37,070 bases of DNA from a virus (lineage: Duplodnaviria > Caudoviricetes): positions 1 through 37,070 of IMG/VR virus record IMGVR_UViG_3300017655_000014; one strand, written 5' to 3'. The first letter of the stretch is position 1. Every line of letters begins with the position of its first letter. Of this stretch, positions 1-37,070 are shown piece after piece. The notes under the pieces were generated by a model, which worked only from the letters and a program-made list of their open reading frames with translations, had not been told where the DNA came from and ran no database searches. A program made the translations under genes and the position numbers.

Positions 1-123
1 ACACGAAATCATGTGGGTGCATCAAGGGCGAGGCACGCGCCACACATCGCGGCAAGGGAACACGCGAACACAATTCCTGGTGCGCCATGAAGCAACGATG
101 CAACTACCCAAAGCATTGGCAGT
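1..123. repeat. Terminal direct repeat, left copy (circular overlap)
   Basis: Bases 1-123 (ACACGAAATC...CATTGGCAGT) are identical to 36948-37070; the ORF starting at 36779 continues in frame through the junction into 87..440. Confidence 0.95.
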
Positions 124-440
124 ATTCGATCTATGGTGGCCGGGGCATCAGTGTTTGCGCGAGATGGGAAAACTCATTCGAGGCGTTCCTGGCCGACATG
201 GGGCCACGCCCGGACGGAATGACGATAGAGCGCATCGACACGGAGGGAAATTACGAACCGGGGAACTGCAGATGGGCCACGATGGCGGAGCAAAATCGCA
301 ACCGGCGCAACACCATTCTTATCGAACGCCATGGACGGACGATGTGCGTCAAGGACTGGTGTGATGAGCTGGGCATCAAGCCGGATGTAGTGTATGGCCG
401 CATTCGGCGCGGCGTCTCGCCACTGGAGGCGCTGGAATGA
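1..440 (+). CDS. HNH endonuclease, C-terminal part (gene starts at 36779 across the circular junction; about 202 aa in total)
   Basis: MKQRC...YGGRGISVCARW..SFEAFLADMG.RP..MTIERID..GNYEPGNCRWAT..EQNRNRR is typical of free-standing phage HNH endonucleases. Confidence 0.85.
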   Translation, partial: TKSCGCIKGEARATHRGKGTREHNSWCAMKQRCNYPKHWQYSIYGGRGISVCARWENSFEAFLADMGPRPDGMTIERIDTEGNYEPGNCRWATMAEQNRNRRNTILIERHGRTMCVKDWCDELGIKPDVVYGRIRRGVSPLEALE

Positions 441-898
441 TAGTGCTAACCCTACCTTTTCCGGTAAGCGCCAATGCATACTGGCGCACCACTGCTCGAG
501 GTGGCCGAGCCATTACCTACGTGAGTGCCGAAGCGAAGGAGTACAAGCACCAAGTGGCGCATCTGGCCAAAGCCGCCGGCGTGTGTAAGCCGATCACCGG
601 CCGGGTGCAGATCGGTATCACGCTGTACCCGCGCCGGCCCCAGGACTGGCAGACGCGCATGCGCAAGCACGGCGTGGCGTGGGACGACACCGTGCAGTGC
701 CTGGACCTCGACAACGCGCAGAAAGTGTTGCTCGACTCGCTCAAAGGAATCGCATTCGGCGATGACAAGTGGGTGCGCAAGATCGACGCCGAGCGCGCAG
801 AGCCTGACGCCCAGGGCGCCCGGGTGGTGGTGACCGTGACGCCGCTGCAGGTCGAGACACCCCAGCTGGGTCTGATAACTGAGGAGGCCACATGTTGA
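437..898 (+). CDS. rusA: RusA-family Holliday junction resolvase
   Basis: LTLPFPVSANAYWR N-terminus and the DLDNAQKVLLDSL...DDKWV catalytic motif; ATGA overlap with the upstream gene. Confidence 0.88.
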   Translation: MIVLTLPFPVSANAYWRTTARGGRAITYVSAEAKEYKHQVAHLAKAAGVCKPITGRVQIGITLYPRRPQDWQTRMRKHGVAWDDTVQCLDLDNAQKVLLDSLKGIAFGDDKWVRKIDAERAEPDAQGARVVVTVTPLQVETPQLGLITEEATC

Positions 899-1218
899 GC
901 CAGCGAATTCTGTCCTTCATGCGTCCTAACGTCGCATACTCGCCGTTTGAAATCGAGACAAAGGTTCTCGCAAAAAATGTCCTGATGCTGCGCGCTGCGC
1001 TGAATGACTTGATCGAAGCGGGAGAGATTCGACGCGAGGGGCGCGGCCATCTTACGGCCTACATTCGCTGCAAGGATGGGGTTGCGTATGAGGGCGAGAT
1101 CGTGCAGCCGAGGGTTGTCGACGTCATGAGCCGGCCGGCGTATCGGCCCGGGCCGGAATGGAACCGGATCGACGAGCGGATCGCCGACTTCCGGCGGATC
1201 CCGAGCAGGGGCGTATGA
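892..1218 (+). CDS. Hypothetical protein (possible winged-helix N-terminus)
   Basis: GAGGAGG RBS, overlapping start/stop on both sides; LRAALNDLIEAGEIRREG resembles a wHTH wing. Confidence 0.6.
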   Translation: MLSQRILSFMRPNVAYSPFEIETKVLAKNVLMLRAALNDLIEAGEIRREGRGHLTAYIRCKDGVAYEGEIVQPRVVDVMSRPAYRPGPEWNRIDERIADFRRIPSRGV

Positions 1219-1460
1219 CGAAGGGCGATGATCTGGTTGTCGACTGGTTCAGGCTGTTGGTCCAGCTCAAGGACGTCGGCTACACGTCATACGCAGTCAG
1301 CCACTTTACCGGCATTCCGAAAAGCACCCTCATGTCGTACAAGCAGGGAACGCAGCCCAGTCATCAGCATGGCGAGCGGCTGCTGAAATTCTGGGGCGAG
1401 GCCATCGGGGCACCGGTGGCGACAGCTCCGCGCATCAGCCGCTTTTCCCACAAGGCGTGA
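1215..1460 (+). CDS. HTH DNA-binding protein, candidate late-gene activator
   Basis: ATG at 1215 (ATGA coupling); SYAVSHFTGIPKSTLMSYKQG is HTH-like; it is the last early gene and its stop abuts the first late-promoter box. Confidence 0.65.
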   Translation: MTKGDDLVVDWFRLLVQLKDVGYTSYAVSHFTGIPKSTLMSYKQGTQPSHQHGERLLKFWGEAIGAPVATAPRISRFSHKA

Positions 1461-1497
1461 AATAGTCGAGATTTCGACCAGGCGGCTGACAGACAAT
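1460..1497 (+). promoter_or_regulatory. Putative late promoter 1 (activator box plus -10-like hexamer)
   Basis: AAATAGTCGAGATTTCGACC (1460-1479), 12-nt spacer, GACAAT (1492-1497); identical boxes at 5930 and 19958. Confidence 0.75.
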
Positions 1498-1535
1498 CCG
1501 CGTGATCCCACATCAATTACCCCCAGGAGTTCGCA

Positions 1536-1883
1536 ATGGCTCGACCGAAAAAAATCCAGGTTCCAGGAGCATCCCAGCCCGTGGTCAATGACAATTCCGG
1601 CGATCCGGGCGCCGCGGATCAGAAACCGCTCGAGGAGCCGGGTAGCGTGCCGGGCGCGGAATCCATCGCCGAGATCGAGGCGCGCATCAGGGCGGAAGTC
1701 GAGGCACAGGTACGGCAGGAACTCATGGCGAAGGCCAAAGGGATGCCTGCAGATCAGGAAGCCGCCCCCGTCCGGCATGGCCGGTACAGCACGATGCGCG
1801 CCAGCGAGGTCGACCCCACCACCTTGACCGCCCCTGTGCTGACTGCCGACGGCTACGTCATGCCGCGAGCGAAGGGGGAGTAG
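1536..1883 (+). CDS. Hypothetical protein, first gene of late operon
   Basis: AGGAG RBS; 115-aa ORF with phage-like codon use. Confidence 0.7.
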   Translation: MARPKKIQVPGASQPVVNDNSGDPGAADQKPLEEPGSVPGAESIAEIEARIRAEVEAQVRQELMAKAKGMPADQEAAPVRHGRYSTMRASEVDPTTLTAPVLTADGYVMPRAKGE

Positions 1884-1886
1884 GGC

Positions 1887-2102
1887 ATGTGCGGCGGCCC
1901 CTCTCTCCCTCCCGCAACGGATCCACGCGCCGAGCGCGAGCGTGCCGAAGCGGAAGCAACCGCCGCGGCCAACGCCAAGGCGGCCGAGGCCCGGCGTGCT
2001 AAGCGCAACCAGTCCCTGCTAGCCGCCGGCGCCCAGGGCTCCACCGCGGCCGCGAATGCCAGCACCGTGCTGGCCATGGGCAAGGATAAGCTGGGAGGCT
2101 GA
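1887..2102 (+). CDS. Small Ala-rich virion/assembly protein preceding the portal
   Basis: MCGG start, Ala-rich, ends K..LGG; its position matches the small pre-portal genes of T7-like and BPP-1-like phages. Confidence 0.65.
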   Translation: MCGGPSLPPATDPRAERERAEAEATAAANAKAAEARRAKRNQSLLAAGAQGSTAAANASTVLAMGKDKLGG

Positions 2103-2103
2103 A

Positions 2104-3708
2104 TTGTCCGATCACATCGCGGAAAAACTGACCCGCCGGCTGAACGTGCTCAAGGCGCTTCGCACTCCGCATGAAACCGTATGGCAGGACTGCTTCGACT
2201 ATTCGTTCCCCGAGCGCGGGAGTGGCTTTTTCGATGAGCATGACGACTCCGCGACGCTGCAAGCAAAGCGCGCCCAGCTGCTGGACTCGACCAGCACCGA
2301 CGCCGGGGAAATCCTGGCATCCGCCGTCATGTCTGGCGGGTCGCCGAGTAATTCCCGCTGGTTCGGCCTGACCACCGGCGGCGAGTCCCAGGCAGAGCGC
2401 ACCTGGCTGGATGATGCGGCCGAAATGGTATGGCTGAACATTCACGGCTCGAATTACGACGCCGAGGCGATGGACTGCTGCCTGGATCTGATTGCGGCCG
2501 GCTGGTTCGTGCTGTTTATCGCCGAGGGCGAGGAAACCGCATACAAGTTCGAGGCCTGGCCGATGTCACAGTGCTATGTGTCGGCTTCGACGCCAGGCGG
2601 GCAGCCCGACCAGTTGATCCGCGAATTCCAGCTCACCGTAGAGCAAGCGATCACCACCTATGGCGAGCACATGGTGAGCCAGAAGCTGCGCGACCTGATG
2701 GGTAACGGCAAGCGCGACGAGAAGGTGCGTTTTATCCAATGCATCGAGCCGCGATCCAAGTACGCCAGCGCCGGCCTGCGCAGCGTGAATATGCCGTTTT
2801 CATCGATCCACATCGAATGCGATCAGAAGAAGGTCGTGCGCGAGTCCGGTTTCCATGAGCTGCCGTTCGTCGTGCCGCGCTGGGCAAAAATCCCCTGCAG
2901 CGACTACGCCATCGGCCCGATGTTTCGCGCGTTGCCCGACATCAAGCAGCTGAACCGCCTGGTGAAAATGGAGGATGCCAACATCGAGCTGGCTGTCACC
3001 GGCATGTGGATTGCCGAGGATGACGGCGTGCTCAACCCGCGGACGGTCAGGGTCGGGCCGCGCAAGATCATCGTCGCCAACAGCGTGGACAGCATGAAGG
3101 AATTGAAGTCCGGCGCCGATTTCAATGTCTCGTTCACCAAAAAGGACCAGCTGCAGGCGGCGATCCGGCGCATCCTGCGCGCGGACCAGCTGGCCCCGCA
3201 GGATGGCCCTGTGCGCACTGCGTACGAGATCAGCGTGCGCGTGCAGCAGATCAGGCAGCTGCTGGGCCCGATCTATGGCCGGCTGCAGGCCGAATGGTAT
3301 TCCCCGATGGTCCGCCGCTGCTTTGGTATCGCATACCGCGCCGGCGCGCTTGGCACGCCCCCTGAGTCCCTGGCTGGGCGCATGGCGAACGTGACGTTCC
3401 AATCCCCAATGGCCAAGGCCCAGAAGCTCGAGGAGGTGACGGCAGTGGAGACCACCCTGATGACGGTGGGGCAACTGGCGGCGGCCAAGCAGGATCCGGC
3501 CATCTGGGACACCGTCGACGTCGAGGAAAGTGTGCGCATCATCATCGACGGCCGCGGTGCGCCGGCGCGTATTGGCAGGTCCGACGATGACATCGAGGCC
3601 ATTCGTGCGGCCAGGGAAGAAGCAGCACAGGAGGCAAACAGCCAGACACAGCAGCAGGCCATGGCGCAGCCGGTGATGGAGCAAATGGCAAGGAACATGG
3701 CGACATGA
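2104..3708 (+). CDS. Portal (head-tail connector, T7 gp8-like)
   Basis: TTG start with GGAGG RBS; motifs WFGL, ESGFHELPFVVPRW...YAIGPM..ALPDIKQLN, RTAYEI...LLGPIYGRLQAE, FQSPMAKAQK. Confidence 0.92.
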   Translation: MSDHIAEKLTRRLNVLKALRTPHETVWQDCFDYSFPERGSGFFDEHDDSATLQAKRAQLLDSTSTDAGEILASAVMSGGSPSNSRWFGLTTGGESQAERTWLDDAAEMVWLNIHGSNYDAEAMDCCLDLIAAGWFVLFIAEGEETAYKFEAWPMSQCYVSASTPGGQPDQLIREFQLTVEQAITTYGEHMVSQKLRDLMGNGKRDEKVRFIQCIEPRSKYASAGLRSVNMPFSSIHIECDQKKVVRESGFHELPFVVPRWAKIPCSDYAIGPMFRALPDIKQLNRLVKMEDANIELAVTGMWIAEDDGVLNPRTVRVGPRKIIVANSVDSMKELKSGADFNVSFTKKDQLQAAIRRILRADQLAPQDGPVRTAYEISVRVQQIRQLLGPIYGRLQAEWYSPMVRRCFGIAYRAGALGTPPESLAGRMANVTFQSPMAKAQKLEEVTAVETTLMTVGQLAAAKQDPAIWDTVDVEESVRIIIDGRGAPARIGRSDDDIEAIRAAREEAAQEANSQTQQQAMAQPVMEQMARNMAT

Positions 3709-3938
3709 GCAAGGTAACCCCAGCGACGTACAAGGAGATTTTCGAGGATGACCGGCGCGGCGCCGCCATCTTCGAAGACCTTACCCAACGCTTTGCGCGG
3801 CCGGCCGTCACCACCGGCGGCATTGACGCCGTGCTGCAAACCTATCACCGCGACGGCATGCGCCGCGTGGTCGAGTTCATCGTGTCCCAGATCAACCGAG
3901 CAAATGGCGTCGATGTGAACGCGGAGAGTGAAGCATGA
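3705..3938 (+). CDS. Conserved small protein after portal (BPP-1 Bbp19-like)
   Basis: YKEIF....G..IFEDL..RF...T.HRDG.R.VV.FI pattern; ATGA coupling. Confidence 0.65.
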   Translation: MSKVTPATYKEIFEDDRRGAAIFEDLTQRFARPAVTTGGIDAVLQTYHRDGMRRVVEFIVSQINRANGVDVNAESEA

Positions 3939-4173
3939 GCATGATTTCTGATCTGACCCCGGATGGGTACTTGGTGTCGATAGCGCCCAACGGCGCGCGC
4001 GTCATCGATCACGGGCCGAGCACCGGGGAGCAGGTGCTGGACCTGGGGGCTGGCGAAATCCACAAAATCATTGTCAACGATGATATCGAGCTGGTGTTCG
4101 GCGATTGGCCGATTTTGTGTTTTTCTGGACGCTCGACGGTGGCACGACGGTGTTCGGGAAGGTGATCCGGTGA
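3935..4173 (+). pseudogene. Frameshifted, internally deleted small beta-sandwich (tail-fibre-associated type) gene
   Basis: Frame 1 encodes ...VLDLGAGEIHKIIVNDDIELVFGDWP; the -1 frame from 4111 encodes DFVFFWTLDGGTTVFGKVIR*, the typical C-terminus of such domains, and its TGA (4171-4173) overlaps the next GTG start. Confidence 0.55.
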
Positions 4174-5021
4174 CAACCCTGGGCCTGTTCCGGTTTGCGG
4201 CTCTTGGAAGTGCCGCACCCGTCGTGATCGATCCTGACGCCACGGCATTTCTGAGTGCGGCCGGAATCACTGATCCGACGGTGTCCACAGCCGTGCATAA
4301 GCTGGCAGATGGAATGAAAAAGGCCGGCGTGTGGAATTTGATGCAGGCCATCTACCCGATGGCCGGCGGCACGGCGGCAACGCATAAATGGAATCTGAAA
4401 GACCCGCGAGACGTCAATGCCGCATTCAGATTGTTGTTTAACGGTGTGTGGACACATTCGGCAACCGGCGCCAAGCCCAACGGAGCTGCGGCAAGCTATG
4501 CAAACCCGTTTTACAACATGTCGGTGAATTCGCTGCAAAACGATTTTCACATGTCCTATTACGCCCGCACGGCGCTGACCCTCACAGGGGTGCCAGCATT
4601 CCTAATGGGGTGGTACAACACGACCTCCTACGCCACCGAGTTGAGAGCACATGTGTACCCGCCGAACAGCGGATTCTTAACGCGCGTAAATACCAGCCAC
4701 ACAGGAGCATATGCTGGCATGCCTAAGGTCACGCTGGATAACCGCGCTTTTGTTATCGGTTCAAGAACATCATCCACCGAGACCAGTATTTATGTTGATG
4801 GTGTGTTGGGATCGACGGATAGCTCAGCTTCCATTGCGCCAGCCAACGGTCAAATATTTATCGGCGCTCGCAATACCAATCCTATCGGGACCTCGGATTA
4901 TCCGACCACTCAAGAGTGCGCCTTCGCATCGATCGGGCGTGGGCTGAACGGAACCCAGGCGGCGGCGCTGCACAACCTTGTGACTGCTTTCAACACGGCG
5001 CTGGGCCGCGCCATTCAATAA
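4170..5021 (+). CDS. Concanavalin A/LamG-like putative virion accessory protein
   Basis: GTG start coupled to the upstream TGA; DPDATAFLSAAGIT...AIYPMAGGTAATHKWNLKDPRD..AFRLLFNG.WTHS and IYVDGVL...IFIGARN...CAFASIG.GL motifs; lower GC3 than the flanking genes. Confidence 0.65.
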   Translation: MTTLGLFRFAALGSAAPVVIDPDATAFLSAAGITDPTVSTAVHKLADGMKKAGVWNLMQAIYPMAGGTAATHKWNLKDPRDVNAAFRLLFNGVWTHSATGAKPNGAAASYANPFYNMSVNSLQNDFHMSYYARTALTLTGVPAFLMGWYNTTSYATELRAHVYPPNSGFLTRVNTSHTGAYAGMPKVTLDNRAFVIGSRTSSTETSIYVDGVLGSTDSSASIAPANGQIFIGARNTNPIGTSDYPTTQECAFASIGRGLNGTQAAALHNLVTAFNTALGRAIQ

Positions 5022-5032
5022 AGGAGAACCGA

Positions 5033-5878
5033 ATGTTCAAGAAATATCCGTACATGGATGCCGCAACTGGTGACGAAGGGGCCGGCGGTGGCGCCGGCGG
5101 CACGCCTACCGCGCCTACCGAACCAGCGGGTGCCGCTGGTACCGCAGCCGGGACTGTCCTGGCGGCCGGCATTGAAGGAGCGACCTTTGACTATATTCCG
5201 GAGAAATACCACGTCAACAAGGAAGATGGATCCTTTGACCTGGCGGCATCGTCGCGAAAGCTCGCAGAGGCCTACACCAACGCCGAAAAGCAAATCGGCG
5301 CCGACAAGCTGCCGCCACAGACCCCCACCGACTACAAGGTAACTGTCCCGGACGCCCTGAAGGAAGCTTTCGACGTCGAGGGCGACGAGGGCCTGCAGGG
5401 CTTCCTAAAAGATGCGCATGCCGCCGGCATGTCCCAGAAGCAGCTCGACCTGGTGCTCGGGAAGTACTTCGATATGGCGCCCAAGCTGGCCGAGGGTGCC
5501 GCGCAGTACAACACGGAAACCGCGTCCCAGGAACTGCGCAAGGTCTGGCAGAACGATGCCGAATTCAACGCCAAGGTACGCGATGCGGCCACCGGCGCGA
5601 CAGCCATCGCCGCCAAGGCAGGAATCGGGGTCGAGGAGATCATGAACGGCCCACTGGGCAACAACCCGCAGTTCCTGCGCTTAATGGCCGCCATCGGGCC
5701 AGAGTTCAAGGAAGACACGGGCCCGGCGCCGGCGGCATCCCAGGGCGCTGGCGACAACGAGATCAATAGCCTGCTGCTGTCCGAGGCCTATACCAACCCG
5801 AGGCATGCCGACCATGCCCGCGTCAGCGCCCAGGTGAAAGCCTTCTTCGACAAGAAATACGGCAACGAGTCGGTCTGA
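5033..5878 (+). CDS. Capsid scaffolding protein
   Basis: AAGGAG RBS; Gly/Ala-rich N-terminus, IPEKY...Y.NAEK.IG, acidic helical body, AY.NP.H.DH..V...V C-terminus; lies immediately upstream of the MCP. Confidence 0.75.
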   Translation: MFKKYPYMDAATGDEGAGGGAGGTPTAPTEPAGAAGTAAGTVLAAGIEGATFDYIPEKYHVNKEDGSFDLAASSRKLAEAYTNAEKQIGADKLPPQTPTDYKVTVPDALKEAFDVEGDEGLQGFLKDAHAAGMSQKQLDLVLGKYFDMAPKLAEGAAQYNTETASQELRKVWQNDAEFNAKVRDAATGATAIAAKAGIGVEEIMNGPLGNNPQFLRLMAAIGPEFKEDTGPAPAASQGAGDNEINSLLLSEAYTNPRHADHARVSAQVKAFFDKKYGNESV

Positions 5879-5895
5879 TCCGACCGAGCCCTGTC

Positions 5896-5921
5896 AAGCC
5901 CCGCCGCGTGCGGGGTTTTTT
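5896..5921 (+). terminator. Rho-independent terminator after scaffold gene
   Basis: AAGCCCCGC-cgcgt-GCGGGGTTT stem followed by a T run. Confidence 0.8.
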
Positions 5922-5929
5922 GTGGGTGC

Positions 5930-5967
5930 AAATAGTCGAGATTTCGACCAGCGACCCGTTGCATTAT
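5930..5967 (+). promoter_or_regulatory. Putative late promoter 2 (capsid operon)
   Basis: AAATAGTCGAGATTTCGACC (5930-5949), 12-nt spacer, CATTAT (5962-5967), placed right after a terminator. Confidence 0.75.
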
Positions 5968-5972
5968 CTCCG

Positions 5973-6080
5973 CGTTGGCCCGAGTGGCGTCGGATACCCA
6001 GCGAGGATGCTTAGCCCGCAATGCCCCACGGTAGCCGGTGGCGCAAGCGAAATGACAGGCCCGTTTTGGCGGACACCCTG
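5973..6080 (+). ncRNA. Candidate structured cis-regulatory RNA in capsid mRNA leader (twin hairpins)
   Basis: CGTTGG-C-CCGA-gtggcg-TCGG-ATAC-CCAGCG (5973-6003) and CAGG-C-CCG-ttttgg-CGG-ACAC-CCTG (6056-6080) share the same 1x4 internal loop. Confidence 0.5.
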
Positions 6081-6122
6081 AAAGGCGATTGAGGAACGAA
6101 TTAATTTACTTTCGGAGGATGT

Positions 6123-6989
6123 ATGCCGCAAACCATTACCCAGGCGTTTGTCGAACAGTTCGACAACACCATCCGGCTGCACGCGCAGCAACGAACCTCG
6201 CGCTTCGAGTCGCGCGTGGTCGGTCGTGGAACCATCGTCGGCGAGTCGTTCACTGCGAACCGCTTGGGCGCCGCCGAGGACACCCCGGAAAACAACGTGC
6301 GCCACGGTGACACCGTGTGGAGCGACATCGAGCACTCCACCCGCGTGGGCATCATGAAGGACTTCTACCAGGCGCTGCCGGTGGACCGCGCCGATGAACC
6401 CAAGGTGCTGGCCAATCCGACCGGCAGCTACATGGACTCGCTGCTGGCGGCCTGGAATCGCCGCAAGGACTCGCTGATTCTGCAGGCGATGCTGGGCGGT
6501 TCGCAAACAAAAGAGGGTTCGCTGATTCAACTGCCTGCAGAGCAGAAGATTCTGGCAAATGCGCAGGGGCTTACCAAGGCCAAGCTGATCACCGCGAAGA
6601 AAATCTTCCGAGCCAACGAGGCCGACGAGGTGGCGGATACGCCTCAGAAGCTGCATATCGCCTACACGTCCGACATGCTGGAAGACATCCTCGCGGACAC
6701 CACCTTGACCAATGCTGACTTTATGGCGGTCAGGATGCTCCAAGAGGGTGCCGTCGATGGCAAGTGGCTGGGCTTTGAATGGGTGCCCTACGAGCGTGTG
6801 CTGAAGAACGGAAACACGTTCATCACCGCCGCCTGGGCGGGTGACGCCGTGCACTTCGGCACAGGCTTCTTCGAGGGCAAGGCCCAGCGCCGCGCCGACA
6901 AGAAGGACACGATGCAGGTATCCGCCGCTGGCTCCGTGGGTGCCGTGCGGGTTTGGGAATACGGCGTTGTCCATCTCGAATTCGTTTAA
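6123..6989 (+). CDS. Major capsid protein
   Basis: GGAGG RBS; ITQAFVEQF...HAQQ..SR, AAWNRRKD..I..A, T..DF.....L..G.V..WLGFEW, GAVR...GVV motifs of BPP-1-type capsids. Confidence 0.88.
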   Translation: MPQTITQAFVEQFDNTIRLHAQQRTSRFESRVVGRGTIVGESFTANRLGAAEDTPENNVRHGDTVWSDIEHSTRVGIMKDFYQALPVDRADEPKVLANPTGSYMDSLLAAWNRRKDSLILQAMLGGSQTKEGSLIQLPAEQKILANAQGLTKAKLITAKKIFRANEADEVADTPQKLHIAYTSDMLEDILADTTLTNADFMAVRMLQEGAVDGKWLGFEWVPYERVLKNGNTFITAAWAGDAVHFGTGFFEGKAQRRADKKDTMQVSAAGSVGAVRVWEYGVVHLEFV

Positions 6990-7015
6990 TCGAACCACAT
7001 CAAGGAGTACCAACC

Positions 7016-7471
7016 ATGGCTGAAGTAAACACCACCCAAGCCGCCAAGGTGCTGGCAAACCAGAAGATTCTCCCGTACGAATCTTTTGGCCGAGTCCGCA
7101 TCCTGGCAGCGAAGCTGCCGGCGACCCATGCCGAGCTGGCAATCAATGACACGATCTTCATCGGCCGGATCCCGGGCGGGTCTCGCATCCTGATCAACAA
7201 CAAGGTCAGCTGCGCCTCCGGCACCGCCAGCTCCACGCTCGACATCGGCTTGCGCAAGACCAGCGACGGCACCGTGATCGACGCCAACGGCATTGCTTCT
7301 TCCGTCAATACGGCGGCGGCAGGGCATAAGGATGCCAACAACGGCGAGCTGATCGCGAGCGGTGCCGAGTACGTGACCACCGAGGAGGTGGACGTGTACG
7401 CCACGGTGACAGGTGCGGTTTTGGCGGCCAATCAGGCGCTGCGCTTCGAGATTCAGTACGTGGCCGACTAA
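7016..7471 (+). CDS. Capsid cement/decoration protein
   Basis: AAGGAG RBS; 151-aa beta-rich protein directly after the MCP and before a terminator. Confidence 0.7.
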   Translation: MAEVNTTQAAKVLANQKILPYESFGRVRILAAKLPATHAELAINDTIFIGRIPGGSRILINNKVSCASGTASSTLDIGLRKTSDGTVIDANGIASSVNTAAAGHKDANNGELIASGAEYVTTEEVDVYATVTGAVLAANQALRFEIQYVAD

Positions 7472-7508
7472 GCATTTGCTGTGCCTCTCCTCCCTCGCAA
7501 GGGGGCTT

Positions 7509-7538
7509 GCCGGAGCCTTGCGCTCCGGCTTTTTATTT
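7509..7538 (+). terminator. Rho-independent terminator after capsid genes
   Basis: GCCGGAGC-cttgc-GCTCCGGC-TTTTTATTT; preceded by a small CCTC-GCAA-GGGG GNRA hairpin. Confidence 0.85.
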
Positions 7539-7546
7539 GGGTGCGA

Positions 7547-8113
7547 ATGATGGCGACGTCCGTATCGATTTGTTCCAATGCGCTGCAGATGCTGGGCGCC
7601 AAGTCCTTCAGCTCGTTTGACGAGCCGAGGGACCACGTGCGCTCGGCGGCCAACCTTTACCCGAGCTTGCGGGATACCGTGCTGCGCGCGCACACGTGGA
7701 ATTGCGCGACCAGGCGCGTGATCCTGGCTCCCATGGTCGAGCCGCCCCCGTTCGACTTTCGCCAGCAGTTCCAGCTCCCCGGCGATTGGCTGCGCACGAT
7801 CCAGGTCGGCACGCGCGACAGGCCCGTGCGATACCAGTCCGAGGGCCAGCGCATCCTGGCCGACGTCGATCAGCTGCCGCTTGTCTACATCTTCCGCAAT
7901 GACGTCGAGGCGACGTGGAGCACGAACCTGATCAGCGTCATGGAATTGGCCATGGCGGCCGCCTTGGCCTACACCGTTACCGCGTCGGTCAGCCTGCGGG
8001 ATAGCTACCGGGATGAGTTCGCGCGGCAGCTCAAGGTCGCCAAGGCGATCGACGGCCAGGACGATCCGCCGGAGGAATTCAGCTCTGGCGGCTTCTATGA
8101 ATCCCGATTCTAG
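7547..8113 (+). CDS. Tail tubular protein A / adaptor (T7 gp11-like)
   Basis: SVSICSNAL..LG...Y...RD.VLR.H.WN.A...FQLP.DWLR motif; about 188 aa; synteny. Confidence 0.8.
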   Translation: MMATSVSICSNALQMLGAKSFSSFDEPRDHVRSAANLYPSLRDTVLRAHTWNCATRRVILAPMVEPPPFDFRQQFQLPGDWLRTIQVGTRDRPVRYQSEGQRILADVDQLPLVYIFRNDVEATWSTNLISVMELAMAAALAYTVTASVSLRDSYRDEFARQLKVAKAIDGQDDPPEEFSSGGFYESRF

Positions 8114-8121
8114 GAATTGAC

Positions 8122-10296
8122 ATGGCACGGGTGACGATCACTCAGACCAACTTCACCGCCGGCGAGGTTTCTCCGCGGTGCTTCGGCCGCGTCGACGTGG
8201 CACGGTACCAGAACGGCGCCAAGCACCTGCGCAACTGCATAGTCAACATCCACGGCGGCGCCGAGCGCCGGGACGGTAGCCTGTTCGTCGCCGGCACCAA
8301 GCACCATGCCCAGCGGTCGCGGTTGATCCCCTACGTGTTCTCCACCACCCAGGCCTATGTCCTGGAATTCGGGCACCTTTACATGCGGGTATACGTGCAG
8401 AGCGGCGGCCAGGTGATGGCTGGCCCCGATCCCTACGAGATTGCCACGCCATACAGCGCGGACATGGTGCAGGAGCTGGATTACACCCAGGGTGCCGACA
8501 CCATGTTCATCTTTCATGGCGCGGTTGCCATTCACACCTTGCGGCGCCTGGCACCGGATAATTGGGTGCTCAGCCCGGCACCGTTCACGGTAACGCCGTT
8601 CGCGGAGATCGGCGACAGGTTTGGCGCCAGTCTGACGCTGTCCGATGCATCTACCGGCACGGGCCGCAGTGTCACGGCGTCGGCTGGCACGTTCCTGGCC
8701 GGCGACGTCGGCCGGCATATCACCTACCTGTCCGGCCGGGCCAAGATCACGGCAGTGGCCAGCGCCACCAGCGCCACGGCGCAAATTCTCGCCGCCTTCC
8801 CGGATGTGGCGGTGCCTGCCGATGACTGGATCCTCGAGGACTCGCCCCAAACGACCATCACTCCCTCGGCCAAGGACCCGGTGGGCGCGGCGGTGACCCT
8901 GTTAGCCGACGCTGACAGCTTCCGCGCTGGGGACGTCGGCAAGTATCTGCGGATCAATTCCGGCCTGGTCCTGATCACCGCCGTGGCCGATGTCCAAAAC
9001 GCGACGGGCACGATCAAGGAAGAGCTGTCCGCGGCGGTGGGGTCGCCGCCGTCGGCATGGTCGCTTGAGCGTGCGGTCTGGAACGACACCGACGGCTATC
9101 CCTGCACCGGGGCGATGTACGAGCAGCGCCTGGTCGCCGCCGGCTCGCCGCGGTATCCGCAAACCGTGTGGGGCAGCCGGTCCGGCCTGTTCTTCGACTT
9201 CACGATCGGGACGAACGACGACGACGCTTTCAGCTTCTCGCTACCCTCGACCGGACAGATCAACCCCATCCAGCGCATGGCGTCGGCCAAGGCGCTGATC
9301 CCGTTCACCTACGGCGGCGAGTACACCATGGAGGGCGGGGTGGAGAAGCCGCTGTCGCCCACCAACGTGCAGGCCAAGAGCCCATCGGTCTACGGGTCCG
9401 GAACGGTCAAGCCGTGCCGCGTTGGGAATGAGGTGCTGTTCGTGCAGCGCGCCGGCAAAAAACTCCGGGCCATGGCGTACCGGATCGGCGCCGACACCTA
9501 CAGCGCCCCGGATTTGACCGTGCTGGCGGACCACCTGACCCAGGCCGGCATCGTGGACATGTGCTACCAGCAGGAGCCGCGCTCCATCCTGTGGTGCGTG
9601 CGCAGCGACGGCATGCTGGCGACCATGACCATCGATCGGGATGAGAGCGTGATTGCCTGGACGCCCCAGGGCACCGCCGGCGAGTATGAGTCCGTGGCAT
9701 CGATCCCGAACGCTGACGGCGACGAGGTATGGGCCATCGTCAAGCGCACGGCCGGCGGCCAGACCCGGCGCTATGTCGAGCGTTTCCAACCGGAAATTTA
9801 TGCGGATTCCACCATTCTGGGCGCCTCGGTGCCGGGCACGGATACCTGGTCCGGCCTGGATCATTTGGAGGGATTGACGGTCGCCGCGCGCGCCGATGAC
9901 GTGTTCGTGGGGACGTTCGAGGTGACCGGTGGTCAGATCGTGCTGCCTCGGGCGGCGCACGCGGTCCAGATCGGCTTGCCCTATACCGTCGAGGTGACGC
10001 TGTTACGGCCCGAACTGCAATACGGCGAGGGTAGCGCCCAGGGTAATGCCCAGCGCGTGCACGAGGTCTCCCTGCTGTTCATGGACACGATCGGCGCGAA
10101 GCTGAACGGTGACGTCATCTCGTTCCGTGAATTCGGGTCAGATCTTCTGGACGTCCCGCCTGCCGCGCTTTCCGGAATGAAGCGCGCCGGCCTGACCGAA
10201 TGGTCCAGGGGCGACGCCGAAATCACGATCGCCCAGGATGAACCCAACCCCTTTCATCTGCTGTCGGTGGTGCGCAAGCTGACCGTCAACAGCTAG
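8122..10296 (+). CDS. Tail tubular protein B / nozzle (T7 gp12-like)
   Basis: QTNFTAGEVSP...R.D...Y..G, GGAERR.G, YVLEFG..Y.R, GYP.....YEQRL..AG, GL.HLEG..V...AD; 724 aa beta-propeller-like. Confidence 0.85.
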   Translation: MARVTITQTNFTAGEVSPRCFGRVDVARYQNGAKHLRNCIVNIHGGAERRDGSLFVAGTKHHAQRSRLIPYVFSTTQAYVLEFGHLYMRVYVQSGGQVMAGPDPYEIATPYSADMVQELDYTQGADTMFIFHGAVAIHTLRRLAPDNWVLSPAPFTVTPFAEIGDRFGASLTLSDASTGTGRSVTASAGTFLAGDVGRHITYLSGRAKITAVASATSATAQILAAFPDVAVPADDWILEDSPQTTITPSAKDPVGAAVTLLADADSFRAGDVGKYLRINSGLVLITAVADVQNATGTIKEELSAAVGSPPSAWSLERAVWNDTDGYPCTGAMYEQRLVAAGSPRYPQTVWGSRSGLFFDFTIGTNDDDAFSFSLPSTGQINPIQRMASAKALIPFTYGGEYTMEGGVEKPLSPTNVQAKSPSVYGSGTVKPCRVGNEVLFVQRAGKKLRAMAYRIGADTYSAPDLTVLADHLTQAGIVDMCYQQEPRSILWCVRSDGMLATMTIDRDESVIAWTPQGTAGEYESVASIPNADGDEVWAIVKRTAGGQTRRYVERFQPEIYADSTILGASVPGTDTWSGLDHLEGLTVAARADDVFVGTFEVTGGQIVLPRAAHAVQIGLPYTVEVTLLRPELQYGEGSAQGNAQRVHEVSLLFMDTIGAKLNGDVISFREFGSDLLDVPPAALSGMKRAGLTEWSRGDAEITIAQDEPNPFHLLSVVRKLTVNS

Positions 10297-10304
10297 GAGG
10301 AGCC

Positions 10305-10751
10305 ATGGCAATACGCAAAGCGACGCTTGAGGATGTGGAACCCATGGTGGATTTGGGCCGCGTGATGCACCAGGAATCCCCGAGATTCAGCCAGCTGTCG
10401 TTCGATGTTCCCAAGGTACGGGGCACCATCGCATCGATGGTGGATGACGAGCGTTATTTCCTGGTAGTCGACGAGCGCGCCGGCGAGCTGGTCGCCGGGT
10501 TTGCGGGATTCGTGATGCCGCACTGGTTTTCCGCCGACCTGGTGGCGCAGGACATGGCGCTATTCGTGCGGCCTGACAAGCGCGGGAGCCTGGCGGCGGC
10601 GCGCATGGTGCAGATGTTCGTCGATTGGGCGAAGTGGCGTGGCGCCAAGCAGATCGTCCTGGGGATATCCACGGGGGTGCACGTCGAGCAGACGGCGCGC
10701 CTGTATCAATCAATCGGCCTGCATGAGTTCGGGCGACTTTTTGAGGTGTAA
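10305..10751 (+). CDS. GNAT-family acetyltransferase
   Basis: IRKATLED start, LFVRPDKRGS motif A, ARLYQSIGL motif B; AGGAGG RBS. Confidence 0.85.
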   Translation: MAIRKATLEDVEPMVDLGRVMHQESPRFSQLSFDVPKVRGTIASMVDDERYFLVVDERAGELVAGFAGFVMPHWFSADLVAQDMALFVRPDKRGSLAAARMVQMFVDWAKWRGAKQIVLGISTGVHVEQTARLYQSIGLHEFGRLFEV

Positions 10752-10753
10752 AC

Positions 10754-11194
10754 ATGTGTACAGGCTTGGAAGTGGCATTGATCGGGATGGCGACGTCAGC
10801 GGTTGGCACCGTGTATTCCGGCATCCAGCAAAACCAAACGGCCAAAGCCAACGCCGAACTGGCCAGGCGCGAGGGTGAGCAGCAGCGCGACGCCGCGGTG
10901 GCGCAGGCTGAGAAAATCCGCAAAGCTGCCCGGGCGCAGGCCGGCGCCGCCAACGCGGCCCTAGCGGCGTCGGGGGTGGCGACCGGGGAGGGGACACCGG
11001 TGCGGATCAACGAGCAAATCATGCGGGATTCCGAGAGCGATGCCTACAGCACGCTGCTGACCGGGCAGCGCCGCCAGCAAACAGCCGAGGCCGAGGCCGG
11101 CATCCTGCGCAGCCAGGGAAGTGCCGCTTTGACGGGAAGCCTGTTGTCCGCCGGCGCATCGTCCCTGGACAAGTACGTTCGCATTAAGAGGTAG
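10754..11194 (+). CDS. Small ejection (internal virion) protein, T7 gp14-like position
   Basis: MC start, hydrophobic Gly/Ala N-terminus, AASGV..GEGTP motif, helical. Confidence 0.7.
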   Translation: MCTGLEVALIGMATSAVGTVYSGIQQNQTAKANAELARREGEQQRDAAVAQAEKIRKAARAQAGAANAALAASGVATGEGTPVRINEQIMRDSESDAYSTLLTGQRRQQTAEAEAGILRSQGSAALTGSLLSAGASSLDKYVRIKR

Positions 11195-11196
11195 CC

Positions 11197-13194
11197 ATGA
11201 AGATTCCATTGGGGGGATTTGGGAATGTGGTCGCGCAGCCCGAGCAGCAAGTCAGGGTGCCGCAATCGGATGGAATCGGCCGGGCCATTGCCGGGGCGGG
11301 GGACACACTGTTCGGCGCTTCCATGGAACTGCGCCGGGCCGAGGAGCAGAAGCGGAACGCCGACGCCGCGGTGGTGCTCGCCACCACGACCAACGACATG
11401 CACAGCCTGCACGACGACATGGCGCTGCAGCTGCAGGACGGCCGGCTATCGTCGGATCGCGCGTTGCCCGAATTTGCCGAGAAGCGCCAGGCCCTGGTGG
11501 CCGAGCGGACAAAAGGCCTGACGAGCGAGCAGCGGCAGGTGATCGAGGCGCAACTGGTGCGCAGCTATGGGGCATTGGAGCGCAGCCTGAACGGCCAGGC
11601 AATCCGCCGATCGCAGCAGGACACCGGCGCATCTCTGGTGACGATGAGCGAGCAGCTGCAGCGCGCCGCCATGCGAGACCTACCGGCCGCCATCGGCCAG
11701 TGGGACACCGTCGCTGACATGGTCGGCCCGGCGGCAGGATGGGATCCGACCCGGATTGCCGAGGCCAAGCAGAAATTCAAGGAAGGGGCGACCTTCAATT
11801 TTGCCAATGCCACCCTGGAAGGCGCCGCGCAAACCGGGGACATCGAGCTGGTACGCGCGGCGCGCAAGCGCATCGAGGGCGATGAGGGCGAAGCGATCGA
11901 CCCCGCTCGCCGTACCGCGCTGATCACCAAGGCGTATGCGTTTGAAAACGGCATCCTGGCATCCAACGCCAGGGAAGCCGAAAAAGCCAACCGTGAGCAG
12001 GAAGCCCGGGAAAAGGCTGGCCGAACCGCCTACGAGGGCGCGCGGGATCTGATGCTCAACGGCCGCTATCTCTCTACCGAATACCTGTCCGGGCTGGCCG
12101 ACATCACCGCCGGCACCAGCGCGGCGCCCGCCGTCCAGGAGCTGGTGAAATCACAAGCCGAGGTGGCGGGCTTCGCGTCGATGCCGTTATCCAAGCAGCA
12201 GGCCGTCATCGAGCAGATGCGCCGCCCTGGGTCGACACCCGGCACCGGCACCAGCCCGGACCAGGAAAAGCTGATCGAGTACATGCAGAGAATTCACGAT
12301 GGCGGCGACAAGGCGTACAAGGAAAACCCCTGGCAGGCCGCCCAGGAGCGCGCCGTCATCGAGGCCGCGCCCGTCATCAACCTGGGCAGCGTGCAGGACG
12401 CGCAGAAAATCATCGCCCAGCGCATGAAGCAAATCGACCAGGTGGAAGTCGCCGCGGACAGAAAAATCTCCCCACTGCAGCCGCAGGAGGCCGAAACAAT
12501 CGGGCGGATGATCAAGGCGCTGCCGCCGGACCAGCAATCCACGGCCCTGGCCGGTATCGGCGACCTGGTGAAGGATGCCGACCGCATCGCCGATCTGGCG
12601 CACCAATTCGATTCCAAGGACAAGGTTCTCGGGACCGCGATGATGTTCGCCAACAGCAAGACCACGATAGGGCGCCATACCAGCGAACTGGTATTGCGGG
12701 GAGAGCGTGCCATCCGGGACAAAGCCATCGCCATCGACAGCCGGCAGGAAACCGGCTGGCGGGCGCAGATCGCCCAGGAAATCGGTGACGCCTTCCTCAA
12801 CCAAGAGGTACGCGCGCGCATGATCGATGCCGCCTACTACATCCAGGCGGGGTTTTCCGCGGAGGGTGGCGGCGAGGATATCGCGCGCGCAGTGCGCATG
12901 GCCGCCGGCCGGATCATCGAGCAGCCCAACGGCAAGAAATTGCCGCTCCCTCCAGGAATGGAGGAGCGGACGTTCGAGAAGCGCATCGAGTCCATCCAGC
13001 CGGCCGATCTTGCCAGCCAGGCGTCCAATGGCATGGTCTACGTCGGGCAGACCCAGGTGCCGTTGGATGAGTTCGTGAAAAGCTTGCCGGAGGCATCCCT
13101 GGTGCACGCCGGTCCGGGCCGCTACAACGTGAGCGCGGGATCGGGGCTGGTGCTCAACCAGCAGGGGAAACGGATCACAATCGAGGTGCGCTGA
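11197..13194 (+). CDS. Internal virion/ejection protein
   Basis: 665-aa Ala/Gln-rich helical ORF in the ejection-gene block; coupled stop/start. Confidence 0.7.
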   Translation: MKIPLGGFGNVVAQPEQQVRVPQSDGIGRAIAGAGDTLFGASMELRRAEEQKRNADAAVVLATTTNDMHSLHDDMALQLQDGRLSSDRALPEFAEKRQALVAERTKGLTSEQRQVIEAQLVRSYGALERSLNGQAIRRSQQDTGASLVTMSEQLQRAAMRDLPAAIGQWDTVADMVGPAAGWDPTRIAEAKQKFKEGATFNFANATLEGAAQTGDIELVRAARKRIEGDEGEAIDPARRTALITKAYAFENGILASNAREAEKANREQEAREKAGRTAYEGARDLMLNGRYLSTEYLSGLADITAGTSAAPAVQELVKSQAEVAGFASMPLSKQQAVIEQMRRPGSTPGTGTSPDQEKLIEYMQRIHDGGDKAYKENPWQAAQERAVIEAAPVINLGSVQDAQKIIAQRMKQIDQVEVAADRKISPLQPQEAETIGRMIKALPPDQQSTALAGIGDLVKDADRIADLAHQFDSKDKVLGTAMMFANSKTTIGRHTSELVLRGERAIRDKAIAIDSRQETGWRAQIAQEIGDAFLNQEVRARMIDAAYYIQAGFSAEGGGEDIARAVRMAAGRIIEQPNGKKLPLPPGMEERTFEKRIESIQPADLASQASNGMVYVGQTQVPLDEFVKSLPEASLVHAGPGRYNVSAGSGLVLNQQGKRITIEVR

Positions 13195-15512
13195 TGATCG
13201 ACGCAATGTTCCAGTCGGAAATTGACCAGACCCTGGATGATCGGGTCGCAAGGCCCCTGCCGGAGCGGGCACCGTCCCGTGGATTTTGGAGTGCGGCGGG
13301 CGGTGTTGCCGCGGCGCCGTTCAAGGGTGCAGGCGTTGGCCTGGGCCTTGAGGTTCCCGCCAGCATGGCGGATCTCGGGGGAACCTTTGGTGCTTTGAAT
13401 CTCGCAAGCGAGGTTCCGCAAGGTGTCTCCATGCTGGCTGATCTGACATCGGGGGATGTGCCCGATCAAGCGCGCCGGGATGCTCAAAGCAGAATCTTGT
13501 CTGGCGAGGCGTTCAGTACCGAGCTCGGTACGGGCTTGCGTGTCAAGGCGCGCAGCTTCGCTCCGGATCCAGCCACCAGCAACATGGCTGAACAGCTCTT
13601 GTTCGGCCTTGGGCGGTTTGGTGGTAAGGCGGTGGGGTACTCGCTGCTTATGGGCCCGGCTGGTGGCGCGCTCATGATGGGCGTCGACGAGGGGATGACG
13701 GAGGCCGACCGCCTGAAGGCTGAAGGGGTGGATATCCAGACCCGGACTAAAGTCGGCGTCGCAACCGGCATTTCGTCCGCTGTCGCTGTGCGGTTGCCGG
13801 TTTCTGGTCGAACTACTCGCCAAACTATTGGCTATGTCGCCGCCGGCGGTCCAGGAGGATTCATCGCCCAGCAGGCCGCCAGCAAATCCATCCTTGAAAA
13901 CGCTGGATACAACAAGATCGCAGACCAGTATGACCCGTTCGACCCCGTCGGCCTGGCCGTATCGACGCTGGTTCCTGTGGGGTTCGGTGCCTATGCCTTG
14001 CGTGGCGTACGTGCGCGCCAGCAAGCCCAGGCCGGGCGCGGGCCGGGCGATCCGGCCGCCGAGCGGGAACTGGCCGCCATGGGCGCCAACGAGCGCCAGG
14101 CCCTGCGATACAACGACCCACGGCTGGACGCCTACGCCGTGACGGCTGCCCAGCGCGAAGGAATCCCACCCGAGGCCCTGTTGGCGATCAAGAACGCCGG
14201 GGAGAAGTCTCCCAGCAGCGCAGCAACGTCCCCGGTCGGCGCCAAGGGGATCATGCAGTTCATGGACGAAACCTGGGCAGCGTATGGGCGCGGCACCGAT
14301 GTGCGCGACCCGCTGGCGAATATCGATGCCAGCGCCCGGTTCATGAAAGACCTGATCGCCCAATACGACGGCAACGTGCGCGCCGCGATCGCCCATTACA
14401 ACGGCGGCGGCAGGGCTGGGCGCGCTGTCCAGCGCGGCGAGGCGCCGCCGGCTGGGGAAACCCAGCGCTACCTGCGGCGCACCGACGAATATATCGCTGC
14501 GCGCCAGGGGGAGGAAGCGGGTCGGGCTGCAGCATCCGATCCGGAGGCCGTCGCGGCTGCGCGCGTTCACCTGGCCAGGCAGGCCATGGACTCGACCAAC
14601 CTGTACGCCGCCCAGGACATTGTGGGGGCATCGCGCCACGTGGATGCGGTGATGCGTGCCAGCGACCAGCTGGCGGCCGGCGAGCGTGTGGATGTGTCGA
14701 GCATGATCGACGTCGAGCGCATCAACATCGGCCGGGCCTACGACCTGGTGCGCGCGCTGCCCGAGGGTGACCGCTTCGACCCCATGGTGATGATCCGTCC
14801 CGAGGATATAGATGCCGTGGCGATCAGCCGTGGCGGCTGGCGGGGTATTGGTGACATCGAGGTGAAAGGCCAGGGTTACGGGCTGGTGAAATTCATCTGG
14901 CGCCACGGGGAAGAGTCATCCAAGGCGCCGGAACTGCAAATCGGCAGGGAAGACTTGATGGCCTTCCCGAGCGTGATCCGGAATTTTGAGCCGACCCGGC
15001 AGGCAGCGCCGGACGGCAGCCGCGGGCGGGAATGGCGCGTTTCGTTGCCTGGGCCGGACGGCAAAGCGCGCACGGTGGTGTTCGCGGAAAACAAGGTGGA
15101 GGGGAGCGACGTCAGGCAGGTCGTCAGCGCCTACGTCCAAGACCCAGGAAAGCCCGGGCATGATGCGCCGATTTCCAAAGAAAAAACCAACTTGGGGCCC
15201 GAATCCCCCGGCAAGTGGATGGACACTCACGCCGGGGATACGCTGGATGGCTTTTTGCACCAACCAGGTCGGGACAAGCTGGTTGACGCCAGTATAGCAA
15301 AACGCGGGGAAATTGGAATCTCCGACGTTCTCGACGCCCAGACCGCCGAAATATCCCGCCTGTCGCCCGACATGATGGTGCAGCTCGAGGGGATGGATCA
15401 GCCCATGCGCCTGGCCGATGCCCTGGAAGCCGTGAAGGCGGAAGCCGATGCCGAGGTCAAGGACGCCCCACTGTTGAAAGTCGCCGCAGAGTGTTTCCTG
15501 CGCAACGGATAA
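13194..15512 (+). CDS. Ejection protein with SLT lytic transglycosylase and PBECR-like domains
   Basis: SLT motifs AIKNAGEKS / GAKGIMQFM / AHYNGG (about 14100-14500); GYGLVKFIWRHG...VVSAY domain (about 14765-15146). Confidence 0.8.
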   Translation: MIDAMFQSEIDQTLDDRVARPLPERAPSRGFWSAAGGVAAAPFKGAGVGLGLEVPASMADLGGTFGALNLASEVPQGVSMLADLTSGDVPDQARRDAQSRILSGEAFSTELGTGLRVKARSFAPDPATSNMAEQLLFGLGRFGGKAVGYSLLMGPAGGALMMGVDEGMTEADRLKAEGVDIQTRTKVGVATGISSAVAVRLPVSGRTTRQTIGYVAAGGPGGFIAQQAASKSILENAGYNKIADQYDPFDPVGLAVSTLVPVGFGAYALRGVRARQQAQAGRGPGDPAAERELAAMGANERQALRYNDPRLDAYAVTAAQREGIPPEALLAIKNAGEKSPSSAATSPVGAKGIMQFMDETWAAYGRGTDVRDPLANIDASARFMKDLIAQYDGNVRAAIAHYNGGGRAGRAVQRGEAPPAGETQRYLRRTDEYIAARQGEEAGRAAASDPEAVAAARVHLARQAMDSTNLYAAQDIVGASRHVDAVMRASDQLAAGERVDVSSMIDVERINIGRAYDLVRALPEGDRFDPMVMIRPEDIDAVAISRGGWRGIGDIEVKGQGYGLVKFIWRHGEESSKAPELQIGREDLMAFPSVIRNFEPTRQAAPDGSRGREWRVSLPGPDGKARTVVFAENKVEGSDVRQVVSAYVQDPGKPGHDAPISKEKTNLGPESPGKWMDTHAGDTLDGFLHQPGRDKLVDASIAKRGEIGISDVLDAQTAEISRLSPDMMVQLEGMDQPMRLADALEAVKAEADAEVKDAPLLKVAAECFLRNG

Positions 15513-15522
15513 CGAGGTAACC

Positions 15523-18018
15523 ATGCACAAGAACTGTATCGATGCCGTACAGCAAGCCGCCGGCCGGATGCTGACCAACGCAGAAATCAAGAAGATCGAG
15601 GACAAGATCAGCAGCACCATGCGCCAGCTGGCCCGGCAAGACCCCAGCGCCTGGCGCGCCAAGTCATCCGACCAGCGCGTCATCGAGGCGGCCCAGCAGG
15701 CCATGGCCGACATCGAGGCCGAGGCAGCATTGAAGGTGCAGCGCGCCCAGCTGCAGATTCTCAAAACCGCATCGATGGATACCCGGGTCGGGGACTTGAT
15801 GGCGTCCTATGCCACCGGCAGGAGCAAGGCTTTGGTGCGGGAAATGGAGCTGACCTCCCACTATATCGAAGGCGTCAAGCGCGAGAACATGGCCAATCTC
15901 ATGGAATTGATGGAGGCCGTGGAGAGTCGCCAAGGGGCAGGTCTCGGTCGGCGTGCGCTCATGGCGGTATTTGACGCCGAGAACCCGCAGATGACCCGGG
16001 ACCTGGCGGCGGAAATCTTCGAGAACGGCGCCGGCCGGACCGGCAACAAGGTTGCGCAGCGCGCAGCGCGCGCCTGGCTGGATTCCATCGAGCAGATGCG
16101 CCAGCGATTCAACGCCGCCGGCGGTGACGTGGGTAAGCTGGATTATGGCTACCTGCCGCAGCCGCATGAGCGGGGCAGGGTGCGGGGAAATGCGACGCCG
16201 GAAGCCCGCAATGCCTGGGTGGGCGATGTCCTGCCGCTGCTCGACCGCAGCCGTTACCTCCAGGAGGATGGCACGCTGATGACGGACGCTCAGGTGATCC
16301 CGCTGCTGGAAAACGCATGGGAAACCATCTCCACGGGAGGCCTGAACAAGCTACAGCCCGGGCAGTATGCGGGCACCGGCGCGCGCGCAAATGCCGGCAG
16401 CGAGTCCCGGCAAATCCATTTCAAGGATGCAGAATCGTACCTGGGCTACATGAGCAAGTATGGTGGCGGCAGCATGTACGACGCCATGTCGGGCCACATC
16501 GGCGGCCTGTCGCGCGATATCGGTCTTGTGGAGCGGTACGGCCCCAACCCCGAGAACCAGATGCGCCTGCAGTTCGATCAAGCCAAGATCGCCGATTTGG
16601 GGCTGAAGCGCTCATTCGGCATGAAGCCGGAGGCATATTGGAACGTTGTCAGCGGCAAGACCTCCGCTTCTGAAAACGGTAATCTGGCTCAGATCGGCCA
16701 GGATATCCGGAATATCCAAGTGGCTGGCAAGCTGGGCGGCGCAACGCTGTCCAGCCTGACGGACCTGGGGAGCTACTTTGTCACCACCGGCTACAACAAG
16801 CTGTCCTACTGGGAGGCGCTGAAGAATATCGGCAAGCAGTTCGACGGGGAGACGCGCGACTTCCTGACGATGCACGGGATCATCGCGGATTCGATGATAT
16901 CGAACCTGAACCGGTGGAGCGGCGACAACATCAAAAACACTTGGTCTGGGCGCCTTGCGAACAGCACCATGAAGCTGTCCCTGATGAACGCTTGGACGGA
17001 TAACCTGCGCCGGGCGTTTTCCATGACCATGATGAATGGCCTGGCCAGGATGTCGAAGACGAAGTGGGCGGATTTGCCGGAGTGGGACCGCTCCCACTTG
17101 ACGCGCAAGGGCCTGACCGAGGCGGATTGGGATGTGGTCACGCAAGCCCAGCTCACAAGCTTCCAGGGCGCTGATTTCCTGACCCCGGAAGCAATTCGCG
17201 CCAGCGGCGATGCCCGGGCGAATGAAGTCGTCGCCAAGGTGCTGGGCCTGATCACCGACGAATCGGAATATGCAGTCATCAATCCTGATCTGGCGACTCG
17301 CGCCTTGTCCAGCGGCGGCGGCCTGGCTGCCGGGACTGCACGGGGGGAGCTTGCCCGCAGCGCCATGCAATTCAAATCGTTTCCGATTGCCATGATTTCG
17401 CGGCACTGGCGCCGGATGCTCGATGCGCCGCAGGGGCTGGATGGCGCCCCGGCCATGGCCAACCGCCTGATGTACGGCGCCGCGCTGATGACGTCGCTAA
17501 CTGCGCTGGGCGCGATCGCCTACCAGAACAAGCAGATCGTGCAGGGCAAGGACCCCGCCGACATGACTACGCCGAAGTTCTGGTTCCGCGCCATGGCGCA
17601 GGGTGGCGGCGCTGGATTTGTGGGGGATTTCCTGCTGTCTGATCCAACCGACAACTACGGCGACGCCACAGCCAACGCTATCAAAAACCTGGCCGGGCCG
17701 ACGGTTGGCAGCGTGTTCGATGTCGGGTACAAGCTTGGAGTGGAGAACATTTACCAGGCGATGGCCGGCAAAGACACGCACATAGGCGCCGAGGCGCTGC
17801 GCACGGCGCGCAGCCATACGCCCTACGTCAACATTTGGTATGCCAAGGCAGCATTCGATCATGCTGGGCTGCATGCTTTGCAGGAAAATCTATCCCCGGG
17901 GTACCTGAGCAGGATGCAGCGCCGCGCCCGGACGGAATGGGGGCAAGACTACTGGTGGAAGCCTGGGACGGGGGCGCCGGAACGGGCACCGGACTTTACT
18001 GCGATAGGGGGAAGATAA
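15523..18018 (+). CDS. Large ejection protein (T7 gp16-like position)
   Basis: 831 aa, helical; GYLPQ.H, R..HFKDA, QFKSFP and hydrophobic C-terminal segments typical of this class. Confidence 0.75.
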   Translation: MHKNCIDAVQQAAGRMLTNAEIKKIEDKISSTMRQLARQDPSAWRAKSSDQRVIEAAQQAMADIEAEAALKVQRAQLQILKTASMDTRVGDLMASYATGRSKALVREMELTSHYIEGVKRENMANLMELMEAVESRQGAGLGRRALMAVFDAENPQMTRDLAAEIFENGAGRTGNKVAQRAARAWLDSIEQMRQRFNAAGGDVGKLDYGYLPQPHERGRVRGNATPEARNAWVGDVLPLLDRSRYLQEDGTLMTDAQVIPLLENAWETISTGGLNKLQPGQYAGTGARANAGSESRQIHFKDAESYLGYMSKYGGGSMYDAMSGHIGGLSRDIGLVERYGPNPENQMRLQFDQAKIADLGLKRSFGMKPEAYWNVVSGKTSASENGNLAQIGQDIRNIQVAGKLGGATLSSLTDLGSYFVTTGYNKLSYWEALKNIGKQFDGETRDFLTMHGIIADSMISNLNRWSGDNIKNTWSGRLANSTMKLSLMNAWTDNLRRAFSMTMMNGLARMSKTKWADLPEWDRSHLTRKGLTEADWDVVTQAQLTSFQGADFLTPEAIRASGDARANEVVAKVLGLITDESEYAVINPDLATRALSSGGGLAAGTARGELARSAMQFKSFPIAMISRHWRRMLDAPQGLDGAPAMANRLMYGAALMTSLTALGAIAYQNKQIVQGKDPADMTTPKFWFRAMAQGGGAGFVGDFLLSDPTDNYGDATANAIKNLAGPTVGSVFDVGYKLGVENIYQAMAGKDTHIGAEALRTARSHTPYVNIWYAKAAFDHAGLHALQENLSPGYLSRMQRRARTEWGQDYWWKPGTGAPERAPDFTAIGGR

Positions 18019-18410
18019 TGCGACAGGACCAATTCGAGAAGCTGCAGGCGCTGACCGAAAAGCTGACCGATGTCTTTCTGGGTGAGGCGGATCCGGATAA
18101 ATGGCCGGGCCATGGCATCGAGGCGAGCAGCTGGGATCAACAAACCCGCGGGGACCGCTACTGGATGAAGAAGAACGCAGCGGCCACCCTGACCGTGGTC
18201 ATGAAAACCACGAACCTGATCGGCTTGATTCAGCAGCGCAGCAGCGCCGGCGAGAGCGGTGGCGTTGCTGTTCCTGAGGGCAATCCCGAGTTGGACAGCC
18301 TGGACGCCGAGATCCAGGCCGCAGAGCGAGAAGCCGCCAAGCTGCTGAGCCAGATTCAGCAGGGAACGGCAAAGGCGGCGTTCGACAAGCGCGTGCATGG
18401 GAAAGCCTAG
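18018..18410 (+). CDS. terS: Terminase small subunit (probable)
   Basis: TAATG coupling; 130 aa immediately upstream of and overlapping terL; EADPD.WPG...RGDRYW.KKNA.AT. Confidence 0.65.
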   Translation: MRQDQFEKLQALTEKLTDVFLGEADPDKWPGHGIEASSWDQQTRGDRYWMKKNAAATLTVVMKTTNLIGLIQQRSSAGESGGVAVPEGNPELDSLDAEIQAAEREAAKLLSQIQQGTAKAAFDKRVHGKA

Positions 18411-20040
18411 AGTATCGTTTCTCGCCTTTTTCCTGATGTGGGCGAAGGTGCAGGGGTGGATAGTTCCGCTCCTGCATATCCGCATCTGCCATTGGCTGGA
18501 AACCTGCGACGACCCTGTACGCGTGCTGATGATCTTCCGCGGCGCCGCCAAGTCGACGATTTACGCGGTCTACAAGGCGTGGCAGCTCTACCGAGATCGC
18601 ACATGGGTATCGCTGATCTGGGCTGCTGACGGCCCGCTTGCCACCAAGCTGACGCGTGACACCATCAACGTGCTGCGCCGGCACCCGCTGTGTGGCGGCA
18701 TGCTGCCGACCAAGCCGGGCGCGCAAATGTTCTGGGTCGCGGGCGCGACCGATGCGCGCAATGCCAGCATGACGGCCACCGGCGTCAATCAGAACGTCAC
18801 CAGCGCCCGCGCGCGCGATATTGATTACGACGACGTCGAGGTGCCGAAGAACATCCGCACGCCCGAGGCGCGCGAGAACCTGCGCAACAAGATCCAGGAA
18901 TCGACCTTTATTCTTGTGCCCGGTGGCCGCGAAACCTACATCGGCACGCCGCACACCCATGATTCGATTTATCCGGAGCAGGTTGCCGCCGGCGCCGCGT
19001 TGCTGAAGATCCCGCTATTCGAGTCCAGCGTCCGCTACGAGGACACCAGCACGCGCACGCGCTACGCGATCCCGTTCGTACCTGGTGAAGACGGCCTGTA
19101 CGTCATCACCGGGATCCACAAGTTTGCCCGCATGCTGGAGGAGGGTGCCGATTACCAGGTCGAGGGCGGCGAAATCGTTTTTGCCAAGCCGCCCGGCGTG
19201 GTGTTGGATATCTACGCGCACTGCGCCTGGCCGGAGCGCTTCACGCGGGAGGACATCATCAAGCGCCGCCGCAAGACGCGCACCCTGAATTACTGGGACA
19301 GCCAGTACATGCTCGAGGCCAAGCCGATTAACGAATGCCGCCTGGATCCCGAGAAAATCAATGCCTACAGCGTGCAGCCCACGCTTGATCGTGCCAACCG
19401 CTCCGTGCGCATGATGCTGGGAGAGGTGCAGATCGTTTCCGGCCGGGCCTACTGGGATCCATCACTCGGCAAGGCCGGCGGCGATGCCTCGGCCTTTTCC
19501 GTGGTGTATGACGACAACCTGGGCAACCATTACTGGCATGTTTGCGAAGGGCTGACCGGGGAGTTCGCCGAGTTCTCAGACACTCGCAATACCCAGATCA
19601 TCGGCGGGCAGGTGCTGCAGGCCTGCGACATCATCCAGCGCTGCAATATCCTGCACGTCTACGTGGAAGTGAACAGCGTAGGGAGCTTCGTTGGCAAGCT
19701 GCTGTTGCGCGCGCTCAAGCAGCGGGGCCTACGCTGCGGGGTGACCGAGATTGTCCAGAACTCCAACAAAAACGATCGCATCCTGGGTGCGCTGGAGCCG
19801 CCCATCAAGTCCGGCGTGCTTTGGGCGCACGTCGATGTCCTGGACGGCCCGCTATGGGATCAGATGAAGGATTGGAATCCCAAGGTGCGCGAGCAGCCCG
19901 ACGATTACCTCGATAGCGGCGCCGGCGCAGTAGGAAATGCCCCTGTTCGCATCAACCAAATAGTCGAGATTTCGACCGCAGCACCATGGCAAGATTGGCG
20001 CCAATCAACCGGCGTCCACGAGGTGACGCTGGAAACCTGA
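18397..20040 (+). CDS. terL: Terminase large subunit
   Basis: Walker A FRGAAKST, Walker B IDYDDVE, IGTPH coupling motif, nuclease YWDPS...GD.S, VEVN, DD.LD. Confidence 0.92.
   Translation: MGKPRVSFLAFFLMWAKVQGWIVPLLHIRICHWLETCDDPVRVLMIFRGAAKSTIYAVYKAWQLYRDRTWVSLIWAADGPLATKLTRDTINVLRRHPLCGGMLPTKPGAQMFWVAGATDARNASMTATGVNQNVTSARARDIDYDDVEVPKNIRTPEARENLRNKIQESTFILVPGGRETYIGTPHTHDSIYPEQVAAGAALLKIPLFESSVRYEDTSTRTRYAIPFVPGEDGLYVITGIHKFARMLEEGADYQVEGGEIVFAKPPGVVLDIYAHCAWPERFTREDIIKRRRKTRTLNYWDSQYMLEAKPINECRLDPEKINAYSVQPTLDRANRSVRMMLGEVQIVSGRAYWDPSLGKAGGDASAFSVVYDDNLGNHYWHVCEGLTGEFAEFSDTRNTQIIGGQVLQACDIIQRCNILHVYVEVNSVGSFVGKLLLRALKQRGLRCGVTEIVQNSNKNDRILGALEPPIKSGVLWAHVDVLDGPLWDQMKDWNPKVREQPDDYLDSGAGAVGNAPVRINQIVEISTAAPWQDWRQSTGVHEVTLET
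19958..19995 (+). promoter_or_regulatory. Putative late promoter 3 inside terL 3' end (tailspike/lysis operon)
   Basis: AAATAGTCGAGATTTCGACC (19958-19977), 12-nt spacer, CAAGAT (19990-19995). Confidence 0.7.
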
Positions 20041-20079
20041 GCGCCACCTGGTGGCGCCCATCGCCCGAGGTTGCCGCCC

Positions 20080-22347
20080 GTGACTGTCTCAATTCAAGAA
20101 ACCCGGTTCGCATATGTCGGCAACGGCTCGACCGTCGAATTCCCCTATGCATGCCAGATTCACCGCGCCGCGGATATGGTGGTGACGGTTGCCGGCTCCG
20201 TGATCCATTCGGGCTATACGGTGACCGGAGTAGGGAACCCATCGGGCGGCGTCGTGACATTTTCCGCCGCGCCGGCGGCGGGCCAACAGGTAATGCTGGA
20301 ACGGATCATTCCCTTGGAGCGGAGCACCGACTATCAGCAAAACGGGGATTTCCTGTCGAGAGTGGTTAACCCGGATTTTGACCGGCTGTGGATGGCTTTG
20401 CAGCAGTTTGATGCCGCGCTCGGCATCTCTCCGGGCGTGAACGGCAGGGTTCTCCAAATCCCGCGCAACGAACAGCCGATACCGCCGCTGGTAAGCGCTG
20501 CGGATCGAGCCGGCAAGCTGCTGTCGTTCGACGAAAACGGCAACCCGGTCATGACCCTGCCTGCCACCGGTTCAGCGACAGAATTGGCGCTTGAACTGTC
20601 CCAGCCGGACGGCGGCGGGGTTGTTGGATTTGTTCAGCGCTTCCTGGGATCTGTCAGCCGGACCCTGCTGACCAAAACCCGCGAGCGTGTGAGCGTGACT
20701 GACTTCGGTGTGTTCTCCAATGGCGCTGATCCGATGGTGAACAAAGCCACTCTGCAGCGCGCTGTAGACGCAGTGCCAGCGGGCTGCAAACTGGTGATAC
20801 CAAATAGCGACGATGGGTTGCCTGTCGTCATCGACACCAGCCAAGGTTTGTCCGGAGCGGTGAAAATCACGCGCTCAGTGCACATTCAGATTGAGGGCAT
20901 CATCGCCAGCAACTACGGCGTGATGCAAGCTAACCCTCCGTACATGTTCGATGTGCAGGCAGATGGCGTATCGATTACAGGCGCCGGGACGATTGCTGGT
21001 GACGGTACAGTCGATGACACAAATGCCGGCACAATCGCGACGATGCCCGGCTTGATCTATGTGACCGGTGACCGGTTCACCATGCAAGGGCTAACGATCG
21101 ACACCCCGCCGAAAATAGGCGTATCACTGGTTGGCTGCAAGCAGGCCAATATCAGTGACAATCGATTCGTGGGAGGACCAGTCAGCTACACTGAAGAGCA
21201 CACGGCCTATTTCGGTGTGCGTATGTACCTGGGGGGCCACCATATCGTAAGTCAGAATCATTTTGGTACAAGTGCCTCCGGTGGGAAACTCATCAATTGT
21301 ATCTTCGGGGAGGGCACTGATTATTGCCTGATCTCTGGTAATACCGCTGATGGTGTACACGAGAAACTATCCTATCTCTTCGGATCGTATAACCGCGTTA
21401 TAGGGAACGTGGTCAACGATTCCACTATTACGGACGCATTCCGATTCTACGGCTCCTATAACAAGCTAGTCGGGAATCATGCAGTGAATGTGAATGGCGG
21501 AACGCAGATTTTCGACGGCGTCTATAACGAGGTCTCCAGCAATACGTTCATCGGATGTCGCCAGATCGGCGTGAATATTGGGCGCAGCGATCCGGACTAT
21601 ACAGGTGGATTTTCGGGCACGAAGGTGAGCAACAATGTCATCGTTGGCGCATCGTCGGGGGTAAGGACTGACGGCATTCGGATTGCTGCAAATGGGGCGG
21701 GGTCGACGGGCATTGATGTGTCGGGAAACATCGTATCGAATTTTGCTCAGACAGCGGGGGAGGGGCTAATTCGTGTGATCGCGGTATCCCCGTACAGCAT
21801 CGACAACCTGATCATTTCGAATAACACCATAAATGGTGGTTGGAACGCAATTGTCGTGCAGCGCGTTGCCGATTCTCGCATCCAGGGCAACGTCCACAAG
21901 AGCAGTGCCAATGTCGGAATTCTGATCTCTGGTAGCGCACGCATCAGCATCGAAAGTAACACGCTGATATCACCGGGTACCTATGGCGTTGACTTGCAAG
22001 ACTCGACGTCGATCGCTGTGCTGAACAACCGTGTGCATGATGGCGCAAACATCGGAATTTTAGGAATTACAAATTCCAACTGCTATGGCCGTGGTAATCA
22101 ATACAACAACATGCCCCTGGTAGGGGACGTCACTCTTGCAGCCGCAGTATCCACAACTGTCACGCACGGCGGCGTCGCGCCTAACGCGCGGATTATGCTT
22201 CAAGAGAAAAATAGTCTCGCGGGCATCATGCTTGTCAATAAAGGGCGATGCTACGCTGGCCCGAGCGGGGGCAACTTTGTCATCAACGTCGCTAATGGCA
22301 CCTCAGCGGATGGCACCGAGCAATTTCACTACGAGATCATCCAATAA
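20080..22347 (+). CDS. Tailspike: T7 gp17-like N-terminal anchor plus parallel beta-helix (depolymerase-like)
   Basis: GTG start after GAGG; YVGNGST..FPY, GG.VTF..AP, R.TDYQ.NGDF...N.DFDR.W anchor; RERVSVTDFG; many I.GN/NN..  beta-helix repeats; lower GC in the distal part. Confidence 0.85.
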   Translation: MTVSIQETRFAYVGNGSTVEFPYACQIHRAADMVVTVAGSVIHSGYTVTGVGNPSGGVVTFSAAPAAGQQVMLERIIPLERSTDYQQNGDFLSRVVNPDFDRLWMALQQFDAALGISPGVNGRVLQIPRNEQPIPPLVSAADRAGKLLSFDENGNPVMTLPATGSATELALELSQPDGGGVVGFVQRFLGSVSRTLLTKTRERVSVTDFGVFSNGADPMVNKATLQRAVDAVPAGCKLVIPNSDDGLPVVIDTSQGLSGAVKITRSVHIQIEGIIASNYGVMQANPPYMFDVQADGVSITGAGTIAGDGTVDDTNAGTIATMPGLIYVTGDRFTMQGLTIDTPPKIGVSLVGCKQANISDNRFVGGPVSYTEEHTAYFGVRMYLGGHHIVSQNHFGTSASGGKLINCIFGEGTDYCLISGNTADGVHEKLSYLFGSYNRVIGNVVNDSTITDAFRFYGSYNKLVGNHAVNVNGGTQIFDGVYNEVSSNTFIGCRQIGVNIGRSDPDYTGGFSGTKVSNNVIVGASSGVRTDGIRIAANGAGSTGIDVSGNIVSNFAQTAGEGLIRVIAVSPYSIDNLIISNNTINGGWNAIVVQRVADSRIQGNVHKSSANVGILISGSARISIESNTLISPGTYGVDLQDSTSIAVLNNRVHDGANIGILGITNSNCYGRGNQYNNMPLVGDVTLAAAVSTTVTHGGVAPNARIMLQEKNSLAGIMLVNKGRCYAGPSGGNFVINVANGTSADGTEQFHYEIIQ

Positions 22348-22727
22348 TGGACCCGAATTCCTCAAGCGTCGCGGCTGGCGCTGCCGGCTGGAAAGCCATC
22401 GGTGGCCTGGCTGGCGCCGGCGCTATATCGTCCGGCCTGGCTGCGGTCGTAGTCATGATCATGCTGCGCCCCAAAACGGCCGGCGAATGGGTCGTGGCAT
22501 TGGTCTGCACCGTGATGGGCTCGGTCGGCGGCGGCTCCTATGTCGTGATGCACCTGGGCCTGCAGGGCTGGGCGGATTCCTACATCGGGCTGGTCTCCCT
22601 CGGCGGCCTCATGTTCGCCTGTGGCCTGCCCGGCTGGACCATCGTGCGGGCATTCTTCATCTGGGCCGAGCGCCGTCGCGACGCCGACCTTGCCCAGATC
22701 GCCAGGGAAGTGAAAGAGCTGATGTGA
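22347..22727 (+). CDS. Holin (probable)
   Basis: 126 aa with about three hydrophobic segments and a charged C-terminus; directly upstream of the endolysin. Confidence 0.7.
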   Translation: MDPNSSSVAAGAAGWKAIGGLAGAGAISSGLAAVVVMIMLRPKTAGEWVVALVCTVMGSVGGGSYVVMHLGLQGWADSYIGLVSLGGLMFACGLPGWTIVRAFFIWAERRRDADLAQIAREVKELM

Positions 22728-23227
22728 TGGACGCCTCCCGGCTTTTGAAAACCGCGATCCTCCCGGCCCTCGACGAACTCAAGCTGCTGGGGATCCCGGA
22801 CACCACCGCCGCGCGCCGGCTGATGCTGGCGATCGCGCTGCAGGAATCCGGGCTGCAAAACCGCCGGCAAGTGATCTCCGGCAAAGGGGAAGTCGGCCCG
22901 GCCCGCGGCTGGTGGCAGTTCGAGCGGGGCGGTGGCTGTCATGGCGTGCTGACCCATCGGGCCTCGAAGGAGCGGATGCTGTGGATCTGTGACCGCTACA
23001 CCATCGGCACGAGCTCGGCTGCATTGTGGGAAGCGATCCACTACCAGGACATCGTCGCCGCGGCGGCGGCGCGCCTGCTGGTCTACACGCTTCCCGACGC
23101 GCTGCCGACCACTGTAGCCGACGGCTGGGCGCAGTACATCGAAGCGTGGCGGCCAGGCCAGCCATGGCCTGGGCATTGGTCCTCGAGCTGGTATTCCGCC
23201 GACGCCGCGGTCAAGGCTTTGGAATGA
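22727..23227 (+). CDS. Endolysin (lysozyme-like fold)
   Basis: TGATG coupling; LAIALQESG...GPARGWWQFE and Y...WRPG motifs; located between holin and spanins. Confidence 0.78.
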   Translation: MDASRLLKTAILPALDELKLLGIPDTTAARRLMLAIALQESGLQNRRQVISGKGEVGPARGWWQFERGGGCHGVLTHRASKERMLWICDRYTIGTSSAALWEAIHYQDIVAAAAARLLVYTLPDALPTTVADGWAQYIEAWRPGQPWPGHWSSSWYSADAAVKALE

Positions 23228-23607
23228 TGCCGGCCTGGTTGTTGACGCCGGCGGCGCGCGCATCGATCGCTGCCGGCCTGCTGGCCCTGGCCTTCGCCGC
23301 CGGCTGGGCCATCAACGGGTGGCGCGCCGCGGCTCAGATCGCCGAATTGCGCCAGGGAAGGGCAGAATCCGCCGCCCAGGGCGCGCAAAAGGTGCTGGAT
23401 GATATCGAGGCAGCAGCGCGCAAGATAGCGGCTTCTGCCGCCTCCTATGCCGGCGCGCGCGACACGCTCACCGCCAGCCTCAACAAGATCACCAAGGAAC
23501 TGACAAGTGCGAAGCCTTTGCCCGCTGATTGCGCCCCTGATTCTGAGCGCGTGCGCCTCCTCGGCGCCGCCGTTGATGCTGCCAAGCAGGCCGCCGCCGC
23601 TCGATAG
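23224..23607 (+). CDS. Rz: Inner-membrane spanin
   Basis: N-terminal TM segment (...AFAAGWAINGWR), coiled-coil body, C-terminal Cys. Confidence 0.75.
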   Translation: MMPAWLLTPAARASIAAGLLALAFAAGWAINGWRAAAQIAELRQGRAESAAQGAQKVLDDIEAAARKIAASAASYAGARDTLTASLNKITKELTSAKPLPADCAPDSERVRLLGAAVDAAKQAAAAR

Positions 23608-23755
23608 CGCGCTTGCCGCGCCGTGCCTGGTGCCGGATGCGCCGGCGCTCGCGGATTATGACGTCTGGCTAGAATGGGTGATGGGGCCTGTCCTGGGTGC
23701 GCTCGGTGATTGTGCGGCGCGCCATCGGCAAGTTGTCGAGGCCTGGCCGGGGTAA
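23507..23755 (+). CDS. Rz1: Outer-membrane spanin lipoprotein (overlapping Rz)
   Basis: Lipobox LSAC, Pro-rich, L.APC and L.DCAARH motifs; overlaps the 3' end of Rz in another frame. Confidence 0.75.
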   Translation: MRSLCPLIAPLILSACASSAPPLMLPSRPPPLDSALAAPCLVPDAPALADYDVWLEWVMGPVLGALGDCAARHRQVVEAWPG

Positions 23756-23790
23756 ACCGCGCGTCCGGGGAAGCGCGCTATACTTTCCCC

Positions 23791-24111
23791 ATGCTCTTCA
23801 TCATGAAAAAGCTGTATCGGAATGGTGTCGCGCTCAGCGTCGAGGAGCTTGCTGTCGCTCCGAGCTTTATAGGAAGTCTGGTGATAAAAAGTTGGTCCAG
23901 AAGCCAGGACGCCACACCGACAAAGAAGGCGCAGCTGCTTGACATGTCCCGACCTACTTTGCACCCAAGCGTCACCCAACCGCTATTTGAGCCTGTGCTT
24001 GTCAGGATGACCCATCAACAGATGATGCTCCAAGGATATGAGATCCATACCGACGGCGAGACCATCACGCACTTCGCGCAGTGCTGGGTTTTGCAGTCGC
24101 CGCGAGATTAG
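23791..24111 (+). CDS. Hypothetical moron-like protein
   Basis: 106-aa ORF between lysis genes and attP; TATACT 6 nt upstream of the ATG. Confidence 0.6.
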   Translation: MLFIMKKLYRNGVALSVEELAVAPSFIGSLVIKSWSRSQDATPTKKAQLLDMSRPTLHPSVTQPLFEPVLVRMTHQQMMLQGYEIHTDGETITHFAQCWVLQSPRD

Positions 24112-24217
24112 GATTCTCTCAGCTGAGATAGCCGGCGCGGGTCTGCCGGGCTGTTCGATTAATGGTGTTTCGGATGGTATCAAACTTGTAATATATTGTT
24201 TTTTCTACACTAAACAG

Positions 24218-24234
24218 TCCCACCGCTTCCGCCA
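24218..24234 (+). other. attP core matching the 3' end of a tRNA-Ser
   Basis: TCCCACCGCTTCCGCCA corresponds to a T-arm 3' strand, acceptor strand, G discriminator and CCA, like serT-type tRNA-Ser ends (CGCTTCCGCCA); lies in an AT-rich intergenic region upstream of int. Confidence 0.75.
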
Positions 24235-24238
24235 ATTT

Positions 24239-24326
24239 CAGTCCATGCGAGTCCGGCAGAGTCCCGCACAGTCTATCTTCCCTTTGATTTCATTAGGCTT
24301 TGAGTCTATAGTCGTCCACCAGAGTC
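24239..24326 (+). repeat. About 10-bp-periodic AGTCC/AGTCT repeats in attP (candidate Xis sites)
   Basis: cAGTCCatgcgAGTCCggcagAGTCCcgcacAGTCT and gAGTCTatagtcgtccaccagAGTCC. Confidence 0.5.
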
Positions 24327-24393
24327 CAGGACGATACCGCTCAAGCCAGCCGACAATCATGGTATCGCCTGTGGCACCAGGGAGATCGATACC

Positions 24394-25557
24394 ATGGCAC
24401 TCACAGTCAAGCAGGTCGAGGGCGCAAAGCCCAAGGATAAGCCCTACAAGCTCGGCGACGCCGGCGGCCTGTACCTGTACGTTGCGCCCAGCGGATTGAA
24501 GTCATGGCGCGCCAATTTCATGCAGGCCGGACGCCAGCGCACCAGGACGTACGGAAGATTGCCGGGCATGACCCTGGCGCAGGCGCGCGCGGCGCACGCC
24601 GCGGCGAAGGCCCAGGCCACCGAACAGCGCGCAGCGCCGGTGGCGCCGGACTTCCACACCGTCGCCCGCCAGTGGCTGGTGGTCAAGCAACCCTCTCTCT
24701 CCAATCACAAGCACCGCGTGCAGCTCGAAAACACGCTGGAGCGCTTCGTCTATCCCGCCATCGGGAAAATCCCAATCGATCAGATCAAGCGCACGCAGCT
24801 GGCCGACGTGGTGATGCAAACTCAGCAGGGCGGCCGGGTGGAGACTGCGCACCGCGTCGCCGGCCGGATTACGGCGGTGTTCGACTATGCCCAGGACATG
24901 GGGATACTGGAAAGCCATGGCGCCTCGGGTCTGGTGCGGGTGCTGCAGCCACGCAAGGTCAGGAAGCCGATGGCATGCATTCCGCCGGAGGAAACCGGCC
25001 AGCTGCTCGCGCTCATCGATGACTACGACGATCCGGTGACCAGGCTGGGCCTGCTATTGCTGGCGCATACCTTTGTGCGGGTCGGGGAGCTGCGCGGGAT
25101 GCGGTGGGATGAATTGCGGGAGGGCGGGGCGGTCTGGGTGATCCCTGCGGAGCGCATGAAGCTGCGGATCCCGCACGTTGTTCCGCTATCGCGCCAGGCG
25201 CAGGCCATCCTGGCGCAGCTGGAATTGTTGACCGGGGAAGGGGAGCTGGTGCTGAGTTCGACGATCAAGCGCGGCCGGCCGCTGTCGGAGAACACATTCC
25301 TGTTCGCACTGTACCGCCTGGGCTACCGCGGGAGAATGACCGCGCACGGCTTCCGGTCCCTGGCGTCGACCGTGCTGAATGAGCTCTCCGGGTTCCCCCA
25401 TGATGTCATCGAGCGGCAGCTGGCGCACAAGGAGACGGACGCCGTCAGGGCCGCGTACAACCGGGCGCAGTACCTGGATCAGCGGCGCGCCCTGATGACG
25501 TGGTGGGGGGATTGGCTTGACCAACAGCGCGCAGATCATCGACACGCCAGCGCGTGA
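24394..25557 (+). CDS. int: P4-type tyrosine integrase
   Basis: Arm-binding domain (KPKDKPYKLGD.GGLYLYV.PSG.KSW), R(VGE), H.VPLS, HGFR, E.QL.H and catalytic Y in AYNRAQY. Confidence 0.95.
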   Translation: MALTVKQVEGAKPKDKPYKLGDAGGLYLYVAPSGLKSWRANFMQAGRQRTRTYGRLPGMTLAQARAAHAAAKAQATEQRAAPVAPDFHTVARQWLVVKQPSLSNHKHRVQLENTLERFVYPAIGKIPIDQIKRTQLADVVMQTQQGGRVETAHRVAGRITAVFDYAQDMGILESHGASGLVRVLQPRKVRKPMACIPPEETGQLLALIDDYDDPVTRLGLLLLAHTFVRVGELRGMRWDELREGGAVWVIPAERMKLRIPHVVPLSRQAQAILAQLELLTGEGELVLSSTIKRGRPLSENTFLFALYRLGYRGRMTAHGFRSLASTVLNELSGFPHDVIERQLAHKETDAVRAAYNRAQYLDQRRALMTWWGDWLDQQRADHRHASA

Positions 25558-25684
25558 TGCCGCCGAAGCGTACCGGCTGGGGAAGCACGCCGTCTGCTAC
25601 CTTCTGGAAGAACGTCGAGCGGCCGATGGATAGCATGGCCGCCGCTTCGGCGGCGCTCACCAGGACTTTGTCTTGTGGGGTCAT
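25445..25684 (-). CDS. xis: AlpA-type excisionase/recombination directionality factor
   Basis: AAEAAAMLSIGRSTF...V.DG.LPQPVRFGGITRWR..DL; last gene of the leftward operon, convergent with int. Confidence 0.8.
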   Translation of the reverse strand: MTPQDKVLVSAAEAAAMLSIGRSTFFQKVADGVLPQPVRFGGITRWRVDDLRAVGQANPPTTSSGRAADPGTAPGCTRP

Positions 25685-26028
25685 GCCGCAGTCCTCTTAC
25701 CGATCTCTGCCGCCGCGCGAACGATGGCGCGGCGCACGGCAGCAAATTTGTCAGCGCAATCTCGAATTTCTTGGGCTACATGCACCCCATACTTTGGATT
25801 AAATGCCTCTCCTGCCGATACGGTCCCGAACCCATCTGTACACACGGTAAGGTCGCATGCAATAGCTAGCCGCAATGCATCACCATCGTCATCGAGCGGG
25901 TTCCAGCGCGGCAGAGAGCGATGTCTTCCATCTTGCTCAGTTAGCGATATCCCGGAGTCGAGTCTTTCCTCTCCACGTTCAATCCCCGCGGCCTTCGCCG
26001 CCAGCTCAAGCATTTCACGGTCGGTCAT
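25681..26028 (-). CDS. Conserved phage protein
   Basis: MTDREMLELAAKAAG...WNPL.DDGDALRLA...RRAIVRAAAEIG is a recurring phage family pattern; AGGAG RBS. Confidence 0.75.
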   Translation of the reverse strand: MTDREMLELAAKAAGIERGEERLDSGISLTEQDGRHRSLPRWNPLDDDGDALRLAIACDLTVCTDGFGTVSAGEAFNPKYGVHVAQEIRDCADKFAAVRRAIVRAAAEIGKRTAA

Positions 26029-26039
26029 GATCTATCTCC

Positions 26040-26222
26040 TCAACCAAAGATCGCACGAATCCACAGCGTGATCAGCGCAGGGGAGACGAAAAGTGCGAAG
26101 ATGATGCCCATTGTCCATAGTGCTATTTTTTTAATACGAGGTCCGCCGTCTATCAAAGCGAGCACGCAAGGAACAATTCCAAGTATTCCCACGAATGCCA
26201 ACATAACCATGTAAGGGTTCAT
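26040..26222 (-). CDS. Small two-TM membrane protein
   Basis: 60 aa, two hydrophobic stretches, low GC, ATGA coupling. Confidence 0.6.
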   Translation of the reverse strand: MNPYMVMLAFVGILGIVPCVLALIDGGPRIKKIALWTMGIIFALFVSPALITLWIRAIFG

Positions 26223-26515
26223 TTACTGTCCTTTTCCACAAACGGAACCACATTTTTGAGATTCTTTTCAACGCCACCGGCATCAACAAATTTTCGCCAC
26301 ATGAGCGCGTGCCCAGGGCAGTAATGGATGTTGGGCGCTACCTCGAAGGCGTGTGAGTCGCATATCGGCATGTCGCATGTTTTGCTCTCGCCGATGGGGT
26401 AGTCACAGAGATTCGTGCCAACGTCCATGCAGCGATGGTCGGCACAGTGCGGGCCAAGGTCACCGCAAATGAAGAACTTGTCTCCGTTTTCTGTGAATCC
26501 GGCGTAACAGGTCAT
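26219..26515 (-). CDS. Cys/His-rich zinc-binding protein
   Basis: C..C...LCDYP...KTCD.P.C..H....HYCP.H pattern; ATGA coupling. Confidence 0.7.
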   Translation of the reverse strand: MTCYAGFTENGDKFFICGDLGPHCADHRCMDVGTNLCDYPIGESKTCDMPICDSHAFEVAPNIHYCPGHALMWRKFVDAGGVEKNLKNVVPFVEKDSK

Positions 26516-27444
26516 GATCCCTCCCGCGGCTGTGCTGGATACGGCTTGAGCCGCGCGTGGTAGTCCTCACGGAATGCCTCAAATCCCTGGCTCTTGTTAT
26601 AAGCGATAGCCAGTTCAGCACCAATAGCGGCACCGTGCCGACAGCTGAACGTCACGGGATTTTCGAGCGTGGTGAGCCAAGCAGCAAAACCGAATACGGC
26701 TTCTCCGGGATATACGTTTGGATCCACGACAGCACCTTCCCCAAGCATCGCCACCCGCGCCGCCTCCGCTTCTTCGTCCGCGTGTTGTTCGAGCTCGGTG
26801 AGTTCGACGGGCGGTTGGGCATGGGCGGCAGGATGTGACAGTAGATGCTTACGCATGGCCTTTGCGGCCTCTTGCCGAGTTGCGGTATCGCTCCCTATTT
26901 CCGCCCGCACAAACTCAGATACCAGCCGGTCGGCTTCGACCACCCATGCGTTGGCTAGCTCTCCAGAATTTCCGGATGGCTGGGCGGGCGCAGGCCTATC
27001 GGCAAGGGCAGCACGAGCACGCCCACCATCATCTACTGCGACGTCATGCATCAGCGCCAGCATGCCCTTGCTGTCGCCCTGGATCGCTGCGCTGCCCATG
27101 CTCTTGGCTTTCTCGCCGTACCATTGCAGGGCATTTCGCAGCGCATTGTTCTGCCTATCCAGGTGCTCGATCTGGCCTTTGGCCTCGGCAATATCTGATC
27201 GCAGCGCGTCGAGTTCGTCGAGGATGGCGGGAAGTTTATGCTTTGCCTGCACTATCAGCTCTGCATCGGACTCCAAAATGCCGCCGATGGAATCGAGGCG
27301 TCGGTAGTGGGTACCGCCCTTGCTCGTGGCGGGCCAAAGAATGACACATCTGGATGTCTCATAGTCGCCGGTCTGTTTCCATGCCCACGGCCCCGGCGTC
27401 GCCTTATCCAGCAGCTCGCGCAGGTGTTTGGTGTCGATGGTCAT
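26512..27444 (-). CDS. Ead/Ea22-like mosaic accessory protein
   Basis: N-terminal IDT..LRELL.KATPGPW and DAELI...LP.ILDELD motifs; coiled coil; variable C-terminal modules. Confidence 0.65.
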   Translation of the reverse strand: MTIDTKHLRELLDKATPGPWAWKQTGDYETSRCVILWPATSKGGTHYRRLDSIGGILESDAELIVQAKHKLPAILDELDALRSDIAEAKGQIEHLDRQNNALRNALQWYGEKAKSMGSAAIQGDSKGMLALMHDVAVDDGGRARAALADRPAPAQPSGNSGELANAWVVEADRLVSEFVRAEIGSDTATRQEAAKAMRKHLLSHPAAHAQPPVELTELEQHADEEAEAARVAMLGEGAVVDPNVYPGEAVFGFAAWLTTLENPVTFSCRHGAAIGAELAIAYNKSQGFEAFREDYHARLKPYPAQPREGS

Positions 27445-27650
27445 CCCAGCATCCTCCCATCCTTGAGCGCTTCCGCGAGAGCGTCGGCATGATCGACTGT
27501 TAGGCGTATCTGGAATGCCGGCATCAGATCGAGGTTGGTGTTATGGAGCAGATGCCTCATGATCGTTAGACAGATGGTGGACTCTGGTGTGTACTGTGGA
27601 TCAATCCTGACAGTGCTGCCACCCAGGTCAACGAAGATTGGTTTTGTCAT
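27441..27650 (-). CDS. Hypothetical protein
   Basis: ATG at 27650 with ATGA coupling on both sides; 69 aa. Confidence 0.55.
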   Translation of the reverse strand: MTKPIFVDLGGSTVRIDPQYTPESTICLTIMRHLLHNTNLDLMPAFQIRLTVDHADALAEALKDGRMLG

Positions 27651-27754
27651 TTCCCTTGCTCCTGTGTTTGAACCGTCCCCGTCGTGCTCATCTGCGTGTC
27701 GAGGTGCTGGCAACCGCAGGATGCGAGCAGGAGCAGGGTGAGTAGGTATTGCAT
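27647..27754 (-). CDS. Tiny putative lipoprotein (35 aa)
   Basis: MQYLLTLLLLASCGCQH...; hydrophobic core plus LASC lipobox; fills the gap between two genes with an ATGA overlap. Confidence 0.45.
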   Translation of the reverse strand: MQYLLTLLLLASCGCQHLDTQMSTTGTVQTQEQGK

Positions 27755-27767
27755 GGTAGGTTCGCTC

Positions 27768-28241
27768 TTATAAGATTGTTCTGCTGACGATTTGATCCGC
27801 AAGGCGCTCGCATTCCTTAATGCAGTACTTCGTGCTTCGAAATACGCCATCGTCGAAGCCCCACATGATTGTGGACTCTGAAGCATCTCCGAGATGGGCG
27901 CAGTCGAATCCGAACCACCAAAGATTGCTTTCTACCGGGTACTTGCCTTCTCCATTTCCTGAATATGTGACGCTGCCGTGAACGTCAAATACTAGCTCTG
28001 GTGATGTCATTCGATCTGGCTCCACAAGCAGCATAGAGAGGAGACTGCGCTTTCCAATTGATGCATCCTCATCTAAAGGAAGAAGGAATGCGGAGCTTTG
28101 CGAATATCTGACCCCATACAAGGGATGATTTTCAGGAACGCCAACATATCCGCAGCGATGCCCCATACTCGTCATGATGACCACGCCTCGCAATCCAGCA
28201 GCAGTGATCCAGTCTTTTTCAACTTCCATGTCATTCCTCAT
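27768..28241 (-). CDS. Conserved phage protein (CGYV / VHG..TY / GFDCAH motifs)
   Basis: GHRCGYVGVP..HPLYG, DVHGSVTYS and WWFGFDCAHLGD motifs; low GC. Confidence 0.75.
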   Translation of the reverse strand: MRNDMEVEKDWITAAGLRGVVIMTSMGHRCGYVGVPENHPLYGVRYSQSSAFLLPLDEDASIGKRSLLSMLLVEPDRMTSPELVFDVHGSVTYSGNGEGKYPVESNLWWFGFDCAHLGDASESTIMWGFDDGVFRSTKYCIKECERLADQIVSRTIL

Positions 28242-28254
28242 TTGGTTGGATATG

Positions 28255-28767
28255 TCACTCGCCGAAAAGCTCTTGCACGCTGACCGGCTCCGGTGGCGCT
28301 AGCGTGATCTGGATCTCCCGCTGGATCATCTCGCAGAGCCGGCCCACGTCCGCGGTCTCCGGATGGCAGATCACGCGGAACGAGATATTGACGGTGCCGC
28401 CTTCCATGGGATCGATCTTGAAGTTGTCGACCTCGCAATCGCCCAGGACGATGTTGCTGGCGTCGCCCAGGCCGTAGTCGACGGTGAGCGTGTAGCCGGT
28501 GCCTTCCCACGTCCATTTGATCGGGCCCATCTTGGGGAAGCGCAGCTCGGTGAGTGCCTCGCTGTCCTGCACCTGGTCGACAAGGTCCGGGCTGTCGTTC
28601 TTTTTGAACAGCAGCTGGCGCAGCTGGGAATGCAGGTAGATCAGGACTTCGGACGAGCATGCGGCCTCGATCTTGAGATCGCATGCCGGCACGCGATCCT
28701 CGCCGTGAATCTCTGCGCGGGGATTGACCGAGGCAAGCTTTACCTGGTGATCTTTTAACTCAAACAT
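28255..28767 (-). CDS. Conserved phage protein
   Basis: ATG at 28767 with AAGGA RBS; VNPRAE.HG...VPA.DL..., EGGTV...FR; strong phage-like codon bias. Confidence 0.7.
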   Translation of the reverse strand: MFELKDHQVKLASVNPRAEIHGEDRVPACDLKIEAACSSEVLIYLHSQLRQLLFKKNDSPDLVDQVQDSEALTELRFPKMGPIKWTWEGTGYTLTVDYGLGDASNIVLGDCEVDNFKIDPMEGGTVNISFRVICHPETADVGRLCEMIQREIQITLAPPEPVSVQELFGE

Positions 28768-28993
28768 GGGCGGGTTCCTTTTCCTTGAGATATTGCGAGT
28801 AGGGAATGCGGATGGCCTGGTGGAAGCGCTGCGCCGCCTCCGGGTCGCTGTCGAGCTCGGCACGCGACCTGACAGCGCAGCGCGTGCGGACGGTGCGCGC
28901 GGCTTCGGTCTCGCTCTGGGCGCCGAGGAAGCGCTGAAACTCGGGCTCCCGGCATCGCAGGGCGGCCCAGGTGGATAGGCGCATGCCGGTCAT
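28760..28993 (-). CDS. Conserved small phage protein
   Basis: A..C.EP.FQ.FL...AA..VR..C.V.SRAELD....A..RF pattern. Confidence 0.65.
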   Translation of the reverse strand: MTGMRLSTWAALRCREPEFQRFLGAQSETEAARTVRTRCAVRSRAELDSDPEAAQRFHQAIRIPYSQYLKEKEPAHV

Positions 28994-28995
28994 GG

Positions 28996-29868
28996 CTATT
29001 GCTGCTCCAGGGTGGCGCGGCGCTCCGCAGCCAGAGCAAACAGCTTGTCCTGGTCGGCCTGGCTTTCCAGGTAGCGGACTTCATCGGTTACCAGGTCAAG
29101 GACGTCGATGTCGGTCGCACTGTTGATCCGCTTGAACATGACGTCGTAGGGCGCCGCTGGCGCAGGTTCTTCCACGATCTCTCCGGTATCCTGGGAGACG
29201 ACTTCGGCGGTACGCGCCGGCGTCACACGCAATTCCTCGGTAGTCACGCTGTATGTGCCGTCGCCGTTGATGTCGATGACGTCGACCATCTCCTCCGCAG
29301 TCGCCAGTCCCATGCCGAGCTCGGGGGCGTAAGCACGCTGCCAGAACGCGGCGGCGCGGTACACAAACATCTGGTCAGGCATCGTGTTCCATTTGCTACC
29401 GTTTTTCTTGCTCCAGCCCTCAGCCTTGACCATCTTCCAATCCACCCAGATGCCATCCAGGCGCTCGCCTGTGGCCTTCTCGATCGCCCATGCCCGGCAG
29501 CCGTACTCATCGTCGCTCGGCTTGCCCCTCCACTCGTATCGCAGGGCAGAGAAGCGCCCGCAGGTGTTGACCGTAGCAATCAGGAATTTGGAGGACCAGG
29601 AAGGGCTGCCGTGCACGATGTACAGGTTCTGCATGACCTGCATGGGGTCTGCGCCCATGCGCTGGGCCATGTTCAGGGCGATGCAGCAGTTCGCCATGTT
29701 GCCTTGATAGGCGGCGGGAACCAGCGTGCTGGACGCGAACATCTTGGAGACGCGCTGGATCAAATCAAAGGATTGGCTGCTGCCGAATCCGATGGTTACC
29801 GGCACTTGATCAGCCTGTTGGGGCGCTGCGCGCAGTGCGGCCAGGTTGGATTTTACGGGTGCGTTCAT
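28996..29868 (-). CDS. RecT/Red-beta-like single-strand annealing protein
   Basis: S.LVP..Y.G..ANC.IA...A......P..VMQN.Y.VHG.PSW...W..MP.QM..YRA..F..R.YAPE; adjacent to an exonuclease. Confidence 0.7.
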   Translation of the reverse strand: MNAPVKSNLAALRAAPQQADQVPVTIGFGSSQSFDLIQRVSKMFASSTLVPAAYQGNMANCCIALNMAQRMGADPMQVMQNLYIVHGSPSWSSKFLIATVNTCGRFSALRYEWRGKPSDDEYGCRAWAIEKATGERLDGIWVDWKMVKAEGWSKKNGSKWNTMPDQMFVYRAAAFWQRAYAPELGMGLATAEEMVDVIDINGDGTYSVTTEELRVTPARTAEVVSQDTGEIVEEPAPAAPYDVMFKRINSATDIDVLDLVTDEVRYLESQADQDKLFALAAERRATLEQQ

Positions 29869-29882
29869 GGCGTCCTTTCGAG

Positions 29883-30686
29883 TTATTTGCGGAACTTGCA
29901 GGTTTGGAAATTTGGGCAGTACTTGGGGTTGCAGAGCATGGAGCGCGGGTTGCCGTAGAACGCTCCGGAATGGATCAGGCGAGACGCGTTTTCCAACACG
30001 CCCGGGGTGTCGCCGTCGCCCAGCAGCACCTCACGTGTACCCTCGATCTCGCCCAGGCCTGCGCGCTGCGCCGCGGCCGTCTTCCCGGTGTTCAGGCCAA
30101 TGATTTGCGCGGGGCAGGTGATTGGTAGGCCGCTGGCGAATTCGGCCAGGAGCTCGTAGACGCCCATCTGGAAAGCATGGCCGGCTGTCTTGACCGTGCC
30201 GTCGGCAGATACCGCGGTCTTGCCGGTCTTGATGTCGGAAATTCCAAAGCCATCATCAGTCCTGCGCACGCGATCCGTGGTGCCGGTCAGAGCAATGCCG
30301 AGATCGGAGATTTCCAGCTTTTCACATGCGATCTCCACCGCAGCGTAATCCTGGGTCGGCGCCACTTCCTTGCAGTATTTGGTGTGCAGCGCCAGGGCAA
30401 TGCGCTCAGCGTCCTGCGGCTTGTCCTCGGCCCAATCAACCTCGAACTCCGGCTTGTGGATAGCATCCACCACCACGCCGGCGGCATCGTCCACAGTGAC
30501 CGGGGACTCGCCGGGGAGACGGCTTGCGTCGAACAGCGCCGTGCCAGCGTGCACAGCAGTGCCCAGCTGCGCCGCGCCGGAGGAGGGCAGGAATCGGCCC
30601 TCGATGTGCTTTGCGGCCCAGCGTGCCGGGCAGTCGAAAAGCTCACCCAAGGAGCTGGCACGGATGGTGATGATAGGTCGGTTCAT
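29883..30686 (-). CDS. PD-(D/E)XK exonuclease, Cas4/RecB-like with Fe-S staple
   Basis: SS...F.CP, GTAVH, E...GTTD...D.KTG, Q...Y, and C-terminal C....CP....C (1+3 Cys). Confidence 0.8.
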   Translation of the reverse strand: MNRPIITIRASSLGELFDCPARWAAKHIEGRFLPSSGAAQLGTAVHAGTALFDASRLPGESPVTVDDAAGVVVDAIHKPEFEVDWAEDKPQDAERIALALHTKYCKEVAPTQDYAAVEIACEKLEISDLGIALTGTTDRVRRTDDGFGISDIKTGKTAVSADGTVKTAGHAFQMGVYELLAEFASGLPITCPAQIIGLNTGKTAAAQRAGLGEIEGTREVLLGDGDTPGVLENASRLIHSGAFYGNPRSMLCNPKYCPNFQTCKFRK

Positions 30687-30826
30687 TTCGCAACAACCCT
30701 TCCCGCCATCGGCATCTGCGGGTACGCGCTGAGGCCGCGCCGCTCGATATACCGCCGCGCCAGCACCCACTTGGCTGCCAGCCGGCGGTCCTGGAAGTGC
30801 TGCAAGGCTTGACGGGTAAGGCTCAT
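30683..30826 (-). CDS. Small basic hypothetical protein (47 aa)
   Basis: ATGA coupling at both ends. Confidence 0.5.
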   Translation of the reverse strand: MSLTRQALQHFQDRRLAAKWVLARRYIERRGLSAYPQMPMAGRVVAK

Positions 30827-30921
30827 AGCGCACCCGATTTCCACAGCGTGACCAGCAGCGCCGGGCCGGCCATCAGCAGCCCGCAGGCAATGCCGATAAG
30901 GATGTCGATGAGGGTTTTCAT
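30823..30921 (-). CDS. Tiny single-TM protein (32 aa), not in the ORF track
   Basis: MKTLIDILIGIACGLLMAGPALLVTLWKSGAL*; ATGA coupling at both ends, filling the gap exactly. Confidence 0.55.
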   Translation of the reverse strand: MKTLIDILIGIACGLLMAGPALLVTLWKSGAL

Positions 30922-31451
30922 GCTGCGGCCTCGGCTTCGGTGGGCCGTCGGCTATGGTGAGCGCGAACAGATGCGGCGATCGCCATTCGCGTTTCATTAC
31001 TGTGAACTCGCCCACGGCCAGCAACGCCTACCTTCATCCTGTGATCTAAAGAGAGCTTGCGCCCCTTGGTTGACCGGCCCTTGGCAGCCATATCCCGCAT
31101 ATTGTCTTCATGAGTCCCGAGAAATAAATGGGATGGATTCACGCAAAGAGGGTTGTCACAGGCGTGGCATACAAGAAGGCCATCAGGGATAGGGCCAAAT
31201 ACTTGCTTCCACATGGCGCGATGAACATATTCCGGTTTGCCGTCAACCTTGATGCGCCCACGCCCTCTGGTGGTTGACAACCCCCATGTAATGCATCCGC
31301 TATCTTCGATTTTGCAGCCATCAAGGATGTACGTTGCGATGTCACCAAACGTCGTCAGCCAAGTCCGTATCGTGATCGCCAGCGAGTTTTCCTCCGCGTC
31401 GTGCGCGAACAAAACGCTCCCATCCCAGAGATTTTTGATTTCGATCAGCAT
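30918..31451 (-). CDS. HNH endonuclease
   Basis: GC..W...G.I...G....VHR..W....GPIP.G..VCH.CDNP.CVNP.HL.LGT..DN..D...KGR motif plus a NUMOD3-like tail. Confidence 0.88.
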   Translation of the reverse strand: MLIEIKNLWDGSVLFAHDAEENSLAITIRTWLTTFGDIATYILDGCKIEDSGCITWGLSTTRGRGRIKVDGKPEYVHRAMWKQVFGPIPDGLLVCHACDNPLCVNPSHLFLGTHEDNMRDMAAKGRSTKGRKLSLDHRMKVGVAGRGRVHSNETRMAIAASVRAHHSRRPTEAEAAA

Positions 31452-31798
31452 GTGACTCTCTCCTTCATGATTTGGTTTTCGATCGCCCGCATCTGATCCG
31501 GCGCCAGCCAGTTGCGGATATCAGCCTTCGGCTGGATGATCAGCACCACGTTGTCCTCGCCGTCGGTGAGCTTGATGGGTTCGTACGGGCGGACGCTCAG
31601 CACCTCGAAATCCTCGGGCGATCCTGGGCTTGCCTCGCCCGGTGCCGTGCCCCAAATTTCATCTGGGCAGCCAGCGTCATAGTCAATCTCGACGATCAGC
31701 GCCAGCTCACCGCATGCCACTGCTTCGATGCCCGGCACTTGCAGGCCCCAGTGCTTTCCGACGCCCAGGTCGACGTCGATGATCATGTCGATCAGCAT
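31445..31798 (-). CDS. Hypothetical acidic protein
   Basis: GGAGG RBS, overlapping start/stop, 117 aa. Confidence 0.6.
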   Translation of the reverse strand: MLIDMIIDVDLGVGKHWGLQVPGIEAVACGELALIVEIDYDAGCPDEIWGTAPGEASPGSPEDFEVLSVRPYEPIKLTDGEDNVVLIIQPKADIRNWLAPDQMRAIENQIMKERVTC

Positions 31799-31965
31799 GG
31801 CCGAGCCTCCAGCGCGCTCATCGTGCGCAGATAGCTCAGCGCCGTTGCCGCGATCATCGGCGCATAGCTGGGGTGCGCTTCCATGAGCTCAATTGCGGCG
31901 CGCAGGTAGTCGGCTTGCGCGAGTGCGCGGGCTAGCTGCTTTGGGGTGGGTGTGAGGTTTGTCAT
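31792..31965 (-). CDS. First gene of leftward (PL) operon, hypothetical
   Basis: AGGAG RBS upstream of ATG at 31965; 57 aa. Confidence 0.6.
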   Translation of the reverse strand: MTNLTPTPKQLARALAQADYLRAAIELMEAHPSYAPMIAATALSYLRTMSALEARPC

Positions 31966-31996
31966 CTCGGGCTCCTGTGTTGGATGCGTTGAGATG

Positions 31997-32038
31997 ATAT
32001 TAAGCGACACGCTTATATTGTGTCAAGCGTATCGCTTA
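31997..32038 (-). promoter_or_regulatory. PL promoter with two repressor operators (OL)
   Basis: Minus strand TTGACA (32026-32021)-N18-TAATAT (32002-31997); operators TAAGCG-ACA-CGCTTA (32001-32015) and CAAGCG-TAT-CGCTTA (32024-32038). Confidence 0.85.
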
Positions 32039-32065
32039 AATTATTTTCTGCCGTGCGCGAGAAAT

Positions 32066-32087
32066 AAAAAACCGCCCGAAGGCGGTT
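32066..32087 (-). terminator. Rho-independent terminator (UUCG loop)
   Basis: Minus strand AACCGCC-TTCG-GGCGGTT followed by a T run. Confidence 0.85.
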
Positions 32088-32096
32088 GGAGGCAAC

Positions 32097-32118
32097 AAAA
32101 AAGCCCGCTGGGCGGGCT
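32097..32118 (-). terminator. Rho-independent terminator (tandem)
   Basis: Minus strand AGCCCGC-cca-GCGGGCT followed by TTTTT. Confidence 0.8.
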
Positions 32119-32139
32119 GGTGCGGGAAGCAGGAGGAAT

Positions 32140-32490
32140 TTAAAGCCAGTCGTACTCAAATTCATTGTAAGCAGGAAAATTTACGCCGGAGAAAATTAAA
32201 AACGTGGAAAGAATGATAAGGGCCAAGAGGAAAGTTAACCACCCCAACCAAACGCGATGTGTTTTGGCGTGCGCTTGAAAGCCTAGCCATCCAGATAAGG
32301 AGAATGCCCCGATGTACAACACGTGAGCGAACAAAGAAATCGCAATGGCTGATGAGCACCTTGTTGGGTTATCAGCAAAGCCACATTTCCCCAGTAGGAT
32401 AAGAAGGGGAACCCCAACAAAAATGCCGAGATACCACCAAACTAGATACCAGTCCGTCTTTTGATCGTTATTCATCCCTCTGATCTGCAA
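32140..32490 (-). CDS. Low-GC three-TM membrane protein downstream of the repressor
   Basis: Three hydrophobic segments; start uncertain (TTG 32490 or ATG 32475); followed by tandem terminators. Confidence 0.65.
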   Translation of the reverse strand: MQIRGMNNDQKTDWYLVWWYLGIFVGVPLLILLGKCGFADNPTRCSSAIAISLFAHVLYIGAFSLSGWLGFQAHAKTHRVWLGWLTFLLALIILSTFLIFSGVNFPAYNEFEYDWL

Positions 32491-32541
32491 GTTGTAATTG
32501 CCTTACGGCACGTCTAGTAATTATCAGAAACACCATTTACA

Positions 32542-32557
32542 CTGTTCAAAAATACAG
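32542..32557 (+). promoter_or_regulatory. LexA (SOS) box
   Basis: CTGT-TCAAAAAT-ACAG fits the beta/gamma-proteobacterial CTGT-N8-ACAG consensus; overlaps a -10-like TACACT (32538-32543). Confidence 0.8.
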
Positions 32558-32617
32558 TGCTTTTTGTTCCCCGCTGACACCAGGCCGAACCACAAAAAGC
32601 AACCCAGGGGAGGCGGA

Positions 32618-32821
32618 ATGCACAACAAAAAAATGCCAGCAGAGTTCATTCGGGACTTCAGCGACCTGCAGCAGGAGCAGCGCGATATCGTGATCGCGAC
32701 AGTGCGCAACATGGCAAATAGGGCTCGGAAAAGGCGCCCACAGCTGCACCTAATTGTTGGCGGTTCTAGCCCTAACTTGCCTCCTCACCTCCCGGACGGC
32801 GCGCGCATTGTCAAGAATTGA
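32618..32821 (+). CDS. Putative SOS-inducible antirepressor (67 aa)
   Basis: GGGGAGG RBS, 60 nt downstream of a LexA box, convergent with and overlapping cI; similar to the cI C-terminal helices. Confidence 0.65.
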   Translation: MHNKKMPAEFIRDFSDLQQEQRDIVIATVRNMANRARKRRPQLHLIVGGSSPNLPPHLPDGARIVKN

Positions 32822-33154
32822 TTCTCGCCCCTTGTCGTCTTCCTCAAAAAAAATTGCTATCAGCTCTGCTAAATTATCTTGGCTGATTCCAGCGTCTGGC
32901 CGGCCCACAATCTGAGCATCATCGTGGTCGGTGTCCATCCATCCAACGGGTTTTCTCATGCCCGTTTCAAGTTTTCGTGCGGCCGCAGTTCCGAGGTTCC
33001 GCGGTTTCCCGGTTTTTACGTCAATAGCGCGGCTACGCAACTGGCTTATATACACCGGGGAAAGCCCCGATTTTTCCGCAAGCGATTCGGCCGTACCGGC
33101 TTCGTCGACAAGTATTTCCAGATTTTCCAACCGAATTTGAGAGTTTTGCTTCAT
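32750..33154 (-). CDS. cI: Immunity repressor lacking an S24 autopeptidase domain
   Basis: R.ENL..L....G....LA...G.S..YISQL...RN.G...ARKLE......GWMD HTH; divergent from cro across the operators; 134 aa. Confidence 0.8.
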   Translation of the reverse strand: MKQNSQIRLENLEILVDEAGTAESLAEKSGLSPVYISQLRSRAIDVKTGKPRNLGTAAARKLETGMRKPVGWMDTDHDDAQIVGRPDAGISQDNLAELIAIFFEEDDKGRESILDNARAVREVRRQVRARTANN

Positions 33155-33165
33155 AAAAAGATTTA

Positions 33166-33231
33166 ACAGCATTTCGCTTAAAAAGCACATGAGCGATACG
33201 CTTGACTTTAATTAAGCGATTCGCTTATGCT
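33166..33231 (+). promoter_or_regulatory. OR region: three operators and PR promoter
   Basis: ACAGCA-TTT-CGCTTA (33166-33180), TGAGCG-ATA-CGCTTG (33190-33204), TAAGCG-ATT-CGCTTA (33213-33227); TTGACT (33202)-N18-TATGCT (33226-33231). Confidence 0.85.
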
Positions 33232-33237
33232 GTCAGC

Positions 33238-33468
33238 ATGAAACTAGCTGACTACACATCAATTGAGCGTGGGCGCCAGTCCGGGCTTGCAAAAATCCTG
33301 GGCATTCCGCCCCAGCTCATGTACCAGTGGGCGCGTGGGGTGAGGCCTGTACCGATTGAGCGCTGCGTGGAGATCGAACGCGCCACCGATGGAGCGGTGA
33401 GTCGCCGCGACTTGCGCCCAAACGACTGGCATCTGATCTGGCCCGAGCTCACCGAGGAGCGGGCATGA
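33238..33468 (+). CDS. cro: Cro/YdaS-like regulator
   Basis: QSGLAKILG.....YQW..G.RPVP..RC..IE.AT.G.V.R.DLRP.DW..IWPEL. Confidence 0.88.
   Translation: MKLADYTSIERGRQSGLAKILGIPPQLMYQWARGVRPVPIERCVEIERATDGAVSRRDLRPNDWHLIWPELTEERA
33452..33468 (+). repeat. 17-bp direct repeat, left copy (RBS plus stop/start junction)
   Basis: CCGAGGAGCGGGCATGA versus CCGAGGAGCGGGTATGA at 34054-34070 (16/17 identical). Confidence 0.8.
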
Positions 33469-34070
33469 GCAGACACTCAGTCCATCCAACTCACCGAAGC
33501 CGCCCCAATGGAGCTTCCATCTCGGAATCGATAAGAGTGCTGGCACTCCGGACACTTGGCGAAGCGCTTCTTGTCGCCGTCAAACTGGAGTATCGACTTC
33601 ACACCTCGGTTGTCGCGACAGCCGGGACAAAGGTAATGCTCTGGCTCTCCGTTCCTGGCCGATTCTTCTACCAAAAGGGCATAGGTTCCGGGATAGGGTT
33701 CGACCAATTTATAGCGCTCAAAGTCTCGATTGCGTTTTTCAAGTTTTCTTACCTGTTCTTCAAGATCACGCATGCGAGCCAGATGCGCGCCCTCGCGCTC
33801 GGTGGCCTGCGCAGCCTTCTCCTGCATGGCGAGCACATGGGCGCCGACATGCGCAAGCTGAACCGTCAGTTCATTGGTAGCCGCCGCGATCTTCGCATCA
33901 TCGAGCGTTTGTACTGCCGCCTTGTAGGCGCCGAGACCTTGGGTGAGGGTCGAGATCATATTCAAAACGTCCATGGAAGCCTCCTGTCTGGTGATGAATC
34001 GATTGGTGTAGGAGCCACCGATTCTACCGGCGGGAGCGCTTCCACCAAAATCCCCGAGGAGCGGGTATGA
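33465..34070 (+). CDS. Possible bridging ORF antisense to the moron (201 aa)
   Basis: Has a GAGGAG RBS and ATGA overlaps with both the cro stop and the cII start; no recognisable domain. Confidence 0.35.
   Translation: MSRHSVHPTHRSRPNGASISESIRVLALRTLGEALLVAVKLEYRLHTSVVATAGTKVMLWLSVPGRFFYQKGIGSGIGFDQFIALKVSIAFFKFSYLFFKITHASQMRALALGGLRSLLLHGEHMGADMRKLNRQFIGSRRDLRIIERLYCRLVGAETLGEGRDHIQNVHGSLLSGDESIGVGATDSTGGSASTKIPEERV
33477..33974 (-). CDS. Moron: coiled-coil plus Zn-ribbon protein, antisense between cro and cII
   Basis: AGGAGG RBS; own -10 TAGAAT (34026-34021); coiled coil then HYLCPGC...KSILQ...CPEC. Confidence 0.75.
   Translation of the reverse strand: MDVLNMISTLTQGLGAYKAAVQTLDDAKIAAATNELTVQLAHVGAHVLAMQEKAAQATEREGAHLARMRDLEEQVRKLEKRNRDFERYKLVEPYPGTYALLVEESARNGEPEHYLCPGCRDNRGVKSILQFDGDKKRFAKCPECQHSYRFRDGSSIGAASVSWMD
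34054..34070 (+). repeat. 17-bp direct repeat, right copy
   Basis: CCGAGGAGCGGGTATGA, paired with 33452-33468. Confidence 0.8.
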
Positions 34071-34384
34071 ACGAATCATCGCCCGCAGCCGGTGAAAGAG
34101 CACGCAAGGCTCACACCCTGGCGTTGCAGCGTATTTCACGCATTGGGCAGGCCACCGTAGCCCAGGAGGTCGGCGTATCGCCGGCGACGGTATCGCGCTT
34201 CGTCAGCGAACCCGACGGCCTGGAGCGTGCGTGCAAGGTGCTGGCGGCCGTGGGCCTGAAGGTTGTGCCGGTGACGATGCAATGCTTTCCACCCGAGAAA
34301 GTGGCCATCTTCATGACGCTGGCGCGCGACCACTTGAACTATCTGCAGCGGCCCGAGCAGCTGGCTTTTGAGGATGACGAGTGA
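34067..34384 (+). CDS. cII: CII-like transcriptional activator
   Basis: ARK.....L.....GQ..VA...GVS..TVSR......E....LA..GLKVVP....C pattern of the lambda CII family; position after cro. Confidence 0.75.
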   Translation: MNESSPAAGERARKAHTLALQRISRIGQATVAQEVGVSPATVSRFVSEPDGLERACKVLAAVGLKVVPVTMQCFPPEKVAIFMTLARDHLNYLQRPEQLAFEDDE

Positions 34385-35196
34385 GCATCTCCCTAATGAC
34401 CCTCGCCTGGAAATCAGACTTGCCCACCGGACGCAAGATGGTATTGCTCGCGCTATGCGACAACGCGAACGATCGGGGCGAGTGTTTTCCGTCCATTCCG
34501 ATGCTTGCCGAGAAGTGCAGCATGGGCGAAAGAACCGTCCAGCAGCACATCGCTGACCTGGTTTCCGAGGGCATCATTTCGCGCCAAATGAGGGCAGGGC
34601 GCAGCACTTTTTACTTCATCGACCCCCGCAGAATCTGCACCCCCACCCCCGCAGAATCTGCACCACACCCCCGCGAAATTCGCACCCCCGCAGAATCTGC
34701 ACCCCCGCAGATTTCGCACCCCACCCCCGCAGATTTCGCACCATCACCCCCGCAGATTTCGCACCCCACCCCCGCAGATTTCGCACCCATAACCATCAAG
34801 GAACCATCAATAGAACCGTCAGGTAACCATCATAAGCGCGACAAGCCCGCGCCGAGCTCGTTCGAACCGCTGGCCTACCTGGCCGAAAACGGGGTCGACG
34901 AGCAGGTCGCCAAGGACTGGCTGAAGCTGCGAAAGGCCAGGAAAGCAGAGCCGACGAAAACCGCGATCGATGGCCAGGCCCGTGAGGCGAAAAAGGCCGG
35001 GCTGTCGCTGCAGGAAGCGCTGGCGATGTCTTGCGAACGTGGCTGGCAGGGGTTCAAGGCCGAGTGGGTGGCCGGAGGGCAGGCGCGCGCATCGCCGCCA
35101 GGGCAGCAGCAAGCCCAGCAACGCTTTGGCCGAGCTGGCCAGATCACCGCGATGAACGCCCAAAAATGGCTGGAGGAACAGGATGCAACCGACTGA
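34381..35196 (+). CDS. Replication initiator protein
   Basis: K.VLLAL.D.AND.G.C.PS...LA..C....RTV...I..L...G.I N-terminal wHTH; internal iterons; DW...RK.....T......WQGF...W C-terminal domain. Confidence 0.85.
   Translation: MSISLMTLAWKSDLPTGRKMVLLALCDNANDRGECFPSIPMLAEKCSMGERTVQQHIADLVSEGIISRQMRAGRSTFYFIDPRRICTPTPAESAPHPREIRTPAESAPPQISHPTPADFAPSPPQISHPTPADFAPITIKEPSIEPSGNHHKRDKPAPSSFEPLAYLAENGVDEQVAKDWLKLRKARKAEPTKTAIDGQAREAKKAGLSLQEALAMSCERGWQGFKAEWVAGGQARASPPGQQQAQQRFGRAGQITAMNAQKWLEEQDATD
34622..34787 (+). repeat. Iterons / replication origin within the initiator gene
   Basis: Eight copies of ACCCCCGC(AGAATCT|GAAATTC|AGATTTC)GCA starting at about 34622, 34645, 34667, 34684, 34701, 34723, 34746 and 34768, followed by an A-rich stretch. 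Confidence 0.85.
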
Positions 35197-35836
35197 CAAA
35201 AAACGATTTTTGACGCTGATGACCGGCATTGCCGACTACTACGGCAAGGAGCTGTCGCCGTCGGTGATTTCGCTCTACTGGCAGGGGCTTTTGCAGTTCG
35301 ACCTGGACGCCGTCGAGAAGGCGCTGTGGGCGCACACGCAGAACCCGGACACCGGGCAGTTCATGCCGAAAATTGCGGACGTCGCGCGCATGCTGACCGG
35401 AACCACCCAGGACTCGGCGCTGGTTGCCTGGGCGAAGGTTGACCGCGGCGTGCGCCAGGTCGGCACCTACGCGGACGTGGTGTTCGACGATCCGCTGATC
35501 CACCGCGTGCTGCACGACATGGGCGGGTGGGTCGGCCTGGGCATGAAGACCGACCAGGACTGGCCCTTCGTCGCGCGCGAGTTCGAAAACCGGTACCGCG
35601 GCTACCGGATGCGCAACGAGTGCCCGGAGTACCCGGCGGTGCTGATCGGGATTGCCGGTGCGCACAACCGCAAAGGCGGCTTTCGCCTGGCGCCGCCGAC
35701 CCTGATCGGGAATGCTGAATCTGCGCAGGCCGTAATGCTGAGCGGAACCGACAAGCCGCTGATCGGGATATCTACGGCGGGCGAAATCGTCGATCGGCTG
35801 CGGCTGGTCGACGACTCCGGATCTAAGGCCGCCTGA
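35183..35836 (+). CDS. Replication accessory protein (helicase loader/inhibitor-like, DUF6475-like)
   Basis: F.P..AD.....A..AW..V...V..VG.Y..V.FDDP.IH..L..MGGW pattern; position after the initiator. Confidence 0.65.
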   Translation: MQPTDKKRFLTLMTGIADYYGKELSPSVISLYWQGLLQFDLDAVEKALWAHTQNPDTGQFMPKIADVARMLTGTTQDSALVAWAKVDRGVRQVGTYADVVFDDPLIHRVLHDMGGWVGLGMKTDQDWPFVAREFENRYRGYRMRNECPEYPAVLIGIAGAHNRKGGFRLAPPTLIGNAESAQAVMLSGTDKPLIGISTAGEIVDRLRLVDDSGSKAA

Positions 35837-36030
35837 TGTGCGGACGTCGACCATGCGCAGACCCTGCGTGCACCTGGAGCGAGGCATACCGCGCGCAGTC
35901 CGAAGCAAGGGCGGTGCTGGCGATGGAGTTCTCGGCGCGCCGGCCGTACCTGGACCTGGTCGAGAAAAAGCGAGGCACCGCTGCACGGCAGGAGCTGGAG
36001 AGGGAAATCATCAGGCAGTACCGGGCGTAA
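35836..36030 (+). CDS. Hypothetical protein
   Basis: TGATG coupling; SEAYR...EAR.VL......R..YL..V.KKRG..A...L pattern. Confidence 0.6.
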   Translation: MCGRRPCADPACTWSEAYRAQSEARAVLAMEFSARRPYLDLVEKKRGTAARQELEREIIRQYRA

Positions 36031-36033
36031 CGC

Positions 36034-36051
36034 GCGCGTGCGCATTTGGAG
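36034..36051 (+). repeat. 18-bp direct repeat, left copy
   Basis: GCGCGTGCGCATTTGGAG versus GCGCGTGCGCATTTTGAG at 36643-36660 (17/18 identical). Confidence 0.75.
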
Positions 36052-36086
36052 CGAGTTTTCGAGGCACGACAACCAAGGAGATGACG

Positions 36087-36626
36087 ATGAATTTTAAAGA
36101 ACTCAAGGCCCGCATCAGGCTTGCGTGGCAAATCCTAAAAAATCGGGATGGGAACGACGTTTCTCATGCCCAACATGAGCTTCATGTGCTCGGATACTTT
36201 GACGGCGACGAAATAAATGCGCTCATGGCTGAGTGCGTGCTCGACCTGATTCGTACGTTGTCAACGCAAGGCCACAGCGGACACAGCGCAAGCTTCTGCC
36301 GATCGCTTTTCGCCAAAGCGGCCGCCTTTGAGCCGCTCGGCCCATTAACCGGCGCGGATTCGGAGTGGGTGGATGTGGGCGAGCAAAACGGAAACCCGCT
36401 GTATCAGAACAAGCGATGCGGCCATGTTTTTAAGGAGGGGGACCGCGCATACGACATCGATGGAGTGGTGTTCGAGGAGCCAGATGGTGCGCGCTTCACT
36501 GGTCGCCATAGCCGCGTTCCCGTGACATTCCCCTATGTGCCAAGAACCGTTCTTGCGAAGGTCGCGGCTGATGCCACCGACGAGGACAAGATGCTGGCAG
36601 CTCAGCATGCGCTTGCGACGGCATGA
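36087..36626 (+). CDS. Conserved phage protein (QGHSG.SA / PLTG.D.EW / QNKRC motifs)
   Basis: AAGGAG RBS; the motifs recur in phage hypothetical proteins. Confidence 0.72.
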   Translation: MNFKELKARIRLAWQILKNRDGNDVSHAQHELHVLGYFDGDEINALMAECVLDLIRTLSTQGHSGHSASFCRSLFAKAAAFEPLGPLTGADSEWVDVGEQNGNPLYQNKRCGHVFKEGDRAYDIDGVVFEEPDGARFTGRHSRVPVTFPYVPRTVLAKVAADATDEDKMLAAQHALATA

Positions 36627-36642
36627 GAGCCGCCGATTACCA

Positions 36643-36660
36643 GCGCGTGCGCATTTTGAG
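36643..36660 (+). repeat. 18-bp direct repeat, right copy
   Basis: Paired with 36034-36051; runs into the RBS of the next small gene. Confidence 0.75.
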
Positions 36661-36669
36661 GGGATGGAT

Positions 36670-36786
36670 ATGTTCGAATTTCTGAAAACGCTGGGCTACA
36701 TCGTCGGCGTCGCGGCGTTCATCATCGGCAGCGCGATCCTGGCCGGAAAATTCATCGCAGCCGGACGCGGGGATGACGATGACTGA
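36670..36786 (+). CDS. Tiny single-TM protein
   Basis: GAGGGG RBS; MFEFLKTLGYIVGVAAFIIGSAILAGKFIAAGRGDDDD. Confidence 0.5.
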   Translation: MFEFLKTLGYIVGVAAFIIGSAILAGKFIAAGRGDDDD

Positions 36787-37070
36787 TCCGATCACGCTGG
36801 TGCTGCCATATCCCGTGGGCCGCAAGTTTGGGCGCTTGACTGCCCTTTCTCGGGCCGAAAATGACAGATTCGGGCGCACCCAGTGGAACTGCCGATGCGA
36901 CTGCGGCGCTGAGCGTGTGGTAGCACTGTTTCGCATGAGAAGTGGACACACGAAATCATGTGGGTGCATCAAGGGCGAGGCACGCGCCACACATCGCGGC
37001 AAGGGAACACGCGAACACAATTCCTGGTGCGCCATGAAGCAACGATGCAACTACCCAAAGCATTGGCAGT
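36779..37070 (+). CDS. HNH endonuclease, N-terminal part (continues across the junction to 440)
   Basis: MTDPITLVLPYPVGRKFGRLT...WNCRCDCG...SGHTKSCGC...W.AMKQRC; in frame with 87..440. Confidence 0.82.
   Translation, partial: MTDPITLVLPYPVGRKFGRLTALSRAENDRFGRTQWNCRCDCGAERVVALFRMRSGHTKSCGCIKGEARATHRGKGTREHNSWCAMKQRCNYPKHWQ
36948..37070. repeat. Terminal direct repeat, right copy (circular overlap)
   Basis: Identical to 1-123. Confidence 0.95.

Follow-up and report, generated by a model that had tools for sequence, protein, structure and literature searches.

The closest described counterpart of the locus analyzed here is the AimX–AimC–AimL system, the extended arbitrium of the phi106 family, in which a small ORF is convergent with and overlaps the gene of a short repressor, together with a LexA site and a divergent cro gene. 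In the part of the preprint that treats this system, it belongs to Gram-positive hosts and to AimR/AimP arbitrium control, binding of AimX to AimC was demonstrated and an antisense effect was excluded, as a stop allele in the Bacillus system abolished the response and recoding of the overlap changed nothing (bioRxiv 10.1101/2025.11.23.689978). The mimicry of SinR by SinI and SlrA in B. subtilis, which is discussed in the same part of the preprint, likewise involves small helical proteins lacking a helix–turn–helix (HTH) domain that imitate the oligomerization domain of an XRE-type repressor. A further group comprises 186 Tum, N15 AntC and Gifsy GfoA/GftA, which are LexA-repressed small proteins acting against non-cleavable repressors in proteobacterial phages. 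The section of PMC3121763 devoted to these enteric phages sets their genes apart from the immunity region, in a module of their own and often with dinI, describes cross-talk between Gifsy prophages and does not describe the antirepressors as homologues of repressor tails. Finally, RNA-level control of an antirepressor message is represented by the C4/CI antisense RNAs and c4-a1b1 targets of P1, P7 and P4, with an anti-ribosome-site element as set out in a portion of PMC5320573.

In this study, a window of 37,070 bases, which is a whole virus record with direct terminal repeats, was analyzed computationally around a small gene that faces its repressor gene. We consider it probable that this gene is part of a DNA-damage switch, in which a LexA-gated mini-protein pairs with the tail of the repressor and breaks repressor oligomers. 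Compared with AimX–AimC, the window has a CTGT-N8-ACAG box instead of arbitrium control, and no aimR–aimP pair was found beside the module; the region upstream of the small ORF is occupied by a 116-aa membrane-type ORF, by terminators and by a leftward operon. Two further differences are a detectable profile homology between mini-protein and repressor tail and a conserved structured leader. The module is not a member of the extended arbitrium but, by analogy, may well work like one, and the mechanism is less new than an earlier sequence-only reading had held, because AimX–AimC has the same layout and logic. Unlike the Tum, AntC and Gifsy genes as that section describes them, the mini-protein gene adjoins the repressor gene. 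A search of mainly open literature found no paper on a proteobacterial module or leader of this kind.

The phage and its immunity region

PHROGs matches in the window comprise a podovirus-type structural module, a terminase, an integrase (24394–25557), RecT, an exonuclease, an O-like replication protein and a CII-like regulator, and this gene set, including the integrase, identifies the window as a temperate phage. Relatives of the repressor were found in Burkholderia, Bordetella, Ralstonia and Paenalcaligenes records, which makes a betaproteobacterial host likely.

The repressor (134 aa, 32750–33154, minus strand) consists of an HTH-type N-terminal domain and a C-terminal helical hairpin (approximately residues 92–133). 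Residues 1–92 match the repressor family phrog_12107 (E = 1e-17); in Pfam, there is a weak HTH_3 match only (E = 0.009) and no peptidase S24. The divergent cro-like gene (33220–33468, plus strand) matches YdaS (E = 2.5e-16) and P22_Cro (E = 2e-7), and between cro and cII lies an antisense gene of phrog_1244 (33477–34043, minus strand), whose 188-aa product has a zinc-ribbon-like motif at its C-terminus. Operator-like palindromes occur in two pairs: one between the repressor and cro genes (33190–33227), overlapping a rightward promoter-like site (33202–33231), and the other (32001–32038) over a leftward promoter-like site (32026–31997). The sequence TAAGCG-N3-CGCTTA is present at 32001–32015 and 33213–33227, with variants at 32024–32038 and 33190–33204. 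L010 has similar repeats next to its repressor, the N-terminal domain of which is 77% identical.

The N-terminal domain of the window's repressor (32915–33154) has 77% identical counterparts in L001 and L010, where the domain continues, by eye, into a long S24-like C-terminus; in other phages, it is followed by short tails of two or more kinds. Repressor tails, and hence the route of induction, are therefore swapped as modules. No LexA box was found at the corresponding place in the S24-type relatives L001, L006 and L010.

The LexA box and the mini-protein gene

The LexA consensus CTGT-N8-ACAG occurs once in the 37,070 bases, at 32542–32557, within a longer palindrome (32540–32559), and is taken as a putative SOS operator from its sequence match. 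It is overlapped at its left end by the likely −10 hexamer TACACT (32538–32543, plus strand). The corresponding −35 element is weak (3/6 by reading), and the promoter of the mini-protein gene is not among the sites listed by a promoter scan of the window. The same scan places a leftward promoter-like site (32549–32520) over the same box. Behind this site lies the 116-aa hydrophobic membrane-type ORF (32140–32490, minus strand), which has no family match and may be cargo co-induced via the shared box.

Rightwards, the ribosome-binding site GGGGAGG (32606–32612) precedes the ATG at 32618 of a 67-aa ORF (32618–32821, plus strand), the candidate antirepressor, which overlaps the 3' end of the repressor gene by 72 nt. 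The mini-protein consists of a helical hairpin (residues 8–39), a P-x-L-x-L-V motif (residues 41–47) and a variable tail encoded antisense to the repressor gene. In all of these respects, namely the 134-aa repressor without an S24 domain, the facing LexA box and its −10 hexamer, the strong ribosome-binding site, the overlapping ORF and the operators, the sequence-only reading was correct. The locus thereby has the sequence features of the LexA-controlled functional class, i.e. a repressor without S24 and a small conserved gene with a LexA-type operator apparently on its promoter.

Related modules in other phages

A search of 1.84 billion representatives with the mini-protein returned P0010, an independent homologue (71 aa, 51% identical over residues 1–51), and one spurious long protein. 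A word-indexed database yielded the self-match only, GenBank phages and viral contigs yielded nothing, metagenomes yielded only the mini-protein itself and the ESM Atlas gave only leads below 0.9. No family was matched below E = 0.07 when the mini-proteins of the window and L152 (see below) and P0010 were scanned against PHROGs and Pfam, and it is through these families only that the comparison with Tum, AntC and the Gifsy proteins was made. As protein searches were exhausted after P0010, the module was searched for by layout.

The PHROG family of the repressor had 68 matches in 401 bacterial genomes, and 17 of the 50 that were examined were short. Of these 17, which have the same HTH family as the window's repressor, one was accompanied by the module (L152), with a convergent 78-aa ORF preceded by a ribosome site, a LexA box with one mismatch and a 122-nt overlap with the repressor gene. 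The window and L152 have GTTCCCCGC in common directly 3' of the box, and a pattern of the LexA box plus the GTTCCCCGC motif led to L268. A tight DNA-only pattern (LexA box plus GTTCCCC) was then run over all of IMG/VR and returned 38 loci, 18 of which contain a LexA box, a leader and an ORF of 45–80 aa (starts chosen by eye). A convergent repressor gene overlaps the mini-protein ORF in 17 of these 18 loci, the remaining one being incomplete at the locus end; since L374 duplicates L358, 16 distinct complete modules were obtained in addition to L152. The pattern held no protein information, so recovery of the module amounts to a blind test of the layout, and the ORF, the box and the overlap are kept together in many unrelated phage loci.

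The 17 module repressors that were scanned (the 16 distinct ones and that of L152) have lengths of 109–154 aa; HTH-type Pfam matches to several families were found in 11 of them, and Pfam S24 matched none of the 17. A divergent cro gene is present in the loci checked (the window, L152, L349 and L353). The overlap between the mini-protein and repressor genes ranges from 6 to 122 nt. The LexA box is kept throughout, being fixed by the search pattern, and the −10 position reads TATACT in 9/17 related modules, with one-off variants elsewhere; its last three letters were again set by the pattern. The gene across the box from the mini-protein differs between the loci that were read, whereas the leader, the mini-protein ORF and the short repressor are constant. 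L356 and L377 have near-identical leaders and similar mini-proteins, and the repressors that these face resemble each other in their tails although their HTH domains are unrelated; this likeness suggests that the box, leader, mini-protein and repressor tail travel as one unit. The cargo of L152 upstream of its box (2316–2843) consists of a gene that is PIN-domain-like by eye, together with a partner. Other searches were less productive: a looser DNA pattern (119 loci from 19 of 64 parts scanned) gave one module, and a three-sequence profile (A5) had 37 matches in 401 genomes, with no further module among the 10 loci that were read.

A perfect LexA box also occurs approximately 290 nt past a short repressor in KS9, BgManors32, phiBt-TXDOH and four IMG/VR loci (L026, L042, L051 and L062) from an unbiased LexA-box sample of 120, 80 of which had full flanks. 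The cargo there is a convergent protein of approximately 95–105 aa, β-rich by eye and without a family match. It corresponds to KS9 gp40, is unannotated in the phiBt-TXDOH record and lies at 2370–2710 in L004 and L005 and at 2390–2705 in L007; the short repressors that it faces belong to three or more HTH types. From its sequence context, this Burkholderia-type protein is a candidate second antirepressor family. In Pseudomonas-type prophages (L073 and L134–L139), a 61-aa ORF that is tail-like by eye lies behind a LexA box in tandem after a short repressor; the order in L135 (1447–3197) is short repressor, variable cargo gene, LexA box, 61-aa ORF, second LexA box and umuD-like gene.

Mini-proteins and repressor tails

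Twenty mini-proteins (alignment A6) share M...E..LL..F..M...DR followed by P-x-L-x-L-V, and 18 repressor tails (alignment A7) share EL...Y.....GR..IL..A. The sequence-only reading had set out from a gapless likeness between the mini-protein (32639–32713) and the repressor (32869–32795) of the window. Both segments translate as given there and the identity of 6/25 is real, but as a pair the likeness is at chance level, with 399 of 2000 shuffles scoring as well and no BLASTP alignment of the two proteins at E ≤ 100; it becomes significant only between families. Profile–profile alignment of A6 and A7 with hhalign gave a probability of 94% (E = 1.3e-7, 34 columns), in exactly the register originally proposed. 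With the overlap-encoded tail removed, the core score was 36, compared with maxima of 10.5 for shuffled columns and 28 for shuffled seven-column blocks (100 shuffles of each kind) and with 5.7 for the reversed profile.

AlphaFold predicts helix–turn–helix hairpins for both the mini-protein (helices 8–15 and 19–39) and the repressor tail, with the turn in register and a core pLDDT above 90. The tail model superposes on the dimerization domain of TP901-1 CI at 1.1 Å over 35 residues, with a Z of 4.6 that is not diagnostic, and a wide structural search with it remained below a Z of 6 throughout. Foldseek with the mini-protein model gave no matches, profile searches of solved structures gave only weak, unrelated helices and the repressor tails matched small PHROG families weakly (E = 0.07–0.38). 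A prediction of the complex of repressor tail (A7, 5–46) and mini-protein (A6, 1–50) reached 0.09 (mark 0.32) and was counted neither way.

The mini-proteins are homologous to the repressor tails without being copies of their own. Cognate mini–tail pairs score 22.6 compared with 25.2 for non-cognate pairs (p = 0.95), and mini–mini resemblance (35.7) exceeds mini–tail resemblance (25.0), so the mini-proteins are not private duplicates of the tails that they face. A weak co-variation of the two families (Mantel ρ = 0.23, p = 0.036) is open to shared ancestry. The earlier description of an HTH-less copy of the repressor's domain therefore stands as regards a homologous family of hairpins in the same register and falls as regards a copy of the phage's own repressor; on sequence evidence, the mini-proteins appear to be an old sister family of the repressor tails. 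They share with SinI the absence of an HTH domain and homology to the C-terminal hairpin of the repressor. SinI and SinR were not among the sequence or fold matches of the mini-proteins or tails, for which such short hairpins give little power. The SinI–SinR pair serves chromosomal biofilm control under Spo0A and is not a phage SOS switch.

The hairpin itself is a common module. When the mini-protein profile was run against 401 genomes, the 30 best matches that were examined comprised 24 members of an unrelated family, three regulator tails and three cases of noise, with no modules. The 24 loci (within L382–L408) encode a gammaproteobacterial chromosomal family of approximately 115 aa that begins with the same helical hairpin. 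The best-conserved part of the mini-proteins is P-x-L-x-L-V, with Leu43 in at least 90% of the 20, and nothing in the repressor tails corresponds to this motif. Behind two short repressors without a module (L009, ~2900–2960, and L011, ~2905–2940), a same-strand, start-less frame reads x-L-R-L-V-W, resembling this tail motif.

An antirepressor that binds in some other manner, or that acts in trans on the repressors of other prophages as in Gifsy, possibly through the P-x-L-x-L-V tail, would agree with the conservation of this motif, with the lack of preference for the cognate tail and with the Gifsy cross-talk described in that section of PMC3121763. We nevertheless regard it as unlikely, because a fixed tail-to-tail coupling together with homology to the tail family is most simply explained by hairpin exchange, and SinI-type mimics would not need to resemble their target more closely than they resemble its relatives.

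The leader RNA

Between the LexA box and the ribosome site lies a structured 5' leader (32557–32602, plus strand), which was absent from the earlier reading and is newly recognized here. It has an outer stem (approximately 32560–32567 with 32592–32599), an internal loop (5' UCCCC-NNN / 3' N-G(A/C)ACC) and an inner hairpin. The element [A/C]ACCAC, which was outside the search pattern, follows GTTCCCC at 22–36 nt in 16/17 module leaders compared with 0/20 other pattern hits, which include some duplicates. In the alignment, 83.8% of cells are paired compared with 67.8 ± 2.0 in shuffles and 36–43% in slid controls, and 10 of 12 pairs have changed on both sides, a value reached in 2/500 shuffles and in agreement with a separate count of our own. 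The structure was derived from the same sequences as those scored and the pairing counts ignore relatedness; the covariation is therefore strong without being a formal test. The whole-leader folding energy is not better than that of shuffles (z = −1.0).

The leader may represent a new cis-regulatory RNA. An Rfam search of the window and 19 related loci gave no match; C4/CI RNA identity was rejected, since RF01695 and RF03163 did not match these sequences up to E = 5, whereas a P4 control matched both. A covariance model (R1) gave one weak match in 151 genomes, lying within a coding gene and judged to be chance, and among 100 sources found the window and L342 only, missing L152 and the Burkholderia and Pseudomonas leaders. 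No separate element complementary to the leader was found above chance within the window.

The UCCCC of the loop may alternatively pair with the ribosome site. GGGG is present within 22 nt of the start in 13/19 mini-proteins compared with none of 90 window ATG ORFs (those of at least 100 aa, which are mostly not genes), and the predicted UCCCC–GGGG pairing probability is 0.99 in the window and above 0.5 in 14/19. In the window, burial of the ribosome site gives the more stable fold, by 7.3 kcal/mol, whereas the covarying fold frees 7/10 ribosome-site bases. In 15 other leaders (leaving out L377, a near copy, and L152 and L342, which are without the motif), the gap is 0–20 kcal/mol and the number of freed bases is mixed, from 2 to 10 of 10. 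Cognate pairing in the anti-SD/SD helix is not significantly better than non-cognate pairing (p = 0.086). Together, these results make a two-state leader, with UCCCC either in the loop or paired with GGGG, plausible from folding models but unproven.

The conservation of the leader in both primary sequence and structure, the convergent, overlapping transcripts of all complete modules and the counts of G–U versus A–C pairs (14 versus 9, our own count), which do not clearly fix the strand, would also suit a switch at the level of RNA or transcription, in which LexA-released convergent transcription would shut down the repressor gene and the functional part would be the leader rather than the protein, acting as a small RNA, a processing site or an antitermination element. 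This appears quite unlikely: the ORF keeps its start, ribosome site and protein-level family signature across unrelated loci, overlaps of only 6 nt occur and, in the preprint, the Bacillus analogue lost its response with a stop allele and not with recoding of the overlap. For the same reasons, namely the range of overlaps (6–122 nt) and the neutral recoding, the aid from antisense transcription into the repressor gene that had been suggested earlier is unlikely to be a main effect.

Discussion

Most likely, the locus is a switch in which the protein acts on the repressor tail. In a lysogen, host LexA would keep the mini-protein gene off, as suggested by the box and its conservation. LexA is removed upon DNA damage, which is established biology, and the gene would then be transcribed. 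The leader, whose fold is supported by covariation, would hold its UCCCC either in the internal loop or paired with the GGGG ribosome site and would probably limit leaky translation. By analogy with AimX–AimC, which has the same layout and in which binding was demonstrated, and with SinI–SinR, and given the homology, the mini-protein may bind the repressor by standing in for the partner's C-terminal hairpin when the repressor dimerizes. The operators at 33190–33227 and 32001–32038 would thereby be freed, and cro and the early genes expressed.

That the gene is instead an accessory induced by SOS and directed at a host target, or that the box mainly serves the leftward 116-aa gene (32490–32140) at a cargo hot spot, is very unlikely: the leftward promoter-like site over the same box and the presence of the hairpin in unrelated chromosomal proteins are in keeping with this, but in the loci that were read the gene beyond the box varies while the leader, mini-protein ORF and short repressor remain, and no module has an S24 repressor.

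An elaboration of the tail-mimic switch, which we put forward tentatively and as rather doubtful, has two locks: LexA would gate transcription of the tail mimic, and the leader would act as a riboregulator that flips between the folds hiding UCCCC and burying the ribosome site. Because unrelated phages have the same loop sequences, what drives such a flip would be a small molecule or a host factor that is conserved. If this were true, these prophages would combine DNA damage with a second signal.

Many prophage repressors cannot cut themselves, and for a set of proteobacterial-type phages the module offers a compact candidate answer to how induction is triggered. It would extend the mimic logic of AimX and SinI outside Bacillus and to phages without arbitrium, and the slot facing the repressor tail seems to take interchangeable cargo. 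Such unannotated genes are found by a 27-base DNA signature with a precision of approximately 50% (18/38), whereas protein searches do not find them.
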